Source: Alphaproteobacteria bacterium (lineage in GTDB: Bacteria > Pseudomonadota > Alphaproteobacteria > Rs-D84). From it: 64,000 bases of DNA. The stretch is taken from the NCBI GenBank assembly GCA_017535105.1, contig JAFXUI010000001.1:174612-238611 (forward strand), read 5' to 3'. This document shows positions 1 through 64,000 of the stretch, piece after piece. The translations under genes and the position numbers were made by a program. How positions within the stretch are numbered: the first letter of the stretch is position 1; each line of letters starts with the position of its first letter. Under the pieces are notes generated by a model, which had not been told where the DNA came from, did no database searches, and saw only the letters and a list, made by a program, of their open reading frames with translations.

Positions 1-497
1 TGATGAAACCCCGAACCCCAACGTGCGTGACGTGACAACACAACCGGCTTGGTATAACGGGTCGAAAGCAGGGCGTATTCGCGCTGTTCCAACAATGGTG
101 CATCTACGTCCAATGTTTGTTCATTTTTCATATGTTGACCAATGTCCAAACCCAATCCCGATACAGATGTTTTGATTTTTATATTCGATAAATATTGCGA
201 AAGTGTTTTACGGGTGTTTGGGTCGACAATTAAAAATTCGTCTGTATCACAACCAATCACAATATCATAAGTTTCAAGTAATTCGTTTGCCAAATCGGAT
301 AATTTACCAATACGATATTTATCGCCCGCGGCGCGTGATAATTGTGTATGTGGCAATTTTGTTATATGTGCATTGCCGGCGTTTTTTGGAATCTTTTGGT
401 CGGTGCCGTCCAATAATATGTACAGGTTTTCTGTACCAAACTGTTTTCCATAATACGCAATCCACCGCGACAAGAAAAATTCATCGTCACGCGCCAT
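1..497 (-). CDS. glycosyltransferase family 2-like protein, partial (C-terminus lies beyond window start)
   Basis: Absent from the supplied track because it runs off the edge. My minus-strand translation from ATG (495-497) reads MARDDEFFLSRWIAYYGKQFGTENLYILLDGTDQKIP...VIGCDTDEFLIVDP... and stays open to position 1. The acidic DTD(E) motif and overall pattern resemble GT2-type enzymes. Neighbours are glycosyltransferases. Confidence 0.5.
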   Translation of the reverse strand, partial: MARDDEFFLSRWIAYYGKQFGTENLYILLDGTDQKIPKNAGNAHITKLPHTQLSRAAGDKYRIGKLSDLANELLETYDIVIGCDTDEFLIVDPNTRKTLSQYLSNIKIKTSVSGLGLDIGQHMKNEQTLDVDAPLLEQREYALLSTRYTKPVVLSRHARWGSGFH

Positions 498-516
498 TGT
501 TATTGCTGCAATACGT

Positions 517-1377
517 TTAGTGCTTTTTAGCATAGTGTGCCTTTATTTTATAGATTGCATATTTTAGTCCGCGCCAAAACGCCGAAATGCGATTTTGATT
601 AAGTGTGCGATTTACGTATTCGGTGCCATATACACGTTTTGCGTTTTTGATAATTGCGTTCCGCATTTGCGTTGGCGTGTGATTTAACACATATGATATT
701 TGTGGTCCCAGTGCGCCATCATGACGGGCAATCGCGACCTTTTTCATAAACGGCATTTTTTCGCGGTAATATTTTTTGATTTTGTTGTATACATCACGAT
801 TGTGTGCGGTGTATAAACATTTCCATGTACCACCATGTTCGATAACACGCTTGCTGAACCCATGTTCATAATGGTGTGTGATTGCACCCTTAGATTCCAG
901 TTTCTTTACAGCCGATATAAATTCATAGAACCACGTTGACGTGAACACATTTTTACGCATACCAACAAACCACGATTGAATGTGGGGGTGGGTGGCTTTG
1001 GTATTTTTAACCAAGCCAAATGCGTCTGTGCGTAATGTTTCCATTTGTTCCAGATATGGCTTTAATGGGAACAATGGGCCATATACAGAATCATTTACCA
1101 TATACACAAAATCATAGTCGGATAAACTCAGATGTTCGCGCGCCCAAGCGTACGCACGTTTATACGACCCAAAATCATATTCGCCATGCCGTTTGGCAAT
1201 TACGTGTAAGACATAAGGTTTTATTTTTTGCGTTTGTGTTTTATCAGAGTTGCAATCCATACACAAAACAACATCGCCCAATTTAGACAATGCGCGCACA
1301 TATAGAACCAAAGAATCGTCAATGATTCCATCTGCATCGTATCCGGCAAATAAAAATAATCGTTTGTTTTGTTTCAT
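517..1377 (-). CDS. rhamnan-synthesis-F (RgpF)-like polysaccharide glycosyltransferase
   Basis: 286-aa ORF. FAGYDADGIIDDSLVLYVRAL ... FVYMVNDSVYGPLFPL ... pattern is typical of RgpF-family LPS/polysaccharide biosynthesis proteins. Confidence 0.55.
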   Translation of the reverse strand: MKQNKRLFLFAGYDADGIIDDSLVLYVRALSKLGDVVLCMDCNSDKTQTQKIKPYVLHVIAKRHGEYDFGSYKRAYAWAREHLSLSDYDFVYMVNDSVYGPLFPLKPYLEQMETLRTDAFGLVKNTKATHPHIQSWFVGMRKNVFTSTWFYEFISAVKKLESKGAITHHYEHGFSKRVIEHGGTWKCLYTAHNRDVYNKIKKYYREKMPFMKKVAIARHDGALGPQISYVLNHTPTQMRNAIIKNAKRVYGTEYVNRTLNQNRISAFWRGLKYAIYKIKAHYAKKH

Positions 1378-1436
1378 TTTTTGCTCTTGCTAGGACTATA
1401 CAAGTTCTGTTAGAATTTTTCAACAAAGGAAATTTT

Positions 1437-2636
1437 ATGACATATACAATTTATGGTGAATCAAACTTTATAAAACACCTGAAAAAAGCGGTGTCAAAAC
1501 AGACAAGAAAATCTACAACGATTATGTGTTTTGATGGGGCGGTTATCGCGAACGAACATAAACACGGTTTTGGTGTTTTTGATAAAGATTTCAATTTTAT
1601 AAAAGAATCATTACAAATGCGTCGGAACAAGTCGCAATTTATACCAAAAATTAAACGTGATAATATCCCATACTGTGATGAAGATGTTGTGTTTATCGGA
1701 AATGTAAATCCGTTTTTTGGGCATTTTCTGTTGGAACATATGAATCGGTTGTATGCCTTGATGGACAAGCAATACAGTAAAAGAAAAGTTGTTTTGATAA
1801 ATGACAAGGGGTTGGAAAAAATACCAAATTATATTTTTCAGTTTCTTGAATTTTTTGGAATTAAACGTGGCAATATAATAATTCTTGATGAAACAACAAA
1901 ATTCAGAAACGTGTGTATTCCATCACAAAGTTTCAATTCACGGCTTTATACAGCGGACTGTTTTGCGGAAACGTTTGATAAAATCTCTGGCAATATCCCA
2001 GATTCTGAAAAGTATGAAAAAATATATGTGTCGCGGGCAAAATTAGACGATAAACATAAAACTCTTGGTGAAGAAAAAGTTCAGCGTGTGTTCGAAAAGA
2101 ATGGTTTTAAAATAATTTATCCAGAAAAGTTGCCATTGGATAAACAAATATCGTTAGTAAAGAATTGTAAAGTATTGGCTGGTTGCGCGGGAACAGCATT
2201 ACACTTGGCATTATTTATGAAATCGGGCGGTTCAGTTATATCTATTAAACGTAATCGTTTGCCGGCTTGTAATGCAATGATCCAAAACAATGTAAATAAT
2301 ACAAAGGGTTTAGATGGGATATTTATATCTGGTTCTGTGGAAACACGTAAAACATTTCACAGTACAGATGCGCCACAAATTATCGGTGTGAATAAATATA
2401 TGAAACAGTTTTTTGATGAAAATGGCTATAAATATACAGAAGAAGATTTGGGTGTTGATGGCGATGCGTGGGAAACGTACAAATGTGCCTTGTCAAAATA
2501 TAACAAATTACATGGAAGTGTTTTTGCCAGAAGATTTAAGCGTCTTGTTATAAAAATTACATCGTGTTTTGTGCCGGGTCGCAAAAGACGTGGTGCATAC
2601 CGTGATTGGTTAAAGAAAGTGTTAAAATATAATTAA
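1437..2636 (+). CDS. glycosyltransferase family 61 (DUF563)-like protein
   Basis: 399 aa with AAGGA SD upstream. FFGHFLLEHMNRLYAL and IYVSRAKLD...GEEKVQRVFEKNGFKIIYPEKLPLDKQISLVKNCKVLAGCAGTALHLALFM match the GT61/DUF563 layout. Confidence 0.5.
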   Translation: MTYTIYGESNFIKHLKKAVSKQTRKSTTIMCFDGAVIANEHKHGFGVFDKDFNFIKESLQMRRNKSQFIPKIKRDNIPYCDEDVVFIGNVNPFFGHFLLEHMNRLYALMDKQYSKRKVVLINDKGLEKIPNYIFQFLEFFGIKRGNIIILDETTKFRNVCIPSQSFNSRLYTADCFAETFDKISGNIPDSEKYEKIYVSRAKLDDKHKTLGEEKVQRVFEKNGFKIIYPEKLPLDKQISLVKNCKVLAGCAGTALHLALFMKSGGSVISIKRNRLPACNAMIQNNVNNTKGLDGIFISGSVETRKTFHSTDAPQIIGVNKYMKQFFDENGYKYTEEDLGVDGDAWETYKCALSKYNKLHGSVFARRFKRLVIKITSCFVPGRKRRGAYRDWLKKVLKYN

Positions 2637-2640
2637 TATA

Positions 2641-2666
2641 AAACCGCCCGTTTGGGCGGTTTGTTT
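2641..2666. terminator. bidirectional intrinsic terminator (GT61-like gene / typA)
   Basis: AAACCGCCC-GTTT-GGGCGGTTT hairpin flanked by an A-run and a T-run, between convergent genes. Confidence 0.7.
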
Positions 2667-4503
2667 AATCGTATGTTTCGGCAAAACGATATGCCTTTTT
2701 ACGCTTTGTGCTGTCCAATTCCTTTTTACGCAGACGAATTGTACTTGGCGTAACCTCAACCAATTCATCGTCTTGGATATATGACAGTGCTTCTTCCAAA
2801 CTCATTTTACGGGGTGGGGCAAGGAACAATTTTTCGTCCGCCGTTACCGAACGAACGTTTGTTAATTGCTTACCCTTGACCGGGTTAACCTCAATATCGT
2901 TTTCTTTGGAATGTTCACCGATAATCATACCCGAATACACTTCGGTTTGTGGACCAATGAACAAAACGCCACGTGGTTCCAAGTTGTGCAGGGCGTATGT
3001 CGCCGCCGAGCCAGCTTCCATAGAAACAAGAACACCCGGACGATATTGTGAAATTGGACCACGATATTCGTCATACTTATCAAATACACGGTTCATAATA
3101 CCGGTGCCACGTGTGTCGGTGCGGAATTCAGACAGGTAACCAATCAGCCCGCGTGATGGTGCGGAAAATACGATACGCGTTTTGCCCGCGCCAGACGATT
3201 TCATTTCAGTTATTGTTGCTTTGCGTTTTGTCATTTTTTCAATAACGACACCTGAAAACTCGTCATCAACGTCAATAACGACTTCTTCGATTGGTTCTAA
3301 CTTTTCACCGTTCGGGCCCGTTTGCATAACAACGCGTGGACGCGATACAGATAATTCAAACCCTTCGCGGCGCATTGTTTCAATTAAAATACCCAACTGC
3401 AATTCACCACGACCGGAAACCTCAAAACTTTCGTTGTTCGCGCTTTGAGTAACGCGCAGGGCGATGTTTGTTTCGGCTTCCTTGAACAACCTTTCGCCAA
3501 TCATACGTGATGTCAATTTTTTACCAGACTGACCCGCCAATGGCGATGTATTCACAAAGAACGTCATGGTCAGGGTCGGTGGGTCAATTGGCATTGCCGG
3601 GATTGGTGTATTAACACTTGGGTCGCACAATGTGTCGGCCACAGTTGCTTTGGAAAATCCGGCCACAACAATGATGTCACCAGCCGATGCAGAATCTCGT
3701 GAAACTTTTTCGACACCACGATGTTCAATGATTTTTGTAATCTTGGCATTTTCAATAAATTCGCCCTTCATATTTATTGCTTTGACGCTTTGTCCAACAC
3801 GAACCGTTCCAGATTCCACCTTGCCGGTCAAAATACGACCAACGTATGGGTCGGCCTCCAATGTGGTTGCCAGCATTGAAAATGGTGCATCAATTTGGCA
3901 ACGTTCGCCATTACAATCTGGTGCCGGCACGTGGTCAACAATCAATTGGAACAGGGGGGTTAAATCTTTGTGTTCATCATTCAAGTCGCGAACCGCCCAA
4001 CCGTCACGTCCCACCGAATACAGATATGGGAAGTCCAATTGTGAATCTGTTGCGCCCAGTTTGTCGAACAAATCAAATGTTTCGGTTAAAACTTCTTCGG
4101 GACGGGCATCAGAACGATCGACCTTGTTTATACATACAATCGGGCGCAGACCCAATTTCAATGCCTTGCCCAACACAAACTTGGTCTGGGGCAGGGGGCC
4201 TTCGGCCGCGTCAACCAACAATACAACCCCGTCAACCATAGATAAAATACGTTCAACTTCGCCACCAAAGTCGGCGTGACCCGGGGTGTCCACGATATTG
4301 ATTTTATAGTCACCCCATTGAATTGATGTCGGTTTTGCCGAAATAGTAATGCCGCGTTCGCGTTCGATATCACCGCTGTCCATGACGCGATCTTCAACCT
4401 TTTCGTTGGCACGAAAAGTTCCCGCTTGCTTTAACATATTGTCAACCAATGTTGTCTTGCCATGGTCAACGTGCGCAATTATTGCAATATTGCGAATTTT
4501 CAT
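2665..4503 (-). CDS. typA: translational GTPase TypA/BipA
   Basis: 612 aa. N-terminus NIAIIAHVDHGKTTLVD, DTPGHADFGGEVER and NKVDR G-motifs, with full-length TypA-like sequence. Confidence 0.95.
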   Translation of the reverse strand: MKIRNIAIIAHVDHGKTTLVDNMLKQAGTFRANEKVEDRVMDSGDIERERGITISAKPTSIQWGDYKINIVDTPGHADFGGEVERILSMVDGVVLLVDAAEGPLPQTKFVLGKALKLGLRPIVCINKVDRSDARPEEVLTETFDLFDKLGATDSQLDFPYLYSVGRDGWAVRDLNDEHKDLTPLFQLIVDHVPAPDCNGERCQIDAPFSMLATTLEADPYVGRILTGKVESGTVRVGQSVKAINMKGEFIENAKITKIIEHRGVEKVSRDSASAGDIIVVAGFSKATVADTLCDPSVNTPIPAMPIDPPTLTMTFFVNTSPLAGQSGKKLTSRMIGERLFKEAETNIALRVTQSANNESFEVSGRGELQLGILIETMRREGFELSVSRPRVVMQTGPNGEKLEPIEEVVIDVDDEFSGVVIEKMTKRKATITEMKSSGAGKTRIVFSAPSRGLIGYLSEFRTDTRGTGIMNRVFDKYDEYRGPISQYRPGVLVSMEAGSAATYALHNLEPRGVLFIGPQTEVYSGMIIGEHSKENDIEVNPVKGKQLTNVRSVTADEKLFLAPPRKMSLEEALSYIQDDELVEVTPSTIRLRKKELDSTKRKKAYRFAETYD

Positions 4504-4643
4504 CTTTATACCTTTTTTACGTAAATCGGGTATAGATTATACCATTTTTCGCGATTTTCAACAAGTTAGAACATATTTTTATAAAAATCTTGACTTTAAG
4601 GGTGTTTTTATGCCTATTCTTATAGTCCAGGACAGGAGAAATT

Positions 4644-5111
4644 ATGAGTAAGTATAAAAATTTTAACGTCAATTATGATGTAATTTTGGCGCGTTTTTTT
4701 GATTCTGTGATTGGACCATTATCAGAATATTATTCACGTTGTGATAATATGTTAGAGCAAACAGCCATAACCGATACGTTGGCTCGATTGAAATTGATAT
4801 CAAAAAATCCACAGAAATATTTAACCGAGAACAAGAAATCTATCGGTAACGAAGATTTTATTGGGTTGACGTATATGCGGAATGAAAATGGCTATCACGA
4901 CATGCAGCGTTATCCATTGGTTAATAACGTGATATCGCGATTGATGACATATTACAAAATACCGACCAGTAAATGTCACAAAGATGCGCTGGACGGTGCA
5001 TTAAAAGACTATTTCCTTACATACGAACCAAGTATTATGCGGCATATACAATATACACTGATGTCGCCGGGGCGAATGTTGGCGTATTTAAGCAAACAAA
5101 AAACGAAATAA
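4644..5111 (+). CDS. hypothetical protein
   Basis: 155-aa ORF with AGGAG SD 7 nt upstream, followed by a terminator. No family recognised. Confidence 0.5.
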   Translation: MSKYKNFNVNYDVILARFFDSVIGPLSEYYSRCDNMLEQTAITDTLARLKLISKNPQKYLTENKKSIGNEDFIGLTYMRNENGYHDMQRYPLVNNVISRLMTYYKIPTSKCHKDALDGALKDYFLTYEPSIMRHIQYTLMSPGRMLAYLSKQKTK

Positions 5112-5137
5112 AAAACCGGCAAATGCCGGTTTTTTTA
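5111..5137. terminator. bidirectional intrinsic terminator (hypothetical gene / serS)
   Basis: AAAAACCGGC-AAAT-GCCGGTTTTTTT between convergent genes. Confidence 0.7.
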
Positions 5138-5140
5138 TTG

Positions 5141-6418
5141 TTAGTGTTTTCCACCGATTTTCGTACGACCACCCATAAGCGGTTGTAACTTTTTCGGGAT
5201 ATTCACCGAACCGTCAGCATTTTGGTGATTTTCAATTACCGGTACCAATGCGCGTGGCAGGGCGATTCCAGTATTATTTAATGTTGCACAGAACTTTAAT
5301 GTGCCGTCCGCTGCGCGATAACGTGTGTTTGTACGGCGCGCCTGGAATTGACCAATGGACGAACAAGAACCCAATTCACGATATGTGTTTTCAGATGGGA
5401 ACCATGCCTCAACATCATTCATTTTAACCTTGTTAAAGCCCATGTCGCCGGTGCAATTTGCAATTACACGATATGGTAATTCCAAATCTTCCATAACTTC
5501 GCACAGGTTGTTCAATATGTGTTCGTGCATTTCGTCCGATTGTTCGGGTGTGCAGTATATGTATTGTTCAACCTTGTTAAACTGGTGAAAACGGACAAGT
5601 CCACGTGTGTCGCGACCCGCCGCGCCGGCTTCTTTACGGAAACATGGTGAAAAGCCCGCGTATTTAATCGGCAAATCTTTTTCGTTTAATACTTCGTCCG
5701 AGTGTAATGAGTTCAAAATAATTTCCGCCGTTCCAGCCAAGCATCTGTCGGTACCCTCTAACATAAACACATCGTTATTCATAACCGACAAATCAGACCC
5801 CATAAAGTGTCCAGCATTGAATATCGTTTGTGGTTTTGTGATTGATGGACATTCAACAAAACGGAAGCCCTTAGCAATCAATTTCTGAATCACGTATGTT
5901 TCAATGGCTAATTCCAATTCGGCGGCTTCGCCCATTAAACAATATGTACGTGTGCCACATATTTCGCCGATTTTTTCCGGTGCCCACCAATTGTTCATAT
6001 CCAATAAATCCCATTGAGCGCGTGGTGTAAAATCAAATTCACGTGGGGTGCCGACACGGCGAACCTCTACATTATCAGCGTCATCACGACCTATTGGTGC
6101 GTCGGCCGCCGGGATTTGTGGAACACAATGTAATAATTCGTTCAGTTCGGCTTCTTTATCCGCCAATTCCGCCATATCCGCAGCGATTTCTTCGCCAATT
6201 TGTTTTGATTTTGCAATCAGTGGCGCCTTGTCTGTGGCGGTTGGTATTTCGCGTGTGATTTTATTCTTTTCCGCAGTCATTGTTTGCGTAATTGTTTTCA
6301 GTTCGCGTACGCGTGCGTCCAATGCCAAAATTTCGTCAGTGTGGTCGGCAAACCCCTTAACCGCACAGGCATTTTTTACCATATCTGGATTTTCGCGAAT
6401 ATATTTAATGTCAATCAT
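5141..6418 (-). CDS. serS: seryl-tRNA synthetase
   Basis: 425 aa. N-terminal coiled-coil arm (MIDIKYIRENPD...) and class II core motifs (FRKEAGAAGRDTRGLVRFHQFNKVE, TLNNTGIALPRALVPVIENHQ). Confidence 0.95.
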   Translation of the reverse strand: MIDIKYIRENPDMVKNACAVKGFADHTDEILALDARVRELKTITQTMTAEKNKITREIPTATDKAPLIAKSKQIGEEIAADMAELADKEAELNELLHCVPQIPAADAPIGRDDADNVEVRRVGTPREFDFTPRAQWDLLDMNNWWAPEKIGEICGTRTYCLMGEAAELELAIETYVIQKLIAKGFRFVECPSITKPQTIFNAGHFMGSDLSVMNNDVFMLEGTDRCLAGTAEIILNSLHSDEVLNEKDLPIKYAGFSPCFRKEAGAAGRDTRGLVRFHQFNKVEQYIYCTPEQSDEMHEHILNNLCEVMEDLELPYRVIANCTGDMGFNKVKMNDVEAWFPSENTYRELGSCSSIGQFQARRTNTRYRAADGTLKFCATLNNTGIALPRALVPVIENHQNADGSVNIPKKLQPLMGGRTKIGGKH

Positions 6419-6556
6419 TGTGTGTCCCCGTAGTTATTAAAATCTTGGCGAATTATAAGACGATTTTGTGCCAAAATCAACATATTCATAGTTGAATTTT
6501 TCGGTTTGCGTTATATATATAATGTATGATATGATTTCACCACAAAAGGAAAGGTT

Positions 6557-7465
6557 ATGGATATTACAATGTATGATGTGATTATTTTAGGTTCTGGACC
6601 GGCGGGTTTGACGGCGGCACTGTATGCGGGACGCGCAAATAAAAACGCGATTGTTTTGGGTGGCGCAAAACTGGGCGGTCAAATGTCTGAAATTGCGAAG
6701 TTGGAAAATTATCCGGGTTGGACTGGTGACGGTATGGGTCTTGCCGAGTTTATGAAAAAGCAGGCTGAATCGTTCGGGGCAAAAATTGTTCCTGTGTCGG
6801 CCAAGTCGGTCGATGGTGACGCGGAAAGTGGTTTTAATGTTTTGGGTGATGACGGCAAAAATTATGTCGGCAAAACGGTGATTTTTGCAACGGGTGCATC
6901 ACCACGCAAATTGGAAATTGAGGGCGCCAAGGAATTGGTCGGTCGTGGTGTTTCATATTGCGCAACATGTGACGGCTTTTTCTATTATGGCAAAGATGTA
7001 ATGGTAATGGGTGGCGGAAACGCGGCATTAAATGATGCGCTGTATTTGGCGGACGTTGCGAAATCGGTAAAAATCGTTTATCGCAAGGGTTCGTTTTTCC
7101 GCGCCGAAGAAGTTTTGCGCAATCGCATCGCGGAACGTAAAAATATCGAATGCTTGTTTAATACGGACCTTAAAAAAGTGGCGGCGGTGCCGGGTTCAGA
7201 CAAATTAGTCGTAACAACACTTGATGGCAAAGAAATAGAAACAGACGGTTTGTTTGTCGCCATTGGGCATGAGGCAAATACGGACTATCTGGACGAAGGG
7301 GTCAAACGTGATGGAATGGGTCGTTTGATGCCATCGGAATTGCCGGCTGGAACATTTGTTGCGGGCGATGTGCACAGCAATATAAAAATGCAAATTGCAA
7401 CGGCGGTGGGTACGGGGTGTACCGCCGCGATGGAGGCAATAGCATATCTGAATTCCAAAGAATAA
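6557..7465 (+). CDS. trxB: thioredoxin-disulfide reductase
   Basis: 302 aa. FAD motif ILGSGPAGLTAALYAGR, redox CATCDG, NADPH motif VMGGGNAALNDALYL. Confidence 0.9.
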   Translation: MDITMYDVIILGSGPAGLTAALYAGRANKNAIVLGGAKLGGQMSEIAKLENYPGWTGDGMGLAEFMKKQAESFGAKIVPVSAKSVDGDAESGFNVLGDDGKNYVGKTVIFATGASPRKLEIEGAKELVGRGVSYCATCDGFFYYGKDVMVMGGGNAALNDALYLADVAKSVKIVYRKGSFFRAEEVLRNRIAERKNIECLFNTDLKKVAAVPGSDKLVVTTLDGKEIETDGLFVAIGHEANTDYLDEGVKRDGMGRLMPSELPAGTFVAGDVHSNIKMQIATAVGTGCTAAMEAIAYLNSKE

Positions 7466-7494
7466 AAACGCGCCATTGGCGCGTTTATTTTTTT
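7464..7494. terminator. bidirectional intrinsic terminator (trxB / J-domain gene)
   Basis: ACGCGCC-ATT-GGCGCGT hairpin followed by a T-rich run. It overlaps the 3' end of the convergent gene. Confidence 0.65.
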
Positions 7495-7976
7495 CCAAAA
7501 TATTTTTTAAGTGTGTCGTATGCGGACGATATCTTGGCAAATTCGGTGGCGGAACCCGAACGGTCTGGGTGGTGCTGTTTCGCAAGCGCGCGATAACGTA
7601 CACCAACCTCACGCCATGATGCAGTGATTGGTAAACCAAATGTTTTAAGCGCATTCATCACCGGACCGGGCAGGGTTGTTTTCTTTGGCATTTTATCAAA
7701 CGTGTCGCGACCCGATATAAAATCATTCAGGAATTTTACATAATCCGCTTCGTCTGCATTTGCCTTTGCTTTATCTTTTAATGGTGAACCAAATGTTATG
7801 CGTTCCCAATCTTCTTCGACTTCGTCCGCCGACATTCCCGCATAGTAATTCCAATTTTTATTATATTCGGCGGCGTGTTCTGGACAGAAATACCAATATT
7901 CACGCAGATCGCGCGTCTTTGGACAACGGCATGTTCCCGCCTTTTGACAATTTGCGTGTTCACATTTTTTTATCAT
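7485..7976 (-). CDS. J-domain-containing protein (C-terminal DnaJ domain, Cys-rich N-terminus)
   Basis: 163 aa. C-terminal J domain with HPD (YRALAKQHHPDRSGS). N-terminus reads CEHANCQKAGTCRCP...YWYFCPEHAAEYNKNWNYY. Start overlaps the xerD stop by 4 nt. Confidence 0.75.
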   Translation of the reverse strand: MIKKCEHANCQKAGTCRCPKTRDLREYWYFCPEHAAEYNKNWNYYAGMSADEVEEDWERITFGSPLKDKAKANADEADYVKFLNDFISGRDTFDKMPKKTTLPGPVMNALKTFGLPITASWREVGVRYRALAKQHHPDRSGSATEFAKISSAYDTLKKYFGKK

Positions 7977-8836
7977 TTGCGTCCCCCTTTCTTTGCCAAT
8001 GGGTGATGCAGAGCGACCGTTTCCTTTAATTTTTCCGGCATAACGTGTGTATAGATTTGTGTTGTTGAAATGTCTTCGTGTCCAAGCATTGTTTGTATCG
8101 CGCGCAGATTTGCGCCCCCCGCAAGTAAGTGCGAAGCGAACGAATGGCGCAAAACGTGTGGACTTACGCGGTGTGGGTCAATGCCCGCCAATACCGCACA
8201 TTTTTTCAGAATCTTGAAAAAGCCATCGCGTGTAATGTGACCAGACGCGCCATTTGAAGGAAAGACATATTTTGACTTTTCGTCATCACGTATATCCAAC
8301 CATTTATTCAATGCGTGAACGGCACCGGGGTGCATTGGTACAATGCGTTCTTTGGCCCCCTTGCCATGAATCAAAAGTTTATCGCCCAGGTTTGCCGTCA
8401 TTGGTAATTCACACAGTTCCGATACACGCAGGCCCGATGCATACACCAATTCCAACATTGCGCGCAGACGTGTTGCGTTACGCGTGTCACCCGCCGATGA
8501 TATAAGTAATTCAATTTCTTCGACCGACAAAAACTTTGGCAGTGCGCGTTTGCGTTTTGGTAATTCCAGATTTGCAGTTGGGTTTTCGGTTATGATTTTT
8601 TCCAACATTAAAAATTTATAGAAAGTGCGCAGTGCGCTTGCCTTGCGTGCGATGGACGATGCCTTGTCCGGTAAGTCTGAAAGGTATTTTTGAATGTCTG
8701 CCTCAGTCGCGTGCATAAGTCCGCCCGAAATCGTTTCGTCGGCGTGGTGCAAATCGGACGAATACGCAGCAAGGGTCTTTTCACTGCGACCCTTTTCGGC
8801 AGATAATGCTTCTAAAAATATATCAATATAGTTCAT
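7973..8836 (-). CDS. xerD: site-specific tyrosine recombinase XerD (XerC/XerD family)
   Basis: 287 aa. N-terminal FLEALSAEKGRSEKTLAAYSSDL. Catalytic region ASGLRVSEL ... HVLRHSFASHLLAGGANLRAIQTMLGHEDISTTQIYTHV. The XerD versus XerC assignment is by pattern only. Confidence 0.75.
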   Translation of the reverse strand: MNYIDIFLEALSAEKGRSEKTLAAYSSDLHHADETISGGLMHATEADIQKYLSDLPDKASSIARKASALRTFYKFLMLEKIITENPTANLELPKRKRALPKFLSVEEIELLISSAGDTRNATRLRAMLELVYASGLRVSELCELPMTANLGDKLLIHGKGAKERIVPMHPGAVHALNKWLDIRDDEKSKYVFPSNGASGHITRDGFFKILKKCAVLAGIDPHRVSPHVLRHSFASHLLAGGANLRAIQTMLGHEDISTTQIYTHVMPEKLKETVALHHPLAKKGGRK

Positions 8837-8980
8837 TTATGCCAACACGACTTCGGTTATATTCTGAGTTGGGGCAAAGTATATTATCATCAATATTATA
8901 ATAAGTGTGATAACTGCAAGTATCGCAAACTTACGAAATGTAAAATTTTTCTTTTTACGTAATGGCATGTCGTCCCCCAT
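8837..8980 (-). CDS. small predicted membrane protein (47 aa)
   Basis: Shortened from track ORF 8837..9046, whose 5' part overlaps lptG. MGDDMPLRKKKNFTFRKFAILAVITLIIILMIIYFAP has a basic N-terminus and one hydrophobic helix. It exactly fills the lptG-xerD gap. No homology recognised. Confidence 0.3.
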   Translation of the reverse strand: MGDDMPLRKKKNFTFRKFAILAVITLIIILMIIYFAPTQNITEVVLA

Positions 8981-8981
8981 A

Positions 8982-10040
8982 TTATATTGTATCAAAACTG
9001 GCGATAAACATTCCCGCCCCAGCAATAATAATAAGCGGCGGCGCAATGATTGCCAATATTGCTGGTAATACCCCCGTTGACCCCAGTGCGTTAAACATAT
9101 TTATTATAAAGTATGACGCAAAGCACGTGATAACACCAATGCTGAACTTGAAACTGAAATTGAAATTACGGCGTTGACGTGTTTGTGAAAACGCAATTCC
9201 CAGTATCGCCATCGCAATCATAGAAAGAGGCAAGAATAACAATGTCCAAAACTGAACCCAATGGGCGCGAACCGGAATGCCCACAGATTCCATTTTACGA
9301 ATAAACGCGGGCAGGTGCCAAAATGAGATCTGGTCGGGTTGTAAATAACGGTCCAAAACGGTGCGCGGGGTCAGGTTGGAATCAGTATGCCACGCTTTTT
9401 TAACAGTCTTGCCGTCAGATGTCCATATAAGTGCCTTTGTCGAATCCATACCGTTTTCAGATAATTTAACCTGGTCAGCGTGGACGCGTTCGGTCAATTT
9501 AAAATCATTGTTTTGGACAAAGATAGTTGCATCATTAAATATTAAATCATCGTCTGTTCGTGAAATCGTTTTTGCGCGCAGGGTGACAAAACCATCATCG
9601 CCACTTTCACGTAACCATATTGCGCCATCAATAAGATTCAGGTGTTCGGTTTTAATTTCCCGATTTGTTAAATATACCGAATATGGATTTATCGCAACCG
9701 TTGCAAATACACCGATAAGTGCCGCGCCAACAATAAATGGCAACGCGCGTTGATATGGTGACAAGCCTGCACTGGATATAATAACATTCTCGCTGGATTT
9801 GGTCAGGTTATATGACGCGAACAGTGTTCCCATAAATATCGCCATTGGCAAAAACATCGGGACATATTCCATAAGACGTGTCCACGCGTCAACAAGTGCG
9901 GCAATTGCGTTCGGGTTTGATGGCAACCGTTCAACAAATGTGACCGCCAAAATAATACCACTTATTATAAATACAACAAGACCCACGCCACCAAAAAAGC
10001 GGCGCAATAAAAATCGGCTTAAAATCTTGTATTTGAACAT
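8982..10040 (-). CDS. lptG: LPS export ABC transporter permease, LptF/LptG (YjgP/YjgQ) family
   Basis: 352 aa. N-terminal TM bundle, central periplasmic beta-jellyroll-like region and C-terminal TM helices, as in LptG/LptF. The G versus F choice is tentative. Confidence 0.7.
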   Translation of the reverse strand: MFKYKILSRFLLRRFFGGVGLVVFIISGIILAVTFVERLPSNPNAIAALVDAWTRLMEYVPMFLPMAIFMGTLFASYNLTKSSENVIISSAGLSPYQRALPFIVGAALIGVFATVAINPYSVYLTNREIKTEHLNLIDGAIWLRESGDDGFVTLRAKTISRTDDDLIFNDATIFVQNNDFKLTERVHADQVKLSENGMDSTKALIWTSDGKTVKKAWHTDSNLTPRTVLDRYLQPDQISFWHLPAFIRKMESVGIPVRAHWVQFWTLLFLPLSMIAMAILGIAFSQTRQRRNFNFSFKFSIGVITCFASYFIINMFNALGSTGVLPAILAIIAPPLIIIAGAGMFIASFDTI

Positions 10041-10096
10041 AATTTTTCGCTGTTTTTCAATACAGTATGTAAAATTATAGCCCTTTCATTTGGTAA

Positions 10097-10124
10097 TTGC
10101 AAAATTAAAATGTTGTTTTATAAT
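10097..10124 (+). promoter_or_regulatory. sigma70-type promoter upstream of greA
   Basis: TTGCAA (10097-10102), 16-nt spacer, TATAAT (10119-10124), about 29 nt upstream of the greA ATG. Confidence 0.5.
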
Positions 10125-10152
10125 TGCGGGGTAAAAATAAACAGGAAGTAAA

Positions 10153-10623
10153 ATGGAAAAGTATCCAATATCACGGGCGGGGTTTGATGCCTTGGTCAAA
10201 GAATTGAAAGATTTGAAAGAGGTGCAACGTCCAGAAATCCTTAAAACTGTCCAATGGGCGCGCAGTTTGGGCGATTTGTCTGAAAATGCTGATTACAGCG
10301 CGGCCAAGGAAAAGCAACGCCAAATTGATAAACGTATCCAGTTTATCGAAGGTGTTATCGCAAACGCGTCTATTGTTGACGTGGACAGTCTGTCGGGCAA
10401 TCGTGTCGTGTTTGGGGCGCGTGTTGTTGCCGAAGACGAAGACGGTAATAAAATGCAGTGCCGTATTTTGTCGGATATCGAAGCCGATGGTAAAATGGTA
10501 ATCTCTTGTACTTCGCCGGTTGGTCGTGCGATGATTGGTCGCTGTGTTGGTGATACGTGTATCGTTAAATTGCCAAGTGGTGAAAAAGAATATGAAATTC
10601 TGGAAGTAAAATTCAAAGAATAA
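10153..10623 (+). CDS. greA: transcription elongation factor GreA
   Basis: 156 aa. LKELKDLKEVQRPEILKTVQWARSLGDLSENADYSAAKEKQ is the canonical GreA coiled-coil motif. Confidence 0.95.
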   Translation: MEKYPISRAGFDALVKELKDLKEVQRPEILKTVQWARSLGDLSENADYSAAKEKQRQIDKRIQFIEGVIANASIVDVDSLSGNRVVFGARVVAEDEDGNKMQCRILSDIEADGKMVISCTSPVGRAMIGRCVGDTCIVKLPSGEKEYEILEVKFKE

Positions 10624-10629
10624 TTAAAT

Positions 10630-12369
10630 ATGCCCGTACGTGTTTTACCCGATTTTTTGGTAAATCAAATTGCCGCAGGTGAGGTTGTTGAACGGCCCGC
10701 GTCTGTGGTCAAAGAATTGGTGGAAAATGCGCTGGACGCGGGTGCCGATGAAATTGTGATTGATATTGTTGATGGGGGGCGCACCCTGGTTTCCGTGATT
10801 GATAACGGGTCTGGAATGTCGCGTGATGATTTGTCCCGCGCAATAATGCGGCATGCGACATCTAAATTACCCGATGATAATTTACAAAACATTTCTTATA
10901 TGGGTTTTCGTGGTGAAGCGTTGCCGTCAATTGCGTCTGTATCCGATATGACAATTGATACGTGTAATGGTTTGGAAGAGAATGGTTGGCACATGGATTG
11001 TACGACAACCGATATTCGACCATCTGATTGGGAATCGGGAACACGTATTCGTGTTGAAAACTTGTTTGCGAAAACGCCGGCGCGATTAAAGTTTTTGCGT
11101 TCTGACCGCGCCGAAATGATGTCGGTGTTGGACGTTGTAAAACGTTTGGCAATGGCACGCGGGGACGTTGGCTTTACATTAAATAATAAATGGCGTTTTC
11201 CGAAAAATCAGTCACTGGCGGACAGAATTGTCGCCGTTATGGGTGATGATGTTGCAGGGCAAATGTTGACAGTTGATGCGACGTCGGCTTCATCAAATAT
11301 GCATCTGCATGGTTTTATATCCAAGCCAACATTACGACGTGCGACATCGGTTGACCAGTTTTTGTTTGTAAACAATCGTCCAGTAAATGACAAGGTTTTA
11401 ATTGGCGCATTACGTGCCGCATATATGGACGTTATGCATGCGCGTGAGTTTCCGTTGTGCGCGTTATATTTGGATATTGATTCCGCGGCGGTGGACGTAA
11501 ATGTTTCGCCGGCAAAAACCGAAGTGCATTTTTTGGAACCAAACCATGTGCGTGCATTTATTATAAAATCACTGCGTGACACTTTGGCAAAAACGATGAA
11601 CGAGACGGTTGTACAAAACACTGCAACCCCAGGAAACAATGCACATACAGAAAAATTACAGTTTAATATTCCGCCGGTATCATCGTGGCATGTTTCAGAT
11701 AAAAAGACAGCCAATTGGATAACAGATACATTTAATCGGGCGCCAGATGGGAACGTAAAACCGTTTGAATCGGAATTAAAGTCGGGTGATGATAATACAA
11801 CCGATTTACCGTTGGGTCGTGTGATTGGTCAAATTGGTAATAAGTATATTTTGGCGTGGTCTGGTGAAAACCTGGTTATTGTTGACCAGCATGCCGCGCA
11901 CGAACGCATAACATATGAACGGTTGCGTCGGCATACGATTAAAACACAGCCACTTCTTACGCCGATTGTTGTGAATTTGCGTACCGAAGATGTTATGGCG
12001 GTAATGACGATTTCCAATGAATTACGCGATTCGGGGTTGCATGTTGATACGTTTGGTGATGATGCAATTGCGATTTTTGAAAAGCCAGCCGATTGGGATA
12101 TGGACTGGGGTGCGGTATTACATGATATCGCAGATGAGGTTCGTGCCAACGGTCATTCATCGGAATTACAAGAAAAGTTGCACTTGAAATTGGCAAATTA
12201 CGCATGCCATCACAGCGTGCGTGCCGGGCAAAAGTTGGATTTTGCCCAAATGGACGCATTACTTCGCGACATTGAAAATACAACGCGCGGGGGCGAATGC
12301 AACCATGGCCGGCCGGTGTATAAATTTATACCGCTGACCGAAATAGACGGGTGGTTTGAACGTATTTAA
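10630..12369 (+). CDS. mutL: DNA mismatch repair protein MutL
   Basis: 579 aa. GHKL ATPase N-terminus NQIAAGEVVERPASVVKELVENALDAGA, DNGSGM, and C-terminal dimerisation region. Confidence 0.95.
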   Translation: MPVRVLPDFLVNQIAAGEVVERPASVVKELVENALDAGADEIVIDIVDGGRTLVSVIDNGSGMSRDDLSRAIMRHATSKLPDDNLQNISYMGFRGEALPSIASVSDMTIDTCNGLEENGWHMDCTTTDIRPSDWESGTRIRVENLFAKTPARLKFLRSDRAEMMSVLDVVKRLAMARGDVGFTLNNKWRFPKNQSLADRIVAVMGDDVAGQMLTVDATSASSNMHLHGFISKPTLRRATSVDQFLFVNNRPVNDKVLIGALRAAYMDVMHAREFPLCALYLDIDSAAVDVNVSPAKTEVHFLEPNHVRAFIIKSLRDTLAKTMNETVVQNTATPGNNAHTEKLQFNIPPVSSWHVSDKKTANWITDTFNRAPDGNVKPFESELKSGDDNTTDLPLGRVIGQIGNKYILAWSGENLVIVDQHAAHERITYERLRRHTIKTQPLLTPIVVNLRTEDVMAVMTISNELRDSGLHVDTFGDDAIAIFEKPADWDMDWGAVLHDIADEVRANGHSSELQEKLHLKLANYACHHSVRAGQKLDFAQMDALLRDIENTTRGGECNHGRPVYKFIPLTEIDGWFERI

Positions 12370-12459
12370 TGGGGCGGGATGGTGGCGCTTTTTGTGCTTT
12401 ACACTTGGGGGATTTTTTACTATTCTGAACACCATAAATAAAAGACAAGGAGAAAAACA

Positions 12460-12756
12460 ATGGAACCATCTGTGGACAGTGCGGTAAATGTTGCACAAAC
12501 CGGCAATACGTGGGGTATGATTTTATACTGTGCGGTTGTGTTTGGTATAATATATCTGCTTATTGTGCGCCCAAATAAAAAGCGCATGGCTGAATATCAA
12601 AAAATGCTTGATTCTTTAAAGGTTGGCAATCGTGTTTTGGCGGCCGGTATTTATGGTACGATTAAGAAAATCGGCGAAACAACAATCGATGTTGAAATTG
12701 CAAAGGGTGTTGTTGTTGAGGTTAGCAAGAACGCTGTTGCAGGTGTTGAAAAGTAA
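12460..12756 (+). CDS. yajC: preprotein translocase subunit YajC
   Basis: 98 aa. One TM helix then VRPNKKRMAEYQKMLDSLKVGNRVLAAGIYGTIKKI. Lies immediately upstream of secD-secF. Confidence 0.9.
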   Translation: MEPSVDSAVNVAQTGNTWGMILYCAVVFGIIYLLIVRPNKKRMAEYQKMLDSLKVGNRVLAAGIYGTIKKIGETTIDVEIAKGVVVEVSKNAVAGVEK

Positions 12757-12774
12757 GGTAAAGGGGTACGTGTT

Positions 12775-14343
12775 ATGTTTAAAAAGTTAGCAATAGTTTT
12801 TGTTGCAGTGTTTGGGGTTTTGCTGGCGGTGCCAACAATATCGCCAAGTTTGGCGCCATATTTCCCGGGTTGGATTAAACCTGTGCCACTGGGTTTGGAC
12901 TTGAAGGGTGGTGCCCAGTTGTTGTTGGAAGTTGATACGGCAACAATGTTCAAGGATAAATCAAACCAGTTGTATGATGAGGTACGCAGTGCTCTTATCG
13001 ACAGAAACAAGGGTATTATTCGTTACGCAGATTTAAGAAATAGTGACGGTGTTGTTTCGTTCAAGGTACGTGATAGTGACGATATTTCTAAGGCTAAGGG
13101 TCGTCTGCGTGGCGTGTTGGGTAATACGGTTGATGTGGAATCATCGGGCGATGTTATTAAATTGTCTTATTCTGATAAGCAAAAAGAAGAGATGATCCAA
13201 GATGCGTTGGCACGTAGTATCGAAATTGTTCGCCGCCGTGTTGATGCGTTGGGAACCAAGGAACCATCAATTCAATCCCAGGGTGGAAAATATATTTTGA
13301 TTCAGTTGCCCGGTGTTGATAACCCGGAACACATCAAAGAACTTATCGGTCAGACGGCAAAAATGACTTTCCATTTGGTAAATGAAAATGTATCGCCAGA
13401 ACAAATTGCATCTGGTCGTGCGCCCAGTGGAACCGACTTGTTGCCATATATGGATATGCCGGGCCAGGTTGTGCCGGTTTATTCCCGTATCGAAGTTTCT
13501 GGTGAATCACTGAAAGATTCCCAGGCGGACTTTGATCAAAACAATATGCCGGTTGTGACAACGGTGTTTGATGCGGCTGGTGCGCGTAAGTTTGCAAAAC
13601 TTACAACTGAACACGTGAACGAACGTTTCGCGATTGTGTTGGACGGCAAGGTTTTGTCGGCGCCAAATATTCGTGAACCAATTCCGGGTGGCCGTGGTCA
13701 AATTTCCGGTGGCTTTACACTGCAAGGCGCAAAAGATTTAGCGGTCTTGTTGCGTTCGGGTGCATTGCCGGCACCACTTACCGTTATCGAAGAACGTACC
13801 GTTGGTGCGGGATTGGGTGCGGACACGATTGCATCTGGTAAAATCGGCTCGGCGGTTGGTGTATTACTTATTATGTTGTATATGTTTATGATATATGGCG
13901 CGTTTGGTTTAATTGCTGATACGGTATTGTTGGTGAACCTTGCTATGATTGTTGGTGTTTCGGCACTGTTTGGTGCAACGCTGACGTTACCTGGTATTGC
14001 CGGTATCGTGTTGACATTGGGTATGGCGGTTGACGCGAACATCTTGCCTTTTGAACGTATACGCGATGAAATACGCGCGGGAACACCAACACTGCGTGCG
14101 GTTGATTTGGGTTTCCATCGTTCGAACAAGGCGGTTTTGGACGGTGAATTAACAAACCTTATCTGTGCGTTAATTTTGTTCCAATTTGGTGCCGGCCCAA
14201 TTCGTGGTTTTGCTGTTACATTATCAATCGGTGTTATGACAACTTTGTTCACATGTATTGTGTTAAGTAAGGTTATCATTGATTGGTATATGGGTGGCAA
14301 AAACAGAAAAATTGGTTATGCCAACAGAAAAGTTATTATGTAG
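12775..14343 (+). CDS. secD: protein translocase subunit SecD
   Basis: 522 aa. LGLDLKGGAQLLLEV, large periplasmic domain, C-terminal six-TM region (TLPGIAGIVLTLGMAVDANIL). Confidence 0.95.
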   Translation: MFKKLAIVFVAVFGVLLAVPTISPSLAPYFPGWIKPVPLGLDLKGGAQLLLEVDTATMFKDKSNQLYDEVRSALIDRNKGIIRYADLRNSDGVVSFKVRDSDDISKAKGRLRGVLGNTVDVESSGDVIKLSYSDKQKEEMIQDALARSIEIVRRRVDALGTKEPSIQSQGGKYILIQLPGVDNPEHIKELIGQTAKMTFHLVNENVSPEQIASGRAPSGTDLLPYMDMPGQVVPVYSRIEVSGESLKDSQADFDQNNMPVVTTVFDAAGARKFAKLTTEHVNERFAIVLDGKVLSAPNIREPIPGGRGQISGGFTLQGAKDLAVLLRSGALPAPLTVIEERTVGAGLGADTIASGKIGSAVGVLLIMLYMFMIYGAFGLIADTVLLVNLAMIVGVSALFGATLTLPGIAGIVLTLGMAVDANILPFERIRDEIRAGTPTLRAVDLGFHRSNKAVLDGELTNLICALILFQFGAGPIRGFAVTLSIGVMTTLFTCIVLSKVIIDWYMGGKNRKIGYANRKVIM

Positions 14344-14370
14344 GAAAAAGTAAATGCAAAGGGGAAAATT

Positions 14371-15234
14371 ATGAAACTGCATTTTATGAAATATCGTAAA
14401 TTATCGTACTGGATTTCAGGTGCGCTGGTTATATTGTCTGTGTTAATGTTGTTGTTTAAGGGATTGAACTATGGCATTGATTTTGCTGGTGGTATTTCGA
14501 TGGAGGTTACACCAGTAAATGCCGAATTCACCATCGATAAGATGCGTGCAGAGTTGGCCCAGTTTTCGCCAGAATTACAGGAAATTGACGGTAACGCAAT
14601 TTTGGTGCGCGTTGGTTTGCCAAAGGGTTCAACCGACACAATGCAAAATGAACGCGTCCGTGAAATCAAAGATATTTTGGGCGAAAACGTAAAGTATGAC
14701 CAGGTACAAATCGTTGGACCAAAAATTGGTGGCGAATTAGTGCGTGGCGGTATTTGGGCGATTTTGGTTTCGTTTATGTTGATGAGTGTGTACATCTGGA
14801 TTCGCTATCGTGGTGGTTATGCCGTTGGTTCGTTTGTATCGTTATTGTTGGACTTTGTGTTGATGTTCGGGTTCTTTTCGATTATGGGACTGGAATTCAA
14901 CCAGACGGCAATTGCGGTTATCTTGATGGGTATTGGTTATTCTATTAATGATAAGGTTGTGAACTATGACCGTATTGATGAAAACATCAAAAAGTACCAC
15001 AAGATGCCAATGGACGATTTGATTGACTTGTCTGTGAACGAAATGTTGTCGCGTACTTTGCGGACCAGTATTTCGACCATTTTGGCATTGGTTGGTTTGT
15101 ACATATTTGGTGGGCAAATGTTGCAAGAATTTGCAATCGCTATGACATTCTCTATTGTTATGGGAACGTTGACCAGTATTTATATCTCGAACGTTATTTT
15201 GTATCACTTTAATTTGCGTGAAACAAAATATTAA
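14371..15234 (+). CDS. secF: protein translocase subunit SecF
   Basis: 287 aa. GLNYGIDFAGGISMEV and a SecF TM core, directly after secD. Confidence 0.95.
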   Translation: MKLHFMKYRKLSYWISGALVILSVLMLLFKGLNYGIDFAGGISMEVTPVNAEFTIDKMRAELAQFSPELQEIDGNAILVRVGLPKGSTDTMQNERVREIKDILGENVKYDQVQIVGPKIGGELVRGGIWAILVSFMLMSVYIWIRYRGGYAVGSFVSLLLDFVLMFGFFSIMGLEFNQTAIAVILMGIGYSINDKVVNYDRIDENIKKYHKMPMDDLIDLSVNEMLSRTLRTSISTILALVGLYIFGGQMLQEFAIAMTFSIVMGTLTSIYISNVILYHFNLRETKY

Positions 15235-15266
15235 AGAGCAGAAAGATAAAAGCAGGGAGGGCGCAT

Positions 15267-16778
15267 ATGAAAATACAAAATCTATTTAAGGTATTGGCGA
15301 TTTGTTCGCTGGTGTTTGGTGCGACCCCCGCGATGTCTGATGGGTTGTTTTTTGAAGACGAACCCGTCCAAGACGGTCTGCGTGTTTTCGATATGTCCAA
15401 GACCTTTGCCGATATTTATGAAAAACTTGATTCTGTGAAATGGGGTGGCAAAAGCATAAATGTCGCGATTGAAGGGTTGGAAAACCTGAATAAAAACGCA
15501 CATATTGCGGCGACCGATGAACGTGTTGTTTTGGTTTGGGGCGATTCAATTATTGGAAACTTTCCGCGTCCCGCACCACGTGATTGGAATGGTTTTGGTG
15601 AAATCACAACCGCGTTGGTATTAAAGTTGCGGGCGAACGACCCATATTTACATTCGGTTTCTGAAAGCGAGATTTACCAGTTGGTTATGGACGCGTTAAT
15701 GCGTGGGGTTGATGAACGTGGACGTTATATCTTTTCACGTGCCGCCGAAGTGTTGGAAGATGGTCGCGTGCTTACATCGGTGGGTTTGAATGGTGTGCGT
15801 GATGAACGTGGTAATTTCCGTGTGCATGGTGTGTTCAAGGGGTCACCGGCCGATGCTGCGGGCATTCATATTGGTGATTTAATTTCACACATCAATGGTG
15901 TGGCGGTTGCAGAAATGTCAGATGCGGAATTGGAATCTGTAATGGATGGGTTTAATTCGGGTACGGCAAAAATAAAACTTGTTACGCCGTCTGGAAATCG
16001 TGATGTTGTGTTACGGCGCGCAACCGTTGTGTTGGCAGATGCGGACATTGTTCATCGGTCTTCAAGCAATACAGAAGTTTTGGAAATCATTATTCATAAT
16101 GTATCAAATGGCGCCGTTTCAATTGTGAATGAGGCTTTGGCGAAATATCCAAACTTGGACGGTATTGTGTTAGATTTGCGTGTAGCAAATGGTGATGATG
16201 AACGTGCAGCAGCAAAATTGGCGGGGCTGTTTGTTGGTCAAGAACCGGTAATGCGAATTGCACAAACCGCGTATGAAGAGGTTGAAGTTATCCCCGGCAG
16301 TAATGCCGTGACGAAAGTCCCCGTGGTTGTGTTAATGTCGGATATGACGCGTGGCACGGCCGAAGCAATCGCATCGGCGTTTTATGAAAATCAGCGTGGT
16401 GTTTTGGTTGGAACACCAACGGCGGGTTTGGCACGAATTGCGACACGTATTGATTTGGATAATGGTGGTGCGCTGGAGATTATGAACAAGTCAATCAAGA
16501 CGGGTTCGGGGCGCAATATTGACGGACGTGGTGTGTTCCCAATCGTATGTTTATCGAATATTCGTTCATCGCAACAACAAAACGCGTTTTTCTTGAACGT
16601 TATAAACGATAACTTTAATGCCCAAGACTTTAATAAACAGACGGATGTTGATGCGGACGCTATACGGCGTGGTTGCCCAAAAATTACAAGTGGCGCAGAT
16701 GAAGATTCGTTATCTGCGGCGGTTGCGGCAAAAATATTGACCGACAAAAAAATATACAATCGTCTGATTATGGAATAA
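15267..16778 (+). CDS. S41 (Ctp/Prc-type) peptidase-like periplasmic protein with PDZ domain, probably non-catalytic
   Basis: 503 aa. Signal peptide, PDZ (GVFKGSPADAAGIHIGDLISHINGV), S41 core (GIVLDLRVANGDD). The catalytic Ser/Lys positions read Gly/Leu in my manual alignment (see findings). Confidence 0.7.
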   Translation: MKIQNLFKVLAICSLVFGATPAMSDGLFFEDEPVQDGLRVFDMSKTFADIYEKLDSVKWGGKSINVAIEGLENLNKNAHIAATDERVVLVWGDSIIGNFPRPAPRDWNGFGEITTALVLKLRANDPYLHSVSESEIYQLVMDALMRGVDERGRYIFSRAAEVLEDGRVLTSVGLNGVRDERGNFRVHGVFKGSPADAAGIHIGDLISHINGVAVAEMSDAELESVMDGFNSGTAKIKLVTPSGNRDVVLRRATVVLADADIVHRSSSNTEVLEIIIHNVSNGAVSIVNEALAKYPNLDGIVLDLRVANGDDERAAAKLAGLFVGQEPVMRIAQTAYEEVEVIPGSNAVTKVPVVVLMSDMTRGTAEAIASAFYENQRGVLVGTPTAGLARIATRIDLDNGGALEIMNKSIKTGSGRNIDGRGVFPIVCLSNIRSSQQQNAFFLNVINDNFNAQDFNKQTDVDADAIRRGCPKITSGADEDSLSAAVAAKILTDKKIYNRLIME

Positions 16779-16788
16779 GGGGCAAAAT

Positions 16789-17505
16789 ATGTTTTTGACA
16801 CCAGATAATAAATTAAAGTCAAAATGGATTTTATGGGGTGCGGTTATAACAGCTGCACTTATCGTGTTGGGAATTGCTGGATTGGATAAAATTTTGTATG
16901 TCGCAATTCATAATCCAAAGTGTGATATATGGGGTATGGGCGGTGGTTTTCTGTGTTCGGTCGCATTCATTCTGGGACGGGTGTTTCGGGCGCATATCGT
17001 ATTGCCATTGGTGTTTATTGCGTTTTTGGTGATTTTTATAAAAAAGACACTTGTTTCAGGTATAAAATATAAAAACGCAAAGCAACAGTTTAGCTTAATC
17101 GTGGTCGCCAAAGACTTTATATCCAAGGTACGAACAAATTATGGTTTTTTAATTTTTTCATCTATATTTGTGGCAAGTTTTGTAACCAAGTTCCTTAAAA
17201 TTTTTATTGGTCGTTTACGTCCGATATTTTTTGAGGCACTTGGGATCACTGGGTTCCGTCCTTTTTCATATGATTGGGCACTGACGTCTATGCCATCGGG
17301 GCATACAACGGTGGCATTTGCAGGGTTAATTATGGCGGGTATGTTGGCGCCCAAGATTAAGCCGTATACATGGACATTGGCGATAATTGTTGGTCTGTCG
17401 CGTGTGTATATTGGGGCACATTGGCCGTCCGATGTAATTTTCGGGGCATTTATCGGTATGATTGCCGCAGACGTGGTAAAATGGCTGGCTTTTCGACATA
17501 AATAA
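16789..17505 (+). CDS. PAP2-superfamily membrane phosphatase
   Basis: 238 aa. All three PAP2 motifs are present: KIFIGRLRP, PSGH, SRVYIGAHWPSD. Multiple TM helices. Confidence 0.85.
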   Translation: MFLTPDNKLKSKWILWGAVITAALIVLGIAGLDKILYVAIHNPKCDIWGMGGGFLCSVAFILGRVFRAHIVLPLVFIAFLVIFIKKTLVSGIKYKNAKQQFSLIVVAKDFISKVRTNYGFLIFSSIFVASFVTKFLKIFIGRLRPIFFEALGITGFRPFSYDWALTSMPSGHTTVAFAGLIMAGMLAPKIKPYTWTLAIIVGLSRVYIGAHWPSDVIFGAFIGMIAADVVKWLAFRHK

Positions 17506-17506
17506 A

Positions 17507-17535
17507 ATAACCGCCATATCGGCGGTTTTATTTTC
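17507..17535 (+). terminator. intrinsic terminator after PAP2 gene
   Basis: AACCGCC-ATATC-GGCGGTT followed by TTTATTTT. Confidence 0.7.
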
Positions 17536-17562
17536 TAACACTTTTGTCTTTTTTATGATAAA

Positions 17563-19806
17563 ATGCATCTTATGAAATCAAAACCAAAGTTTTTGCCAGA
17601 TAATGTTTCGGGTGCGTTAAAGACAATGTTTTTGCGTGCTTGTGGCGCGGTCATATTATTAATCGGCTTTTGGGCACTGGGCGCCTTGATATTTTCTAAT
17701 TCGTTGCTTGACGGTTTTGCGTGTGCCAGTACGTTCGGCGCACAATCGTTTATGGGAAACATTGTCGGCTTTATAAGATATATGATTGGGTTTATACCAA
17801 CTGCATTCCTTATATTATGTACAATGCGGTGGGGTGCATCACTGGCATTACAGTGGGAGGCTGAATATGCCCCCGAATATAATATATTACGCGGGTTTAT
17901 CGCGGTGTGCGCGGGCGCGGCGGCATTTGGAATAATTGCGCCATCGTCAACGTTTGGTGGATTGGCCGGCGCGATTGTGGCTTCTGATATAGCATCACTT
18001 ATCGGTGGTTGGGGTATTATAATTGGTTTATTGTTCTTGGCACTGTTTGTTTTAATGTCGGCGATGCTACTGCATATAAAGTGGACACATGTTCAGTCGT
18101 TGGCGTTATCAACGTGGCGTGGTGTGCGATGGGTATTAGCGCTGTTCCACCTGGTCCAGCCGGCCGAGGCAGATGAAGAATACGAAGAAGAATACGAAGA
18201 AGAAACGGACGGGGAAGAAGACGAAGAAGGCGAAGACGAGGAAGAAGAAAAACCAAAACGCAAATCGCGTGCAACAAGAAAACGCGCCACCGTCAAGACC
18301 GAACCGGGTGAATATGAATTGCCCGACCCAATGTTCTTGGAAGCATCTAACTTTGGTAAAAATGTTGTTACCCCAGAAATGAAAAAGAATGCCACCGCGA
18401 TGGAGGGTTATTTTTCGACTTATAACATACATGGTCGTGTGACGGGAATTCGTCCGGGACCGATTGTCACGCTGTATGAATTTTTGCCCGAAGAGGGCAC
18501 ACGTATCAAAGATGTTAAAAAGACCGTTGACGATATGACACGTGTTATGGCGGCGGAAAATATCCGTATTGCTCATATTCCATCGACCCAGTTGATTGGT
18601 GTTGAAATGGCAAATTTGAATCGGCAAATGGTGCGGTTCCAAGGGCTTGTCGGGAACGAGGTGTTTATTGAATCTAAATATAAAATACCGCTTGCGCTGG
18701 GTGTGGATATTGGTGGCAACCCGATGTATTTTGATTTGGCAAAAATGCCACACATGTTGATTGCGGGTCGTACGGGATCTGGTAAATCGGTGTTCGTTCA
18801 GTCGATTATTACGTCCATTGTTTATCACTTTACACCCGATAAGTGTAAGATGATTATTATCGATCCAAAGGGCTCCGATTTTGGTTTCTGGGACGATATA
18901 CCGCACCTTATTACACCAATTGTGAAAAATAGTCCGGAATCTGCAGTTAATGCACTTAAATGGGCGGTGCGTGAAATGGACGACAGATATAAACAATTAC
19001 AAATGGTAAATGCCCGTAATATTGAAACATATAACGAGATTATGGCGGACAAACGTGCCAAGGGCGAAACACTTACACACCAGGTTGCAATCGGTACAGA
19101 TGAAGAAACGGGCGAATTATTATTCGAAACCCAAGAAGTCGATATGTCCGATATGCCGTATATCGTGATTATTATTGATGAGGTTGCAGACCTTATGGCG
19201 TTGGCACGTAAAGATGTTGAAACATGTGTCCAACGTATCGCACAAAAGGCACGTGCGGCGGGTATCCACCTTGTCATGGCGACCCAGCGACCAGATACAA
19301 CTGTTATTACTGGAACTATTAAATCAAACTTTCCAACACGTGTTTCGTTCCAGGCGCGCAGTGCAATTGACTCTATGACCACGTTGGGTGAAAAGGGCGC
19401 AGAACAATTGTTGGCATGTGGTGATATGTTGTTCAGTGATGCGGGGCGTGTTCCGGTGCGTATCCATGGCGCATTTATTTCAGATGATGAATTAAAACGC
19501 ATTGGCGAATTCTTGCGTTCCCAGGCAGAACCAGAATATGTATCTGGGGTTGTTGATGGTGTTGATGAATCTGGTGAAGCGGGTGGTGCGGCGATTGGTG
19601 GTGCACCCGGGGGCAAGGGCGGAAAGTATGACGAGTTATATGCCCAGGCGGTTGAAATCGTCCGGCGCGATAAAAAGACATCTGGTTCATATCTGCAACG
19701 CAGATTGGGTATTGGCTATAACAAGGCTGCGACATTGATTGAACGAATGGAAGCAGAGGGTATTTTAAGTGCGCCCGATGCCAATAATAAAAGACATATA
19801 TTATAA
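17563..19806 (+). CDS. ftsK: DNA translocase FtsK
   Basis: 747 aa. N-terminal TM helices, acidic/basic linker (EADEEYEEEYEEETDGEEDEEGEDEEEEKPKRK), motor domain with Walker A GRTGSGKS, C-terminal winged-helix gamma domain (SGSYLQRRLGIGYNKAATLIERME). Confidence 0.95.
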   Translation: MHLMKSKPKFLPDNVSGALKTMFLRACGAVILLIGFWALGALIFSNSLLDGFACASTFGAQSFMGNIVGFIRYMIGFIPTAFLILCTMRWGASLALQWEAEYAPEYNILRGFIAVCAGAAAFGIIAPSSTFGGLAGAIVASDIASLIGGWGIIIGLLFLALFVLMSAMLLHIKWTHVQSLALSTWRGVRWVLALFHLVQPAEADEEYEEEYEEETDGEEDEEGEDEEEEKPKRKSRATRKRATVKTEPGEYELPDPMFLEASNFGKNVVTPEMKKNATAMEGYFSTYNIHGRVTGIRPGPIVTLYEFLPEEGTRIKDVKKTVDDMTRVMAAENIRIAHIPSTQLIGVEMANLNRQMVRFQGLVGNEVFIESKYKIPLALGVDIGGNPMYFDLAKMPHMLIAGRTGSGKSVFVQSIITSIVYHFTPDKCKMIIIDPKGSDFGFWDDIPHLITPIVKNSPESAVNALKWAVREMDDRYKQLQMVNARNIETYNEIMADKRAKGETLTHQVAIGTDEETGELLFETQEVDMSDMPYIVIIIDEVADLMALARKDVETCVQRIAQKARAAGIHLVMATQRPDTTVITGTIKSNFPTRVSFQARSAIDSMTTLGEKGAEQLLACGDMLFSDAGRVPVRIHGAFISDDELKRIGEFLRSQAEPEYVSGVVDGVDESGEAGGAAIGGAPGGKGGKYDELYAQAVEIVRRDKKTSGSYLQRRLGIGYNKAATLIERMEAEGILSAPDANNKRHIL

Positions 19807-19831
19807 AAAACCGGCATAAGCCGGTTTTTTG
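19805..19831 (+). terminator. intrinsic terminator after ftsK
   Basis: AAAAAACCGGC-ATAA-GCCGGTTTTTT. Confidence 0.75.
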
Positions 19832-19915
19832 TCCTATAAAATTTTTTGTACTTTCAACTTTTTTTGTCGGTTTTTTTATGATATAATCTTTTTATAATAA
19901 AGGAGAAAATATATT

Positions 19916-21097
19916 ATGAAAAAACAATTGTCTTTATTGGCTGTTGCGGCTGCTTTGGTAAGTGTTGCACCGGCATATTCTGCGACAAATATGGGTGCGC
20001 GTGCGGGTTCATCGGCTGAATTGTCTGGTGCGCCGGCGACACGTACACGTCAAAGTGTTGATTATGCAAAATATCAGACTCGTTCTAATACATCGACATA
20101 TCAACGTCAAGATGGCAAGAATATCTATTATACACAACCTGCAAACCGCAGTGCGATGTATAAACAATATAATTCATCTTCGGAATCGGTACGTTCATCG
20201 CGTTCTGAAACTTTGCGCACAGAATTAAGACGTAAATATTATTTGGCACATCCGTTCTATCAACCGCTTCAGGGTAAATTTGGTTCAATTACTGATTTGT
20301 CATATGCGTCCAGTTCGTATGACTTTATCAATGAATCAATTGCTGGTGTTGATGGTACATGGAATGTAGGCCAATTCGCAATCAAAGAAGACTTCAGTTA
20401 TGGTATCACCGATAAATTGGCTTTGGTTGGTATGTTGCGTTATGAATCCACCGATTATGAAATCGATTGGAAAAATGACCCATCGGATAAAGATGACGAC
20501 AATGGTCTGAATCTGTTTGGAATTGGTGCACAATGGCGTATGATTGACACTGCCGATTGGATTGGCGAATTGTCCGGATATTTCCAGCATCAAAAAGATG
20601 TTTCCAATAATTATATGTTGGAATTGAAAGCAGGGTATAAAGTTTCCCGTTCAACAATCTATGGTTTGTTGCGTGGTTGGTACATCGATGTTGATGGCGA
20701 AGCGTATGGTGACGGTATCAATGCGGCCAACGATGTTGTCGTGTTCATCGCCCAAGAGTTAGATGACAAAGCAATTTATGTCGAAGGTGGTTTGGGTGTG
20801 TTTAGTGTGTTGGACGAAGATTGGACATTAAATGTCGAAGGTTTGTTCAGTCACTATGATTGGCACAACCAATTCAGTGTAAAGGGTGAAATTGGCTGGC
20901 AACCAAATGATTGGTTCGCAGTAAGTCTTTATGCCAAGGCTTCTTTGTATGACAGCGCCAACGATAAAGATTTAAAATTGTATTGGTATGATCCATCGGT
21001 ACCAGGTTTGGATACAGGCCTTACATACATTGGTGATGTGAACCTGGACAGTTATCAAGACTGGTCAATTGGTACACGTGTGATATTCCAATTCTAA
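19916..21097 (+). CDS. predicted outer-membrane beta-barrel protein
   Basis: 393 aa. AGGAG SD, signal peptide MKKQLSLLAVAAALVSVAPAYSA, low-complexity S/T/R/Y/Q-rich N-terminal region, alternating beta-strand pattern, C-terminal ...GTRVIFQF (terminal Phe). Confidence 0.6.
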   Translation: MKKQLSLLAVAAALVSVAPAYSATNMGARAGSSAELSGAPATRTRQSVDYAKYQTRSNTSTYQRQDGKNIYYTQPANRSAMYKQYNSSSESVRSSRSETLRTELRRKYYLAHPFYQPLQGKFGSITDLSYASSSYDFINESIAGVDGTWNVGQFAIKEDFSYGITDKLALVGMLRYESTDYEIDWKNDPSDKDDDNGLNLFGIGAQWRMIDTADWIGELSGYFQHQKDVSNNYMLELKAGYKVSRSTIYGLLRGWYIDVDGEAYGDGINAANDVVVFIAQELDDKAIYVEGGLGVFSVLDEDWTLNVEGLFSHYDWHNQFSVKGEIGWQPNDWFAVSLYAKASLYDSANDKDLKLYWYDPSVPGLDTGLTYIGDVNLDSYQDWSIGTRVIFQF

Positions 21098-21167
21098 AAC
21101 AATTGGAAAATATTATGATGATGGTTATGCGTGGCGCATAGCCATCATCAATGTATAAAGTATTTTT

Positions 21168-21908
21168 GTGGGGGTAGGTGAGATGCCAAAATTTTTTCGT
21201 GCGTTTATAATGTCGTTGGTAATACTCGCGCCGTTTGCGGCACGTGCAGATTTTGGTAATTTGGAAGCAGACACATCGGACCCACTTTTTATATTACGTG
21301 ATGATGCAATACTGTCTGAATCTGGAATTGAATACGGACATGATATTTTACGTTTGTCCCAGGCATTTCGTTACGGATTAAATGATCGGCTTTCGGTCAA
21401 TGGTCGTGTTCATTATCAAATTGATTTTGTTGATACGCATGATGGTTTTTCCAGTATTGATATCGGTTCGGTTTATCGTATGGCGCGCGCCGAAGATAAT
21501 AATTCACGTTTGATATCGGACGTTTTATTTGGGTTTAAGTTTGGTGGTTCAAAACACGTGCGATCACCAGAATTTGCGGATTCTTCATACTATGCGGGAT
21601 TACGCTTTGGCCGTAAATGGGCGGGGGTATCGCTTTCTGCGACATTAAAATCGACATGGGTTTTTGATGATAAACATGGTTTGTCATATATCGATTTTAT
21701 CCCAGAATCTTATTTCCGTATGGACGAAAATTGGCGTTCGGGTTTGGGATTTACTTTTCGTAAATCAACGAATTTTGACTATGACCAAGAATGGTTGAAT
21801 TTGAAACTGGCATGCCAGATTGGTTTTACGCAATGGATTGGTCATATTGATTATGAGTTTGAAAATGAAGAAGCCCAAGTCGGTTTGACAGTGAACGTTT
21901 TGTTCTAA
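21168..21908 (+). CDS. predicted outer-membrane beta-barrel protein (paralog of the preceding gene's barrel)
   Basis: 246 aa. Signal peptide ...ILAPFAARA, C-terminal ...GLTVNVLF. Shares FRYGLNDRLSVNGRVHY versus FSYGITDKLALVGMLRY with the upstream OMP. Start codon (GTG 21168 or ATG 21183) is uncertain. Confidence 0.55.
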   Translation: MGVGEMPKFFRAFIMSLVILAPFAARADFGNLEADTSDPLFILRDDAILSESGIEYGHDILRLSQAFRYGLNDRLSVNGRVHYQIDFVDTHDGFSSIDIGSVYRMARAEDNNSRLISDVLFGFKFGGSKHVRSPEFADSSYYAGLRFGRKWAGVSLSATLKSTWVFDDKHGLSYIDFIPESYFRMDENWRSGLGFTFRKSTNFDYDQEWLNLKLACQIGFTQWIGHIDYEFENEEAQVGLTVNVLF

Positions 21909-21910
21909 AA

Positions 21911-23188
21911 TTATTTTTTACCAAGTTTTTCACGAAGACCGTTCCAGTAATCAAGACGCTTTTTAATTTCACGTTCGAAACCGCGTTCGACCGGTGTATA
22001 GAATGTGCGGCGTCCCATTTTTTCTGGAAAACAATTTTGACCGGAAAAACCAATTTCGGTATCTGGTTCATAAACGTATCCCGCGCCATAACCCATATCT
22101 TTCATCATGCGGGTTGGGGCATTCAGAATATTTTTTGGTGGTGGCAATGAACCGAATTCATTTGCCGCGGCATACGCGCTGTGAATTGCAACGTCCAAGC
22201 GATTGCTTTTTGGTGCGGTACCAAGGTATACAACCAATTCAGCCAACGCGATGTCGCCCTCTGGTGAACCCATACGTTCATACGCGTTCCATGCGGCGAT
22301 TGCTATTTGTAATGCATTTGGGTCGGCCAGTCCAACGTCTTCCATGGCAAACCGGGTAAGACGGCGGAATATGTACATTGGATCTTGACCACCCGTCATC
22401 ATTCGGGCAACCCAATAAAGCGCGGCATCGGTATCGGACGCACGCAGTGATTTATGCACCGCGGAAATCAAATTATAATGTTCGTCACCAGCCTTGTCCG
22501 ACATTGGTGCGCGTTTCTGAATAGCACCGTCCAACTCTTCGGGTGATAACTTTTTCTTGAAATTAGCGTTTAATAGATATTCAAGTGTGTTTAACAAAAA
22601 TCGTGCATCACCATCGGACATCTGGGCAAGGTGCGTGCGTGCCGCCGTATCCAGTGGTAATTTTTTTTCAGTGAATTTTTCGGTGCGATTCATCAGTTCA
22701 ATTAAATCATCGGTACCCAATGGTTCCAGTACGCCAATATGGCAACGCGACAACAACGCGTTGTTCAAATTGAATGATGGGTTTTCGGTTGTCGCGCCAA
22801 TGAATACAACGGTGCCGTCTTCCAGATATGGAAGCAGGGTATCTTGTTGTGTTTTGTTAAAGCGGTGAATTTCATCAATAAATAATAATGTGCCACGGCC
22901 AATTTGTTGGCGCAGTTTTGCCGCTTCAACCGCTTTTTTGATGTCGGCGGTTCCCGAAAACACGGCGGACATCGGGACAAAATCCATATCAACCGAATTT
23001 GCTAATGCGCGTGCAATTGTGGTTTTTCCACACCCGGGCGGGCCCCATAAAATCAAATTAGATAATTTCTGATTTTCAACCATACGGCGAACAAGCCCGT
23101 TTTCACCAAGCAATGCGGATTGGCCCAAAACCTCATCAATTGTGTTTGGACGCATTTGGTCGGCCAAGGGGCGTGTATCGTGTGACAT
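21911..23188 (-). CDS. rarA: replication-associated recombination protein A (AAA+ ATPase RarA/MgsA)
   Basis: 425 aa. Walker A LWGPPGCGKTTIARALA, Walker B LFIDEIHRFNK, MgsA C-terminal domain (DEHYNLISAVHKSLRASDTDAALYW). Confidence 0.95.
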   Translation of the reverse strand: MSHDTRPLADQMRPNTIDEVLGQSALLGENGLVRRMVENQKLSNLILWGPPGCGKTTIARALANSVDMDFVPMSAVFSGTADIKKAVEAAKLRQQIGRGTLLFIDEIHRFNKTQQDTLLPYLEDGTVVFIGATTENPSFNLNNALLSRCHIGVLEPLGTDDLIELMNRTEKFTEKKLPLDTAARTHLAQMSDGDARFLLNTLEYLLNANFKKKLSPEELDGAIQKRAPMSDKAGDEHYNLISAVHKSLRASDTDAALYWVARMMTGGQDPMYIFRRLTRFAMEDVGLADPNALQIAIAAWNAYERMGSPEGDIALAELVVYLGTAPKSNRLDVAIHSAYAAANEFGSLPPPKNILNAPTRMMKDMGYGAGYVYEPDTEIGFSGQNCFPEKMGRRTFYTPVERGFEREIKKRLDYWNGLREKLGKK

Positions 23189-23261
23189 ATATTTTACTTT
23201 AATTTTACTTATGTTTTATTTGTGATATAATAATTGTAATAAATAAAAAAGAGGTTGGCAA

Positions 23262-23627
23262 TTGGTAAATAATACGAAAGAAGCCGAAGTAGCATTGGCT
23301 GTCGCGAACTTGGCTGCGGCGGCAATGGCGGCAAATCCAAAACTTACCATGGCTGCGGCGGTGGCCCAGGCGCGCGCGACATTATTGGGGACAAAAGCGA
23401 CCGATTCGCAAATCGCAAAGTCGGTACGTCCAGACAAGATTTTGTGTCTTGAAGATAACACCTGGCACATTATGCTGCGCCGTTACATAAAGCGTAAATA
23501 TAATTTAACCCCCGAACAATATCGTGAAAAGTGGGGACTACCACACGATTATCCTTTTGTTGCGCCGGACTATGTGCGGACACGTTCCAAAATTGCTAAA
23601 AAATCTGGGTTTGGAAAAAAGAAATAA
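23262..23627 (+). CDS. MucR/Ros-family transcriptional regulator (atypical zinc-ligand set)
   Basis: 121 aa, TTG start with AGAGG SD. KILCLEDNTWHIMLRRYIKRKYNLTPEQYREKWGLPHDYPFVAPDYVRTRSKIAKKSGFG aligns along its length with the Ros/MucR DNA-binding domain. Confidence 0.8.
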   Translation: MVNNTKEAEVALAVANLAAAAMAANPKLTMAAAVAQARATLLGTKATDSQIAKSVRPDKILCLEDNTWHIMLRRYIKRKYNLTPEQYREKWGLPHDYPFVAPDYVRTRSKIAKKSGFGKKK

Positions 23628-23650
23628 GATTTCAAGGAAAGGGAATTCGT

Positions 23651-25519
23651 ATGACAAGACGGGTTAGAAAGATTACCACGGCGATTAAAAGAAAAAGACG
23701 AGATCTTTGGTCCAGAATGCAGGAAGACTTTAAAGAAACGTGGAATATTATAAAGCGTCCGTTGAAAAAAGATGCCGCGGGTAATATAAAAAATGGTGAA
23801 ATTGCGCACAAGGTTGGTGATGCGGCATGGTCTGGGTATATAACCACACTTGATTTGACAAGTGCCGTATTTTTATGGTTTTCGCATAAAATTGCCAAGG
23901 GCGCTTTGGATAACAAAGCAATCGATTTGGTGGAAAAAAAGTATGCCAAACAAAAAGTGAAAAAGAACAAAGATGGCAAATTAAGAACATTACCAAAACT
24001 TACCAAGAAATTTTCGCGTCAAGCGGCATACGTGACATATTATGCGATGTTGCTGGGGCTGTTGGCTGGTGCGTATGGTATGTATAACAAAGATAACATA
24101 AAAGAAAATGCCAAAAATAAAATTGAAAATGTAAAAAGTATATTGTCAAAAAAAGATATAACAAAGATAAAGTTGAATCCAAATTCTGATGATTTTATCA
24201 ATCAATGTATCGAACTTGAAAACATCACTTGTATCCCCATTATTTATACGGAAACATATCGTGAAACACCGGTTGTTCAATACGGGGAAAATGTGTGGAC
24301 ACGTGGTTTTGGAATGACTTGGTCGCGTGACGCAAACGGTCGTATGAAAATTCGTGATTATGATGATAGTGAATATAATCGTAAGAAAAACTATAAACCA
24401 CACAAGCCAGAACCCGATGCAAATATGGACGCTTCGATTGAAGATACACAACAGTATTTGAAAGATTATGTATATGGTCAGATAAAAGATAACATGACGC
24501 GTGAAATGACGGCAATGGAATTTGTCGCGCTTTGTGTCGCTGGATATCAGTTGCCTGGACATATACCATTAATGTGTCAACAATTAAGCAATGCAAAAAC
24601 ACCCCAAAAAATAGCAGATGCGTTTATGACACCAACGATGTATAACTATGGTGGAACGCCGAAACGTCGGTGGGTTTGTGGTATGTTGGCCGCTGGTTAT
24701 ATTACCTTAGAAGATGTATTGAATGCAGATGTTGACGCGTTCTATGGTCCAGATCAAAATACATTTATAAGAAAAGGGCATTTTATTTGTTTGCCGGCAA
24801 CCATAGAATATGTGATGTCCCTTGAAAGATCGCATTCTACCCGTGAAGTTGTAGAAGGTTTGAATGACGGACAATTGGCGTTAAACCAATTGGGCAAGGG
24901 TGTTCGGGTGCATCGTGTCAAAGTGGAAAAAGACAACGAGTCGGAACAAATAGAAGAATCTATGACGACTTTGATTAGTGCGAAAAAAATGTATGATAAG
25001 GGTGATTTTGAAAGTGCGGCAGATTTGTTTGAACGCGCAATCAAAGAAGATCCAAATAATATGGAAGCATACAGCAGTTTGGCACTTACATATAAAAAAC
25101 TTGGTGATAAAAACAAGTCGTTGGAATATTATGAAAAGTGCACAGAAACGGTCAAGGAATGTAATGCCTATATGAATCAACACCGCGATTTGTTGTATGA
25201 TGCCGGGGTTAAAGCATCGTCTTATTATAATGCTGGTTTGGCACGCGAAGCGATGGCCAAGATTTATGAAGACAAGGGTGAAAGTGGCAACGCACAGGCA
25301 AATTATAACAAGGCGTTACAAAACTATAAGACCGCACGCGAAAATGCAATAAAGGCAAAAATTGATACAAACGTGTATGATAATGCTATCAATCGTATCA
25401 CAAAGATTATTAATGGTGGCAAGAAAGTTGCGTTTGATAAGGCAAATAAAAAACTAAAGAAAAAGGCACAGAAAAGTAAACTTTTACAAACCGAGAAAAA
25501 TGCTGAAGGTCGCGCCTAG
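23651..25519 (+). CDS. membrane-anchored TPR-repeat protein (possible lysozyme-like central region)
   Basis: 622 aa. Basic N-terminus, one TM helix (AAYVTYYAMLLGLLAGAYGMY), C-terminal TPR repeats (GDFESAADLFERAIKEDPNNMEAYSSLALTYKKLGDKNKSLEYYEKC...). The central region has a weak E...Y...G..T.GFG pattern. Confidence 0.55.
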   Translation: MTRRVRKITTAIKRKRRDLWSRMQEDFKETWNIIKRPLKKDAAGNIKNGEIAHKVGDAAWSGYITTLDLTSAVFLWFSHKIAKGALDNKAIDLVEKKYAKQKVKKNKDGKLRTLPKLTKKFSRQAAYVTYYAMLLGLLAGAYGMYNKDNIKENAKNKIENVKSILSKKDITKIKLNPNSDDFINQCIELENITCIPIIYTETYRETPVVQYGENVWTRGFGMTWSRDANGRMKIRDYDDSEYNRKKNYKPHKPEPDANMDASIEDTQQYLKDYVYGQIKDNMTREMTAMEFVALCVAGYQLPGHIPLMCQQLSNAKTPQKIADAFMTPTMYNYGGTPKRRWVCGMLAAGYITLEDVLNADVDAFYGPDQNTFIRKGHFICLPATIEYVMSLERSHSTREVVEGLNDGQLALNQLGKGVRVHRVKVEKDNESEQIEESMTTLISAKKMYDKGDFESAADLFERAIKEDPNNMEAYSSLALTYKKLGDKNKSLEYYEKCTETVKECNAYMNQHRDLLYDAGVKASSYYNAGLAREAMAKIYEDKGESGNAQANYNKALQNYKTARENAIKAKIDTNVYDNAINRITKIINGGKKVAFDKANKKLKKKAQKSKLLQTEKNAEGRA

Positions 25520-25543
25520 GCCTGTATAGAGGGGTTTAATACA

Positions 25544-27586
25544 ATGCAAGTTTATGTAAATATAAATGATAAACGTTGGAAGAAATACGATATTGATTTT
25601 AATCGTATCGCGGCGGCGGCGGGTCCGAAACGCAAGGGGGTTGAGGTTTCAATTACTCTGACCGATGATAAGGAAATACATAAACTGAACAAGAAATATC
25701 GTGGTATGGATAAACCAACAAATGTGTTGTCATTTGAGTTGGGTGATGATGTTTTATTGGGGGATATTTATATTTCACTTGATACGGTTAAACGCGAAGC
25801 GGCGGCGGAAAACATAAGTGTTGCCGAACACACCGCGCACATGGTTGTACATGGTATGTTACATTTGCAGGGTTATGATCATATAACCGATGACGAAGCG
25901 TCTGTTATGGAATCCAAAGAAATCGCTATAATGAAAAAGTTGGGTTATAAAAATCCCTATGCCGATGAATGTAATTGCGGCTGTGGCGGGAAATGCAATT
26001 GTGTTGATTGTAAGTGTAAAAATTGTTCGTGTTGTAATTGTCCAGGCGATAAAACAATATCGTTTTTTAAAAAGATAAAAATTCGTGAAAATGGATTTTG
26101 GCAATACGCGCTATATGCACTGTTTGGCGGTGTTACAGCATTCGGGTTTGCACCGTTCTATTGTTGGTGGGCGACGGTATTGGGTGTTGCGGGCGCATAT
26201 TGGTTGACAATGCGCAGAACAAAATTTGGTAATTGGCGTCATGAGTTTTTAAGAGCCGCACCATTTGGTATAATGTATGCAATCGCGATGCTGTGGTGGA
26301 CATTAAATTCAATCTATGTCGTGCCAGAGTTAGCAAAACAATTTGCAATATGGACGGTGCCGGCATTATTGGGTATCGGCCTGTTTGGTTCTTTATTCTT
26401 TACATTACCGTTTCTTGCTATTGCGCGTGGCGGTTTGTCTTGTGCGGGACGGGTGTTTATGTTTTCGGGCGTGTGGACATTTGTGTTATGGTTGCGCGAA
26501 TGGTTTTGTTCCGGATTTCCATGGAACCCAATTGCAAATATTGCCTTGCCATTTCCAGTAATTGCGAATTCGATGTCGGTATGGGGTGCGTTGGGTTTAA
26601 CGTTTATTATAATCGGCATAATCGCAAGTGTAGTTGAGATGTTAAAAAATCGCAAATGTGCGCAATGTTGGTGGATATTATTGTTCTTTGTCATAATGGC
26701 TGTATGTGGCGGATTTGCCGGCATACATAATATTCGTGTTGCGTCAAACGATGTATCAAAGTCCGCGGTCATTCGGATTGTTCAACCGGCACAGTCACAG
26801 GGGCAAAAGATGGTATATTCGCGCGAAGATGCATTAAAGCGTGCTGAAGAAAATTTGATAAGATTGTTTCAGTTGGCATCGGACGGCGACAAACCTGATA
26901 TAATCGTTTTTCCAGAAACGACATATCCATATACAATTACAAACAATGACGATATGCCGTTGGCATCGGCATTAAAAACAAATGTTGTTATTGGGGCAAC
27001 GGGATTTCTGGACGGCGCGCCATATAATTCAATGATTGTTGCAGATTCAGATGGTAAGATTACAAGCATATATAACAAATCACACCTTGTTCCATTTGGT
27101 GAATACAGTTTGTTCGGTTTTATGCCATCACCGGCGCATTTAAGTCGCGGGGGCGGGGCGGAACTGATTTCAATGATGGTCGATGGTGGTGAATTTGTTT
27201 TTGCGCCGGCCATTTGCTATGAAATTATTTTTTCTGATTCTTTGGTACCAGACTCTGATTTGGCGCCACACGCCATAATCAACATTACAAACGATACTTG
27301 GTTTGGTAAAACCCCCGGGACATATCAGCATCTTGATATGGTGCGCCGGTACGCGATTGAATCGGGATTGCCGATTATTCGTGCGAACTATTCAGGGATA
27401 AGTGCGTTTGTTTTGTCGAACGGTGAAATATTGTCTGCATTACCAATTGGCCAGGTTGGCACATTGGACGGTACGGTTTGGGGTGCGCATAAAACAATTT
27501 ATCGCGGTATTGGTCGTAACCGGATAATGATTTTGATTTTGTTGCTTTCGATAGTCGGCGTAATGCTTGGCCGGAAAAGAAAATAA
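25544..27586 (+). CDS. fusion protein: rRNA maturation endoribonuclease YbeY + Cys-rich linker + apolipoprotein N-acyltransferase Lnt
   Basis: Uninterrupted 680-aa ORF. aa 1-140 are YbeY (HGMLHLQGYDH). aa 143-166 read CNCGCGGKCNCVDCKCKNCSCCNC. aa ~175-680 are Lnt (multi-TM half plus CN-hydrolase half with IVFPETTYP, YNKSHLVPFGEY, FAPAICYEIIF). Confidence 0.85.
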   Translation: MQVYVNINDKRWKKYDIDFNRIAAAAGPKRKGVEVSITLTDDKEIHKLNKKYRGMDKPTNVLSFELGDDVLLGDIYISLDTVKREAAAENISVAEHTAHMVVHGMLHLQGYDHITDDEASVMESKEIAIMKKLGYKNPYADECNCGCGGKCNCVDCKCKNCSCCNCPGDKTISFFKKIKIRENGFWQYALYALFGGVTAFGFAPFYCWWATVLGVAGAYWLTMRRTKFGNWRHEFLRAAPFGIMYAIAMLWWTLNSIYVVPELAKQFAIWTVPALLGIGLFGSLFFTLPFLAIARGGLSCAGRVFMFSGVWTFVLWLREWFCSGFPWNPIANIALPFPVIANSMSVWGALGLTFIIIGIIASVVEMLKNRKCAQCWWILLFFVIMAVCGGFAGIHNIRVASNDVSKSAVIRIVQPAQSQGQKMVYSREDALKRAEENLIRLFQLASDGDKPDIIVFPETTYPYTITNNDDMPLASALKTNVVIGATGFLDGAPYNSMIVADSDGKITSIYNKSHLVPFGEYSLFGFMPSPAHLSRGGGAELISMMVDGGEFVFAPAICYEIIFSDSLVPDSDLAPHAIINITNDTWFGKTPGTYQHLDMVRRYAIESGLPIIRANYSGISAFVLSNGEILSALPIGQVGTLDGTVWGAHKTIYRGIGRNRIMILILLLSIVGVMLGRKRK

Positions 27587-27596
27587 AAGTTTCAAA

Positions 27597-27815
27597 TCAT
27601 AAATGATTTTTTAATATCCACACGCGGATTGCAGAGGACAGGTTAGTGCCCGGTTTGCGTGCGGAATCTATTTTGTTTATTATAGATGCAATTGAAACCT
27701 TATCGTGTTTTGCGATTTGGTGCAGGGCGGTTATGAATTCATCTTCCAGTGAAATACTGGTTTGATGTCCCGATAAAGATACAGATATTTTTTTCATATC
27801 AGAATTTTCCCGCAA
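27597..27815 (-). CDS. ribbon-helix-helix (RHH_4-type) domain protein
   Basis: 72 aa. ISVSLSGHQTSISLEDEFITALHQIAKHDKVSIASIINKIDSAR...NLSSAIRVWIL matches the RHH_4 pattern common in alphaproteobacteria. Overlaps the upstream gene by 17 nt. Confidence 0.7.
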   Translation of the reverse strand: MRENSDMKKISVSLSGHQTSISLEDEFITALHQIAKHDKVSIASIINKIDSARKPGTNLSSAIRVWILKNHL

Positions 27816-28233
27816 TTAAACAATCATACATTGCGCGATATGGATCGTCATATTTTCGTAATATGCGCAGGTTCAAGTTATCCAGCATATAGAACGTTCC
27901 AAACGCGTCAAATGCGAACCAAAATAAATCATTGCGACCAAATACCGTTTTCCCACGCAGTGCGGGTATGTTGCCCAACGGCATATTTATATCCATAATG
28001 GACGGTATGGGAAAACGCGCATCGCGCGGAATTTCAATCGGGGAAAAGATGTAACCATTGCCAATATTTATTGCCGATGCAAAACGGTACAGTTCGATTA
28101 AAACCGCCGGAAACATTGCACATCGCCGCGATTGTAACGCGTTGTTGGAAAGTTCCACATCACGCTTGGTCGCCGGCGGATAAATTGTTGCGCCACGTGA
28201 TTTTAATGAAGATAAAAATTCAGTTGTTGTCAT
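27799..28233 (-). CDS. SMI1/KNR4 (SUKH superfamily)-like protein
   Basis: 144 aa. PPATKRDVELSNNALQSRRCAMFPAVLIELYRFASAINIGNGYIF ... TVFGRNDLFWFAFDAFGTFYMLD follows the SUKH layout. Assignment is by eye only. Confidence 0.45.
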   Translation of the reverse strand: MTTTEFLSSLKSRGATIYPPATKRDVELSNNALQSRRCAMFPAVLIELYRFASAINIGNGYIFSPIEIPRDARFPIPSIMDINMPLGNIPALRGKTVFGRNDLFWFAFDAFGTFYMLDNLNLRILRKYDDPYRAMYDCLIAGKF

Positions 28234-28235
28234 TT

Positions 28236-28742
28236 TTACTCCATTCCATGTGACGTTGATATTTGTGCTGCCAATTGACTAAAGCGGTCTTCGGTTGCAT
28301 TGCCACCGTCACCACTGTTACCCATGTTGGCGGGAATGTAAATCTTTTTCGCTGGGTTTGGTAACCAAACCGATTCATTGCCAGCCTGTTCAATAATAAA
28401 GCGGTCCATATTGTGTGAATGCGGAAAGGTCATACACATAAACAGATTATCAATTTCCAACTTGCCACCCCAGACAAGTGGCACACGAAAACGCACCGAC
28501 AGATTTTCGGGCATACGCCGACCCATGACCAAGTCGATAAAATCTTGTTGGGGCAGGCCCATAAAAGCAATTTCTTGGATTGAATCGGTAAGTGTTGTTG
28601 TAAATTGGCGCACTAATTCATGATACTTTTGAAACCAATCGGGTGCAACGGGGTGTGGTTTTGGGTATATCTGTTCCAGGGGCAAATCGTCCATTCGTAA
28701 TTCGGCAATTCTTTTTTCTGCGGCGTCCTGGCTTAACTGCAT
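28236..28742 (-). CDS. hypothetical protein with HNH-like (beta-beta-alpha-Me) motif lacking the first His
   Basis: 168 aa. RFRVPLVWGGKLEIDNLFMCMTFPHSHN resembles HH..P...GG.....NL..LC..CH...H, but the general-base His position is Phe. Confidence 0.35.
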   Translation of the reverse strand: MQLSQDAAEKRIAELRMDDLPLEQIYPKPHPVAPDWFQKYHELVRQFTTTLTDSIQEIAFMGLPQQDFIDLVMGRRMPENLSVRFRVPLVWGGKLEIDNLFMCMTFPHSHNMDRFIIEQAGNESVWLPNPAKKIYIPANMGNSGDGGNATEDRFSQLAAQISTSHGME

Positions 28743-29662
28743 CAGATTTTTCCTATGTAATCAATAACCGTTCCGATATATGCGGAATAGGCGTCAAAGT
28801 TTTCAGCGTCGTCATCAGATAATGTATTTGGGTGTGCCATTATGTATGTGCGCAATTCATCAACCGTTGCAAATTGTAATATTGATGGTTCGCTGTTTTC
28901 CGATGCGTCAGGCGCACCAATGATAAACGCGTTTATGTTTATTTCGATGTCTTCCAATGTGTCCATAAACACACCGCGCATTGTGTCGATTGCCACTTTC
29001 ATATCGGACGTTTTTACGCCGGTTGCACCAAGCCATAAAACCTCATCAGCACCAATGGCGATAACGGACGATTGCATATTTTTAATGCGGGGCGAACCCT
29101 TGTACACAAAGCCGGCCGATGTAAAGATTTCATGTATATCGGCATATTCTGTTTCCGGATCAATTTTTGCCTTTGGTGTGGTGGACGACAATGGTACATG
29201 TGGCGTGGGGGCACGTGTTATCGTAGCCGTTGGAATATTTAAACGCGGTGGACGGACAAGCCCGCTTTGTGTTGGGGCGGTTGCCTGGGGTGCGGGGACC
29301 ACGGGTTCGGCTTGTGCTATGGGTTGTTCCGCAACAGGTGCGGGTTGAACCATCGGTTGGACAACAGGTTGAATTGGCGTATCTGGTTTTTTCGTGTCCA
29401 TAACAGGCATAGTTATTCTGCGACGACGTGGCTGTAATAATGTGTAAAGTCCTAATACGCCAATAATCAACACGACAACAATGGATACATAGAAAGATGT
29501 GGCAACAGGACGGTTGGACGCCTGCATATACGCAAGATATTGCCAATGCTGGGCAACAAAAATGTTAAAGCCATAGCGTATGTTAAACCAAAAACTTGCC
29601 GCCAGGGTCACAAGAAGCAACCACAGCAGCCCAACTAAAATGTTGTTCATTCTGTTTTTCAT
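28742..29662 (-). CDS. membrane protein: 2 TM helices, P/Q/A/V-rich linker, C-terminal globular domain
   Basis: 306 aa. TM1 ILVGLLWLLLVTLAASFWF, TM2 FYVSIVVVLIIGVLGLYTLL, linker PIQPVVQPMVQPAPVAEQPIAQAEPVVPAPQATAP, then about 130 aa of C-terminal domain. First gene of a 4-gene minus-strand operon. Confidence 0.6.
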   Translation of the reverse strand: MKNRMNNILVGLLWLLLVTLAASFWFNIRYGFNIFVAQHWQYLAYMQASNRPVATSFYVSIVVVLIIGVLGLYTLLQPRRRRITMPVMDTKKPDTPIQPVVQPMVQPAPVAEQPIAQAEPVVPAPQATAPTQSGLVRPPRLNIPTATITRAPTPHVPLSSTTPKAKIDPETEYADIHEIFTSAGFVYKGSPRIKNMQSSVIAIGADEVLWLGATGVKTSDMKVAIDTMRGVFMDTLEDIEININAFIIGAPDASENSEPSILQFATVDELRTYIMAHPNTLSDDDAENFDAYSAYIGTVIDYIGKI

Positions 29663-29705
29663 TTCGCTTTTATTGTATCATATTTATGATAAAGTAAAAA
29701 GAAGA

Positions 29706-30386
29706 ATGATTGAAGATAAGACAATTTTTAACGAGATTAAAGATAACATCAGTTTGATGTGTCGTGATGACTGTGTCGGCGCCGATTTGGCGTCTGTGGT
29801 CGGAATGGCCATTGAATACAAAATGAAATCTGTATGTGTTGCACCAAAGAGTGTGGGTGCGGTTTGGCCGTGGCTTGAAAATTCGCATGTTAAAATAATT
29901 TCGCGTTTTTTTATAGACGGTGCAATAAACGATGATTATATGTCTGATTTATCTGAACGAATAAGTGCATCTTTTCGTGACGGCGCCGATGGCGCAATCG
30001 TTTATATGAAAAAACGCGATTTACAAAAGTTTGTTAATGAAATCGCTGGTGTGCGTGAAAGTTTATTCTTTAACAAATCGTTCGGGGTCGCACTTTGTGT
30101 TGATGATATAGATGTGTTCGATTGGGAAAATGTATTCGATATGTTATCAACAATACGGATTGATTCTCTGACATTAGTTTTGGAAAATGATATGGGTGAT
30201 AAATCTGATTTTGTTGGTCGTATTTTTTCGATGTTAAATGCATCGCGTGGTGATTGGTCGGGTGTGGTGAATTTTGCGTTGGGTCAAAATGTTTTACGTA
30301 TTGACCAGGTGTTTCGTTTGATTCAACAAATCAAACCAGATACTATTTCTGAAACTGAATTTTTTATAGATAATGATAATGTATAA
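29706..30386 (+). CDS. hypothetical protein (weak DeoC/aldolase-like pattern, catalytic Lys not evident)
   Basis: Track ORF 29580..30386 trimmed to ATG 29706 (MIEDKTIF...) because the 5' extension overlaps the divergent gene. KSVCVAPKSVGAVWPWLENSHVKIISRF resembles the DeoC N-terminal strands. Low certainty. Confidence 0.4.
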   Translation: MIEDKTIFNEIKDNISLMCRDDCVGADLASVVGMAIEYKMKSVCVAPKSVGAVWPWLENSHVKIISRFFIDGAINDDYMSDLSERISASFRDGADGAIVYMKKRDLQKFVNEIAGVRESLFFNKSFGVALCVDDIDVFDWENVFDMLSTIRIDSLTLVLENDMGDKSDFVGRIFSMLNASRGDWSGVVNFALGQNVLRIDQVFRLIQQIKPDTISETEFFIDNDNV

Positions 30387-30425
30387 AATGATGTATGCGG
30401 CGGAAACGTGCGCATAGCACGTTTT

Positions 30426-31061
30426 TTATTTTTCAATAACTATGTATTTTGGGGCAACTGTTCCAGCCTTGTTTTTTTCTTGGTAACGCGTATGTATAGT
30501 TTTTATATCTGGTGTTGAATATTTCAGTTTTGTTGTTTTGATTTGTTCGCATATCCAATCGAAATATTCCCAGTGGTCCGTACCAATAATAATTTGACCC
30601 GTGGGCGATAAATGCCCAGCCAATGTTGTTATAAATTCGGCGGAAAGCAGGCGGCGTTTTTCGTGCCGTGCCTTTGGCCATGGGTCTGGGTGCAAAACCC
30701 AAATCTGTGAAAAAAGCGAATCGGTTTCGCGCAGGTAATCACGAACATCGTCCGGCCAGATATAAATGTTTTTATATTCGGGTAAAATTTCATTTGTCTT
30801 TTCATCGCACATTGCAGAGAGCAGGGCGGCAACACCATTTGCAAATGGTTCGGCACCGACAATGACCGATTCGGTGTGGGTAACGGCCAAATCACGCACG
30901 TGTTCGCCGTTTCCAAACCCGATTTCCAAAATTAAATTACCGGCCTTTTTGATGTTTTTTGGCGAAATGGCCGGCAAAACATTGTCCATCAGCCACACTT
31001 TTCGTGCGGACAGTTTTTTGCCGTGACGCCGGCCAAAAGTTCGTATTTCTTGATTTTGCAT
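30426..31061 (-). CDS. trmB: tRNA (guanine46-N7)-methyltransferase TrmB
   Basis: Trimmed to MQNQEIRTFGRRHGKKL (211 aa). SAM motif LEIGFGNGEH and VLHPDPWPKARHEKRRL. The longer track ORF (to 31424) overlaps gltX. Confidence 0.85.
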   Translation of the reverse strand: MQNQEIRTFGRRHGKKLSARKVWLMDNVLPAISPKNIKKAGNLILEIGFGNGEHVRDLAVTHTESVIVGAEPFANGVAALLSAMCDEKTNEILPEYKNIYIWPDDVRDYLRETDSLFSQIWVLHPDPWPKARHEKRRLLSAEFITTLAGHLSPTGQIIIGTDHWEYFDWICEQIKTTKLKYSTPDIKTIHTRYQEKNKAGTVAPKYIVIEK

Positions 31062-31101
31062 ATATTTAGTATAAAATTGGAATAATCGAAAAACAAGGTA
31101 T

Positions 31102-32688
31102 TTGAATATGAGACAGGGTTTAGACAAAGATTTAATTGCACGTGTATTGGACGCGGCGCCGAAATATACTATTGCGGAACTGGAAGCAATGTTTCCACCA
31201 CGTGATTTACCAGACGGTGCGTTCGTGACCCGTTTTGCACCAAGTCCCACGGGCTTTATGCATTTGGGTGGTCTGTATGGTGCATTGATTGATTGTAAAT
31301 TAGCACAACAATCGGACGGGGTATTTATGTTGCGTATCGAAGATACCGATACTAAACGCGAAGTTGCCGATGCGGTTAAAGTGATTGTTGATTCTATGAA
31401 TCGTTTTGGATTGAAATATAACAACGATGAAAAATATGGCCCATATTACCAATCACAACGTAAAGATATTTATCATTCAGTGGTTGCAGATTTATTGGCA
31501 CGTGGTTTGGCATATCCTTGTTTTTTAACTGCGGACGATATGGAAAAAATCCGTTCAGAACAATCGGCGGCGGGTTTTGCAACCGGTATTTATGGCGAAT
31601 TTGCGCGCGATCGTGATTTGACCGCTGATGAAATTATTGCGCATTTGGATAATGGCGAGGTTCCATCAATTCGTCTGTATTCAAACGGAAATCCAAACCA
31701 ACGTATTTTCTGTAAAGATGCTGTGCGTGGTTCGATTGGTTTTCCAGAAAATAATGAAGATATTGTTTTGATTAAATCGAGTGATGGGTTGCCAACATAT
31801 CACTTTGCGCATTTGTGTGACGACCACTTTATGCGTACAACACATGTTATTCGTGGTGAAGAATGGTTGCCGTCATTGCCGTTACATACACAACTGTTTC
31901 GTATGATGGAATGGACACCACCGATGTATATTCATACATCAACAATCGACAAGATTGACGAAGAAACAGGCAAACAAAGAAAGTTGTCAAAGCGTAAAGA
32001 CCCAGAGGCAAATGTTGCGTTCTTTTTACAGGACGGTTGGCCAACAATGGCGGTGTTGGAATACCTGGGCAATATCGCGGCATCGGGATACGAAGAAGCA
32101 AAATTAAAGGGTGCTGTAAAGTCCATTTGGGAATACCAAATTAAACCAAAGAAAATTCCAATGTCGGGGGCTCTGTTCGATATGAAAAAATTAGAGTGGT
32201 GGGCCAAGGAATATATCGGCGCAATGTCGGTTGCGGATTTGGTCGCGTCTGTCACAAATTGGGCAAATGAATATGGCACCGATGATAACAAGATGCAGGT
32301 AGCGGACGCAAAGTATCTGGCCGGCGTGTTGGGTATTGAACGGGATAATCCGAAACGCGTGCGTAAAGATTTTGTCACATGGAAACAGACGTTGGAAAAT
32401 GTTGCGTTTTTCTGGGATAAACTTTTTGTGCCGGCAACCGATTACGAATATAACCGCGATGTGTTGAAAGAATTTTTGGAAACATATAATCCAGCGGACG
32501 ATAAAGACACATGGTGGAATAAGATTGTCGCGATTGCGGAAAAGACGGGTGTTAAAAATGGCGACGTTGCGATGAACCTGCGCGTGGCGTTGGCGGGTCG
32601 CACAAACACACCAGACCTGTATTCCATTATGATGGTCATGGGGGGTGACATGGTGAAAGAAAGAATAGGGAGAGTGTTAAATGGTTAA
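31102..32688 (+). CDS. gltX: glutamyl-tRNA synthetase
   Basis: 528 aa (TTG 31102, alternative ATG 31108). RFAPSPTGFMHLGG (HIGH) and KLSKRK (KMSKS). Confidence 0.9.
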   Translation: MNMRQGLDKDLIARVLDAAPKYTIAELEAMFPPRDLPDGAFVTRFAPSPTGFMHLGGLYGALIDCKLAQQSDGVFMLRIEDTDTKREVADAVKVIVDSMNRFGLKYNNDEKYGPYYQSQRKDIYHSVVADLLARGLAYPCFLTADDMEKIRSEQSAAGFATGIYGEFARDRDLTADEIIAHLDNGEVPSIRLYSNGNPNQRIFCKDAVRGSIGFPENNEDIVLIKSSDGLPTYHFAHLCDDHFMRTTHVIRGEEWLPSLPLHTQLFRMMEWTPPMYIHTSTIDKIDEETGKQRKLSKRKDPEANVAFFLQDGWPTMAVLEYLGNIAASGYEEAKLKGAVKSIWEYQIKPKKIPMSGALFDMKKLEWWAKEYIGAMSVADLVASVTNWANEYGTDDNKMQVADAKYLAGVLGIERDNPKRVRKDFVTWKQTLENVAFFWDKLFVPATDYEYNRDVLKEFLETYNPADDKDTWWNKIVAIAEKTGVKNGDVAMNLRVALAGRTNTPDLYSIMMVMGGDMVKERIGRVLNG

Positions 32689-33442
32689 ATCAAAATCTGT
32701 GGTGCGTAAAAGATTACGCGAAGTTAAATGCGATTCGCATGCGTGTAAAGTATTAAAGGCGTTGCGGGCGACCGGACTTTTTCGTTGGGAACGTAAATCA
32801 ACACGTGGCGAAGAAGCATTAAACGTATTAACACATGGTATCGGAATAGGGTTAGCGATTGCCGGATTGGTGTTGTTGGTTGTCTATGCCGCGATTGCGG
32901 GGGACGCATGGGCGGTTGTGTCGTGCGCGATTTTTGGTGCGACAATGATTGCGTTATATTTGGGTTCAACAATGTGCCATGCGTTGATTGGTAAAAAGGG
33001 CGAATGTTTCTTTGAAGTTTGGGATAACATCGCCATCTATGCGTTGATTGCCGGCACATACACACCGTTTATGTTGGTGAATTGTCGTGGGGTAGTGGGG
33101 TGGAGTGTGTTTGGTTTTTTATGGGCGATAACGATGCTTGGGGCGATTATTAAAATTCGCAATCCGCATCAACAGCCCAAGGGTACAGTTGCATTATATT
33201 TGGCAATGGGTTGGACTTTGTTGTTCATATTACCCGATATGATACGTCATATTTCCCCACGTGGTTTGTGGTTTATTTTGGCGGGCGGTTTGTCATATTC
33301 CGTTGGGGTCATATTCTATGTATGGCGGCGATTAAAATTCAGCCATATGATTTGGCACCTTTTTGTTATTGCGGGCAGTGTGTGTTTCTTTTTCGCAGTT
33401 CTGTATGGCTCTATCATCGATTACCCAATGATTGCGGGTTAA
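32681..33442 (+). CDS. hemolysin III family (PAQR/YqfA) membrane protein
   Basis: 253 aa. EEALNVLTHGIGIGLAIAG, STMCHAL, WDNIAIYALIAGTYTPF and seven TM helices. The start may be further downstream. Confidence 0.8.
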   Translation: MVKSKSVVRKRLREVKCDSHACKVLKALRATGLFRWERKSTRGEEALNVLTHGIGIGLAIAGLVLLVVYAAIAGDAWAVVSCAIFGATMIALYLGSTMCHALIGKKGECFFEVWDNIAIYALIAGTYTPFMLVNCRGVVGWSVFGFLWAITMLGAIIKIRNPHQQPKGTVALYLAMGWTLLFILPDMIRHISPRGLWFILAGGLSYSVGVIFYVWRRLKFSHMIWHLFVIAGSVCFFFAVLYGSIIDYPMIAG

Positions 33443-33446
33443 AGTT

Positions 33447-33472
33447 AAAACCGCCAAAACGGCGGTTTTTTC
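33447..33472 (+). terminator. intrinsic terminator after hlyIII-family gene
   Basis: AAAACCGCC-AAAAC-GGCGGTTTTTT. Confidence 0.75.
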
Positions 33473-33510
33473 TTTACTTTTTACCAAAAAGTGAATATAA
33501 TTAAGGCACT

Positions 33511-33567
33511 ATGTTTATGAATTTGTTCTTTTTCACAACAACTACAACAACCCCTGCGGGGGTGTAA
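33511..33567 (+). promoter_or_regulatory. candidate Thr-rich leader peptide (uORF, 18 codons) upstream of thrS
   Basis: ATG TTT ATG AAT TTG TTC TTT TTC ACA ACA ACT ACA ACA ACC CCT GCG GGG GTG TAA encodes MFMNLFFFTTTTTTPAGV. Six consecutive Thr codons lie 88 nt upstream of the threonyl-tRNA synthetase start. A TTTACT-17-TATAAT promoter (33473-33501) sits just upstream. Confidence 0.35.
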
Positions 33568-33574
33568 TTTCTAA

Positions 33575-33602
33575 TTGCGCTTTTTTATGCGCGCGCTATA
33601 AT
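33575..33602 (+). promoter_or_regulatory. sigma70-type promoter proximal to thrS
   Basis: TTGCGC (33575-33580), 16 nt, TATAAT (33597-33602), about 50 nt upstream of the thrS ATG. Confidence 0.4.
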
Positions 33603-33654
33603 CAAAAAACAATAAATTAAACAAAACAATATATAACTAAAGAAGGTACTTATT

Positions 33655-35388
33655 ATGTCTTATCCAATAGAAACGGTTCGGCATTCGTTGGCGCACGTTA
33701 TGGCGGCGGCGGTGCAAAAGTTATTTCCAGATGTTAAGTTTGCTGGGGGCCCGGCAATTGAAAACGGGTTTTATTATGACTTTGATACCGAACACAGATT
33801 TAGCGAAGAAGATTTTGCGAAAATAGAAAAAGAAATGCGCGAACTGATTAAATCAAATGGTCGTTTTGAACAGCGGTTTGTAAGCCTGGACGAAGCCAAA
33901 GGTTTGTTCAAGTTCCAACCATATAAAATGGAATGGTTAAATGAATATGATGCCGCGGGCGAACAATTGTCTGTTTATACGTTCCGCGATTTTACCGATT
34001 TGTGCCGTGGTCCGCACGTGGAAAGTTCCAAAGATTTACCACGTGATTCTTTCAAGATTCGTACCGTTGCCGGTGCATACTGGAAGGGTGATGCGAAAAA
34101 CAAAATGTTGCAACGTATTTATGTTGATGCATTTTTAACCAAGGAAGAGTTGGACCAATTCTTGAAGATGCAGGAAGAGGCCGCAGCGCGCGATAATCGT
34201 AAACTGGGTAAAGATATGGACTTGTTCCATTTCGAACCAGAATATGCGCCGGGCGCGGTGTTTTGGCACAACAACGGATATCGCATTTATCGTAAATTGA
34301 TTGAATATCTGCGTGCGCGCCAAGAACGTGCGGGATATTTGGAAATATCAACCCCGTCCATTATGGATCGTTGCTTGTGGGAACGCAGTGGTCACTGGGC
34401 GAAATATGGCGCACATAACTATTCGGGAAAAACGCAAGACGGTAAAACGTTCTGTGTAAAGCCGATGTCTTGCCCGGGTGGTATGTTGGTCTTTGGCCAG
34501 GGTATTAAATCATATAAAGAATTGCCACTGTATTTGGCCGAGTTTGGCAAGGTTTGCCGTTACGAAGCTGCCGGTGGTTTGTCGGGTTTGATGCGTGTAC
34601 GTGAATTTACCCAAGACGATGCGCATATATTCTGTACCGAAGAACAATTGGAAACGGAAGTTGTCAAAATTTTGAAGTTTATTAAAGATATTTATGGCAA
34701 GTTCGGTTTCGATAAAATTTCAATGAAATTGGCAACGCGTCCAAATTCTGAATTCCGTATTGGTACCGATGAAGTTTGGGATAAAGCAGAGGGTGCGTTA
34801 AAGCATGCGCTGGACGCGAACGGAATTGAATACGAAATTGCCGAAGGTGATGCCGCGTTCTATGGTCCGAAAATTGATAACTATTTGAAAGATTCAATGG
34901 GACGTGTATGGCAATGTGGTACGGTCCAGTTGGATATGAATTTGCCAGAACGCTTTGATTTGTCCTATGTCGGTGAAGATGGTGAAAAGCATCGTCCAAT
35001 TATGTTGCACCGCGCTTTGTTGGGTTCAATCGAACGCTTTATGGGCGTATTGCTTGAATCGACGGGTGGTAATTTACCATTGTGGTTGTCGCCAGAGCCA
35101 GTTGTCGTGACCCCGATTTCAGAAAAGCAGGGCGACTATGCAAACGAAGTGGTTGCGGCGTTGTGTGCGGCGGGTGTTTATACGCGTGCCGATCTGCGTG
35201 ATGAAAAAGTGAATTACAAGATTCGCGAATTGTCATTGGCCAAGACGCCAATTATCGCCGTTGTTGGTGATAAAGAAATGGCGGACAAGACGGTGACGTT
35301 GCGCCGTTTTGGTTCGGAAAAACAAGAAACGGTTGCACTGGCCGACTTTGTCGCACAAATGGCAGACGCAATTAAGATGCCGTTGTAA
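33655..35388 (+). CDS. thrS: threonyl-tRNA synthetase (no N-terminal TGS domain)
   Basis: 577 aa. Starts directly in the editing domain (ETVRHSLAHVMAAAVQKLFPDVKFAGGPAIENGFYYDFD). Class II core and anticodon-binding domain are present. GAAGG SD. Confidence 0.95.
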   Translation: MSYPIETVRHSLAHVMAAAVQKLFPDVKFAGGPAIENGFYYDFDTEHRFSEEDFAKIEKEMRELIKSNGRFEQRFVSLDEAKGLFKFQPYKMEWLNEYDAAGEQLSVYTFRDFTDLCRGPHVESSKDLPRDSFKIRTVAGAYWKGDAKNKMLQRIYVDAFLTKEELDQFLKMQEEAAARDNRKLGKDMDLFHFEPEYAPGAVFWHNNGYRIYRKLIEYLRARQERAGYLEISTPSIMDRCLWERSGHWAKYGAHNYSGKTQDGKTFCVKPMSCPGGMLVFGQGIKSYKELPLYLAEFGKVCRYEAAGGLSGLMRVREFTQDDAHIFCTEEQLETEVVKILKFIKDIYGKFGFDKISMKLATRPNSEFRIGTDEVWDKAEGALKHALDANGIEYEIAEGDAAFYGPKIDNYLKDSMGRVWQCGTVQLDMNLPERFDLSYVGEDGEKHRPIMLHRALLGSIERFMGVLLESTGGNLPLWLSPEPVVVTPISEKQGDYANEVVAALCAAGVYTRADLRDEKVNYKIRELSLAKTPIIAVVGDKEMADKTVTLRRFGSEKQETVALADFVAQMADAIKMPL

Positions 35389-35438
35389 TAAATATGGGGC
35401 GTATGTTTTGCGCCCCAATGTATAAAAAAGGGAAGGTT

Positions 35439-35582
35439 ATGAAGAAGTTTGTATCACTTGTTTTATTGGGTGTTGTCGCGGTGACGGTTATGGGCTGTGC
35501 ACATAAGTGCGAAACCGAACCGATTGTTGAACAAAATCATAAACTGATTGTGCCGCCACACTTTGGGCAAATGCCACAATAA
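35439..35582 (+). CDS. small lipoprotein (47 aa)
   Basis: Track ORF trimmed to MKKFVSLVLLGVVAVTVMGCAHK..., a signal peptide with lipobox VMG-C. GGGAAGG SD upstream. Confidence 0.55.
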   Translation: MKKFVSLVLLGVVAVTVMGCAHKCETEPIVEQNHKLIVPPHFGQMPQ

Positions 35583-35606
35583 TTTCTAAAAATATTCGAT
35601 TACATT

Positions 35607-35634
35607 TTGTAAATGGCTTTTTTTGTGATATAAT
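35607..35634 (+). promoter_or_regulatory. extended -10 promoter upstream of SPOR-protein/tatA operon
   Basis: TTGTAA (35607-35612), 16 nt, TGa-TATAAT (35626-35634). Confidence 0.5.
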
Positions 35635-35663
35635 AGTGGCATCAAACAATGGGGGGATGCCAC

Positions 35664-36506
35664 ATGGATAATAACGAAGAAAACAATTTGGATTTATTAG
35701 ATCTGGACGATGATACGCCAGTTGAAGCGTTACCAGAAACAACGCCGTTTGCCGCGCCACGCCCGCGTAAGCCATGGATGCTTATGGGACTTGCGGTGGT
35801 CGTAATTGTATTGGCGACATATATTATTGTTCGTACGGTTGGCGACGATTCTGCGAATATCAAAGAAATCAACCTGGATACCCCAGAAGTTATAGTCGGT
35901 GGTGATTCGGTAGAAGTTGATACGTTAAAGGTTCCTGCAAAACCAGTGCCGGTGGTACCAGCACCACAGCCACGTCCGATGCCGCAACCAATGCCGGCAC
36001 CACAGCCGATGGCACAGCCACAACCCGCGCCACAGCCAGTGGTTCAGCCAAGACAGATGCCACAACCACAGCCGGTTGTTGAAAACAATGGCGTACCGGT
36101 TCGTGTTGTTGCAGATCGTCGTGATGTGACGTTTAATCCAGATAAACCAGCCCCAGCACCAAAGCCGGTGGCGGAACAGCCAAAACCAGCGGCGCAACCA
36201 GCGGCAAAACCGGCACCGAAACCGGTGGCAAAGCCAGCAGCAAAACCAGTGGTATCGAAACCGGCGGGTTCATGGTATGTTCAGTTTGGTTCATACGGCA
36301 CACGTGCGGCCGCAGAAACCGCAGAACGTCAGATGCGTGCGGGACACAAGAGTTTGTTTGATGGCAAACAATTCGTGATTCTTGCGGCACAAATAAACGG
36401 CAAAACAACATACAGACTGCGTGTTGCGTTTGCTACATCGAATGATGCAAATGGCTTCTGCCAGAACGCAAAGTCCGATGGCTTAGATTGCTATGTCGCG
36501 AAATAA
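35664..36506 (+). CDS. SPOR domain-containing membrane protein
   Basis: Start moved to ATG 35664 (MDNNEENN..., GGGGGA SD); the track start is 35649. TM helix PWMLMGLAVVVIVLATYIIV, Pro-rich repeats, C-terminal SPOR domain (WYVQFGSYGTRAAAETAERQM...YRLRVAFATSNDANGFCQNAKSDGLDCYV). Confidence 0.85.
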   Translation: MDNNEENNLDLLDLDDDTPVEALPETTPFAAPRPRKPWMLMGLAVVVIVLATYIIVRTVGDDSANIKEINLDTPEVIVGGDSVEVDTLKVPAKPVPVVPAPQPRPMPQPMPAPQPMAQPQPAPQPVVQPRQMPQPQPVVENNGVPVRVVADRRDVTFNPDKPAPAPKPVAEQPKPAAQPAAKPAPKPVAKPAAKPVVSKPAGSWYVQFGSYGTRAAAETAERQMRAGHKSLFDGKQFVILAAQINGKTTYRLRVAFATSNDANGFCQNAKSDGLDCYVAK

Positions 36507-36520
36507 TATAGGGGGATAAA

Positions 36521-36718
36521 ATGCATTTGGGTGTTTGGGAAATAGTCATAATTGTTTTATTAGTTGTCGTTTTGTTTGGATCGGCGAAGATCCCGGCAAT
36601 GATGAAAAACGTTGCCAGTGGGGTCAAGGTTTTTAAGCAAGAAATGAAGACCGAAGAAAAACCAGCGACACCAGCAAAAAAGGCGACCAAGAAAAAGAAT
36701 ACAAGTATTAAAAAATGA
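36521..36718 (+). CDS. tatA: twin-arginine translocase subunit TatA/E
   Basis: 65 aa. GVWEIVIIVLLVVVLFGSAKIPAMMKNVASGVKVFKQEMK is the TatA TM plus amphipathic helix signature. Confidence 0.9.
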   Translation: MHLGVWEIVIIVLLVVVLFGSAKIPAMMKNVASGVKVFKQEMKTEEKPATPAKKATKKKNTSIKK

Positions 36719-38118
36719 AAAAATTATTCGTCGTATTTTTTCTTGGGTGTATGACTGTTTGTAGTGCAGATGCAAGCATCTTGGATACTATAGGTAATGC
36801 AATAAAAAATTGGGGACAAAAAGTTGCGAATGCTGCTAATACCGCAGTTGAAAATTCATATACACTAAGCTCAGGAAACAGTAATTCTTGTTATGTACTT
36901 AAATCTTCTATTGAAACGATTCCATCAAAAGTTTGGTATTGTGGAAAACATAGTGGTTCCGCTTGTGGTTCATTTTCGCCAAAATCTGAAGATAGTAAAA
37001 TAGACTTTATGGAACCGTTGAAATATTTTGAGTATGGCGACAACTCTTATTATTGTTGTGATGCTAGTGTGTCACAACGGGGAAATTTTAAAATACACCC
37101 ATCTAGTGAAAAATATCCGGAAGAAAAGACACAAACAGTAGATGTTGGTGGTGGTACATGCAAACAGACAGTAAGTATTGACGCGTGCGGTAAAGAAACA
37201 AAAACACCTGCATGTGACGCGCCCACAGAATGTCCACAGGGTAGTGAGGTGCATAATAAAAAATGTGTGTTGAAATGCCCAGAAGGTCAACATTTTAAAA
37301 GTGATACATCGGACGAATGTGAACCAAACAAATTGAATTGTTCGGATACACAAGAAGAACACAATGGTCAATGTGTTGATAAATGTACCGGTGGAAAACA
37401 TTTTGAAAGTGCCACTTCTAATAAATGCGTTTGTAGTTCTGGAATGGTTGAAATCAGCGGTGTTTGTGAAACAAAAAAAACGTGTAGTGATAACGAAGAT
37501 TATATTGCAGCAACAAATACTTGTAAGGCAAAAGAAGTAGAGCAACAAGGTGGCAACAATAATGGTGACGGTGATACCCCATCAGCAGAGGTGACGTATG
37601 AATTTTTGTTTAATGATGCCAAATCTTGTTATGTAAAAAAGCCGAGTGATAAGTCAGACACGGAACTTTTCTGGTGTGGTAAACCAAGTACAAACAAATG
37701 TGGTGATTATAAACAATCGGATGTTGGGGTGTGGTCTGAAATAGATGATGGTGATGCCGGCACCAAAGATAACTATTGTTGCTGTGGTGGAACAGAATCT
37801 AAAGCAGGTGAATTCAGAAAGTGTACAACACCGGGAACAAGAACAAAAATTAAAAAAATCGGTGGCGGGTTGTGTCAATATACTGTCAAAGTAGATAGTT
37901 GCAACAGAGAAACAATAGAAAAAGATTGTAATACGCCAGATTCAACGTTAAGTGTTAGCGGAAAAATACCTGTAACAAAATCAAATATGCAAGAATGTGG
38001 TCTGTGTTCTGTCAAAGATGATTTCAAGACGTGTATATTAAATTCGTGTTATGAAAAGGATACAAAAGAAAGTGCGTGTACGTCAAAGTTAAAGGAAGCG
38101 TGTTTGATAAAGAAATAA
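36715..38118 (+). CDS. secreted cysteine-rich protein with EGF/furin-like repeats and an internal domain duplication
   Basis: 467 aa. ATG overlaps the tatA stop (ATGA). Signal peptide MKKLFVVFFLGCMTVCSA. About 38 Cys by hand count. Central CPQGSEVHNKKCVLKCPEGQHFKSDTSDECEPNKLNCSDTQEEHNGQCVDKCTGGKHFESATSNKCVC repeats. Terminator follows. Confidence 0.7.
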   Translation: MKKLFVVFFLGCMTVCSADASILDTIGNAIKNWGQKVANAANTAVENSYTLSSGNSNSCYVLKSSIETIPSKVWYCGKHSGSACGSFSPKSEDSKIDFMEPLKYFEYGDNSYYCCDASVSQRGNFKIHPSSEKYPEEKTQTVDVGGGTCKQTVSIDACGKETKTPACDAPTECPQGSEVHNKKCVLKCPEGQHFKSDTSDECEPNKLNCSDTQEEHNGQCVDKCTGGKHFESATSNKCVCSSGMVEISGVCETKKTCSDNEDYIAATNTCKAKEVEQQGGNNNGDGDTPSAEVTYEFLFNDAKSCYVKKPSDKSDTELFWCGKPSTNKCGDYKQSDVGVWSEIDDGDAGTKDNYCCCGGTESKAGEFRKCTTPGTRTKIKKIGGGLCQYTVKVDSCNRETIEKDCNTPDSTLSVSGKIPVTKSNMQECGLCSVKDDFKTCILNSCYEKDTKESACTSKLKEACLIKK

Positions 38119-38146
38119 AAAAACACCGCAAATGCGGTGTTTTTTA
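38117..38146. terminator. bidirectional intrinsic terminator (Cys-rich gene / dksA)
   Basis: AAAAAACACCGC-AAAT-GCGGTGTTTTTT between convergent genes. Confidence 0.75.
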
Positions 38147-38153
38147 CAACTTT

Positions 38154-38588
38154 TTATTCTTTACGTTGTTCATATTCTTCCTGTTCTTCAATGGTCATTG
38201 TTGCCAATGGTCGTGCCAACATACGTTGCAACCCGATTGGTTCGCCCGATACAACACTGTAACCATATGTGCCATTGTCCAAACGTGCCAATGCAGCATC
38301 GATTTTCTTTAACAGGTTGTTGTCGCGCTGACTCATACGCAAGTTCATTGTGATTTCTTGTTCGAACATTGCACTGTCAGATTCATCGCCAACGCCATCG
38401 TTGCTTGTTTTGTCCGCCATGCGCACCGAACTTAACACAGAATCGTTGCTTTGCATAAGTTCTTGTTTCTGGTTGTTCAGAATGTGATAGAAATATGCCA
38501 ACTGTTCCGGACACATATATGGTTCGGTCTTTTTCGGAACGTATTTTGGTGGTAATTCTATTTTCTTGAAATCTTTTTTTGTTGCCAT
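38154..38588 (-). CDS. dksA: RNA polymerase-binding regulator DksA (Cys-less zinc-finger region)
   Basis: 144 aa. Coiled-coil region with acidic tip (GDESDSAMFEQE) and C-terminal LDNGTYGYSVVSGEPIGLQRMLARPLATMTIEEQE, where canonical DksA has CxxC...CxxC. Confidence 0.85.
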   Translation of the reverse strand: MATKKDFKKIELPPKYVPKKTEPYMCPEQLAYFYHILNNQKQELMQSNDSVLSSVRMADKTSNDGVGDESDSAMFEQEITMNLRMSQRDNNLLKKIDAALARLDNGTYGYSVVSGEPIGLQRMLARPLATMTIEEQEEYEQRKE

Positions 38589-38589
38589 T

Positions 38590-38910
38590 TTACGATGCCT
38601 TTAATTCATTAATCCAATTGCCAAGGGTTTCTTCGTCCATAAGACCGGTGCGAGCCTCAACCAATTCGCCGTCCTTGAACGCCAAAACACATGGAATACT
38701 GCGAATGCCGTATTTTGCCGGAGTTTGACGGTTTGTATCGTCAATCTCGAATTTAATAAAATTTACATCAGTTAGTTTTTCAGATACAGACTCGAAAATC
38801 GGACCAAACATACGACAAGGACCACACCATACCGCCCAAAAGTCAACCAATGTTATGCCATTACCAATCATGCCTGCAAAGTTCGCATCGTTCGCGTGTT
38901 GTAGAGCCAT
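38590..38910 (-). CDS. trxA: thioredoxin
   Basis: Trimmed to MALQHANDANFAGMIGNGITLVDFWAVWCGPCRMF (106 aa) with AAGGGAGA SD. WCGPC active site. Confidence 0.9.
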   Translation of the reverse strand: MALQHANDANFAGMIGNGITLVDFWAVWCGPCRMFGPIFESVSEKLTDVNFIKFEIDDTNRQTPAKYGIRSIPCVLAFKDGELVEARTGLMDEETLGNWINELKAS

Positions 38911-38928
38911 TTTTTTCTCCCTTGGTTG

Positions 38929-38956
38929 TTGATATTCGGCCAAAGTGTATTATAAT
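38929..38956 (+). promoter_or_regulatory. sigma70-type promoter upstream of sufS-like operon
   Basis: TTGATA (38929-38934), 16 nt, TATAAT (38951-38956), in the trxA/sufS divergent intergenic region. Confidence 0.5.
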
Positions 38957-38984
38957 CGTCAAAAAAAGCAAGAGAAAACATAAC

Positions 38985-40088
38985 ATGAATAAAATCATAT
39001 ACTTAGATGCCGCCGCCAGTGCATTAAAGTCAAAATCGGTCATTGATGCGGAACGCGATTTTATCGAAAATTCGTATGCCAATACGGGGCGGGGTGTGTG
39101 TGCGCGTGCGGCCGCCGCGGACGCGATGCTTTATTCTGCGCGTAAATCGGTCGCGGACTTTATTGGTACCGATGCGTGTAATGTTATTTTTACATCGGGT
39201 ACCACGGACGCGATGAATCGCATTGTGAATATCGTGTGCGGGTCGCGTGATGTTGGTGTCGTTGCAGTTTCTGATATTGACCACCACAGCGCGCGTATGC
39301 CGTGGGAAAATGTTGTGCGGTTGGGGCGCGCAAAAATGGTCAAAATACCGCTGACTGAAAAATATGATTTAGATTATGAAAATATGCCATTCGCAGATGT
39401 TATGGTTATTACGGCAATGTCAAACGTGTTGGGTGTGCCCCAGGACGTTAAAAAAATTATTGCGGCGGCGCGTGCAAAAAATGCCAATGTAATTACGATT
39501 GTTGATGCGGCGCAATATGTGGCGCACGCACAAATTAATGTACGCGAATGGGGTTGCGACTTTATGTGCTTTTCGGGACACAAGATTGGCGCGAACACCG
39601 GTGTTGGCGTAATGTATATCAAAGATCCCGATTCTTATTCGCCAGACAAGTTTGGTGGCGGTATGGTACAAACAATATCGGGTGACGATTGGAATATAGA
39701 TGTATCACCAAATAAATTTGAGGCGGGTACATTGCCATTGACACAGATTGCCGGTTTACCAATTGCGATTCGTGAATGGAGTGCGTGGTCGGGTGGGGCG
39801 GATATCGTTTCATACATATATGATGAACTTACCAAAATGCCACGTATAAAACTGCTTACAAATCGTGATGCAAAAATAATTTCGTTTGTAATTTCGGATA
39901 TGCACATACTGGACTTTGGTGCGTTGATTGGTGCGAATGATGTATGTGTGCGTGTTGGAAATATGTGTGCGTCTTGGGTTCATAGTTTAATGGGAATTGA
40001 TGGCTCGGTACGTATATCGGTTGGACCATGGAACACAATGGACGAAGCACGTGCGGTTGTCGATATAATCAAAGGAATCTTGAAATAA
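38985..40088 (+). CDS. sufS: class V aminotransferase / cysteine desulfurase (SufS-like)
   Basis: Trimmed to MNKIIYLDAAASALKSK (367 aa). PLP-Lys motif FSGHKIG and C-terminal RVGNMCASW (candidate catalytic Cys). Followed by DUF59 and SufE genes. Confidence 0.75.
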   Translation: MNKIIYLDAAASALKSKSVIDAERDFIENSYANTGRGVCARAAAADAMLYSARKSVADFIGTDACNVIFTSGTTDAMNRIVNIVCGSRDVGVVAVSDIDHHSARMPWENVVRLGRAKMVKIPLTEKYDLDYENMPFADVMVITAMSNVLGVPQDVKKIIAAARAKNANVITIVDAAQYVAHAQINVREWGCDFMCFSGHKIGANTGVGVMYIKDPDSYSPDKFGGGMVQTISGDDWNIDVSPNKFEAGTLPLTQIAGLPIAIREWSAWSGGADIVSYIYDELTKMPRIKLLTNRDAKIISFVISDMHILDFGALIGANDVCVRVGNMCASWVHSLMGIDGSVRISVGPWNTMDEARAVVDIIKGILK

Positions 40089-40402
40089 TGTCGGTTACAT
40101 ACAGCGATATTGTTGATGCGTTAAAGCAAATATATGACCCCGAAATTCCGGTGAATATTGTTGAGTTGGGGTTGATATATGGTATTGATATTTTGGAAAA
40201 CGAAATCGTTGTGACAATGTCGTTCACCAGTCCAACATGTCCAATGATGGAAGAAATGTTGGCACAAATAAAAGAAAGTGTTATGGGGGTGGCGCATGGC
40301 GCGCCCGTGCGTGTAGAGTTGGTATGGGACTCACCATGGAACCTTTCTATGATGTCGGATACGGCACGTTTGGATTTAGATTTAACGAATCAGGGTTGGT
40401 GA
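40088..40402 (+). CDS. DUF59 (SufT/MIP18-type) Fe-S assembly protein
   Basis: Trimmed to MSVTYSDIVDALKQIYDPEIPVNIVELGLIYGIDI...SPTCPMMEEM (104 aa), the typical DUF59 signature. Start overlaps the sufS stop. Confidence 0.75.
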   Translation: MSVTYSDIVDALKQIYDPEIPVNIVELGLIYGIDILENEIVVTMSFTSPTCPMMEEMLAQIKESVMGVAHGAPVRVELVWDSPWNLSMMSDTARLDLDLTNQGW

Positions 40403-40407
40403 TTTTA

Positions 40408-40770
40408 ATGACGTATGATGAAATAAAAAATCTTTTGTCGGGTATTTCAGATGCGGCAACCAAATTGGAAGTGGTTATGGATATTGGTGCGCAATTGTCG
40501 CCGGTCCCAGACGGCGCGACGTGTAATGAAATTACGGGGTGTGCATCACGGGTTGAAATCTGTAGGTTGAAAAATCATTTTTATGGTACGGCCGATTCGG
40601 CGCTTGTTCGTGGAATTGTTGCGATAATGATTGCAATGGTCGATGGAAAAACAAACACAGAAATCAAGCAATTAGATTTATTGGGTATGTTTAATGCGTT
40701 AAATCTGAATCTGGGGGCGGGGCGATTGAACGGGGTTAATTCAATGATTCGCTTTTTACAGAATTTATGA
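40408..40770 (+). CDS. sufE: SufE-like sulfur acceptor protein
   Basis: Trimmed to MTYDEIKNLLSG... (120 aa). ITGCASRVEI (conserved Cys) and GRLNGVNSMIRFL are typical of SufE/CsdE. Confidence 0.75.
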   Translation: MTYDEIKNLLSGISDAATKLEVVMDIGAQLSPVPDGATCNEITGCASRVEICRLKNHFYGTADSALVRGIVAIMIAMVDGKTNTEIKQLDLLGMFNALNLNLGAGRLNGVNSMIRFLQNL

Positions 40771-40807
40771 TAAACTTATGGGGTAAGAATAAAATCGGGT
40801 ACGGGAT

Positions 40808-41095
40808 ATGAACGAAGACGAGAAAATGTATCGGATTGGTATTGCGGCAATTGTCGCCGCAGTGGTCATGACCGTTGTTTTACAGGTCTGTTATCGTACG
40901 CAAAATCGTGTGTTGAACAGTGTGCGCAAAGAAATCGCCGTAACGAATCAGCAAATTGCAATCAATGAAACAAAGTTCGCGGAATATGTTTTGCCTGGAA
41001 ACCTGCGCGACCGTGTCACAACAATTACACCACGTGCAGAAACAATCGGCTTTCACAAAAATATAACCGTTGATGAATTGGAGAATCGTAAATAA
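40808..41095 (+). CDS. ftsL: cell division protein FtsL-like
   Basis: 95 aa. Single TM helix (IGIAAIVAAVVMTVVLQV) then a coiled-coil-like stretch. Lies immediately upstream of, and overlapping, ftsI. Confidence 0.55.
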   Translation: MNEDEKMYRIGIAAIVAAVVMTVVLQVCYRTQNRVLNSVRKEIAVTNQQIAINETKFAEYVLPGNLRDRVTTITPRAETIGFHKNITVDELENRK

Positions 41096-42729
41096 TGCTG
41101 GAAGTTGGACACGATATCCTTAAACACAAATTGAAAGACGTGCGTGTGCCACGTGCGAATGCTGGTCGTGTTTCGTTTCTCTATTTTTTGTTCTGTTTGG
41201 CATTTTGTTTGTTCGTTGTCCGTACATTGTATTTAGGCTTTTCGGGTAATGAGGTTCGCCGATATAATAATGATACCGATATTGTTTCGCGTGCCGATAT
41301 TGTGGATCGGACCGGTAAAGATATTTTAGCCAAAGATATTATTTCGGGTCATATAACATTTCGACCGGCTTCGGTTGCAGACGAAGATAAAGATACTGTT
41401 GCAATATTTATTCACGATTTGTTGCCATATAAATATTCTGTTCGTGACGCCTTGGCGTTGGTCAATTCGGGACGTAAATTCATATATCTTGAGAAAAATG
41501 CCAGCGAAGAACATCGCAAGAAAGTTAAGAACTTACAGAAATATGGGTTTGATATTGAACCAGTGCAAATGCGCAAATATCCAAAGCGCCGTCTGTTTTC
41601 ACATGTCGTTGGTTTTGTTGGTGCAGACAATCATGGACTTGAAGGTGCAGAACGTACCTTTGATGAATATTTAACACAAAATGTTGATCCGTTGCGTTTG
41701 TCGGTTGATGCGCGTGTTCAATCGGTGGTGTATGAACAGCTATCAATCGCAATGAATAAATATGGGGCCAAGGGCGCGATGGGTTTGCTTATGAATTCGC
41801 GCACGGGTGAAATGGTTGCAATGGTGTCGTTGCCGGACTTTGACCCAGAAAATAAAAATATGGACCCGGTTGCAAATCGTTTGTTCAAGCCGATGCGTGC
41901 GCTGTATGAAATGGGTTCAACATTCAAAATATTTAACACTGCGTTGGCGTATGAAAACGGATTGCAAAACAGAACATATTATGTTGCACAACCGTACAAG
42001 GTACTGGACGCGCGGGGCAAGGTTGCAACAAAAATAGACGATGTGCGTTCGTTTAAACCGTCACACCCGAACTTTAATGCCGATGAAATAATGCTTCATT
42101 CGTGCAACAGGGGCAGTGCGCAAATCGCACTTGATTTGCCCGATGGTGCCCAGAAAGAATTTATGGAGCGTTTACATTTGGACGAAAAGTTGAACTTGGA
42201 ATTTGGTACAACTGAACGTCCGTTGATGCCGATTAAATGGGGACCGGTTGAACGTGCAACAGTATCATTTGGACACGGTATATCGGTGACACCGATGCAC
42301 CTGTTGCTTGCGGTGAACGCAATGACAAATGGTGGAATTTATGTTTATCCAACGTTACAAAAACGTGGGTTGGGTGCAATCAACGGTGAACGTGTTTTAA
42401 GTCCAGAGATATCCAGCAAGTTGCGTGAAATTATGTTCCGTATTACCGAAGAGACCAGTGGACAAAAAGCAAAAATCAAGGGAATTGAAATCGGTGGAAA
42501 AACCGCTACTGCGGAAAAACGTGATGCAACTGGCAAAATTGATAAAACACGTAATTTGACTTCTTTTGTAGGTGTTTTCCCAATAAATTCACCACAATAT
42601 GTTTTGCTTGTCATATTGGACGAACCAAAGGGAATCAAAGAAAACTTTAATTTACGTACGGCGGCACAAAATGCCGTTCCGACAGCGGGCAAAATACTTG
42701 ATGGAATACTGCCTTTGCTTTTTGAATAA
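41095..42729 (+). CDS. ftsI: peptidoglycan D,D-transpeptidase FtsI (class B PBP)
   Basis: 544 aa. N-terminal TM helix, SxxK (GSTFK), SxN (SCN), KTG (GGKTATAE). Confidence 0.9.
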   Translation: MLEVGHDILKHKLKDVRVPRANAGRVSFLYFLFCLAFCLFVVRTLYLGFSGNEVRRYNNDTDIVSRADIVDRTGKDILAKDIISGHITFRPASVADEDKDTVAIFIHDLLPYKYSVRDALALVNSGRKFIYLEKNASEEHRKKVKNLQKYGFDIEPVQMRKYPKRRLFSHVVGFVGADNHGLEGAERTFDEYLTQNVDPLRLSVDARVQSVVYEQLSIAMNKYGAKGAMGLLMNSRTGEMVAMVSLPDFDPENKNMDPVANRLFKPMRALYEMGSTFKIFNTALAYENGLQNRTYYVAQPYKVLDARGKVATKIDDVRSFKPSHPNFNADEIMLHSCNRGSAQIALDLPDGAQKEFMERLHLDEKLNLEFGTTERPLMPIKWGPVERATVSFGHGISVTPMHLLLAVNAMTNGGIYVYPTLQKRGLGAINGERVLSPEISSKLREIMFRITEETSGQKAKIKGIEIGGKTATAEKRDATGKIDKTRNLTSFVGVFPINSPQYVLLVILDEPKGIKENFNLRTAAQNAVPTAGKILDGILPLLFE

Positions 42730-42771
42730 ATTTAGATTATAATACTCTTGATAATAAAAAAAGAGTATAGA

Positions 42772-44535
42772 GTGAAGAAGATAGTGGAAAAATCCATGCT
42801 TGGTCGGGCGTGGGTTATAGATGCGTATGAAGATTCAGAGAATAATACGTATGCAAGCGACCATTTGGTTGAAAAGATTTTATCACAGCGCGGAATTACC
42901 GATCCGCGTGATGTCGAAGAATTCTTGAACCCCAGTATTAAATATATGCCAAATCCATCGACACTTACCGATATGGATGTGGCGGCGCGCATAATTGCAG
43001 ATGCTGTTTTGGCGCACGATAAAATCGCGATATATGGTGATTATGATGTTGATGGTATAACGTCCACCGCGATAATGATTAAATATCTGCGTGCGTTGGG
43101 GTGTGATGTAATTTGGCATTTGCCCACACGTGAAGGTGAAGGCTATGGATTAAACATCGCTGCGATTGATGAAATTGTTGCATCGGGGGCGAAACTGATA
43201 ATTACTGTTGATTGTGGTATAAGCGGTGTGGAAGAGGTTGCGCATGCCAAAGAAAAAGGTTTGCGTGTCATTGTGACCGACCACCATTCGCCAGATGATG
43301 TGTTGCCAAATGCGGACGCGGTTGTGAATCCAAAGCGTCATGATGACACATCGGGTTTGGAATATATGGCGGGTGTTGGTGTTGCGTTTATGACACTTGT
43401 TGCATTGCGGCGTGAATTAAAGTCGCGTGATATTGATAATGAATTACGTGAAAAAATTGAAAACACCGATTTGCGTGAATACCTGGATTTTGTTGCGCTG
43501 GGGACAATATGCGACACGATGTCACTTATTAAATTAAATCGTGCGTTTGTGACAACGGGCCTTAAAATCTTGAACCGGCGTCAGAATTTAGGTTTGCGTG
43601 TTTTAATGGACGTTGCGGGTGTTAAAAATGCGAACGTGTATACTGCGGGGTTTGTTGTTGGTCCGCGATTAAATGCGGCGGGGCGGCTTGATTCTGCGAC
43701 ACCTGCGCTGGAGTTGTTATTGACGGATAACCCATTGATTGCATCGGACCTTGCTAACAAGTTACACGAAATGAACCAGGAACGTATCGATATACAAAAT
43801 TCGATTATGTTGCGTGCAACAGAAATGGCAGACGAGTGTTGTGCATCTGGAAAACACAGTTTGTTCGTATGTGGCGATAATTGGCACGGTGGGGTAATGG
43901 GTATCATCGCGGGTCGATTAAAAGACAAATATAATTTACCATCATGTGTTGCGACAAAGTGCGATGGAATTATAAATGGCTCGGGTCGTTCAATTGCGTG
44001 TGTTGATTTGGGGTATATCATACATTCTGCATTGGCGGCGGGTATTTTAACCGAAGGTGGTGGCCACGCGGCTGCGGCTGGATTCTCATTGCCAGCGGAC
44101 AAAGAAACCGAATTTTGTGAGTTCCTGGAAAAATCGGTTTTGGAACAATTGAATGGTAAATCACCCGCAGGTGAAATTACAGTTGATGCGGAAATGGACG
44201 CGTCTGGGGCGAATATGAACCTGGTTGAAAAAATGTCTGTATTGGAACCATTTGGCCAGGGTAATCCAGAACCAACATTGGTGTTGCACGGCGGTTTGTT
44301 GCGGTTCGCAACGACTATGGGAAACGGTATGCACGTGCGTGGGGCGATTTCAACAAGCCGTGGTAACCAGTTGTCTTTTGTCGGATTTAATTTAGTTGGA
44401 ACGCCGGTTGGTGATTTTTTACTGGACGATGCGAATACAAACACTAAAATATCAGTATTAGGCAAGTTAAAGAAAAACGAATACAAAGGTTCGGTATCGG
44501 CACAGTTTTTGTTGGAAGATATCGCAATTGGATAA
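42772..44535 (+). CDS. recJ: single-stranded-DNA-specific exonuclease RecJ
   Basis: DHH motifs IYGDYDVDGITS, TVDCG, VTDHH, plus DHHA1 GGGHAAAAG. Start uncertain: GTG 42772 has an AAGAG SD, the track uses TTG 42748, and ATG 42796 is also possible. Confidence 0.9.
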   Translation: MKKIVEKSMLGRAWVIDAYEDSENNTYASDHLVEKILSQRGITDPRDVEEFLNPSIKYMPNPSTLTDMDVAARIIADAVLAHDKIAIYGDYDVDGITSTAIMIKYLRALGCDVIWHLPTREGEGYGLNIAAIDEIVASGAKLIITVDCGISGVEEVAHAKEKGLRVIVTDHHSPDDVLPNADAVVNPKRHDDTSGLEYMAGVGVAFMTLVALRRELKSRDIDNELREKIENTDLREYLDFVALGTICDTMSLIKLNRAFVTTGLKILNRRQNLGLRVLMDVAGVKNANVYTAGFVVGPRLNAAGRLDSATPALELLLTDNPLIASDLANKLHEMNQERIDIQNSIMLRATEMADECCASGKHSLFVCGDNWHGGVMGIIAGRLKDKYNLPSCVATKCDGIINGSGRSIACVDLGYIIHSALAAGILTEGGGHAAAAGFSLPADKETEFCEFLEKSVLEQLNGKSPAGEITVDAEMDASGANMNLVEKMSVLEPFGQGNPEPTLVLHGGLLRFATTMGNGMHVRGAISTSRGNQLSFVGFNLVGTPVGDFLLDDANTNTKISVLGKLKKNEYKGSVSAQFLLEDIAIG

Positions 44536-45489
44536 ATGAAAAAGAACGTAAAGATTTTTGATGAAAAATTGCGCGGTGCTAAAAACATCGTGATTATGGC
44601 GCATAAAAATCCAGATGGTGATGCGCTGTGTTCGGTGTTGGCAATGGCGCGTTTGATTGAAAAGAATTATGGAAAAAAATGCGTGTGTCTGTATGACGGT
44701 AATGTGCCAGATTATTTGGACAATGTGCCGTTGCGAAATCGTGCGTTGTATTGGGACAAGGTGAAAACGTCCAAGTCATTTGATGTTGCGATTGTGTTGG
44801 ACTATGGCGCAGAGCATCAAATTGGTGGACCGATTGATGCACTGAAAAATGCTAAGTTTGTCGTTGAAATCGACCATCATAAAAACGATAAACCAATTGC
44901 AGATTTGTGTTTGAATGATGCGACCGCAGATGCGGCGGCGATTGTTTTATATAACATTATGCGCGATGCGGGGTGGTCGGCCGATGTGGAAACGTTGGAA
45001 CTTTTGGCGATTGGTATTTTGACCGATACGGGTAATTTCAAGTTCGCGAAAAAGCCAGAAACGTTATCGGTGATGTCGGACCTGGTACGTGGTGGTGTGA
45101 TAATTCGTAACCTTGTCGAAATTATGAATAACAAATCGCGCAAGGCTATTTTGGTTGAAGCACGCGCGGCCGGGAATGCGGAATTTTTCTATCGTAATAA
45201 ATTAGCAATTGCGACAATTTCACGCCGTGACTATCGTGATATGGACGGACGCGGTGAAACGGTCTTGAATATTTTGGGACAAATCAAGGGCGTTGAATAT
45301 GTTGTTTTGTTAAAGGAACAAAAAGAAACACAAATCGGAATTTCAATTCGCAGTCGTGGTGCCGCGATTGATAAAATTGCTGAAAGTTTTGGTGGTGGTG
45401 GACACGCGATGGCGGCGGGTGCCGTTGTGCGTGGTGATACACTGGAAAACGTTAAGGCAAAGATAATAGAAGCGTTTAAGGGAATGTAG
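44536..45489 (+). CDS. nrnA: DHH-family phosphoesterase (NrnA-like oligoribonuclease/pAp phosphatase)
   Basis: 317 aa. HKNPDGDALCS, DHHKN, GGGGHAMAAG. Confidence 0.8.
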   Translation: MKKNVKIFDEKLRGAKNIVIMAHKNPDGDALCSVLAMARLIEKNYGKKCVCLYDGNVPDYLDNVPLRNRALYWDKVKTSKSFDVAIVLDYGAEHQIGGPIDALKNAKFVVEIDHHKNDKPIADLCLNDATADAAAIVLYNIMRDAGWSADVETLELLAIGILTDTGNFKFAKKPETLSVMSDLVRGGVIIRNLVEIMNNKSRKAILVEARAAGNAEFFYRNKLAIATISRRDYRDMDGRGETVLNILGQIKGVEYVVLLKEQKETQIGISIRSRGAAIDKIAESFGGGGHAMAAGAVVRGDTLENVKAKIIEAFKGM

Positions 45490-45491
45490 AA

Positions 45492-46106
45492 ATGAAAAAA
45501 ATATTTATCGCGATATTGGGTTTGTTTATTATCGGTACGTCAAATGCGGCGGTTGATTCCACGTTGGTTTCGCGCGCGGAAAAATATTTAAATGGTATTA
45601 CGGGACTTGCTGGTGACTTTGTACAAACCTCGAACGGTCGCATAGACAAGGGGACATTTGCAATGTTGCGTCCGGGGCGTGTACGGTTGGACTATGATAA
45701 TATGCCGGTGCAACTTATTGCCGATGGCAAAGATTTATATTTCTTTGATAAATCATTGGATCAAATTACAACGGTGCCATTATCCAGTACACCGGCCGGA
45801 ATTTTAATTCGCAAAAATATCAATTTAAGAAATGCCGATATCAATGTTGTTGAAACAAAATCTGATGCGAAAACTTTTTCATTAAAAATGAATCTGCGTG
45901 GGCAAGAAGGTTTGGGCAACATGACGGTTGTGTTTGATGCAAACCCAGTCAAATTAAATTCATGGAGTGTGGTTGACGCAACGGGCGCAAAAACAGACGT
46001 TGTGTTTAACGGCTTAAAAACAAAAACAAGTTTTGGTAAAAACTATTTCCAAATTGGACGGCATAAAACAGTCAGTACCAGTGGTGGTGATGACTTTTAT
46101 GATTAA
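45492..46106 (+). CDS. lolA: outer-membrane lipoprotein carrier protein LolA
   Basis: 204 aa. Signal peptide, FVQTSNGRIDKGTFAMLRPGRVRLDYDNMPVQLIADGKDLYFFDKSLDQIT is the LolA pattern. Confidence 0.8.
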   Translation: MKKIFIAILGLFIIGTSNAAVDSTLVSRAEKYLNGITGLAGDFVQTSNGRIDKGTFAMLRPGRVRLDYDNMPVQLIADGKDLYFFDKSLDQITTVPLSSTPAGILIRKNINLRNADINVVETKSDAKTFSLKMNLRGQEGLGNMTVVFDANPVKLNSWSVVDATGAKTDVVFNGLKTKTSFGKNYFQIGRHKTVSTSGGDDFYD

Positions 46107-46115
46107 GGGTCGTGT

Positions 46116-46406
46116 ATGTTCGGTATAAGCGTTGCAGAACTTTGTGTTATTATAATTGTTGCCGTATTAATTGTACCGGCACGCAATTGGCCAGATGTTG
46201 CACGCTTTTTAGCACGCGTGGTTAAGTTTGTTCGTGGCATTATTTGGAAAATTACAGATGCATCTGAAAAAATCAAAACACAAATTGATTTAGAAAAACC
46301 CATTGATGATTTAATCAAAACAACCACTGACGATATATTGGCGGACTTTTCATTGCCGCGTAAAAAAACAAAATCTGTAAAACGAAAAACGGGGCGCGCG
46401 AAATGA
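46116..46406 (+). CDS. tatB: twin-arginine translocase subunit TatB
   Basis: 96 aa. MFGISVAELCVIIIVAVLIVPARNWPDVARFLARVVKFVRG. Overlaps the tatC start. Confidence 0.8.
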   Translation: MFGISVAELCVIIIVAVLIVPARNWPDVARFLARVVKFVRGIIWKITDASEKIKTQIDLEKPIDDLIKTTTDDILADFSLPRKKTKSVKRKTGRAK

Positions 46407-47113
46407 AAAAGATGACAATGTTGCAACATATTGCCGAACTTCGCCGCCGGATTCTTTGGACGTTTGCGGTGTTTGTTGGCGTGCTTGTTTTGGGGTGGTG
46501 TGTTGCACCGTTTGTTCAAGATTTTTTAACCGCGCCATTGATAAATACTTGGCCGAATGGGGCGTTGTTATATTCGGGTATAACCGATGGTTTTATGATT
46601 CAAATGTCGTTGGCATTTTTGTTTGGGCTGGTTGTGATAATTCCTTTTGCACTGTGGCAGGTGTGGGCGTTTGTCGCGCCGGGCCTTAAAAAGAACGAGA
46701 AAAAATTTATCGTGCCGATATTACTGTTGTCGCCAATTTTATTTTTGATTGGGGCGGGGTTTGCGTTCTATGTTTTGTTGCCATTTGTGTTTCGATTCTT
46801 TATCGAATTAAATGAATCATCACCGGTGCCATCGTTGATGTTGCCGGTTGCACGTGATTATTTATCTTTTTCAATTGGTATGTTAAAGGTATTCGGAATT
46901 GCGTTTCAATTACCGCTGGTTATGGTGATGCTTAATCGACTTGGTATTTTATCGCGGTCGCGGGTTGTGAAAATGCGACGTTATGCGATTGTGTTTATTG
47001 TAATTGCAGCGGCGATTTTAACACCACCCGATATAGTGTCCCAGATTTTGTTGGCTGTGCCAATGTGGTTGTTGTTTGAAGTCAGCATTTTATTTATGCG
47101 GGACACGAAATAA
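46403..47113 (+). CDS. tatC: twin-arginine translocase subunit TatC
   Basis: 236 aa. LQHIAELRRRILWTFAVF and a six-TM TatC topology. Confidence 0.9.
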   Translation: MKKMTMLQHIAELRRRILWTFAVFVGVLVLGWCVAPFVQDFLTAPLINTWPNGALLYSGITDGFMIQMSLAFLFGLVVIIPFALWQVWAFVAPGLKKNEKKFIVPILLLSPILFLIGAGFAFYVLLPFVFRFFIELNESSPVPSLMLPVARDYLSFSIGMLKVFGIAFQLPLVMVMLNRLGILSRSRVVKMRRYAIVFIVIAAAILTPPDIVSQILLAVPMWLLFEVSILFMRDTK

Positions 47114-47164
47114 AATAGACGTATAAATGTTTATTTATTGCCGAAAATGTGATATAATTTCGGT

Positions 47165-48817
47165 GTGAAAAAAATCAGTATATTTTTGTTGCTTGCAACC
47201 TTTGGTTTTGCGGCGTGTGATTTACAGCCGCGTATAAAAGCATTGCCCGATACAGTTGGTGATTTTATTACTGAACGTTACCCGACATTGTTGGCGGATC
47301 CAAATGCACAACCTGAGATTTATAATTCGGCGGCAACAGACTATGGTGTGTATGCGTCACCGGAAATATATGGCTCATCGGACGTTGATAACTATGTTTT
47401 ATATTCATCGGTTGATGATTATATCGTTCCCCCAGATGAAGAAGAACTCGCTGTCCAAGAAGAAGTAGTGGAAGAAGCAACAGAGGTTGCCAAGGAAGAG
47501 ACACAAGAAGAACCGCAAGAAAAAGAAGACACCGAAGAATTTGCCAGTGATGATGTTTTAACAATTCCAGAAAGGGCGACCGAACCAGTGAAAGAAACCG
47601 CGTCCCAAGAAGTCCCAGAACCCAAAGAGTCAGAAGACGATATAAACTGGAAAGACGATTCAACAAGTGATGATGAATTAAATGTGCCACGGTACAGCGA
47701 TGGTGAATTTGTGACGGTTGTGCGTGGCGATACACTGTATTTGATTGGCAAAAAATATAATTTGACGGTTGCGGAACTTGCGAAAATGAACAACCTTTCG
47801 GATCCATACGTGTTAAAGGTGGGGCAAAAATTACGTATTCGTGCGGCGGAACCTGTGGCGACAGAAAAACCAAAATCGGAACCAAAAGCAGAGCTAAAAC
47901 CAGAACCAAAACCAGAAACTAAAACTGAACCCAAGCCAGAGCCCAAGAAAGAAGTAAAGGCGGAAAAGAAACCGGTGGCCAAGGTGGATGCGTCACGCAA
48001 AACGACAACGCGTGTTGATGTGGAACATATTACGGTGACACCGGGCGATACACTGTATTCATTGTCGCGTAAGTATTCGATACCGGTGAACGACTTGGCG
48101 GTAATGAACGATTTAACTGCGCCGTTCGCGCTGTATGCCGGACAAAAGTTAAAGGTGCCAGATTTATCAACTGCGCCGGTGCGTACCGCAAAGCCGTCTG
48201 AAACCAAACCGGTAAAAACGGAAAGCGCGCCAGCGACTAAACAAACAGACAAACCAAAAACCGAACAAAAGCAATCGGCAAAACCAGGCCAGAAACAGAC
48301 TGAAAAACAACCAGTAAAACAGGCAACAAAGCAGGCACAAAAGCCCGCCCAGAAAGCCGATAAAAAACAACCAACACAGAACCCAAAGGCAAAACCGACA
48401 ACGGCCGCGGCAAAAAAGCCGGCGATAATGGCGCGTTCGTCATCGCGATTCTCGTGGCCGGTGCGGGGTAAGATTTTGTCTAACTATGGCGCCAAAACCA
48501 ATGGGCTGTTTAATGATGGTATCAACATTGGTGCGGTACGTGGGTCATCGGTCTTGGCAGCGGAAAATGGTGTTGTGGCGTATGCCGGGAACGAGGTTAA
48601 GGGTATGGGGAACCTTGTTATTATCCAGCATTCTGACGGTTGGATGACGGTTTATGCGCACATGGATTCAATGCTTGTCCGGCGCGGGTCGCGTGTTGGG
48701 GTGGGGCAAAAAATTGGTACCGTTGGCCAAACAGGCAAGGTTGATAAACCACAATTACATTTTGAGGTACGTAAGGGAACCAAGGCATATAACCCGATTC
48801 AGTACTTGAAAAAGTAG
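47165..48817 (+). CDS. nlpD: NlpD-like lipoprotein: 2 LysM domains + degenerate LytM (M23) domain
   Basis: 550 aa, GTG start. Lipobox FAA-C, acidic and K/P-rich linkers, two LysM domains (VRGDTLYLIGKKYNLTVAELAKMN; TPGDTLYSLSRKYSIPVNDLAVMN). The M23 domain has ligand substitutions (NDGINI for HxGxD; PQLHFE for HxH), as in amidase activators. Confidence 0.85.
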   Translation: MKKISIFLLLATFGFAACDLQPRIKALPDTVGDFITERYPTLLADPNAQPEIYNSAATDYGVYASPEIYGSSDVDNYVLYSSVDDYIVPPDEEELAVQEEVVEEATEVAKEETQEEPQEKEDTEEFASDDVLTIPERATEPVKETASQEVPEPKESEDDINWKDDSTSDDELNVPRYSDGEFVTVVRGDTLYLIGKKYNLTVAELAKMNNLSDPYVLKVGQKLRIRAAEPVATEKPKSEPKAELKPEPKPETKTEPKPEPKKEVKAEKKPVAKVDASRKTTTRVDVEHITVTPGDTLYSLSRKYSIPVNDLAVMNDLTAPFALYAGQKLKVPDLSTAPVRTAKPSETKPVKTESAPATKQTDKPKTEQKQSAKPGQKQTEKQPVKQATKQAQKPAQKADKKQPTQNPKAKPTTAAAKKPAIMARSSSRFSWPVRGKILSNYGAKTNGLFNDGINIGAVRGSSVLAAENGVVAYAGNEVKGMGNLVIIQHSDGWMTVYAHMDSMLVRRGSRVGVGQKIGTVGQTGKVDKPQLHFEVRKGTKAYNPIQYLKK

Positions 48818-48829
48818 GTTGTAAAATAC

Positions 48830-48857
48830 TTGCATTTGTAACAAAAGTAAGTATAAT
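48830..48857 (+). promoter_or_regulatory. sigma70-type promoter of tRNA-Lys
   Basis: TTGCAT (48830-48835), 16 nt, TATAAT (48852-48857). The tRNA 5' end is 11 nt downstream. Confidence 0.6.
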
Positions 48858-48867
48858 AAGCGGCACT

Positions 48868-48943
48868 GGATGCATAGCTCAGTTGGTAGAGCAACTGACT
48901 CTTAATCAGTGGGTCCAGGGTTCGAGTCCCTGTGCGTCCACCA
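48868..48943 (+). tRNA. tRNA-Lys (anticodon CUU)
   Basis: 76 nt cloverleaf folded by hand: acceptor GGATGCA/TGCGTCC, D arm GCTC-AGTTGGTA-GAGC, anticodon arm ACTGA-CTCTTAA-TCAGT, T arm CAGGG-TTCGAGT-CCCTG, encoded CCA. Confidence 0.95.
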
Positions 48944-48950
48944 AAATAAC

Positions 48951-48979
48951 AAACCGCCAAAATGGCGGTTTTTCTTTTT
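48951..48979 (+). terminator. intrinsic terminator after tRNA-Lys
   Basis: AAACCGCC-AAAAT-GGCGGTTTTTCTTTTT. Confidence 0.75.
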
Positions 48980-49043
48980 ACTTGCTTTTTTCAAAATATT
49001 ACGTGTATCATTAAAGTAATAACAACAACCAAAGGAAAGAGAA

Positions 49044-50612
49044 ATGAAAAAATATTTTCTTCTTACATCTGTTTTAGCATTGGCTGCCTGTGGCGGCGGT
49101 AGTGGTGGCGGCGGCGGAAGTTCGAATACGCCCGCTCGTAATGTCGTGGTTCCGGCAACTTTGCATGGTGGTGCAATTGCGCCAGAAGACATCACAAGTA
49201 ACCAAGCAATTACACAGATGAATTCGGAAGTTATCGTTTCTTCGAATAGTTCTTTGCCCCTGTCTCGTTCTGCAAGTGTGACATCGGGTGGGGTAACTTT
49301 CTCTTCGTACAGATTGGACGATGTTAAATTTTATGCTGCGGATGCGGCACATACTGCGGACGGCTATTTGCAACTTGGTATAAATGATGATGGGCGCATT
49401 GACAGAATGTTTATGGTGGTTGGTGGTGTTGGTGCTGATGCCGCAGTTGCGCGTGATGGTGAGAACAGCACATTCAAGGCCCCTATATTTGAATATGTCC
49501 AAGACGAAAAGAAAGGTGAAATTGCAAATTCTGGACAAGATGAATCTGCACTGGAGACATATAGAGCTTCACAAGGTTGGTCATCCAAGGGTTATTGGAA
49601 ACTTAATAACGTCACAGATAAATATGAATATTATAAACTAGGGGATGAGGCATCATATCGTACAGTTGGTACATCAGAAACAACGTTTGGTTCATTGGAA
49701 TCCTTGGAAACAGAACATAATTTGAATGGTGGACATTGGAATCGTACAGATGAAGTTCTGCCAGTCGTTACATATGGTGGCAATATTGATGGTGAGGGTA
49801 CTGCGTTACAGTATTCTGATTTTGGACGTTTTAATCCAGTATACAAAACAAAACGCGTTTTCTTGAATGGCGGAGACGAAAGTTCTGGGTGGACACATGA
49901 CGTTTCGAAAAGTGGCGAATATAAAGAACATGACAATGATGCAATGATAGTTGAACTTGCCAAGGAAGACTATCAATTGTTTGCTGGTGGTTACGCGATT
50001 CATGGAACAACCATGGACGAAGACAGACCGTCATTAAACCCAGTTAGTGGTCAGACATACAAGGGTATGGCGGTTGGTCGGGTGTATACTTCTGTTGAAT
50101 GTAATGGGTGCTCTTTTGCAGACAAAAAAGCTGCTGCTACCGCTTATGGTATCACATTTAATCCAAGTATTACAGAAGATGACTTTAATAACCAAGAAAT
50201 TGGTCGTGATATAGCAAAAGAGTTCAGGACATACGAAGCGACAATGGAAGTCACTACCGAAGGTGGTAAGATTGCAGAAACGTTGACAATGCCTTTCTAT
50301 ACTTCGCCTGTTACAGCAACGCCACAATACTATGATGTCGAAATCAAACAGGTTGATGGTGTTATGGATCATGTGACGTTTGATGCCGCCGATGAAAATG
50401 ATATTGCATCGCAATACAGATTACATGGTGCGGATAGTTCGTGGAATTATGCGGAAGTAAGCTTTAACCCAGGATACTATGGCGTAAATACTCCGTCTGA
50501 GGCTGCTGGTACCGCGGCGATTCGTGCACGGCAAGAAAATGCGAAAGGTTACGGCGAAAAACGTGACTATGAAGTTCAGGCCGCATGGGGTATGAAACTG
50601 CAAGAACCGTAA
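49044..50612 (+). CDS. TbpB/fHbp-like surface lipoprotein (candidate Slam/T11SS cargo)
   Basis: 522 aa with AAAGGAAAGAG SD. Lipobox LAA-C followed by the poly-Gly tether CGGGSGGGGGSS. C-terminus FNPGYYGVNTPSEAAGTAAIRA...EVQAAWGMKLQ resembles the last strands of the TbpB-type beta-barrel domain. Confidence 0.6.
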   Translation: MKKYFLLTSVLALAACGGGSGGGGGSSNTPARNVVVPATLHGGAIAPEDITSNQAITQMNSEVIVSSNSSLPLSRSASVTSGGVTFSSYRLDDVKFYAADAAHTADGYLQLGINDDGRIDRMFMVVGGVGADAAVARDGENSTFKAPIFEYVQDEKKGEIANSGQDESALETYRASQGWSSKGYWKLNNVTDKYEYYKLGDEASYRTVGTSETTFGSLESLETEHNLNGGHWNRTDEVLPVVTYGGNIDGEGTALQYSDFGRFNPVYKTKRVFLNGGDESSGWTHDVSKSGEYKEHDNDAMIVELAKEDYQLFAGGYAIHGTTMDEDRPSLNPVSGQTYKGMAVGRVYTSVECNGCSFADKKAAATAYGITFNPSITEDDFNNQEIGRDIAKEFRTYEATMEVTTEGGKIAETLTMPFYTSPVTATPQYYDVEIKQVDGVMDHVTFDAADENDIASQYRLHGADSSWNYAEVSFNPGYYGVNTPSEAAGTAAIRARQENAKGYGEKRDYEVQAAWGMKLQEP

Positions 50613-50630
50613 TGGTGTTTTATATGTTGA

Positions 50631-50662
50631 AAATTCAGCCCGTTTTTACGGGCTGAATTTTT
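50631..50662 (+). terminator. hairpin/terminator between lipoprotein and Slam-like gene
   Basis: 12-bp stem AAATTCAGCCCG-TTTTTA-CGGGCTGAATTT followed by TT. Confidence 0.6.
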
Positions 50663-50687
50663 CAATATAATTTGTATTTAATTTTTT

Positions 50688-52061
50688 ATGCATTACAATA
50701 CGAACGTGTTGCGAAAGGTTTTAATTCTTTGTTGTGCGATATTTGTACCAGTGTGTGCGCTGGCCAATGATTCTGGTACACAAAAAAATGTTATGATGTC
50801 CACTACTGATGTTATGAAGTTGGCTGGTGATTTGGTTTATGCTGGGGAATATGAAAAAGCGCAAGACATCCTTGTTAAAATGCCACAGACATATAATTTG
50901 CCGATTGAAATTGAACGTTGGTATTTACTTGCACAAATTGAGCAAAAGAAAGGCAACATTGACGAAGCAATCAAGATTTATCGAAAAATTTTAGATGATC
51001 AGCCGGATCTTGCCAAGATTAGATATGAACTTGCAATATGTTATATGGAAAAAGGCCAATGGTATCGTGCAGATTATCATTTGCGCTTGGCTATGGCGGG
51101 GGCTGATATTCCACCAGAAATAAGACAACGTATGATGTATTTGCGATATATCGTGCGACAAAATAAACGTTGGAACGTATGGTTTAACTTTGGTGCCGCG
51201 CCCGATACCAATGTGAACCAAGCCACAGGTGGCAAGGAATGTATCCGTGATACAAGTGGTTTCGGTTATTTGTGGTGTCGTGATTTACCAGAACCCGAAA
51301 GTGCGGTTGGTTATAATTTAATGCTGGGTGGGAATTACGAATTTGTGTTATCCAAAAATTGGCGTTGGAAAAATGATGCGACTATATACACGAATGTGTA
51401 TGACAAGCACAGATATGATGATTTGTATTTGTCGGCATCCACTGGACCGCGATATGTCTGGGAACGTGGCGATGTCTGGTTGGCAGGGGTCGCTAATCGA
51501 AGTTGGTATGGTTGGGACAGGTATAATTGGGCATTGGGCACAAGGTTGGATATCAACTATGATTTTACGAACAAGTTATCATCGGGTTTAAGTTTTCGTG
51601 TGATGGATAATAATTATGACGAATACGGCGACTATATGGACGGTCAAACTTATTCGACATTACCACACATATCATATTCGCTTGACTCTACTACATATAC
51701 AGTATTGCGCGGTACATTGGAACATAATACGGCACAAAATGATGCGTATGCAAACAACAGATACGGGGTAAGTTTTGGTATCGGTTCCGAATTGTTATAC
51801 GGTTTCCATGTGTATTTGGAACCAAGTTTTATGTGGACACAATATCAAGGTGAACGTGTTTATGTGAAAAACAATACACCTGTGATTGGTAAAGAACGCG
51901 ATTTTTTACAGCGGTATTCGTTGTCGCTGTCCAACAACAAGTTTGATTTCTGGGGATTTGTTCCGACAATAACAGTCAGTTATACTAATAAAGATTCAAA
52001 CATTCACTCGCGTGAATATGAAAAGATTTCCGCAGAGTTTACTTTCCAGCAACGTTTCTAA
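50688..52061 (+). CDS. Slam (surface lipoprotein assembly modulator, DUF560; type XI secretion-like) outer-membrane protein
   Basis: 457 aa. Signal peptide, N-terminal TPR region (AGEYEKAQDILVKM...KKGNIDEAIKIYRKILDDQPDLAKIRYELAICYMEKGQWYRADYHLRLA), then beta-barrel region starting KRWNVWFNFGAAPDTNVNQA and ending ...AEFTFQQRF. Confidence 0.65.
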   Translation: MHYNTNVLRKVLILCCAIFVPVCALANDSGTQKNVMMSTTDVMKLAGDLVYAGEYEKAQDILVKMPQTYNLPIEIERWYLLAQIEQKKGNIDEAIKIYRKILDDQPDLAKIRYELAICYMEKGQWYRADYHLRLAMAGADIPPEIRQRMMYLRYIVRQNKRWNVWFNFGAAPDTNVNQATGGKECIRDTSGFGYLWCRDLPEPESAVGYNLMLGGNYEFVLSKNWRWKNDATIYTNVYDKHRYDDLYLSASTGPRYVWERGDVWLAGVANRSWYGWDRYNWALGTRLDINYDFTNKLSSGLSFRVMDNNYDEYGDYMDGQTYSTLPHISYSLDSTTYTVLRGTLEHNTAQNDAYANNRYGVSFGIGSELLYGFHVYLEPSFMWTQYQGERVYVKNNTPVIGKERDFLQRYSLSLSNNKFDFWGFVPTITVSYTNKDSNIHSREYEKISAEFTFQQRF

Positions 52062-52164
52062 AAAATCTTTTTTGGCGGTGGAATCCATACCTATGTAATA
52101 TCGCGATTTTGTCTGTTATTATTCTCTACATAGACATGAAAACTGAAACCAAAAAGGAGAAAAA

Positions 52165-52770
52165 ATGAAAAAATTAGCAGTATCAGCACTGGCAATTGTG
52201 TTGGCGGCCCCAGCATTCGCCGGTCAAAACCAGGACCCTGCATTTACCGTTATGGGTTTGGACCCATATATCGCATTGCGTGGCGGTTTGGGTTATAACA
52301 ACTTGAACTATTCGTTCAATGGTAAAAAAGAATCTTCCGAAGACCTCGATTTTCGTGGCCGTGTTGCGATGGGTTTGGACATCTGTGATACGGTGCGTTC
52401 TGAAATTGAATGGTCGTTGTTCAGCAAGGCAAAAGACACCAAAGATTTTGGTGATATCAAAGATGTAAAAATTGAAAGCAAGTTGCAAACGTTGATGTGG
52501 AATTCATACTGGGAATTCGGCGACTATCAAATGATTCGTCCGTTCGTTGGTATGGGTATCGGTATGGGCTTTACAGACGTGACACGTAAAGGTGATGCGA
52601 TTGCAAAACATCACGAAGAAAAAACACGTTTTGCAGCAATGGGTTCGCTGGGTATGACATTTGACTGGCAAGTATTTGCAGTTGATGTTTCCGCAAGATA
52701 TAACTATGTCGATGTTCGTTCCGGAATGCATGACTTTGGTGGTGATATCGGTGTAAGATTTATGTTCTGA
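52165..52770 (+). CDS. small outer-membrane beta-barrel protein (Omp25/Opa-like, 8-stranded type)
   Basis: 201 aa with AAGGAG SD. Signal peptide ...APAFA, GLDPYIALRGGLGY..., C-terminal DIGVRFMF. Confidence 0.7.
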   Translation: MKKLAVSALAIVLAAPAFAGQNQDPAFTVMGLDPYIALRGGLGYNNLNYSFNGKKESSEDLDFRGRVAMGLDICDTVRSEIEWSLFSKAKDTKDFGDIKDVKIESKLQTLMWNSYWEFGDYQMIRPFVGMGIGMGFTDVTRKGDAIAKHHEEKTRFAAMGSLGMTFDWQVFAVDVSARYNYVDVRSGMHDFGGDIGVRFMF

Positions 52771-52793
52771 TGAACAAAAATCTTTTGTGTATG

Positions 52794-52825
52794 TATCGCC
52801 AATTTTTATTGGCGATATTTTTTTA
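52794..52825 (+). terminator. intrinsic terminator after OMP gene
   Basis: TATCGCCAAT-TTTT-ATTGGCGATA followed by TTTTTTT. Confidence 0.75.
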
Positions 52826-52941
52826 TGAAAACGCGCTATGTGCATTGTTTCCTGGGGTTTATGAAATCAAACCTGGGGATATGTTTTATTTTTTAATATA
52901 AAATTATTATGCATAAACATAAAAACCAAAGGAGAGAATAT

Positions 52942-53511
52942 ATGAAAAAATTGACCGCGTTGGCATCATGTTTTGGGGCTGTTGTTATATTGGCCGGCTG
53001 TTCATCTTGTCCAACAAAACAATACACGCATCATAATGAGCAAGCATATCACGCAAAGAAACAACATCATAAAAAACAACAAAAAATGCAATCAGGGACA
53101 CCGCAATTAACAGAAACAGTTGTGTTCTATCAAACCTATGACGTGTCAGATATTGATAATGTAACGGCAAATATGTTCACACGTAGTTCACGCGGGGGCG
53201 AATCTGCAATGGGAACAATAAAGTTCGTTGAAACCAATGATGGCTTACATATGAAAACAGACCTTATAGACTTACGCCCGGGGGTAACATATACCGCGCA
53301 TGTTTATCAGTGTGGTTCGTGTAATAACGACAGTATGTGCTGTGACACATCGCCAATGTCGATTGATTTGCCAAAGTTAAAGATTGAACAGGCGGGTCGT
53401 TTGCAAAAATCATATATCATTCGTGGTTTGACAGCGGCGCAATTGAATAACGCAAAATTGGTGCTGACACGTGACGGTGGGTACAAGGCAGCGTGGGGTA
53501 AAATAAAGTAA
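52942..53511 (+). CDS. Cu,Zn-superoxide-dismutase-fold lipoprotein lacking most metal ligands
   Basis: Trimmed to [22 protein letters not shown] (lipobox LAG-C) with [48 protein letters not shown] and the C-terminal AAWGKIK parallel SodC [30 protein letters not shown] and ACGVIK. Confidence 0.55.
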   Translation: [189 protein letters not shown]

Positions 53512-53533
53512 TTTGATTACTTTGTTCAATGTG

Positions 53534-53562
53534 AAAAACGGGGACTTTTCCCCGTTTCTTTT
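53534..53562 (+). terminator. intrinsic terminator after SodC-like gene
   Basis: ACGGGGA-CTTT-TCCCCGT followed by TTCTTTT. Confidence 0.7.
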
Positions 53563-53609
53563 AATTTTTTTGTTTTAGGAATACTTTCCTTTGTGCTAAG
53601 GTTTTCCTT

Positions 53610-55163
53610 ATGGAAAGGTATACCAGATTTTGTTGGTTTTTGGGTATATTGGTGTGTTTGCCATGCTTTGCCACGACAGACATTGTTGCCGTACAAAAGT
53701 CGGGCGATCGGTATATGACACTGGATACCATAATCGAGCCCGGTGGGTCTTTTGTGGACGGTACAATTTACATACAAAACTCACTGAATATCGTAAATAA
53801 TGGTCAAATTACAAGTGCCTTAAACGTATGTAATAATTGTAATGTGTATATCGAAAATACCGGCATTTATAATGCGGCCGCAACACTTGGTACAAACGCG
53901 ACCATTACCCAGGTTATAAAGAATGCGGCGGATATAACGACCCTTACAAATATCGGGGCGGGTAATTATGGAGTCTTGGTTCAAGATACAGCGACCACGT
54001 TAAATTGGAACACGATTAAAAATACAACAATCGGTGCCAATAAATTCGAATTTGATAACGCAAAACTGGAAATGGGTTTGATTGAGAGTATCAGTAATGT
54101 TCGTATAACTAATAATCTGTTTATACATACGCACGATGTTATAAATACAGATACATTATTATTTGCCAATGTTTCGGGTGATGGGGTTGTTTATGTTGAT
54201 TCTGATAATCTTGATATTATGTATGAACTTGAAACATACAAGGTTACAAACAGTATTTTTGTGCGGACAGTTCGTTCGGGTGACTATGGCCGAATATTAA
54301 ATAATGGGGCGGGGCGTTTCTTGAATCAATTGCGAATTGATTTGCCCGAAGATAAATTGTTAAACAAAATGGACAAAGCCAAAACAATGTCCGAATTGAA
54401 ACATATTATGTCGCGAAGTGTACGATTAAATCCAATAAAACTTTTGCAACCAATTAAAACACTGTATGCGCATAAAATGCTGGAAACAATGCACATAGAC
54501 GATGATACGGTTTTTGGTTTTATGCCGTTTGGTGTGTTTTCTGATGATATTATTTTAAATGGCGCGGGGCCGCGCATAAGTACAAAAATATCAGACGATT
54601 TACATTTAACAATATCGGGTTATTTTGCCGATTTGGAATATTCAGATGACATAAATGAATACACGGGTAGTTCATATGGAATCGGCCTGGATATCGTTGA
54701 TAATTTATCATCTGATAATTTTGTTCGTATATACGGCGATGTTGGTTTTTCGCATTTTAATGCGGGACCAATATTTAATGGGCGTAAAACAAAAAAGAAT
54801 CCAGACGGTTTTTCGGGGTATATGGCGGGTGAATTTGGGCACAAGTTTGATGTTGATGAATATTATGTCACGCCATTTATTATGGTGGGGTCTGAATATA
54901 CAGAAGTGTTAAATGATAATGTTTTGGACACGTATGTTGGTGCGGGCGCAAATGCAGGCTTTGATTTGGAAATTGACGGGTTGCGGTATGATTATATGGC
55001 GCGCAGTATTGTACGTTCAGACGGCGGGTTCGGCGCATCGGTAAATATCTCCGTATGGTCGGGTTTAGACGCAGCGGGGGCGGATTTTGGGGTTGGTGTG
55101 TTTTATGACAATGTGTCGGGGCCATCGTACCGCGCGTCAATAAACGGAAAGTTCGGTTTTTAA
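53610..55163 (+). CDS. autotransporter-like outer-membrane protein
   Basis: 517 aa. Signal peptide, N/T/I-rich repetitive N-terminal half (NSLNIVNNGQITSALNVCNNCNVYIENTGIYNAAATLGTNATITQV), C-terminal half with alternating beta pattern ending SYRASINGKFGF. Confidence 0.45.
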   Translation: MERYTRFCWFLGILVCLPCFATTDIVAVQKSGDRYMTLDTIIEPGGSFVDGTIYIQNSLNIVNNGQITSALNVCNNCNVYIENTGIYNAAATLGTNATITQVIKNAADITTLTNIGAGNYGVLVQDTATTLNWNTIKNTTIGANKFEFDNAKLEMGLIESISNVRITNNLFIHTHDVINTDTLLFANVSGDGVVYVDSDNLDIMYELETYKVTNSIFVRTVRSGDYGRILNNGAGRFLNQLRIDLPEDKLLNKMDKAKTMSELKHIMSRSVRLNPIKLLQPIKTLYAHKMLETMHIDDDTVFGFMPFGVFSDDIILNGAGPRISTKISDDLHLTISGYFADLEYSDDINEYTGSSYGIGLDIVDNLSSDNFVRIYGDVGFSHFNAGPIFNGRKTKKNPDGFSGYMAGEFGHKFDVDEYYVTPFIMVGSEYTEVLNDNVLDTYVGAGANAGFDLEIDGLRYDYMARSIVRSDGGFGASVNISVWSGLDAAGADFGVGVFYDNVSGPSYRASINGKFGF

Positions 55164-56461
55164 TCGACAATTTTTCCGCGCAGTGATGCCTTGTTTGCGG
55201 CGGTAATCTTTATATCGCATATTTGTTTGGGGTCACCGTCTGGGCGCGCCACGATACACTGTTGCATATATGGAGTGCGATAAACAAGGTGATGACCAGT
55301 TTTATCGGGACCCTCACACAGACAGGTCAATGTTTTATCAATACACGATTCATTGAAAGCGCGTTGAATTTCATTTAATTCAGAATCAAGAATCGCCAAT
55401 CGTTTTGACTTTATTGTTTCTGGAATCTGGTCGGGCATAATTGCCGCGGCGGTATGGGGGCGGGGCGAATATTTGAACGAAAATGAATTTATGTATTTAA
55501 CCTGATGCGCTATATCCAATGTTTTCTGAAAATCATTATCTGATTCACCAGGGAACCCAACAATAAAGTCCGAAGATATTTGAATGTCTGGTCGCGCCAA
55601 TTTCAATTTATGAACAATGTTCATATATTGATCCAAATCGTATGGACGATTCATGCGCTTCAAGACATCGGGCGAACCGCTTTGAATTGGCATATTAAGA
55701 AATGGTAATAATTTTGGTTCAACCGCGAACATATTTATTAAATCATCGGTCATTTCGGTCGGATAACTGGACGTGAAACGGATACGTTTAATGCTGGCAA
55801 TTTTTGCCGCCGCTTTAATTAAATCAGACAAACGGTATGTCGTTCCGTTTTCATCGGTATATTTATATCCATTGACGTTTTGTCCCAAAAAGCAGATTTC
55901 AACCGCGCCTGTATTTGCAGCCAATTCGACATCGCGAACACAATCGGCATATGCGCGCGATATTTCACGGCCACGGGTATATGGCACAATACAGTATGTA
56001 CAGCAATGGTTACAACCTTCTTGAATTGGGACGTATGTGACAAGTGGTGATTTTTCCATTTGTGGCATTTCATCGAATTTTTCCAAACCAGATAATTCAA
56101 TATTAAATAAACGCATGTCTGGGTCATTCAATATCTCGGGCAATTTATGATAACTCTGTGGACCCAAAACAAAGTTCAAATCTGGTACGCGTTTAAATGC
56201 ATCTGCGCCTGATTCGCGTGCAACACAGCCAACAATGCCCATTATTGCGTCTGGCTTTTTTACAAGACGTATACGGCCCAATGCAGAATATACTTTATCG
56301 GTTGCCTTGGCACGAACAGCACATGTGTTCAATATGATAATATCGGCATCGGCAACATCGTCTGTTTTGACCATACCGCGCGCGTCCAACATTGCCGCAA
56401 TGCGCCAGCCGTCATAGACGTTCATTTGACAACCAAAAGTTTGGATAAAGTATTTTTTCAT
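55160..56461 (-). CDS. miaB: tRNA-2-methylthio-N6-dimethylallyladenosine synthase MiaB
   Basis: 433 aa. UPF0004 N-terminus FGCQMNVYD, radical-SAM GCNHCCTYCIVPYTRGRE, C-terminal TRAM-like region. Confidence 0.9.
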   Translation of the reverse strand: MKKYFIQTFGCQMNVYDGWRIAAMLDARGMVKTDDVADADIIILNTCAVRAKATDKVYSALGRIRLVKKPDAIMGIVGCVARESGADAFKRVPDLNFVLGPQSYHKLPEILNDPDMRLFNIELSGLEKFDEMPQMEKSPLVTYVPIQEGCNHCCTYCIVPYTRGREISRAYADCVRDVELAANTGAVEICFLGQNVNGYKYTDENGTTYRLSDLIKAAAKIASIKRIRFTSSYPTEMTDDLINMFAVEPKLLPFLNMPIQSGSPDVLKRMNRPYDLDQYMNIVHKLKLARPDIQISSDFIVGFPGESDNDFQKTLDIAHQVKYINSFSFKYSPRPHTAAAIMPDQIPETIKSKRLAILDSELNEIQRAFNESCIDKTLTCLCEGPDKTGHHLVYRTPYMQQCIVARPDGDPKQICDIKITAANKASLRGKIVD

Positions 56462-56464
56462 ATT

Positions 56465-56878
56465 TTATTTACGCTTTGTTTTTATTATGCAATATTTTTT
56501 CTTTAACTGATTAAATTGTTGGTTTGCATATCTTGTCTTAAGATTTTTTTCGTCGTGTTTACTTACAAACGGATTACGATAATTTGACATCGGTTTTTCA
56601 ATGTGTTGCGAAATGTTTATTTCTTGATGATTGCTGCACAGTTGTTCAAGCAACTTTGCGTTTAAATCTGGTTGTTCGGGTGGAAAAATAATTTCCGGCT
56701 TAATCGCTGTATGTGCATCAATACGGGCGATTGAGAACATTCCAGCGACAAGCAGAAGCACATTTTTCTTGTGTTTTTTATCGCGCATTTTTTCAACCGC
56801 GGACGCTAATGCACGTTCTTTGTCGTCCATGGTTAAATCAATTTCTGGAATATCAAGATGCAAATCTTTGTCCGGCAT
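56465..56878 (-). CDS. hypothetical protein (137 aa, one possible TM segment)
   Basis: Packed 3 nt upstream of miaB and 1 nt downstream of the 57-aa ORF. KNVLLLVAGMFSIARI is a hydrophobic stretch. No family recognised. Confidence 0.45.
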   Translation of the reverse strand: MPDKDLHLDIPEIDLTMDDKERALASAVEKMRDKKHKKNVLLLVAGMFSIARIDAHTAIKPEIIFPPEQPDLNAKLLEQLCSNHQEINISQHIEKPMSNYRNPFVSKHDEKNLKTRYANQQFNQLKKKYCIIKTKRK

Positions 56879-56879
56879 T

Positions 56880-57053
56880 TTATTTGTGTCTTGTGCGATG
56901 ACATATTGCGGTCATAGATTGACCCTTAGTGTTTTCATATTGTTTTGATAATTTTTTTGCCACAGCGCGTTCAGATGCTTTGTCTGAAACTTCCAGCATT
57001 CCGTATCGAACACCTGTGATACCATCATCTTGTACAATTGTTAAAACTCTCAT
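56880..57053 (-). CDS. small hypothetical protein (57 aa; not in supplied track)
   Basis: My translation: MRVLTIVQDDGITGVRYGMLEVSDKASERAVAKKLSKQYENTKGQSMTAICHRTRHK. AAGGA SD lies 8 nt upstream of the ATG (57051-57053). It exactly fills the gap between neighbouring ORFs. Confidence 0.4.
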   Translation of the reverse strand: MRVLTIVQDDGITGVRYGMLEVSDKASERAVAKKLSKQYENTKGQSMTAICHRTRHK

Positions 57054-57063
57054 TTAATTATCC

Positions 57064-57252
57064 TTACTTATGTTGTGTACGTTTAAATAATTTTTGTCTT
57101 GTTTGTACCGCGTTGCGATATTGGGCGCAAATGCCTTTGGAATCAACCCCTGTTTGACCCGCCATTATGTCGTCCATTTGTTTTTTCATTTTTTTGACGG
57201 CTTCCAGGTCTTTGTTGGTGTGTTCTATAATAACATCTATAAGACGTGTCAT
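57064..57252 (-). CDS. small hypothetical protein (62 aa)
   Basis: MTRLIDVIIEHTNKDLEAVKKMKKQMDDIMAGQ... starts 4 nt after the gatB stop. Same strand and tight spacing. No family recognised. Confidence 0.4.
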   Translation of the reverse strand: MTRLIDVIIEHTNKDLEAVKKMKKQMDDIMAGQTGVDSKGICAQYRNAVQTRQKLFKRTQHK

Positions 57253-57256
57253 CGTA

Positions 57257-58777
57257 TTACCCCAACTTTTGTTTCAGCATTTCGTTCACAACCGCCGGAT
57301 TGGCTTGACCCTTGGTCGCCTTCATCACATTACCAACAAAGAAGCCAAGCAGACCAACCTTGCCACCCTTGTACTGTTCAACTTGGGCTGGGTTGTTTTT
57401 AATTACTTCATCAACGGCTGCCTCAATCGCAGACGTGTCGGTAATTTGCTTCATGCCAAACTTGTCGGCAATTGTGTGCGGTGTGCCATCTTCGCCGTCC
57501 AACATTTTGATAAAGATTTCTTTGGCCTGTTTACCGTTGATTTCATTTGCCGCAATCATATCAACCAATTCAGATAAATCGGTTGGTGTGATAATACGCA
57601 TTTCATCAACGATGCCTGATTTCTTGTTTTCGATATCATAGTTTTCGGGGTGTGCAAACAGTTCAGAAATCATCCAGTTCGCAATCGGTTTTGCGCGTTC
57701 TGGTTTGCCGCCAACCGCCGCATCGTACCAATGAGAGATATCAACAGTTTCGGTAAGGCGCGCAGCATCATATTCCGATAAACCATATTGTTCGATATAG
57801 CGGGCGCGTGTTGCCGATGGTAATTCCGGCATAGTTTTGCGAATACGTTCGATTTGTTCGTCTGTAATAATCAACGGCAACAAATCGGGATCTGGGAAAT
57901 AACGATAGTCCAACGCATCTTCCTTAGAACGCATAACGGTTGTTATGCCATCGTCTGGGTGATAGCGCATTGTATCTTGGGAAACCTGACCACCGTTTTC
58001 ATACACTTCGATTTGACGGCGTGCTTCATATTCTATTGCGGCTTTGATAAACTTAAACGAAACCATATTTTTCGTTTCGGTACGTGTACGGAAAGTCTTT
58101 TCACCAACGCGACGAACCGATACATTTACGTCAGCACGCATGGAACCTTCTTCCATATTTGCCTTAGACACACCCAGTGCACGTGCGATTTCACGAATTT
58201 CGCGCAGATATCTTTCTGCTTCGTCTGGTGACGTGATATATGAATTGTTTTCTGGGTTTTTCGTATCCAAGAACGTGACAATTTCCAACAACGAAACACC
58301 AGTACGGTTATAGTCCGCAAAAGATTTTGTTGGGTGAACATCGTGTTTCAACTTACCGGCATCTTGTTCCAAGTGTGCGCGTTCAATGAAAATCTTTTTT
58401 GGATTTCCGTCATCGCCCATAATTTCAACATAGCCACGACCAACAACGGGTGCGACTTCTGGTGGCTGTGAAATCTGGTATCCCTGGGGCAGGTCAGGGT
58501 AAAAATATTGTTTACGGGCAAAAGAACTGCGGTGCGATATGTCGGCGTGTATCCCCAGGCCGAATTTAATTGCCTGTTCAACACAGTATTCGTTTAATAC
58601 CGGCAACATACCCGGCATTGCCGCATCAACCATTGAAACCTGGGTGTTTGGGGCAATGGTCGGATTATAGTCCGCCGATGCGCCACTGAATAGTTTGGAA
58701 TTGGATAAAACCTCTATATGAGTTTCCAATCCGATAACCAATTCCCAATCACCTGTTTTGCCTTTTATTGTAAACAT
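57257..58777 (-). CDS. gatB: Asp/Glu-tRNA(Asn/Gln) amidotransferase subunit B
   Basis: Trimmed to MFTIKGKTGDWELVIGLETHIEV (506 aa). The track's 5' extension (to 58855) runs antisense through tRNA-Phe. C-terminal GatB/YqeY domain is present. Confidence 0.95.
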   Translation of the reverse strand: MFTIKGKTGDWELVIGLETHIEVLSNSKLFSGASADYNPTIAPNTQVSMVDAAMPGMLPVLNEYCVEQAIKFGLGIHADISHRSSFARKQYFYPDLPQGYQISQPPEVAPVVGRGYVEIMGDDGNPKKIFIERAHLEQDAGKLKHDVHPTKSFADYNRTGVSLLEIVTFLDTKNPENNSYITSPDEAERYLREIREIARALGVSKANMEEGSMRADVNVSVRRVGEKTFRTRTETKNMVSFKFIKAAIEYEARRQIEVYENGGQVSQDTMRYHPDDGITTVMRSKEDALDYRYFPDPDLLPLIITDEQIERIRKTMPELPSATRARYIEQYGLSEYDAARLTETVDISHWYDAAVGGKPERAKPIANWMISELFAHPENYDIENKKSGIVDEMRIITPTDLSELVDMIAANEINGKQAKEIFIKMLDGEDGTPHTIADKFGMKQITDTSAIEAAVDEVIKNNPAQVEQYKGGKVGLLGFFVGNVMKATKGQANPAVVNEMLKQKLG

Positions 58778-58789
58778 TTTTATTTTTCC

Positions 58790-58818
58790 TTGCTTTTTCG
58801 TTTTTCGTATCTTATTAT
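58790..58818 (+). promoter_or_regulatory. sigma70-type promoter of tRNA-Phe
   Basis: TTGCTT (58790-58795), 17 nt, TATTAT (58813-58818). The tRNA 5' end is 11 nt downstream. Confidence 0.5.
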
Positions 58819-58828
58819 GGCGTCCGTT

Positions 58829-58904
58829 GGCTAGGTAGCTCAGTTGGTAGAGCAAGGGACTGAAAATCCCTGTGTCAGCGGTTCGATTCCGTTCCTAGCC
58901 ACCA
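58829..58904 (+). tRNA. tRNA-Phe (anticodon GAA)
   Basis: 76 nt: acceptor GGCTAGG/CCTAGCC, D arm GCTC-AGTTGGTA-GAGC, anticodon arm AGGGA-CTGAAAA-TCCCT, T arm AGCGG-TTCGATT-CCGTT (one G-U pair), encoded CCA, followed by a T-run. Confidence 0.95.
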
Positions 58905-58917
58905 TTTTTTTTTACCC

Positions 58918-60384
58918 TTATTTTCCCATTATCTTGGTTGGACGATTATCAACGCCGGCGAACTGTTCGATGTGTTTTGCCAATTGTAACACGCGCAAAT
59001 CATCGAAACGTTTACCCATGACTTGTAATCCCAATGGCAAACCGTTTTGTGCAATTCCCGCGGGGACACTGCACGCCGGTATGCCCGCCAGGTTCATCGC
59101 CACCGTAAACATATCCAACGCGTAATATTCCAGTGGTGTCAGGTCGGAATCTAATGGCATTGCCGTACCCGAACTTGTTGGGCAAATAATCAAATCGCAT
59201 TGTTCAAATGCGGCATTGAAACTGTCTGCTATCATACGGCGAACACGTGCGGCCTGCATAAAGTAAACTTCATACGATTCGCTGGACAACACGGCGGTAC
59301 CGATAATCATACGGCGTTGGACTTCATCACCAAAGCCAGCGGCACGTGTCTTTTTATATGTGTCAATTAAATCGGAACCCTCTACACGCAGGCCATATCT
59401 CATACCATCGTAACGGGCAAGGTTCGATGAAGCCTCAGCCGGTGCGATAATGTAATATGCCGCCAACGCGTCCAAAATGTTTGGAATTGAAACCTCAACA
59501 ATTTCGGCGCCCAATGATTTAAGGTCGGCGATACGGTCGTTAAATAACTTCTGCATATCATCAGAAATCTTAACATTATTCAATTCGCGAATAACACCAA
59601 TGCGTAATTTTTTACCGTCACCCAAAATTGATTCAAGTGGTGTATGTGCATTAAATCCGGCACTTTCGCTTGTTGAATCTTTATCGTCGTGCCCCGCCAT
59701 TGCCGACAACATTAATGCCGCATCATCAACCGTACGTGCAATTGGACCGGGGGTGTCCAAACTTGACGCAAAGGCAACACAGCCCCAACGTGAGCAAAGA
59801 CCATAGGTTGGTTTCATTCCAACCAAGCCAGTGATTGCGGACGGAAAACGAATCGAACCACCAGTATCGGTACCCGTCGCCGCCATACATAAACCACCTG
59901 CCACCGCAGACGATGAACCACCCGATGAACCACCGGCGGTCAGTTTGCGTTCCATTTGCCATGGGTTGACAGGCGCACCAAAGTATGATGTCTTGCTGAA
60001 CGTGCCCATTGCAAATTCGTCCAGGTTTGTTTTACCCAACAACACAGTACCCGCATCAATCAATTTTTGAGACACAGTTGATTCATATTCTGGAACAAAA
60101 TTTTCAAGCATATGCGATGCCGCAGTCGTGCGAATACCACGTGTCGCGAACAAATCTTTCATACCGATTGGAATGCCCTCCAACGCGCGCGCAGTGCCAT
60201 CGGCATAATGTTTATCCGCAAGTTCAGCGTCAGCCAAAGCGCGTTCTGGTGTGCGCGTGATATAGCAATTTAATTCATCGCCATATTTTTCAATACGGTC
60301 TAAATAAGCACGCGTCAATTCGGTCGCGCTTAATTCGCCGCTTTTCAATTTTTCCAATGCTTCACATATTGTTAAATCAATCAT
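58918..60384 (-). CDS. gatA: Asp/Glu-tRNA(Asn/Gln) amidotransferase subunit A
   Basis: 488 aa. Amidase signature GGSSGGSSSAVAGGLCMAATGTDTGGSIRFPSA. Confidence 0.95.
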   Translation of the reverse strand: MIDLTICEALEKLKSGELSATELTRAYLDRIEKYGDELNCYITRTPERALADAELADKHYADGTARALEGIPIGMKDLFATRGIRTTAASHMLENFVPEYESTVSQKLIDAGTVLLGKTNLDEFAMGTFSKTSYFGAPVNPWQMERKLTAGGSSGGSSSAVAGGLCMAATGTDTGGSIRFPSAITGLVGMKPTYGLCSRWGCVAFASSLDTPGPIARTVDDAALMLSAMAGHDDKDSTSESAGFNAHTPLESILGDGKKLRIGVIRELNNVKISDDMQKLFNDRIADLKSLGAEIVEVSIPNILDALAAYYIIAPAEASSNLARYDGMRYGLRVEGSDLIDTYKKTRAAGFGDEVQRRMIIGTAVLSSESYEVYFMQAARVRRMIADSFNAAFEQCDLIICPTSSGTAMPLDSDLTPLEYYALDMFTVAMNLAGIPACSVPAGIAQNGLPLGLQVMGKRFDDLRVLQLAKHIEQFAGVDNRPTKIMGK

Positions 60385-60401
60385 TTTTTGTTCCTGGTTT
60401 T

Positions 60402-61013
60402 TTATCGTGTTGTTTGTGTTATATCAGATGTATAAAACTTTTTAGCAAAATTTTCATAATGACGCAACTTGTCTGCACCAGCTTTGCCCCATGTTTTATA
60501 TTTTTCTATCATTTTGGTACAGCAATCATACGTACTGGCGTTCAACAACATTACACCATACTTTTTATACAAGAAATAGTGCAAGTTATATTCGTGATTT
60601 TTGTCTTCTAAGAAAACCAGATTTTCAATTTGGCTACGTTCAATATCACTTTCTGCAAGGAATGCGTTAATGCTGCCTTGGTACCGCATTTTTTCAAGTT
60701 TTTTAATAGCAGTACTTGCGTGTAATGGTTTTCCGCGTTGTGCAATATTGTTCGCAATTAAAAATGTAGCAACTTCTTCCGAGCTTAAACGCTGCAGAGT
60801 TGGTTTAATCGAATTGTATATGTTAATAAATTCTTGTGTGGTGCGCCCCGCCATTTGGGTTAATGGATCTGCGGTTTTACAAAACTGTTGACGCAAAAGG
60901 TCTATACGCTTTGTGCGTTTTTCTTTATATGTTCTTGTGATATAAATTGGACCCGATTGTACCTGTTCGGATTTATATTTCATCGAATCGTGAAACTTCT
61001 TCTTGTGTGCCAT
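60402..61013 (-). CDS. hypothetical protein with a recombinase-domain-like segment
   Basis: 203 aa inserted between gatC and gatA. SSEEVATFLIANNIAQRGKPLHASTAIKKLEKMRYQG resembles the ia..Ln..gi...rGk.W....v..iL.n..Y.G segment of large serine recombinases. No catalytic resolvase domain was seen. Confidence 0.4.
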   Translation of the reverse strand: MAHKKKFHDSMKYKSEQVQSGPIYITRTYKEKRTKRIDLLRQQFCKTADPLTQMAGRTTQEFINIYNSIKPTLQRLSSEEVATFLIANNIAQRGKPLHASTAIKKLEKMRYQGSINAFLAESDIERSQIENLVFLEDKNHEYNLHYFLYKKYGVMLLNASTYDCCTKMIEKYKTWGKAGADKLRHYENFAKKFYTSDITQTTR

Positions 61014-61019
61014 AATAAT

Positions 61020-61436
61020 CTACCGTTGTTTCGCTTGTTCTTTGTTATACTTATCTGCAAAGAATTTTTTACCGATGTTTTCAATTACAAAGGTGTCTGT
61101 GCATTTGCCATTTTTAATTTTGCGCGCACAGTTTTTTGCCGTACATATACTGGTTCTTTTCAAGATTGGACAAATGTTAAGTCGGCCATCATATCTGTTG
61201 ATATGTTGGTTATCTGGGGCAGTATTGGATACAAATATGGTTGTATCAATACACATATTTGCAAACATACGGCGCACACAAGAATTTTCAGGTATTTTTC
61301 CATTGCATGATAACGTCGCCAGATAATCTTTTATCTTGGCTTCGGTCATTGGTTCGGACTTGATGTTATAAGAACAGTCGGTATAAATATCACCGATTCT
61401 GCTAATCATTATATTTACATCATACTTTCTGGACAT
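61020..61436 (-). CDS. Cys-rich small protein, paralog 1 of 3 (138 aa)
   Basis: MSRKYDV... ends SICTAKNCARKIKNGKCTDTFVIENIGKKFFADKYNKEQAKQR. 8 Cys. The 3' end shares a 31-nt identical run with paralog 2. Confidence 0.55.
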   Translation of the reverse strand: MSRKYDVNIMISRIGDIYTDCSYNIKSEPMTEAKIKDYLATLSCNGKIPENSCVRRMFANMCIDTTIFVSNTAPDNQHINRYDGRLNICPILKRTSICTAKNCARKIKNGKCTDTFVIENIGKKFFADKYNKEQAKQR

Positions 61437-61447
61437 ATAAAATCTCT

Positions 61448-61879
61448 TTATTTCTGCTTGTCTTTATACTTATCTGCAAAGAATTTTTTACCGATATTTT
61501 CAATCACAAACGCATCAGTGCATTTGCCATTTCTGATATTATTAAAGCAATCGCGATCGTGGCATTTGCTTGTGTACATGCCTGCGCTGGCATGATTAGT
61601 CATATAAAGATTCAAGCAACCCTTGCTTTCTTCTTGTGGGGCGTCTGGACACGTGTACATGCTTGATAAATACACACTTGATGATTCTTTATTCTCGAAA
61701 TGTGCAGTTAAATGTTTCGGACAAGAATAAAACGATATTTTTTTCTGGGCGGCCAGTTCCTGTAAATATTGTTTAACTTGTTGTTCGGTCAATGAACCAC
61801 AATGCAACGGTTCAACACCCCCATTATGTGCACCAGCACAAGCAGAGTAGTTTAAAATAACATCGTACTTTTTTTCCAT
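61448..61879 (-). CDS. Cys-rich small protein, paralog 2 of 3 (143 aa)
   Basis: MEKKYDV... ends SKCHDRDCFNNIRNGKCTDAFVIENIGKKFFADKYKDKQK. 8 Cys. AAGGGA SD. Confidence 0.55.
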   Translation of the reverse strand: MEKKYDVILNYSACAGAHNGGVEPLHCGSLTEQQVKQYLQELAAQKKISFYSCPKHLTAHFENKESSSVYLSSMYTCPDAPQEESKGCLNLYMTNHASAGMYTSKCHDRDCFNNIRNGKCTDAFVIENIGKKFFADKYKDKQK

Positions 61880-61891
61880 TTTATATTCCCT

Positions 61892-62269
61892 TTATCTTTG
61901 TTTGTCTTTATACAATTCAGGCAAAATATGTTGGACAACCATATCACGCATAAATTTATCAACGCATTTACCATGGCACATTTTTTCAATGCAAATGCCG
62001 GTGCGTATTGGACGGGCGCGTGTGTACAAATTTGGTTGGCATTTTGTGCGCGGATTGTATTTCGTGTTTATAAACAATCTGCCATCAGTCCATTCCGCAG
62101 AAATAGAGTTTATACAAGAAAAAGCATCAGGTGTTTCTGATTCCAATATTTTTTTAATGCGACGTGCTGTGTCTTCGTCTATGCGTACGGGTAAACGTTC
62201 ACGTTGATGTTGTGGCATAAATACCGTTTCGTCGTTTAATAAAACCAAACCATCTGTTTTTTTTGCCAT
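61892..62269 (-). CDS. Cys-rich small protein, paralog 3 of 3 (125 aa, divergent)
   Basis: Ends GICIEKMCHGKCVDKFMRDMVVQHILPELYKDKQR. The conserved SC...C...C-x4-C-xn-GKC-D-F pattern is shared with paralogs 1 and 2. ATG is 2 nt after the gatC stop, with a GGAGA SD inside gatC. Confidence 0.5.
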   Translation of the reverse strand: MAKKTDGLVLLNDETVFMPQHQRERLPVRIDEDTARRIKKILESETPDAFSCINSISAEWTDGRLFINTKYNPRTKCQPNLYTRARPIRTGICIEKMCHGKCVDKFMRDMVVQHILPELYKDKQR

Positions 62270-62271
62270 AA

Positions 62272-62568
62272 TTAATCTCCATCCATAACCTTGGGTACCG
62301 CAAAATACCCACGTGAAGTGCCAGCATTGTCTGGCGCGTTTTTCAGTACGTCCGCACGTGGTGCGTTGTCGGTGACAACATCAGCGCGACGGGGCAATTC
62401 ATGTGATGCCGGGTTCAACATTGGTTCAACACCGTTCGTGTCAATTTGTTGTAATTTATCCAGCCAATCAACCACAGAATCAATGTTCATAGATTCCAGT
62501 TTTTCGTCAGAAATTTCAATCCGAATAAGGTCGGCAAATTTGTGTAATTGTTGCTTGCTAAACGCCAT
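62272..62568 (-). CDS. gatC: Asp/Glu-tRNA(Asn/Gln) amidotransferase subunit C
   Basis: Trimmed to MAFSKQQLHKFADLIRIEISDEKLESMNIDSVVDWLDKLQQIDTNGVEPMLNP (98 aa) with AGGA SD. Confidence 0.9.
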   Translation of the reverse strand: MAFSKQQLHKFADLIRIEISDEKLESMNIDSVVDWLDKLQQIDTNGVEPMLNPASHELPRRADVVTDNAPRADVLKNAPDNAGTSRGYFAVPKVMDGD

Positions 62569-62606
62569 TTTAGATCCTATTATTAAAACCAGAGGTTGAT
62601 TATACA

Positions 62607-63044
62607 ATGATTATGCCAGATTTCAAGGATTTTCCGCGCAATGCGCGCATTATTGGATTCGATTGGGGCGCACGGCGTACCGGGGTTGCCGTATCAGACG
62701 AAAGCTGGGAATTTGTTTTTGCGCGTAAACCGATTGTCGGGGGTGATATGGCGCGCCAAATGGCTGATTTGGCGGTGTCTGAACGTGTGGTGGGAATTGT
62801 TATTGGTTTGCCGTTGCGGACCGATGGGTCGGAATCTGAAACAACAAAACAGGTTCGCGCAGTTGCCAATCAAATTGCCGAATATACCGATTTGCCAATT
62901 TGTTTTGTTGATGAAACTTTATCCAGTGCCACCGCCGCACAAGAGGCCGGGTTGCACAAGCAAAAAGAAGTCAAAGAAAAATTGGATTCAGAATCCGCGC
63001 GTCTTATTTTGGAAAACGCGATTGCAATAATGAAACGTTTGTAA
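62607..63044 (+). CDS. ruvX: Holliday junction resolvase-like nuclease RuvX (YqgF)
   Basis: 145 aa. IIGFDWGARRTGVAVSD and IVIGLPLRTDGSESETT are YqgF signatures. Confidence 0.9.
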   Translation: MIMPDFKDFPRNARIIGFDWGARRTGVAVSDESWEFVFARKPIVGGDMARQMADLAVSERVVGIVIGLPLRTDGSESETTKQVRAVANQIAEYTDLPICFVDETLSSATAAQEAGLHKQKEVKEKLDSESARLILENAIAIMKRL

Positions 63045-63057
63045 AGAACGGGGATAT

Positions 63058-63108
63058 AAAAAAACGCGCTATGTACAGAAAACCCAGTACATAGCGCGTT
63101 TTTATTTT
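63058..63108. terminator. bidirectional intrinsic terminator (ruvX / AI-2E transporter gene)
   Basis: 14-bp stem AACGCGCTATGTAC ... GTACATAGCGCGTT flanked by an A-run and TTTTATTTT. Confidence 0.75.
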
Positions 63109-63113
63109 CGTAA

Positions 63114-64000
63114 TTATTCGTCGTCACGAATATCTGGAATCTTGCCATTTTCAGACAACAATACCGCAATCGGACGTGTTGAATCAAATTGGGCGGTGAT
63201 GATAAATATGACCATCAGTAATGGTACACTTAAAAACATTCCAATCACGCCCCAAATCATTCCCCAAAATACCAGGTTCACCAAAATTGCCAATGTTGAC
63301 AGGTTCAATGTTTTTCCAGTAAGTTTTGGGTCCAATATGTTTCCAAAAATAATTTCCAACGCGATTAACCCGACGGCGGTAAGTATCGCCAAGTGTATAG
63401 ATGGTCCAACCGCCAACGCAAACAATACCGGCAAAACACACGCGGTAATGGAACCGATTGTTGGTACATAATTCATAATGAAAATCAAGAATGCCCATGC
63501 GCCTGCAAATTCCAAACCAATCATACGCAACCATGCATACGCAAACAGCCCAGTCAAACCCGATATTATGGTTTTCATAAACAGGTATCGTTTCATATTT
63601 TTATCAACGCTTTCAATTATATATGCATATTTTTTTGATTGGCGTTTGTTGGCAAAAAGGTTTTTCATTTTGTTGCGAAATGTTTCTTGTTCAACAAACA
63701 AGAACAAAATGTAAATCAAAATCATTCCAACCGATGCCACAATAGATGCCGCCGATGCACCAACCGATGCGGCGATTTGTGTAAAGTTTGGTAAGATATG
63801 CGTATCTACCGATATTCCCAGAGAACCAGATAAATAATTCATTGCCGATAACAATTTGTCTTGCAATACGGGCAGGGCACTTTGTAATTGTGCGAACATT
63901 GGGTGGATATGTGTTGCAAATAGATATATCGTAAAACCAATTGCGCCAAATGACAAAATACGCGAAGCCCAATCAAACAAATGCCCCAAGAAAGATGTAT
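63114..64000 (-). CDS. AI-2E family (PerM/UPF0118) transporter, N-terminus probably beyond window end
   Basis: YVPTIGSITACVLPVLFAL...FGNILDPKLTGKTLNLSTLAILVNLVFWGMIWGVIGMFLSVPLLMV. The reading frame stays open upstream of the track's TTG start through position 64000. Confidence 0.8.
   Translation of the reverse strand, partial: TSFLGHLFDWASRILSFGAIGFTIYLFATHIHPMFAQLQSALPVLQDKLLSAMNYLSGSLGISVDTHILPNFTQIAASVGASAASIVASVGMILIYILFLFVEQETFRNKMKNLFANKRQSKKYAYIIESVDKNMKRYLFMKTIISGLTGLFAYAWLRMIGLEFAGAWAFLIFIMNYVPTIGSITACVLPVLFALAVGPSIHLAILTAVGLIALEIIFGNILDPKLTGKTLNLSTLAILVNLVFWGMIWGVIGMFLSVPLLMVIFIITAQFDSTRPIAVLLSENGKIPDIRDDE

Follow-up and report, generated by a model that had tools for sequence, protein, structure and literature searches.

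A single gene encoding YbeY and apolipoprotein N-acyltransferase in an Rs-D84 alphaproteobacterium and its relatives

The 64-kb stretch of DNA analysed here (the window) contains a ybeY::lnt fusion gene (25544..27586, plus strand) that is initiated by ATG and runs in one frame for 680 aa plus a stop codon. In its product, a complete YbeY (aa 1-142) is followed by a Cys-rich linker and a complete apolipoprotein N-acyltransferase, Lnt (aa ~180-680). The fusion is real and not an artefact, the evidence being the ORF, profile matches and ~200 homologous fusion clusters. We consider it quite probable that this is a genuine, translated and bifunctional fusion gene derived from a collapsed miaB-phoH-ybeY-corC-lnt cluster, most likely by loss of the stop codon between the two neighbours as the genome shrank; YbeY would then be tethered on the cytoplasmic side. 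Few bacterial proteins are as conserved as YbeY, whose exact part in 30S maturation is still under debate; in this organism this factor, essential for ribosome assembly, is probably held at the inner membrane.

One Reading Frame and One Start for Both Enzymes

An earlier note on this DNA had described a single uninterrupted 680-aa frame in which both YbeY and Lnt are complete. The frame was borne out by the ORF together with the domain matches, since the profile search proposed in that note detected YbeY, LNT_N and CN_hydrolase in the 680-aa protein by Pfam and NCBIfam. Completeness of both halves was also verified, as curated HMM cut-offs were passed and solved structures were matched. Direct reading of the sequence located a Shine-Dalgarno-like AGAGGGG (25528..25534, plus strand) 9 nt 5' of the fusion ATG, which is the sole ribosome-binding site for the YbeY and Lnt domains. 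The gene is preceded by one coding for a 622-aa TPR-repeat protein (23651..25519, plus strand; identified by Pfam TPR matches), which ends 24 nt before the fusion. The order rarA-mucR-TPR-fusion is also found in two other loci (L083 and L084; 62% identity), making the TPR gene a conserved neighbour in the clade, and it is probably co-transcribed with the fusion. A scan for promoters and terminators between 23.0 and 28.3 kb gave counts equal to the shuffled expectation.

A separate Lnt could in principle be made from the same ORF by internal initiation, and in some fused relatives the linker does include a Met that resembles an old Lnt start (FAVMKKVGLF in L005, for instance). The observation that Lnt lacks a Met start of its own in the window proved true and extends to the alternative start codons, as no in-frame ATG, GTG or TTG occurs between codons 134 and 212 of the window fusion. 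In-frame starts in other fused loci were not positionally conserved, and no Shine-Dalgarno-like sequence was seen by eye upstream of them. An internal Lnt start was therefore rejected as highly improbable.

The YbeY Domain

The YbeY endoribonuclease domain (aa 1-142; 25544..25969, plus strand) is complete to its C-terminal GYKNPYADE, according to Pfam, NCBIfam, alignment with 1XM5 and fold. It matched Pfam YbeY (PF02130) at aa 30-133 with an E value of 1.6e-35 and 122 bits (cut-off 25), and the NCBIfam equivalog TIGR00043 with 130 bits (cut-off 45) over positions 14-145 of the 146 in the profile. The domain aligned to residues 37-153 of the 155-residue E. coli YbeY (1XM5) with ~41% identity over the aligned structure. 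Foldseek gave target-normalised TM-scores of 0.79 for 1XM5 and 0.85 for 1OZ9, and the AF2 pLDDT was ~85-90 over aa 1-135. The zinc-binding motif HGMLHLQGYDH (H103, H107 and H113; 25850..25882, plus strand) occupies aa 103-113, exactly where it had earlier been placed, and its H-x3-H-x5-H pattern aligns with HGSLHLLGYDH of 1XM5 and 1XAX. YbeY is the best-conserved region of the fusion protein, with 76% mean identity, and its three histidines are invariant in 104/104 fusion homologues. Judged from these sequence features, the YbeY half looks functional and is predicted to act as an RNase with a role at the 16S rRNA 3' end.

The Cys-Rich Linker and the Basic Helix

YbeY is joined to Lnt by a Cys-rich linker (aa 143-168; 25970..26047, plus strand; delimited by AF2 and alignment), CNCGCGGKCNCVDCKCKNCSCCNCPG, which contains 11 Cys in 26 residues and is an expansion of a CxDGxCCPG motif common to the whole clade. 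The spacing of the Cys residues is conserved among the fusion proteins, suggesting that the tether is not just a passive leftover. The possibility that the linker belongs to a known Cys-rich or metal-binding Pfam family was rejected, because aa 139-184 gave no Pfam match at E values up to 10, metallothionein and zinc-finger families included; an origin as a DNA tandem repeat was likewise rejected, none being detected in the linker. Directly before TM1 lies a short basic helix in the AF2 secondary structure, DKTISFFKK (aa 169-177; 26048..26074, plus strand), which probably lies on the cytoplasmic membrane surface and belongs to a conserved K.ISF.KK.KIREN stretch.

A flexible linker could also be cut by a protease that frees soluble YbeY, so that no tethering would persist in the mature state. 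The predicted disorder of aa 141-168 (AF2 pLDDT <50) and the variable length of the linker (11-47 residues) are what such processing would call for. However, merely ~5-10 residues separate the YbeY C-terminus from TM1 in distant fused members, leaving little room for a processing site; moreover, the linker conserves Cys residues and shows no recognisable cleavage motif, and no dedicated protease gene lies nearby. We regard this precursor model as improbable and infer that the fusion protein, of a predicted ~77 kDa, stays uncleaved.

The Lnt Domain

The Lnt membrane domain comprises seven TM helices (aa 185-401; 26096..26746, plus strand), as indicated by PF20154, AF2 helices and Foldseek. It is followed by a periplasmic CN-hydrolase domain of the nitrilase fold (aa 410-650; 26771..27493, plus strand), assigned by Pfam, NCBIfam and structure alignment, and by TM8 (aa 658-676; 27515..27571, plus strand), which was recognised from AF2 and sequence and precedes a basic cytoplasmic tail, GRKRK. 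Pfam matches were obtained to LNT_N (PF20154; aa 195-358, 64 bits) and CN_hydrolase (PF00795; aa 445-641, 74 bits), and the NCBIfam equivalog TIGR00546 (lnt) scored 218 bits, its cut-off being 133. Comparison with the E. coli and P. aeruginosa Lnt structures by Foldseek yielded TM-scores of 0.75-0.80.

The catalytic residues are E458 (26915-26917), K512 (27077-27079) and C558 (27215-27217), all on the plus strand and invariant in the same 104 sequences; they are contained in the motifs IVFPETTYP, YNKSHLVPFGEY and APAICYE, respectively. This triad, proposed earlier as Glu/Lys/Cys candidates, aligns with the PET, K..LVPFGE and ICYE motifs of P. aeruginosa (5N6M) and E. coli (5VRG) Lnt. In E. coli the corresponding triad is E267/K335/C387. 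From its sequence, the Lnt half looks functional, and apolipoprotein N-acylation is predicted.

The topological feasibility of the fusion, also argued in the earlier note, agrees with the AF2 model (pLDDT 83), in which seven TM helices precede the hydrolase domain and one, TM8, follows it, and with K/R-rich segments found ahead of TM1 and at the C-terminal end. By homology, both Lnt termini would be cytoplasmic. The C-terminal part would accordingly be a standard eight-TM Lnt carrying out apolipoprotein N-acylation on the periplasmic side through its Glu-Lys-Cys triad. The N-terminal YbeY would be a zinc-dependent endoribonuclease and 30S maturation factor held on the cytoplasmic side by its tether to TM1, a linker of 5 to 45 residues, and 16S rRNA 3'-end maturation would be performed by this membrane-anchored YbeY. 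Retention of both activities is what the conserved residues of the two halves point to.

Recurrence of the Fusion in Relatives

A search of relatives, as the earlier note had recommended, recovered the fusion in ~200 distinct clusters at 90% identity, drawn from independent assemblies (ENA, NCBI, JGI and Logan), always in the same single frame. The best 120 homologues (57-100% identity) contained all three domains in 627-692 aa, with the exception of one 544-aa partial sequence; a further search added ~77 fusion clusters, and at least eight 50%-identity representatives were also fused. Divergence is deep, some fused proteins being merely 30-35% identical to each other.

A lost stop codon or frameshift confined to this contig had been suspected earlier, and a single base error could indeed mimic a fusion, because only one in-frame stop divides ybeY from lnt in sister lineages; one singleton (P0145) may be such a case. 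Against an artefact or pseudogene in the window stand the ~200 independent clusters with identical frame, their invariant catalytic residues and the conserved junction K.ISF.KK.KIRENGFWQY. Recurrence of the fusion led us to reject this explanation for the clade, its probability being negligible.

The singleton P0145 has unfused nearest relatives; it may have fused independently or may reflect a single-base error, and was not established as a second fusion family. Stand-alone lnt genes that do not adjoin ybeY (P0133 / L081) are nested inside the fused clade, so the history of the gene includes fission or repeated fusion; the latter would be a hint of selection and not of neutrality. Neither the window nor the 10 kb on either side of eight fused loci contained another ybeY or lnt, and from these regions the fusion would appear to be the only ybeY and lnt of the cell.

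Gene Neighbourhood and Origin of the Fusion

The cluster miaB-phoH-ybeY-corC-lnt, cited in the earlier note as the usual neighbourhood, was verified in related Alphaproteobacteria. In the window, tblastn with Bradyrhizobium MiaB (39% identity, E 5e-103) placed miaB, which ancestrally flanked the ybeY cluster on its upstream side, at 55169..56458 on the minus strand, now ~27.6 kb from the fusion and on the opposite strand. With Bradyrhizobium PhoH and CorC as queries no match was obtained in the 64-kb window or in loci L001-L006, both proteins being detected in seven control loci. The distant miaB and missing phoH and corC described before were thus corroborated by tblastn. The window locus has neither phoH 5' of ybeY nor corC between ybeY and lnt, the two features by which we recognised the classical operon.

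Gene orders could be arranged in a series, from miaB-phoH-ybeY-corC-lnt to ybeY abutting lnt without corC, then miaB plus the fusion, and finally the relocated fusion of the window. Some abutting ybeY/lnt pairs are in frame and a single stop codon apart; unfused precursor junctions in the same frame read TAA-aga-ATG and TAG-9 nt-ATG, and other ybeY/lnt junctions are TAATG and ATGA overlaps. The abutting loci form a group with 100% support, and two of its members still carry corC, which implies that corC loss recurred. A position of the abutting loci as direct sister of the fused clade was unsupported, the joint clade having a bootstrap of 46% in a tree built by neighbour-joining only.

Starting from the alphaproteobacterial cluster, loss of corC would have brought ybeY to abut lnt, and subsequent loss of the intervening stop codon would have produced a single polypeptide, phoH likewise being missing beside the fused genes. 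The fusion would have arisen in lineages including the gut-associated, genome-reduced Rs-D84. The nearest named relative of the window is Ca. Enterousia, a gut group of this order, whose genomes are <1 Mb. This comparative series fits a neutral fusion of neighbours in a reduced genome equally well as, or better than, the functional link between ribosome quality control and lipoprotein maturation that the earlier note proposed, and we infer that the fusion is tolerated and not mechanistically coupled.

Comparison With Known Systems and Significance

The YbeY half resembles stand-alone YbeY (E. coli 1XM5 and H. influenzae HI0004 1XAX) in its full-length domain, zinc site and fold, but its C-terminus is extended by the Cys-rich linker and the membrane-embedded Lnt, which prevents free diffusion, and its locus lacks the usual neighbours phoH (ybeZ) and corC (ybeX). 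With stand-alone Lnt (E. coli 5N6H/5VRG and P. aeruginosa 5N6M) the fusion shares eight TMs, the periplasmic nitrilase-fold domain and the Glu-Lys-Cys motifs; it differs in that a second enzyme forms a ~180-residue cytoplasmic N-terminal extension and that Lnt has no start codon of its own. In mycobacterial Ppm1-type proteins an Lnt-like domain is fused to a polyprenol-phosphate-mannose synthase. These likewise illustrate that Lnt tolerates a fused cytoplasmic enzyme domain, although there the partner is C-terminal and belongs to envelope lipid/glycolipid biosynthesis, whereas in YbeY-Lnt it is N-terminal and an RNase. Among the proteins compared here, P0167 is an 816-aa Lnt that bears a C-terminal extension. 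Relative to the classical ybeZ(phoH)-ybeY-ybeX(corC)-lnt operon, order and orientation are the same and the fusion is a collapsed version, but corC and phoH have been deleted from the locus, the stop is gone, and in the clade of the window the gene has moved away from miaB.

YbeY-Era fusions are known from Clostridia and Selenomonadales (PMC10582724). As in YbeY-Lnt, YbeY is the N-terminal module of a clade-restricted polypeptide with two enzymes. The partners differ: Era works with YbeY directly, both physically and functionally, on the 30S subunit, whereas Lnt, an integral membrane protein, has no known link to ribosome biogenesis apart from its operon neighbourhood. The fusion of YbeY to this true partner nevertheless serves as a precedent (PMC10582724) for an adaptive, 'Rosetta stone' reading, in which the tether would join 30S maturation or ribosome quality control with the maturation of envelope lipoproteins, spatially or stoichiometrically. 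Such coupling would account for the togetherness of ybeZ-ybeY-ybeX-lnt across Proteobacteria. It would also suit the retention of the fusion over its deep divergence, the conserved Cys motif, the very short linkers that hold YbeY tight to the membrane in distant members, and a possible occurrence of more than one fusion event (P0145; L005/P0126 compared with stand-alone relatives). However, the membrane separates the active site of YbeY from that of Lnt, no substrate or pathway shared by them is known, neighbouring genes are often fused in reduced genomes, the YbeY-associated phoH and corC were lost and not kept near the fusion, and some clade members have an unlinked lnt. We therefore hold adaptive coupling to be rather unlikely. 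A related and unlikely proposal is that YbeY normally works at or near the inner membrane with the envelope-biogenesis machinery (Lnt and CorC), and that reduced genomes hard-wired this association, a Cys cluster in the tether binding zinc to serve the zinc-dependent nuclease.

Under the preferred reading, neutral fusion with both activities retained, this natural clade has probably a sole YbeY that is permanently membrane-anchored, in some members 5-10 residues from a TM helix. If so, free diffusion would be dispensable for the job of YbeY, which constrains models of how it meets the nascent 30S subunit. The fusion also offers a clean stepwise case of gene fusion through stop-codon loss in genome reduction, and a ready-made construct for asking if ybeY and lnt are so widely found together on account of a functional link or only of operon inertia; were the 'Rosetta stone' reading true, it would provide a mechanistic basis for the long-unexplained conservation of ybeZYX-lnt.

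The statement that this architecture had not been described stands for the literature searched, in which no paper on it was found, but not for public databases, which already hold the proteins and name them only as Lnt (apolipoprotein N-acyltransferase). With this naming, ybeY could be counted as absent when such genomes are surveyed automatically.

Identification of a fused ybeY-lnt gene

The window contains a single unbroken ORF of 680 aa (25544..27586, + strand), starting with ATG and with a Shine-Dalgarno-like sequence (AGAGGGG) located 9 nt upstream. An earlier note had proposed one uninterrupted frame for YbeY (an rRNA maturation nuclease) and Lnt (apolipoprotein N-acyltransferase), which was borne out, and the motifs quoted there were found at their positions. 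Pfam analysis identified YbeY (aa 30-133; E 1.6e-35), LNT_N (aa 195-358) and CN_hydrolase (aa 445-641) domains, and the product exceeded the cut-offs of the NCBIfam equivalogs for YbeY (TIGR00043, 130 versus 45 bits) and Lnt (TIGR00546, 218 versus 133 bits). In sequence searches against solved structures, aa 31-142 aligned with residues 37-153 of Escherichia coli YbeY (155 residues), and aa 186-645 with Pseudomonas aeruginosa Lnt; therefore, both enzymes are complete. E458, K512, and C558, the candidate Glu, Lys, and Cys residues, match the catalytic motifs of solved Lnt proteins.

Homologues were searched for in a collection of 5.8 billion proteins. The three domains were present in all of the best 120 matches (57-100% identity to the query; 627-692 aa, except for one partial sequence of 544 aa), which derived from ENA, NCBI, JGI, and Logan assemblies. 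A second search, using a distant fused protein as seed, yielded about 77 more fusion clusters (631-758 aa), and an exhaustive search of 50%-identity representatives at least eight of fusion length. Across 104 aligned sequences, the zinc-binding histidines of YbeY (H103/H107/H113) and the catalytic triad of Lnt (E458/K512/C558) did not vary, and mean identity to the window protein was 76% for the YbeY domain (the best conserved), 62% for the Lnt membrane part, and 68% for the hydrolase domain. The recurrence of the fused frame with conserved domains and catalytic residues ruled out an assembly or frameshift artefact, which is effectively excluded as the source of the single frame, and shows that both halves are under purifying selection.

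Full-text literature searches found no account of such an architecture; the YbeY fusion discussed there is YbeY-Era (PMC10582724). The view that it was undescribed thus holds for the literature searched, but the proteins had already been deposited in public databases under the sole name "apolipoprotein N-acyltransferase". Two well-known enzymes are therefore joined in an architecture undescribed in the literature searched yet widespread.

Gene order and origin of the fusion

Two HMMs, one per half, were run on 80 loci from species-representative genomes, which were then probed with MiaB, PhoH, and CorC of a Bradyrhizobium locus showing the classical order miaB-phoH-ybeY-corC-lnt. Four states were distinguished: (i) the classical one, with corC between ybeY and lnt, as expected from the earlier note, in most Alphaproteobacteria (including L009, L032, L049, L056, L069, L074, and L076); (ii) miaB-phoH-ybeY abutting lnt, with loss of corC (L007, L026, L043, L046, and L048); (iii) miaB followed directly by the fused gene, with loss of phoH and corC (L005 and L006); and (iv) the fused gene without any old neighbour (L001-L004 and the window). 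In the window miaB is indeed distant (55169-56458, opposite strand to the fusion), and neither phoH nor corC was found in the 64 kb.

The state (ii) junctions resemble a direct forerunner of the fusion. In the sister-lineage genome L007 (10502-10510; NPYQE-TAA-aga-ATG) one stop codon and 3 nt separate both genes, and in a second such genome, L026 (10520-10534), TAG is followed by 9 nt and ATG, in both cases in the same frame, so that a single stop-codon substitution would yield a fusion; the L046 and L048 junctions are TAATG and ATGA overlaps. In two abutting lineages (L046, 10375-10600; L026, 10532-10740) Lnt begins with about 70 additional hydrophilic residues ahead of TM1, which in L046 are rich in Lys and Ala; therefore, cytoplasmic N-terminal additions to Lnt seem to be repeatedly tolerated.

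In neighbour-joining trees of the Lnt domain, which are based on distances only, all fused sequences except P0145 grouped in one clade (bootstrap 78%), which also holds stand-alone Lnt proteins, among them P0133, whose upstream gene is not ybeY. On these trees, the history therefore includes fission or else repeated fusion. P0145 is a singleton, and the proteins closest to it are not fused; it may reflect a fusion event of its own or an error of one base. The abutting loci formed a separate clade (bootstrap 100%) that includes two loci retaining corC, so corC loss recurred.

The nearest species-representative genomes were rumen, caecum, and human-gut MAGs (56-58% identity), one of them Candidatus Enterousia sp., and the window order rarA, mucR, TPR protein, fusion was repeated in pig-gut metagenomes around a homologue of 62% identity. 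Rs-D84, the order to which Enterousia belongs, is described as a gut lineage that probably depends on a partner and has genomes smaller than about 1 Mb (PMC12306168). Both the disappearance of corC and phoH and the joining of adjacent genes are in keeping with such a reduced-genome lineage.

The linker and expression of the Lnt half

The absence of a Met codon between YbeY and the first Lnt TM helix, noted earlier, was confirmed and extended: codons 134-212, which run from within the final helix of YbeY to halfway through TM1, contain no in-frame ATG, GTG, or TTG. In seven other fused loci, in-frame linker start codons were sporadic and not conserved in position, and no Shine-Dalgarno-like sequence was noticed by eye upstream of them. 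These results make independent Lnt initiation very unlikely, and a separate Lnt arising in this way is effectively excluded. L005 retains in its short linker what appears to be the old Lnt start (…NPYKEPFAV-MKKVGLF…).

In the most distant fused proteins only about 5-10 residues separate the YbeY C-terminus (KNPYK) from TM1, so YbeY is kept at the membrane surface. Release of YbeY by proteolysis, possible with the longer linkers of the window's clade (median 34 residues), is hard to reconcile with such short ones, and we consider it improbable. Exactly three linker Cys occur in 70 of the 104 sequences, most clearly as CxDGxCCPG, and C158, C163, C166, and G168 show at least 90% conservation; Cys positions are retained while the intervening residues vary. 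The window's own subclade has expanded to 8-11 Cys (CxCGCGxxCNC…CKNCSCCNCPG), the window itself bearing a metallothionein-like cluster of 11 Cys in 26 residues (25970-26047; aa 143-168), an expanded form of the clade-wide motif. The linker matched no Pfam family and no DNA tandem repeat was found in it. That the tether might bind metal, YbeY being a zinc enzyme, is an attractive guess.

Predicted topology and function

An AlphaFold2 model built from the 104-sequence alignment (mean pLDDT 83, pTM 0.71) showed both enzymes confidently folded, with seven TM helices within aa 185-401, then the CN-hydrolase domain, and last helix eight (aa 658-676). TM1 comes directly after a short helix (aa 169-177), and the Cys-rich region (aa 141-168) had no modelled structure (pLDDT <50). 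Foldseek gave target-normalised TM-scores of 0.75-0.80 against the E. coli and P. aeruginosa Lnt structures listed, and of 0.79-0.85 against YbeY structures. Given the seven helices before the periplasmic domain and the basic flanks (KKIKIR before TM1, GRKRK at the C-terminus), the YbeY domain must be cytoplasmic in this model, sidedness being inferred from homology with solved Lnt.

The best supported reading, which we consider probable, is one bifunctional membrane protein with each domain in its ancestral role, the fusion being tolerated during genome streamlining. An adaptive coupling of ribosome maturation to lipoprotein maturation would agree with a deep, possibly recurrent fusion and a conserved linker, but the two active sites lie on opposite membrane sides and the known YbeY-associated neighbours are lost; it appears unlikely, if somewhat less so than proteolytic release. 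The bifunctional protein is of interest chiefly as a natural experiment that bears on the cellular locations in which YbeY can function.

Other features of the loci

Directly 3' of the fusion in L004 (Ca. Enterousia sp.), a second partial Lnt-like ORF (12014-12304; Lnt-model positions 125-201, 120 bits) may have arisen by duplication at the locus or be a repeat produced in assembly. Records L007 and P0060, whose titles read "Lachnospiraceae bacterium" and "Muribaculaceae bacterium", show the miaB-phoH-ybeY-lnt order of Alphaproteobacteria or a fusion protein with about 60% identity to that of the window, and are probably mis-binned contigs. About 2 kb downstream of stand-alone lnt, L081 (5195-9080) and L082 (5106-8991) contain a compact type II CRISPR-Cas system (a 990-aa Cas9 with HNH and RuvC matches, then Cas1 and Cas2), the ybeY position upstream of lnt being taken by a Cys-rich, secreted-looking protein of 174 aa. 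Downstream of the window fusion, three successive ORFs (27802-29662, - strand; 144, 168, and 306 aa) had no Pfam match; in the pig-gut loci L083 and L084 (62% identity), ORFs of like size and order also come after the fusion. Between about 10 kb and about 56 kb of the window, GC skew takes strongly positive values (about +0.15 to +0.26), and on either side it is near zero or negative; the changes may correspond to boundaries of strand bias or to sites of rearrangement.

Follow-up and report, generated by a model that had tools for sequence, protein, structure and literature searches.

Two open reading frames lie on the forward strand of the window (the whole stretch of 64,000 nucleotides that was analysed), at positions 49044-50612 (522 amino acids; gene 1, the cargo) and 50688-52061 (457 amino acids; gene 2, the Slam), and translation returns for both exactly the boundaries drawn in an initial annotation of this DNA. 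The organism falls among uncultured Alphaproteobacteria of the gut and rumen, in agreement with the earlier impression of an alphaproteobacterium. The locus comprises the following features.

48868..48943, forward strand: tRNA-Lys(CTT), called by ARAGORN, at the upstream edge of the locus
48951..48971, forward strand: hairpin resembling a terminator, just past the tRNA gene (consensus scan; stem of 9 bp, 5 of them GC, then a T-run)
49044..49091, forward strand: cargo residues 1-16, signal peptide and lipobox (LAAC, with Cys16 predicted to be lipidated), from translation and homolog conservation
49092..49178, forward strand: cargo residues 17-45, Gly/Ser-rich flexible tether, predicted disordered, from pLDDT and conservation
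49179..49949, forward strand: cargo residues 46-302, beta-rich N-terminal region, putative effector and handle/pedestal (AF2, pLDDT mostly >90)
49950..50609, forward strand: cargo residues 303-522, conserved FAGGYAI strand and eight long beta-strands, putative Slam-targeting barrel (AF2)
50623..50669, forward strand: strong hairpin and U-run separating the two genes, a candidate intrinsic terminator or attenuator (folding against shuffles)
50688..50765, forward strand: Slam residues 1-26, putative signal peptide MHYNTNVLRKVLILCCAIFVPVCALA, read from the translation
50808..51125, forward strand: Slam residues ~41-146, periplasmic TPR domain (Pfam)
51171..52058, forward strand: Slam residues 162-457, DUF560/SlipAM membrane barrel with Phe as its last residue (Pfam PF04575)

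The same tRNA gene stands upstream of the cargo gene in seven related alphaproteobacterial loci, and the neighbours of the pair include, besides tRNA-Lys, a DipM-like peptidase, a small outer-membrane protein, a lipoprotein and an unknown outer-membrane protein. TatD-like and ThiF-like genes, which occupy the gap of about 1.5 kb between the Slam and outer-membrane protein genes in several loci, were set aside as housekeeping genes that are not part of the system. Elsewhere in the window, LolA and an Lnt domain represent the lipoprotein pathway. Further members of the barrel superfamily and other poly-Gly lipoproteins were sought across the window and not found, and neither the locus nor the ten large window ORFs that were scanned yielded a TonB-dependent receptor.

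Two hairpins bear on expression. It follows from the terminator-like hairpin 3' of the tRNA gene that the cargo gene should be read from a separate promoter, within the 72 nt before its start codon. The hairpin between cargo and Slam has a folding energy of -27.9 kcal/mol (z -7.35; 0/200 shuffles fold as well) and is followed by a TATAAT-like hexamer. A hairpin with a T-run occupies the equivalent intergenic site in eight loci, with stem sequences that differ, and the structure probably keeps Slam expression lower than cargo expression.

The Slam protein

Profile matches identify gene 2 as a genuine Slam/DUF560 protein of the outer membrane with an N-terminal TPR domain, the layout proposed in the initial annotation. 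PF04575 (SlipAM), the DUF560 model named there for an HMMER check, matches the protein at E 2.3e-38 with 132.8 bits (cutoff 22) over model positions 1-288 of 288, and it is this full-length HMM match that supports a complete membrane barrel. The KRWNVWFNFGAAPDTNVNQA segment begins at residue 160, two residues ahead of the start of the Pfam SlipAM match (162), and the C-terminus reads ...FTFQQRF. The translation opens with a signal-like segment, followed by TPR repeats that score 33.6 bits with TPR_19 (cutoff 25) and 29 bits with TPR_14 (cutoff 23.5) and that also yield TPR matches to PDB chains. In its signal peptide, TPR region, full-length DUF560 match and C-terminal Phe, the window Slam hence resembles Slam1 and Slam2 of Neisseria meningitidis and the wider family of type XI secretion system (T11SS) outer-membrane proteins (NilB, TepS), and its gene follows immediately on a lipoprotein gene, an order also seen in annotated pairs and described by Hooda 2017 (PMC5449769). 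It falls, however, just under the TPR_Slam cutoff (34.8 against 35.2 bits), with orthologs in related loci at 35.2-37.6 bits, and it is only 21-27% identical to the annotated Slams of Novosphingobium, Neisseria, Acinetobacter and Sulfitobacter, so that its substrate rules could differ.

The cargo family and its C-terminal domain

The cargo begins with MKKYFLLTSVLALAACGGGSGGGGGSS, in which the lipobox L-A-A-C leads through Cys16 into a Gly/Ser run, and ends in ...FNPGYYGVNTPSEAAGTAAIRARQENAKGYGEKRDYEVQAAWGMKLQEP; the lipobox, the poly-Gly tether and the sequence motifs singled out in the initial annotation can all be read at their places in gene 1. All of 93 homologs keep Cys16, conservation reaches at least 90% at G17-G19, and little or no variation is seen in the motifs FAGGYA, Y.G.A.GR, YG..T..EAAG and Q.A.GM, a degree of conservation that sets these features apart from chance and that bears out the earlier description of gene 1 as a lipoprotein with a poly-Gly tether. 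A Sec signal peptide with a lipobox cysteine, as expected of a T11SS cargo, is thus present. Conserved His, Tyr and Trp residues of the family include H231, W232, H388 and Y348. The family is small, numbering 181 homologs, and just 80 representatives of it occur in a set of 1.84 billion proteins; a Pfam search with the window cargo matched no model. Judged from its sequence, gene 1 is a lipoprotein from an undescribed and unannotated family.

AF2 models of the full-length cargo and of its isolated C-terminal domain reach a pLDDT of 87-88, with values below 50 over residues 1-28 and of 66 over residues 31-40. Within the N-terminal region, the block GGHWNR...LQYSDFGHFNP (residues 229-270) is conserved at an identity of 0.68, as against 0.28 for residues 271-302, and the segment 162-228 consists mostly of gaps in 57% of the homologs; the fold search gave no significant match for residues 46-302. 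In the C-terminal domain, exactly eight long strands are predicted after TYKG at a pLDDT of 87 (338-353, 386-406, 409-417, 431-437, 440-447, 473-481, 483-498 and 505-519), with helices in the first loop, an arrangement consistent with a cargo-type barrel. The eight strands anticipated in the structural check proposed earlier are thus predicted, but all fold matches stay below a TM of 0.3: Foldseek gave nothing above this value for either model, and the best matches of the C-terminal domain are 8-strand barrels (PsbO, OmpA, the TbpB C-lobe and LbpB). As specific fold relatives, both top-ranking candidates were rejected, TbpB because its first place in the full-length search came with only E 1e-3 and TM 0.15, and PsbO because its first place in the domain-only search came with a TM below 0.3.

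The known cargo barrel families are those of the Pfam models TbpB_B_D (PF01298), FHBP_C (PF08794), HpuA (PF16960) and HphA_C (PF22829), and Slam-dependent lipoproteins with such a barrel include the Erwinia 'Slam-dependent surface lipoprotein', fHbp and PmSLP. None of these four models matched the window protein, the 93 family members or 36 isolated C-terminal domains, although the same HMM library detects models of these types in classical cargos; the HMMER comparison with TbpB barrel and handle models, as proposed in the initial annotation, likewise found no match for the window protein or its family. A full-length profile-profile match (E 1e-7, probability 94%) was rejected because it was driven by the shared lipobox and poly-Gly run, its score dropping from 60.7 to about 21 once the first 40 residues were removed. 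When only the barrels are aligned with 28 classical Slam-dependent lipoproteins, hhalign gives marginal values (E 0.007-0.11, against 0.14-0.30 for reversed controls). The closing-strand motif read earlier as TbpB-type lies on the right strands, but its statistics are marginal once the shared lipobox is removed.

More distant comparisons place the window barrel in a wider lipoprotein barrel superfamily (hhalign E 5e-38). Its profile matches a distant paralog, P0175, at E 4.4e-5 in 1.84e9 proteins (hhalign E 7.8e-15), and the barrel of P0175, whose gene is not adjacent to any Slam, gives a match to Pfam HphA_C (E 1.4e-5; model positions 7-111 of 113; 23.4 bits against a curated cutoff of 31). 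This single, sub-threshold protein is the sole sequence bridge from the family to a known cargo model, and it hints weakly at kinship; a homolog search from P0175 gave five proteins, none with a Pfam annotation, and no better bridge. Other candidate relatives were discarded. With fHbp (a sequence identical to PDB 7ket_C), hhalign aligned only the 'lP..G.tY.G.A.G' junction (E 0.13-0.19); PDB sequence searches, run both with the single cargo sequence and with three profiles, found only the signal peptide or spurious local matches to neurexin LNS domains and Fab chains, which were set aside as chance alignments on a 'W[YH]DV' hairpin.

The window cargo nevertheless shares with Slam-dependent surface lipoproteins a lipobox and poly-Gly tether, a beta-rich N-terminus, eight predicted C-terminal strands and a gene upstream of a Slam, as well as the first-strand motif Y.G.A.G and the closing motifs ..YG...E..G.. 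and ..FG.k at equivalent positions. It departs from them in the length of its barrel region (~185 aa as opposed to ~120), in its long strands and first-loop helices, and in lacking both matches to their Pfam models and a detectable fold relative for the N-terminal region. The layout predicted here, an N-terminal functional domain followed by a C-terminal 8-strand barrel, is also that of HphA (10.1101/2023.03.29.534853), whose HphA_C domain is reached via one intermediate; unlike HphA, the window cargo keeps an invariant lipobox, its link to that family is indirect and sub-threshold, and a gene for an HphR-like receptor was not found in its vicinity. The earlier label "TbpB-like" hence holds for architecture (tether, handle strands and a predicted C-terminal 8-strand barrel), because AF2 predicts the eight C-terminal strands, but neither for family membership nor as a hint of transferrin binding.

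Linkage of the two genes and transfer between phyla

In all of the informative GTDB loci (24/24), the cargo gene lies immediately upstream of the Slam gene on the same strand, in keeping with the T11SS-cargo pair postulated in the initial annotation, and the cargo-then-Slam order is shared with the annotated classical pairs of Novosphingobium, Erwinia, Sulfitobacter and Acinetobacter. In one locus, the gene of a further, smaller lipoprotein lies between the two, and its product matches a portion of the barrel profile, an arrangement resembling multi-cargo Slam loci. The cargo and Slam trees group concordantly, and mean pairwise identity is 0.69 for the Slam as against 0.50 for the cargo. The pairing of cargo with Slam is strongly supported, and the gene 1 lipoprotein is very probably the protein exported by the neighbouring Slam.

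The presence of the pair in a second phylum had been missed by the initial annotation. The cassette also occurs in Elusimicrobiota MAGs, where the Slam is 81-85% identical. The Elusimicrobia contigs share only the cargo and Slam genes with the alphaproteobacterial loci, their flanks being different, and the pair sits there in an island carrying a serine recombinase. Hence, the two genes have been inherited and transferred together, and the pair has jumped into a different bacterial phylum. The Slam clade accordingly spans uncultured gut and rumen Alphaproteobacteria and Elusimicrobiota, whereas the published descriptions consulted place the T11SS family only in Proteobacteria, and the system is a new T11SS member with a new cargo family. 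A broader reading, to which we give slightly less than even odds, is that this is the first T11SS/Slam seen outside Proteobacteria, a cassette native to uncultured gut Alphaproteobacteria and delivered by a serine-recombinase island to Elusimicrobiota, with a cargo whose barrel family and effector fold would both be new. Such a cargo would be invisible to the pipelines that now predict cargo from its similarity to TbpB_B_D or Lipoprotein C.

Proposed export mechanism and competing explanations

The two genes probably form a type XI secretion (Slam) module, in which, by analogy with Slam1 and TbpB of Neisseria and Moraxella, the Slam would flip the tethered lipoprotein to the cell surface. The cargo would be exported by Sec, lipidated at Cys16 and taken to the outer membrane via the Lol pathway; the Slam barrel would then recognise the unfolded C-terminal barrel region and flip the cargo to the surface, where the lipid and the poly-Gly linker would hold it and the N-terminal beta-rich region would be its exposed functional part. 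A host-, particle- or partner-binding or protective role at the surface, as for fHbp, NilC or PmSLP, is weakly favoured over metal piracy in the manner of TbpB and TbpA, because the locus yielded no TonB-dependent receptor and divergence is faster in the cargo than in the Slam.

In one competing explanation, the cargo would leave the cell in soluble form, much like the hemophores HphA and hemophilin, and bring haem or metal to a receptor encoded elsewhere. The P0175 route to HphA_C, the conserved residues H231, W232, H388 and Y348, and weak matches to NEAT in one family member (E 0.0027) and to DOMON in two (E 0.022) point in this direction, and soluble as well as lipidated cargo is exported by T11SS (10.1101/2024.09.26.615229). 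The NEAT and DOMON matches are, however, isolated and non-significant, the invariant lipobox Cys and conserved Gly tether argue for a lipid anchor, and the locus and the ten large ORFs scanned yielded no TonB-dependent receptor, which makes release of this kind improbable. Another explanation makes the cargo a genuine ortholog of TbpB, which would pirate iron by binding the transferrin or lactoferrin of a host; it draws on a similar length, on a lipobox and poly-Gly N-terminus of the same kind, and on the TbpB chains at the top of the full-length fold search, non-significant as they are. It is exceedingly improbable: neither the window cargo nor its family matches TbpB_B_D, TbpB_A or TbpB_C, the AF2 models show one barrel-like domain instead of the two handle-plus-barrel lobes of TbpB, no TbpA-like receptor turned up in the locus, and the hosts of the family are gut and rumen commensal MAGs.

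It is also conceivable, though quite improbable, that the lipoprotein is no Slam substrate at all, being instead a periplasm-facing lipoprotein of the outer membrane that assists or partners the DUF560 protein, or simply lies beside it, with the Slam-like protein exporting something else. In its favour, barrel-type cargo is seldom encoded beside the marine cluster 3 T11SS proteins (10.1101/2024.09.26.615229). The models of the classical cargo barrel families also do not match the family, and the gene of the distant paralog P0175 lies away from any Slam. Unlinked cargo is, however, normal in Slam systems, fHbp being an example. Against this explanation also stand the strict adjacency of cargo and Slam, their joint transfer between phyla without flanks, a gene order and strand as in proven pairs, the faster evolution of the lipoprotein, as expected for an exposed protein, and a predicted architecture that fits the published definition of a cargo (10.1101/2024.09.26.615229).

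For the window organism itself, the Slam module amounts to a sound functional annotation without surprise. Slam/T11SS cargo is currently predicted via similarity to a handful of barrel models; since these models all miss a family with the predicted architecture and a strict Slam linkage, the real cargo repertoire is probably wider. With a confident, compact model and no known relative, the cargo is a reasonable target for structural and ligand work. Furthermore, the occurrence of the pair in Elusimicrobiota on a recombinase island, at ~80% identity to the alphaproteobacterial copies, suggests that surface-lipoprotein display modules cross phyla in the gut, a movement that bears on how uncultured commensals gain surface functions.

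The Slam gene, its lipoprotein partner and their setting

The features discussed here, all on the forward strand, are the following:

25544-27586 (+): single 680-aa ORF in which a YbeY endoribonuclease domain (residues 30-133) precedes the apolipoprotein N-acyltransferase domains LNT_N (195-358) and CN_hydrolase (445-641); a ybeY-lnt fusion, or else two genes that share a frame and read through
47165-48817 (+): DipM/NlpD-like protein with two LysM domains, an M23 peptidase domain and long low-complexity linkers rich in Pro, Lys, Glu and Thr
49044-50612 (+): gene 1, predicted cargo lipoprotein, 522 aa
50688-52061 (+): gene 2, Slam, 457 aa
52165-52770 (+): small outer-membrane protein of the 8-strand type (OMP_b-brl, E 1.8e-8) directly 3' of slam, weakly similar to Opacity family porins and to the Adr adhesin of Rickettsia; most alphaproteobacterial loci have it too
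52909-53511 (+): 200-aa Cys- and His-rich lipoprotein (lipobox LAGC) whose residues 83-140 weakly resemble Cu/Zn superoxide dismutase (NF007628, E 4e-4); several relatives keep it close to the locus, in some cases on the opposite flank of the cargo gene
53610-55163 (+): 517-aa protein with a signal-peptide-like N-terminus, the C-terminal end GKFGF and no Pfam or NCBIfam match, conserved (25-44% identity) 3' of slam and the OMP gene in other loci of this kind; a possible outer-membrane or autotransporter-like protein that lacks annotation

The window consists of ordinary chromosomal DNA and encodes SecD, FtsK, MutL, tRNA synthetases and GatB; LolA and an Lnt domain are encoded there too. Locally the genes are arranged as recJ, DHH-family gene, lolA, tatB, tatC, dipM-like gene, tRNA-Lys, cargo, slam, small OMP, lipoprotein and unknown OMP. 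The dipM - tRNA-Lys - cargo - slam - OMP portion of this order is seen again in several MAGs of Alphaproteobacteria, Ca. Enterousia among them, and is probably ancestral there.

The gene 2 product opens with a hydrophobic, signal-like segment and has a barrel-start sequence (KRWNVWFNFG) beginning at residue 160 and a terminal Phe, in agreement with the coordinates and features proposed in the initial annotation. The DUF560 assignment made there is borne out by the SlipAM/DUF560 family (PF04575), whose full model (positions 1-288 of 288) aligns with residues 162-457 (E 2.3e-38, 132.8 bits for a cutoff of 22). Generic Pfam TPR models exceed their cutoffs at residues 76-137, approximately, and the TPR model specific to Slam falls just short of its own (34.8 against 35.2 bits); matches to PDB sequences are restricted to the TPR part. 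Since its identity to annotated plasmid-borne and Neisseria Slams is only 21-27%, the sequence places gene 2 as a divergent member of the Slam family.

The translation of gene 1 likewise carries the features assigned to it, as placed: the N-terminus (MKKYFLLTSVLALAACGGGSGGGGGSS) holds the lipobox L-A-A-C, with Cys16 followed by a Gly/Ser run, and the C-terminal end reads FNPGYYGVNTPSEAAGTAAIRA...EVQAAWGMKLQ. Gene 1 has no Pfam match and nothing meaningful in NCBIfam or among PDB sequences. A homolog search recovered 181 proteins, all of them devoid of Pfam domains; the handful with names are "hypothetical protein" entries from Alphaproteobacteria MAGs and Ca. Avelusimicrobium. In a 93-member alignment of the cargo family, Cys16 is invariant, and G17-G19 are at least 90% conserved, as are the motifs GGHWNR, LQY.DFG.FNP, DYQLFAGGYAI, G.A.GRVY, YG...EAAG and Q.A.GM. 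By sequence, the gene 1 family is unannotated.

Linkage and probable transfer of the cassette

The linkage of cargo and slam is strict and transferable. A scan of GTDB species representatives yielded 25 loci, in MAGs from the rumen and gut, and slam lies directly 3' of cargo on the same strand in 24/24 loci with enough downstream sequence. Together with the PF04575 match and the lipobox and tether, this upholds the main proposal of the initial annotation, that an alphaproteobacterium carries a Slam-cargo pair here. Divergence is faster in the cargo than in its Slam, with identities to the window proteins of 31-57% versus 58-81% and mean pairwise identities of 0.50 versus 0.69; within the cargo, the conserved core strand blocks have identities of 0.62-0.68 and the variable loops 0.28-0.35. 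One locus (L021) encodes between cargo and Slam a second, smaller lipoprotein of 311 aa (6854-7789, +; lipobox LSAC) with a different N-terminal part and a partial match to the barrel profile (hhalign E 1.5e-5), and a relative of this protein, P0187, occurs elsewhere. In eight loci including the window (dG -27.9 kcal/mol, z -7.35 there), a strong hairpin with a T-run lies between cargo and slam; its stem differs in sequence from locus to locus, suggesting that a terminator or attenuator is conserved. In the remaining loci the two genes abut or overlap, 0-17 nt apart.

Slam/T11SS has been described throughout the Proteobacteria and is reported as not found in Bacteroides, Borrelia or Campylobacter (PMC5449769, PMC8406197). 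The pair is present in four species representatives labelled Elusimicrobia, and is also represented by a protein named Ca. Avelusimicrobium caledoniensis by NCBI; these labels rest on MAG binning, with contigs reaching 112 kb. The literature searched contained no mention of Slam together with Elusimicrobia. The Elusimicrobia Slams match PF04575 (E 1e-35 to 1e-38), and their TPR_Slam scores reach or exceed the cutoff; over the compared part they are 81-85% identical to alphaproteobacterial Slams in three of the four loci (69-78% in the other, L015), with cargo identities of 60-70%. In neighbour-joining trees of Slam and of cargo, both computed without support values, the Elusimicrobia copies cluster with an alphaproteobacterial subset (loci L011, L012 and L024-L026). 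Only the cargo and slam genes are common to the Elusimicrobia contigs and the alphaproteobacterial loci, and one flanking gene is common to Elusimicrobia contigs only. In the Avelusimicrobium contigs and in locus L014, a zeta-toxin-like gene stands on one side of the cassette and two HTH_17 genes and a large serine recombinase on the other, with housekeeping genes around the block, and the cassette sits in a putative integrative island:

L037, 7934-17349: putative integrative island
L038, 5124-14533: putative integrative island
L014, 2923-11346: putative integrative island

The island order is zeta-toxin-like, hypothetical, cargo, Slam, HTH_17, two hypothetical, HTH_17 and large serine recombinase. 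A serine recombinase, adjoining a tRNA-Asn gene, is also seen in the Ca. Enterousia locus L012. The tree groupings, the sharing of the pair only and the recombinase-bearing block point to horizontal movement of the cassette as a unit.

Among the plasmid loci, hypothetical proteins of about 230 aa without Pfam match are encoded directly 5' of Slam in Sagittula and Sulfitobacter (L034, 3219-3908; L036, 3117-3821), in what looks like another case of Slam-adjacent proteins missed by current cargo models. Two PLSDB records of about 2.17 Mb labelled Neisseria gonorrhoeae plasmids (NZ_CP119140.1 and NZ_CP119142.1; L030) are evidently whole chromosomes, and are almost devoid of annotation in that collection.

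The predicted cargo barrel and the known cargo barrels

The full-length AlphaFold2 model of the cargo, based on the 93-sequence alignment, is confident (pLDDT 87.8, pTM 0.85), with residues 1-28 disordered, a beta-rich N-terminal half and long strands in the C-terminal part. Residues 300-522 modelled alone (pLDDT 87.1) present exactly eight long strands after a TYKG motif, and the first loop contains helices. Foldseek returned no significant PDB fold match for either model. The top three full-length chains are TbpB (E 1e-3, TM about 0.15; non-significant), with fHbp and LbpB also among the matches, and the best domain-only matches are the 8-strand barrels of PsbO, OmpA, the TbpB C-lobe (E 0.028) and LbpB, all with TM < 0.3. 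The models thus predict a C-terminal 8-strand barrel, without fold support for specific kinship to the TbpB type.

Classical pairs were taken from annotated plasmids of Novosphingobium, Sulfitobacter, Erwinia and Acinetobacter, in each of which, as in the window, the cargo is encoded directly upstream of its Slam. Their cargos are annotated as "transferrin-binding protein-like" lipoproteins (Novosphingobium, Sulfitobacter), a "Slam-dependent surface lipoprotein" (Erwinia) and a "factor H binding protein domain" protein (Acinetobacter), and Pfam detects TbpB_B_D and/or FHBP_C in 4/4. Because TbpB_B_D, FHBP_C, HpuA and HphA_C all match overlapping stretches of the Erwinia protein, these models seem to describe related barrels. 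None of these four models matches any of the 93 cargo family members or 36 isolated C-terminal domains, so that the "TbpB-like" label of the initial annotation holds for architecture and fails for sequence family, where the TbpB-type barrel model finds no member.

A profile of 28 classical cargos aligned with the new family at full length with E 1e-7 to 5e-6 (hhalign). Removal of the first 40 residues lowered the score from 60.7 to about 21, and the full-length signal therefore stems from the common lipobox and poly-Gly region, and was rejected as barrel homology. Barrel-only alignments gave E 0.007-0.11, against 0.14-0.30 for reversed-sequence controls; they always fell on equivalent strands (first Y.G.A.G, last YG..E..G...FG.k), so that the TbpB-type closing strands initially proposed are matched in position, with marginal statistics. 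In the whole-library search P0175, a distant relative, matches the barrel profile of the window family at E 4.4e-5 (hhalign E 7.8e-15, reversed control 0.1). Its barrel also matches, below cutoff, Pfam HphA_C (E 1.4e-5, model positions 7-111 of 113, 23.4 bits for a cutoff of 31), and provides one sequence bridge toward a known cargo barrel model. Another distant member covers the full TbpB_B_D model at only E 0.039-0.087. On these marginal statistics, remote homology between the cargo barrel and classical cargo barrels is no more than plausible.

The tail of the library search contains many further lipoproteins of a wider superfamily, sharing an N-terminus (MKK..LTS.LALAACGGGSGGG) and a C-terminal domain with the ordered motifs F.G.A.G, AtL.F.nGtE.L.MnF, WYDV, YYGdn.pSEA.G and f.aAFG.K, whose barrels align with those of the window family at hhalign E 5e-38. 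No Slam gene adjoins P0175, an arrangement compatible, by analogy, with an unlinked cargo; in Neisseria, fHbp is a cargo unlinked to Slam.

Proposed export and role of the cargo

By analogy with Slam1/TbpB (10.1101/2021.08.22.457263; PMC5449769), the cargo would be exported by Sec, lipidated at Cys16 and delivered by Lol to the outer membrane, where Slam would recognise its unfolded C-terminal region; following translocation, the cargo would fold on the surface, tethered by its lipid and Gly linker, with its N-terminal region exposed. TbpB/TbpA piracy pairs include a receptor partner. Neither the locus nor a scan of ten large ORFs of the window yielded a TonB-dependent receptor. The failure to find a receptor gene nearby and the faster divergence of the cargo tentatively favor a binding or protective surface protein over a TbpB/TbpA-type piracy pair.

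Slam-cargo pairs are a known kind of system, and the cargo family is new. In a full HMMER pass over 1.84 billion representatives, its C-terminal profile recovered only 80 proteins at E <= 1e-3. This is a cargo family invisible to current cargo models, borne by a Slam-cargo pair with an unexpected cross-phylum distribution.

Follow-up and report, generated by a model that had tools for sequence, protein, structure and literature searches.

What are three small, cysteine-rich paralogous genes doing inside gatCAB, the tRNA amidotransferase operon, of an alphaproteobacterium, and do their products belong to GatCAB or merely share its operon? The window, that is the whole stretch of DNA that was analysed (64,000 nucleotides), carries the following features at this locus.

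57257-58777, minus strand: gatB
58829-58904, plus strand: tRNA-Phe(GAA), antisense in the gatA-gatB spacer, conserved in relatives
58918-60384, minus strand: gatA, downstream border of the cassette slot, with an Amidase Pfam match on orthologues
60402-61013, minus strand: ORF-D, 203 aa, fourth cassette, second orphan family
61020-61436, minus strand: paralog C, 138 aa, typical family member
61045-61121, unstranded: 77-nt repeat, copy 1, 3' end of C
61448-61879, minus strand: paralog B, 143 aa, typical family member
61464-61540, unstranded: 77-nt repeat, copy 2, 3' end of B, 88% identical to the copy in C
61892-62269, minus strand: paralog A, 125 aa
62272-62568, minus strand: gatC, 98 aa from an internal ATG, Pfam GatC E=5.5e-13
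62599-62626, minus strand: sigma-70-like promoter, TTGAAA-16-TATAAT (11/12), in the ruvX-gatC divergent spacer

Inserted between gatC and gatA are thus three co-oriented paralogous ORFs of 125, 143 and 138 aa and one orphan ORF of 203 aa. The first-pass annotation of this DNA had placed three ORFs of these sizes within gatCAB, 11-12 nt apart and each preceded by a Shine-Dalgarno (SD) sequence. All of this was borne out: gatC lies upstream, gatA and gatB lie downstream, and SD-like purine-rich stretches (GGAGA, AAGGGAA, AAAGAGA) are found upstream of the ORFs. The fourth inserted ORF (61013..60402), between paralog C and gatA, was absent from that annotation; it starts 6 nt past C and ends 17 nt ahead of gatA. 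Along gatC-A-B-C-D-gatA, the spacers are 2, 12, 11, 6 and 17 nt, the first separating the gatC stop codon from the start codon of A. The strong promoter at 62599-62626 likely drives gatC, the cassettes and gatA, and no convincing terminator was found between it and gatA. The true start of gatB is probably the ATG at 58777, because a longer ORF starting at a TTG crosses the tRNA-Phe(GAA). In an Rfam search of the window, two tRNAs were the only matches.

Judged from protein comparisons, the paralogy of A, B and C is far beyond chance. B and C are 35% identical (BLASTP, E=6e-23), A and B 23% (E=2e-6), and the family profile matches all three alike. The family comprises at least 322 clusters at 50% identity, almost all of 120-148 aa and none with a named protein. 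Every named source is Candidatus Enterousia or order Rs-D84, Alphaproteobacteria of the gut and rumen whose genomes stay below about 1 Mb. The family is indeed lineage-specific and expanding, as had been suggested. Paralog A belongs to a divergent subfamily with an ILPELY tail, which in this clade always occupies the cassette position next to gatC. A dN/dS comparison, proposed earlier as a check, gave 0.07-0.32 for A, B and C, versus 0.00-0.05 for gatC and gatA, 0.13-0.21 for ruvX and 0.19 for ORF-D. At the level of sequence, then, A, B and C are three real, expressed-looking genes from an undescribed family restricted to Ca. Enterousia and order Rs-D84.

The family was expected to be unrecognised, and it proved so in Pfam, NCBIfam, PHROGs, PADLOC, PDB sequences and Foldseek (PDB and BFVD). 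Searched against Pfam-A, NCBIfam and PHROGs, A, B and C had no match better than E=0.03. When 54 members were compared with Pfam, the best match (CadC_C1, a single member, E=0.0012) and the commonest (Phage_int_SAM_4, 8 members, best E=0.0034) both fell below the gathering score. When the profile was iterated once more with 139 diverse members, none of the proteins recruited was named or had a Pfam domain, and an exact look-up of A-D among 15 billion proteins found none of them present. A PDB sequence-profile search with the family gave 0 matches at E≤10. With the family model, Foldseek reached at best E=0.2 (TM≤0.31) on the PDB and E=0.09 on BFVD. A beta-grasp or Nudix-like fold was rejected, as the weak Foldseek rows concerned (Nudix hydrolases, streptokinase/URM1-type proteins) had E≥0.2 and TM≤0.31, and no Nudix box is present. 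A phage or defence origin was also rejected: a scan of viral contigs (IMG/VR) found no family relative, PHROGs gave no significant match, and PADLOC returned a single weak match for A (PDC-S05, E=0.027) and none for B, C and D. ORF-D has an AlphaFold pLDDT of 85, yet neither a PDB fold match by Foldseek nor a PDB sequence match. Aligned with the family by hhalign, it yielded a 15-column pair, FVIENIGKKFFADKY versus RHYENFAKKFYTSDI (probability 1.5%, E=0.034); a C-terminal motif common to the family and ORF-D is a candidate that stays unproven.

Four cysteines are conserved in at least 99% of a 184-sequence alignment. They are C52, C93, C98 and C102 in A, C53, C106, C111 and C120 in B, and C53, C98, C103 and C112 in C, out of totals of 5, 8 and 8 cysteines, respectively. 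Their spacing is C...(about 40-55 residues)...C-x4-C-x(3-8)-C, the last gap being x8 in B and x3 in A. The other motifs listed at first were likewise all present in the ORFs. The C-terminal module of B, GKCTDAFVIENIGKKFFADKY, lies within 61451-61564, that of C within 61023-61145, and the invariant basic C-terminal end of the family reads GKC-D-F-IENIGKKFFADKYK. Median pI is 8.9 for the family and 9.4 for the C-terminal 30 aa. N-termini are charged (for instance MEKKYDV), and the maximum Kyte-Doolittle 19-residue mean does not exceed 0.77 in A, B and C. The hydropathy scan therefore leaves no signal peptide or transmembrane helix in these proteins, nor was a lipobox seen, and the cytoplasmic location first assigned to them holds in that no hydrophobic segment exists. 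A lipoprotein reading of 'YSAC' in B was discarded, the motif not being conserved and no hydrophobic region being present.

The AlphaFold model of B (pLDDT 88, pTM 0.81) predicts a beta-hairpin, a helix and a long beta-hairpin, followed by two C-terminal helices. Of the invariant cysteines, one falls where strand 3 begins, and the C-x4-C-x(3-8)-GKC segment supplies the other three, around the C-terminal helices. The proteins are predicted to be soluble and mildly basic, at about 125-145 aa. Such an invariant Cys4 set would be compatible with a metal site. Judging from the conservation of the four cysteines and their position in the predicted secondary structure, a metal bound by them probably anchors the C-terminal helices to the sheet; Zn would be most likely, and an Fe-S cluster is possible. 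Small Cys4 metal proteins (zinc ribbons, treble clefs, small Fe-S proteins) offer a likeness, as the family members have four invariant cysteines, are soluble and measure about 130 aa. With plant-type [2Fe-2S] ferredoxins they share a C-x4-C element and a predicted beta-beta-alpha-beta-beta core. However, they have neither two CxxC knuckles nor the C-x4-C-x2-C...C arrangement, and the spacing in B, C53...C106-x4-C111-x8-C120, does not provide the two CxxC or CxxH knuckles of a zinc ribbon. Unlike known Cys4 metal proteins, they have no Pfam or PDB sequence match, and no ferredoxin or zinc ribbon is found among the Foldseek matches.

Whether the cassettes belong to GatCAB was approached by a survey of the gatC-gatA junction via gatC (orthologue identity range 72-100%). 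Of 223 gatC loci it took in the 80 that most resembled the window, many of them on short contigs, so that the proportions given here describe a sample and not a census. Complete junctions numbered 64: 20 were empty, 35 carried 1-3 family copies, and 9 carried only other orphan cassettes, namely the ORF-D family or a free RNAP alpha-CTD-like protein in which the domain is fused to a coiled coil (Pfam RNA_pol_A_CTD E=4.8e-14). From gatC stop to gatA start, ten of the 20 empty junctions measure 1-3 nt, and all of them at most about 100 nt. Content varies among close relatives. The window has A, B, C and D, and its closest relative, L035, has A, B and C; L028 has A and B, L031 has A, B, a different 122-aa member and then D, and in L001 one B-like copy stands alone. 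Mapped on a GatC+GatA tree, the family occupies the slot in nearly all clades, and the empty slots correspond to one clade and scattered tips. Cassette proteins are 76-92% identical between the window and L028 or L031, versus 97-98% for GatA. The gatC-gatA junction is a strain-variable cassette slot, which is a new result.

Family members also reside at gyrA-rpmH, at pfk-dnaK, beside clpB, after tilS-ftsH and near leuS. As the family is present at gyrA-rpmH and other housekeeping junctions, its members are therefore accessory passengers of the operon rather than GatCAB subunits. A subunit or obligate partner would co-occur with GatCAB throughout the lineage, and this is not what the 20/64 empty and 9/64 other-cassette junctions display. 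As far as gene content tells, related genomes with 0, 1, 2 or 3 copies or with unrelated orphan cassettes show the family to be dispensable for GatCAB. Two claims of the first-pass annotation have to be revised accordingly: expression of the family is not hard-wired to the tRNA amidotransferase operon, and the idea of a tRNA- or aaRS-associated factor is weakened by the copies at other loci.

How the content of the slot changes is suggested by the 3' ends of B and C. The first 32 nt of the 77-nt repeat are identical, minor codons included (61045-61076 versus 61464-61495), and the probability of such an identity by chance is about 1e-3, estimated from codon frequencies. The identical run seen at first was thus real, and one base longer than the 31 nt then counted. 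Between the window and L035, dS is 0.35 for gatC and 0.30 for gatA in the flanks, and 1.29 for A. For B it is 0.02 in the 5' part and 0.80 in the last 40 codons, and for C 0.035 and 0.48, respectively. Low 5' dS versus high dS in the last 40 codons fits the gene conversion at the 3' ends that had been proposed. That the 3' ends of family genes are recombination or gene-conversion hot zones appears supported, although not proven. A nucleotide-level element, RNA or recombination site, underlying the conserved 3' end was rejected, as synonymous positions vary freely among members at other loci; with only two tRNAs found by Rfam, conservation of the 3' end therefore operates at the protein level. 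With this conserved 3' module as the substrate, homologous recombination and short-tract gene conversion could make the array longer or shorter and exchange its alleles.

Flexible genomic islets, polyimmunity or acquired interbacterial defence arrays, and integron cassette arrays are the known systems to which the slot may be compared. As in these, several unrelated small genes stand in one orientation at one fixed chromosomal junction, and copy number and content differ between close strains while the flanks are highly conserved. Unlike these, the slot lies inside an essential operon and keeps translational-coupling distances, and its turnover appears to run through a coding 3' module. It also differs from integron arrays, since it lacks an integrase or recombinase and attC-like sites or inter-cassette repeats, with spacers of 6-17 nt. 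The only repeat lies in the coding 3' ends of B and C, and no integrase was seen in the flanks of the gatC-gatA cassettes. Unlike in defence arrays, no toxin or defence genes lie near the slot.

The three genes are passengers in the slot, probably transcribed from the gatC promoter, and they keep the 1-15-nt spacing that couples gatC to gatA in empty-slot relatives. We propose that their products are small binding modules. Through the invariant basic end GKC-D-F-IENIGKKFFADKYK they would bind a single conserved partner in the cell, or nucleic acid, and specificity would differ from paralog to paralog owing to a beta-sheet face that evolves fast. Such a repertoire would be accessory and strain-specific, rather than a core translation factor. 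The conserved C-terminus may however be kept for folding alone, not docking. Cassette-slot passengers, array turnover by 3' recombination and metal-pinned binding modules together form our best explanation, one that we hold to have an even chance of being correct.

Binding of nucleic acids could instead be the function itself, the proteins being small regulators or nucleoid-type proteins that attach to DNA or RNA by their basic C-terminal helices and tune transcription or translation in a regulator-poor genome. The basic character of the family and of its last 30 residues favours this, as do the very basic N-terminus of ORF-D and the free RNAP alpha-CTD-like domain with coiled coil, a genuine alpha-CTD relative, which shares the slot in other strains. 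In addition, the family motif ENIGKKFFADKY resembles the alpha-CTD NLGKKSLTEI hairpin, and we counted the likeness of its NIGKK to NLGKK on this side. Yet homology of the C-terminal motif to alpha-CTD or helix-hairpin-helix domains was rejected: hhalign against the alpha-CTD-like cassette family (probability 0.6%) aligned another region and left the motif unaligned. The predicted secondary structure is different, with NIGKK inside a continuous helix and not a hairpin in the AlphaFold model, and the 54 members had no Pfam match to RNA_pol_A_CTD or to any HTH, HhH or other nucleic-acid-binding domain. We consider this reading unlikely. An immunity, antitoxin-like or defence role, with orphan cassettes giving strain-specific protection against toxins or phages in a dense gut community from an always-on operon, seems distinctly unlikely. 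Polyimmunity and acquired interbacterial defence arrays are its natural comparison, and tandem arrays that mix several unrelated small-protein families in one orientation, presence/absence and allele swapping at strain level between 95-100% identical flanks, and faster evolution than flanking genes would all suit it. But no toxin, recombinase or defence gene is adjacent, PADLOC gave no significant match for A-D, no member occurs in viral contigs, inter-cassette repeats are lacking, and an invariant C-terminal module with a Cys4 site is unusual for immunity proteins. The lack of a recognisable toxin in the operon or flanks is to be read with the fact that orphan immunity arrays can lack toxins.

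The proteins could also be accessory subunits or regulators of GatCAB or the transamidosome, or serve in some other tRNA-linked capacity, and be produced in a constant ratio to GatC and GatA. This would account for the location between the two genes with preserved translational-coupling geometry, and for copies near rpmH, leuS and tilS. Occupation of the slot by the family in nearly all clades could reflect a functional tie to GatCAB, lost by some lineages. Hp0100 of Helicobacter pylori, a lineage-specific protein associated with GatCAB, is an example of an accessory transamidosome component. Unlike it, the family is absent from many related gatCAB operons and present at unrelated loci, dnaK, clpB and pfk among them, and no ATPase or other enzymatic domain was detected. 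The empty and other-cassette junctions, copy numbers of 0-3 among close relatives and the divergence of the cassettes relative to GatA also speak against such a role, which we regard as very unlikely. Adaptors whose basic C-terminal module docks on acidic acyl carrier protein (ACP) are highly improbable. Two separate clusters (P0056, P0125) do have ACP (Pfam PP-binding E=2e-11) fused N-terminally to the full family domain, and an acyl-ACP thioesterase gene lies two genes from the gyrA-rpmH copy. However, fusions occur in only two of more than 300 clusters and may simply reflect insertion after acpP, and no other lipid-synthesis context was found. That the proteins are secreted as effectors targeting an animal, protist or bacterial partner has scarcely any probability in our view. 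The family is fast-evolving and expanded in a reduced-genome, probably partner-dependent bacterium (PMC12306168), and relatives carry Type IV pilus/secretin genes at a distance of a few kb. Against this, export signals and membrane segments are lacking, neither the second nor the third family locus has a linked secretion-system gene, and an invariant Cys4 set fits an intracellular metal site in an anaerobe.

Our preferred reading, of passengers in a cassette slot, invites a wider one in which we place little confidence. Junctions of always-on housekeeping operons (gatC-gatA, gyrA-rpmH and others) would be dedicated expression slots for an exchangeable set of orphan small proteins, making up an integrase-free chromosomal cassette system whose modules would spread and be reshuffled by homologous recombination via the conserved coding 3' module. 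In it, the Cys4 proteins would have a metal-binding fold not seen before; with their invariant end they would plug into a conserved cellular target, and their variable sheet would give strain-specific recognition for defence or partner interaction. Some caution is in order, as metagenomes abound in orphan families. A bacterium whose genome is smaller than 1 Mb would be expected to lose non-essential genes; yet in the Rs-D84/Enterousia lineage several orphan small-protein families are retained, duplicated and exchanged inside an essential translation operon. The slot is a clean natural case of accessory genes that borrow a core operon promoter and its translational coupling without disruption, and its coding-sequence module may serve as the recombination substrate for array turnover, which is supported but not proven. 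If a defined partner or metal cofactor proved true, a new small-protein fold and function would be added, and the family could then offer a handle on strain differences among uncultured, probably partner-dependent gut bacteria.

The three tandem paralogs A, B and C, which encode small Cys-rich proteins, are inserted between gatC and gatA together with a fourth ORF of a different family (ORF-D). This last one was absent from the insert described in the first-pass annotation, which was otherwise right on the coordinates, sizes, spacers and motifs of A, B and C. The locus contains:

62607..63044, plus strand, ruvX, divergent from gatC
62568..62272, minus strand, gatC, 98 aa
62269..61892, minus strand, A, 125 aa
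61879..61448, minus strand, B, 143 aa
61436..61020, minus strand, C, 138 aa
61013..60402, minus strand, ORF-D, 203 aa
60384..58918, minus strand, gatA, 488 aa
58829-58904, plus strand, tRNA-Phe(GAA), antisense, in the gatA-gatB spacer
58777..57257, minus strand, gatB, 506 aa
57252..56465, minus strand, three small ORFs, 62, 57 and 137 aa
56461..55160, minus strand, miaB, 433 aa

Intergenic spacers are 2 nt (gatC-A), 12 nt (A-B), 11 nt (B-C), 6 nt (C-D) and 17 nt (D-gatA). A promoter near consensus, TTGAAA-16-TATAAT, lies immediately 5' of gatC, and no credible terminator was found within the block of gatC and inserted genes. Because the longest gatB ORF, with a TTG start at 58855, crosses the antisense tRNA-Phe gene, translation of gatB probably begins at the ATG at 58777. 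The same antisense tRNA gene is kept in two related metagenome loci, L001 and L004.

B and C share 35% identity (E=6e-23), A and B 23% (E=2e-6). A profile of the three members retrieved 57 proteins, all unnamed, and an exhaustive HMMER search of 1.84 billion cluster representatives gave 322 at E<=1e-3, of which 139 reached E<=1e-10; lengths were 120-148 aa in nearly all. In a 184-sequence alignment, C53, C106, C111 and C120 (B numbering) are each at least 99% conserved, with strong conservation also of G118, K119, D122, F124, I129, G130, K131 and Y138; the family signature is C-x4-C-x(3-8)-GKC-x-D-x-F-x4-IGK-x-FF-x-DKY. Between orthologues, dN/dS ranged over 0.07-0.32 in A, B and C; ORF-D had 0.19, gatC and gatA 0.00-0.05, and ruvX 0.13-0.21. 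Paralogy, family profile, Cys conservation and dN/dS together indicate that A, B and C code for proteins and are under purifying selection, though of a relaxed kind.

The earlier view that these proteins belong to no recognised family holds in every library searched. Neither A-D nor 54 family members had a significant match in Pfam, NCBIfam, PHROGs or PADLOC, a profile search of PDB sequences gave zero matches at E<=10, and a second profile round, started from 139 diverse members, brought in nothing that carries a name or a known domain. The AlphaFold2 model of B, built from a 51-sequence alignment (pLDDT 88, pTM 0.81), has predicted strands at 4-11 and 25-31, a helix at 32-44, long strands at 54-68 and 82-95, and helices at 108-116 and 123-133. 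Foldseek found no match for it in PDB (best E=0.2, TM<=0.31) or BFVD (best E=0.09), and on a comparison covering these two libraries we provisionally regard the model as a new fold. ORF-D represents a second orphan family, with 26 homologues, all unnamed, conserved motifs FLIANNIARRGKPLH..TAIKKL and HYENFAKKF, and an AlphaFold model of pLDDT 85; it had no PDB match by fold or sequence. For both the Cys4 family and ORF-D, the libraries searched contain no detectable relative by sequence or structure.

To survey the junction, metagenome contigs were queried with the GatC of the window rather than with the family, and the sample taken was the 80 most similar of 223 gatC loci, at 72-100% identity, 64 of them having gatC and gatA together. 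The junction was empty in 20 of the 64; in ten of these 1-3 nt separate the gatC stop from the gatA ATG, and in the rest up to about 100 nt. One to three family copies were present in 35 (32 by HMM, and three more divergent ones by eye). The remaining nine held other cassettes only: the ORF-D family and/or a free-standing domain resembling the RNA polymerase alpha-CTD, joined to a coiled coil (116-133 aa; Pfam RNA_pol_A_CTD, E=4.8e-14). Alone or with others, the alpha-CTD-like cassette was found in L004 (6418-6801), L056, L057, L060, L099, L105, L107 and L111. A fourth small family, E (81-91 aa, starting M-x-[YRT]-T-I, no Pfam match), occurs in the slot of L053, L103, L104 and L111, and in one protein, P0160, it follows a Cys4-family domain as a C-terminal fusion. 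In filled slots the first cassette begins 1-15 nt past the gatC stop, and an SD-like end precedes gatA.

Slot contents differ even among very close relatives: A, B, C and D in the window, A, B and C in L035 (whose GatC is 100% identical), A and B in L028, a single B-like copy in L001, and A, B, an unrelated 122-aa family member and then D in L031. ORF-D behaves in relatives as a mobile cassette of this slot, at times in two copies, and cassettes of the A-type subfamily (tail ILPELY) come first in every case within the clade of the window. In a neighbour-joining tree built from GatC+GatA, nearly every clade has the family in the slot, and the empty slots group in a single coherent clade apart from scattered tips. 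The gatC|gatA junction is thus a variable cassette slot; the family's association with it is old, yet GatCAB can do without the family.

Gene conversion at the 3' ends of B and C had been proposed. The two genes have in common a 77-nt stretch of 88% identity, whose first 32 nt are identical, minor codons included; from codon frequencies, we estimate the chance probability of this tract at about 1e-3. A nucleotide-level element underlying the conserved 3' motif was ruled out, as synonymous sites of the same motif vary freely in family members at other loci; conservation is therefore at the protein level. Between the window and L035, dS was 0.35 for gatC, 1.29 for A, 0.02 for the 5' part of B and 0.80 for its last 40 codons, 0.035 for the 5' part of C and 0.48 for its last 40 codons, and 0.30 for gatA. 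This clear mosaic supports the proposal and indicates that the allele of A was replaced and that short tracts were exchanged within the 3' modules of B and C. Copy gain and loss may occur by unequal recombination between these conserved modules.

Other intervals of the region also vary. The gatB-miaB spacer, filled in the window by the three small orphan ORFs (56465-57252, minus strand), encodes 63+137 aa in L001, 62+57+157 aa in L028 and 44+54 aa in L004, and looks like a third variable slot of the same operon region. An orphan family of about 228 aa without Pfam match lies between gatA and the antisense tRNA-Phe in L004 (9221-9907), L016, L017 and L020; the window lacks it. GC skew is about +0.1 to +0.26 over approximately 10-56 kb of the window and slightly negative over 56000-62000. 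The sign change, with the cumulative maximum near 56 kb, coincides with the gene-orientation flip at miaB/gatCAB, and could reflect a replication-strand switch or mere gene orientation. In relatives, the region a few kb upstream of ruvX-gatC holds TcpQ and secretin genes (type IVb pilus-like) and then sufBD/sufC (L001 1-1455; L028 1-374); no link of these genes to the cassettes was found.

A, B and C are the only family copies in the 64-kb window. The family has a second conserved position in the interval between gyrA, which is divergent, and rpmH, where one or two copies are present (L007, L010-L013, L021, L024, L026); an acyl-ACP thioesterase gene and leuS are found just downstream. One MAG, RUG12958, has the family at both places. 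Further copies lie in the pfk-dnaK interval, adjoining clpB, and after tilS-ftsH, the last being a fusion of acyl carrier protein (ACP) with the family domain (P0056; L115 5001-5645). A similar fusion forms a separate cluster (P0125), and P0150 is a tandem two-domain protein of 348 aa.

Among GTDB species representatives, the only genomes with the family were MAGs from rumen and gut that carry the label Alphaproteobacteria or Candidatus Enterousia. Enterousia is placed in the uncultured order Rs-D84, whose members all have reduced genomes of about 0.75-1.0 Mb, a fermentative metabolism and a probable dependence on partners (PMC12306168). The papers found on Enterousia and Rs-D84 were all genome descriptions. 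We know of no account of a cassette slot within gatCAB.

What these proteins do is a matter for more cautious wording than the descriptive part of this account, of which we are nearly certain. A, B and C have no hydrophobic segment and are therefore cytoplasmic. Of the four invariant Cys, the predicted model places one where strand 3 begins and three near the two C-terminal helices; given a cytoplasmic location in an anaerobic organism, their most likely role is to bind a metal that pins these helices to the sheet. The last 35 residues are basic and almost invariant, and the sheet domain diverges fast. In the slot, the family alternates with other small basic orphan proteins, one being the alpha-CTD-like domain, and the rare ACP fusions give the sole "Rosetta-stone" clue to a partner. 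From the putative metal site, the conserved end with its variable face, the alternation and the fusions, we favour, tentatively and at rather less than even chances, a binding module stabilised by a metal, with one conserved end for docking and a variable face for recognition, such modules serving as an accessory, strain-specific repertoire.

Rival readings would make these proteins nucleic-acid-binding regulators, immunity or defence cassettes, adaptors of ACP, secreted effectors, or an accessory factor or subunit of GatCAB. It is this last reading that the data weaken most clearly.

Given how common orphan families are in metagenomes, the finding is less surprising than it might seem. Worth pursuing, nevertheless, are the invariant Cys4 signature with its confident but unmatched predicted fold, the expansion of the family in a genome under 1 Mb, and a multi-family, recombination-driven slot within an essential operon.
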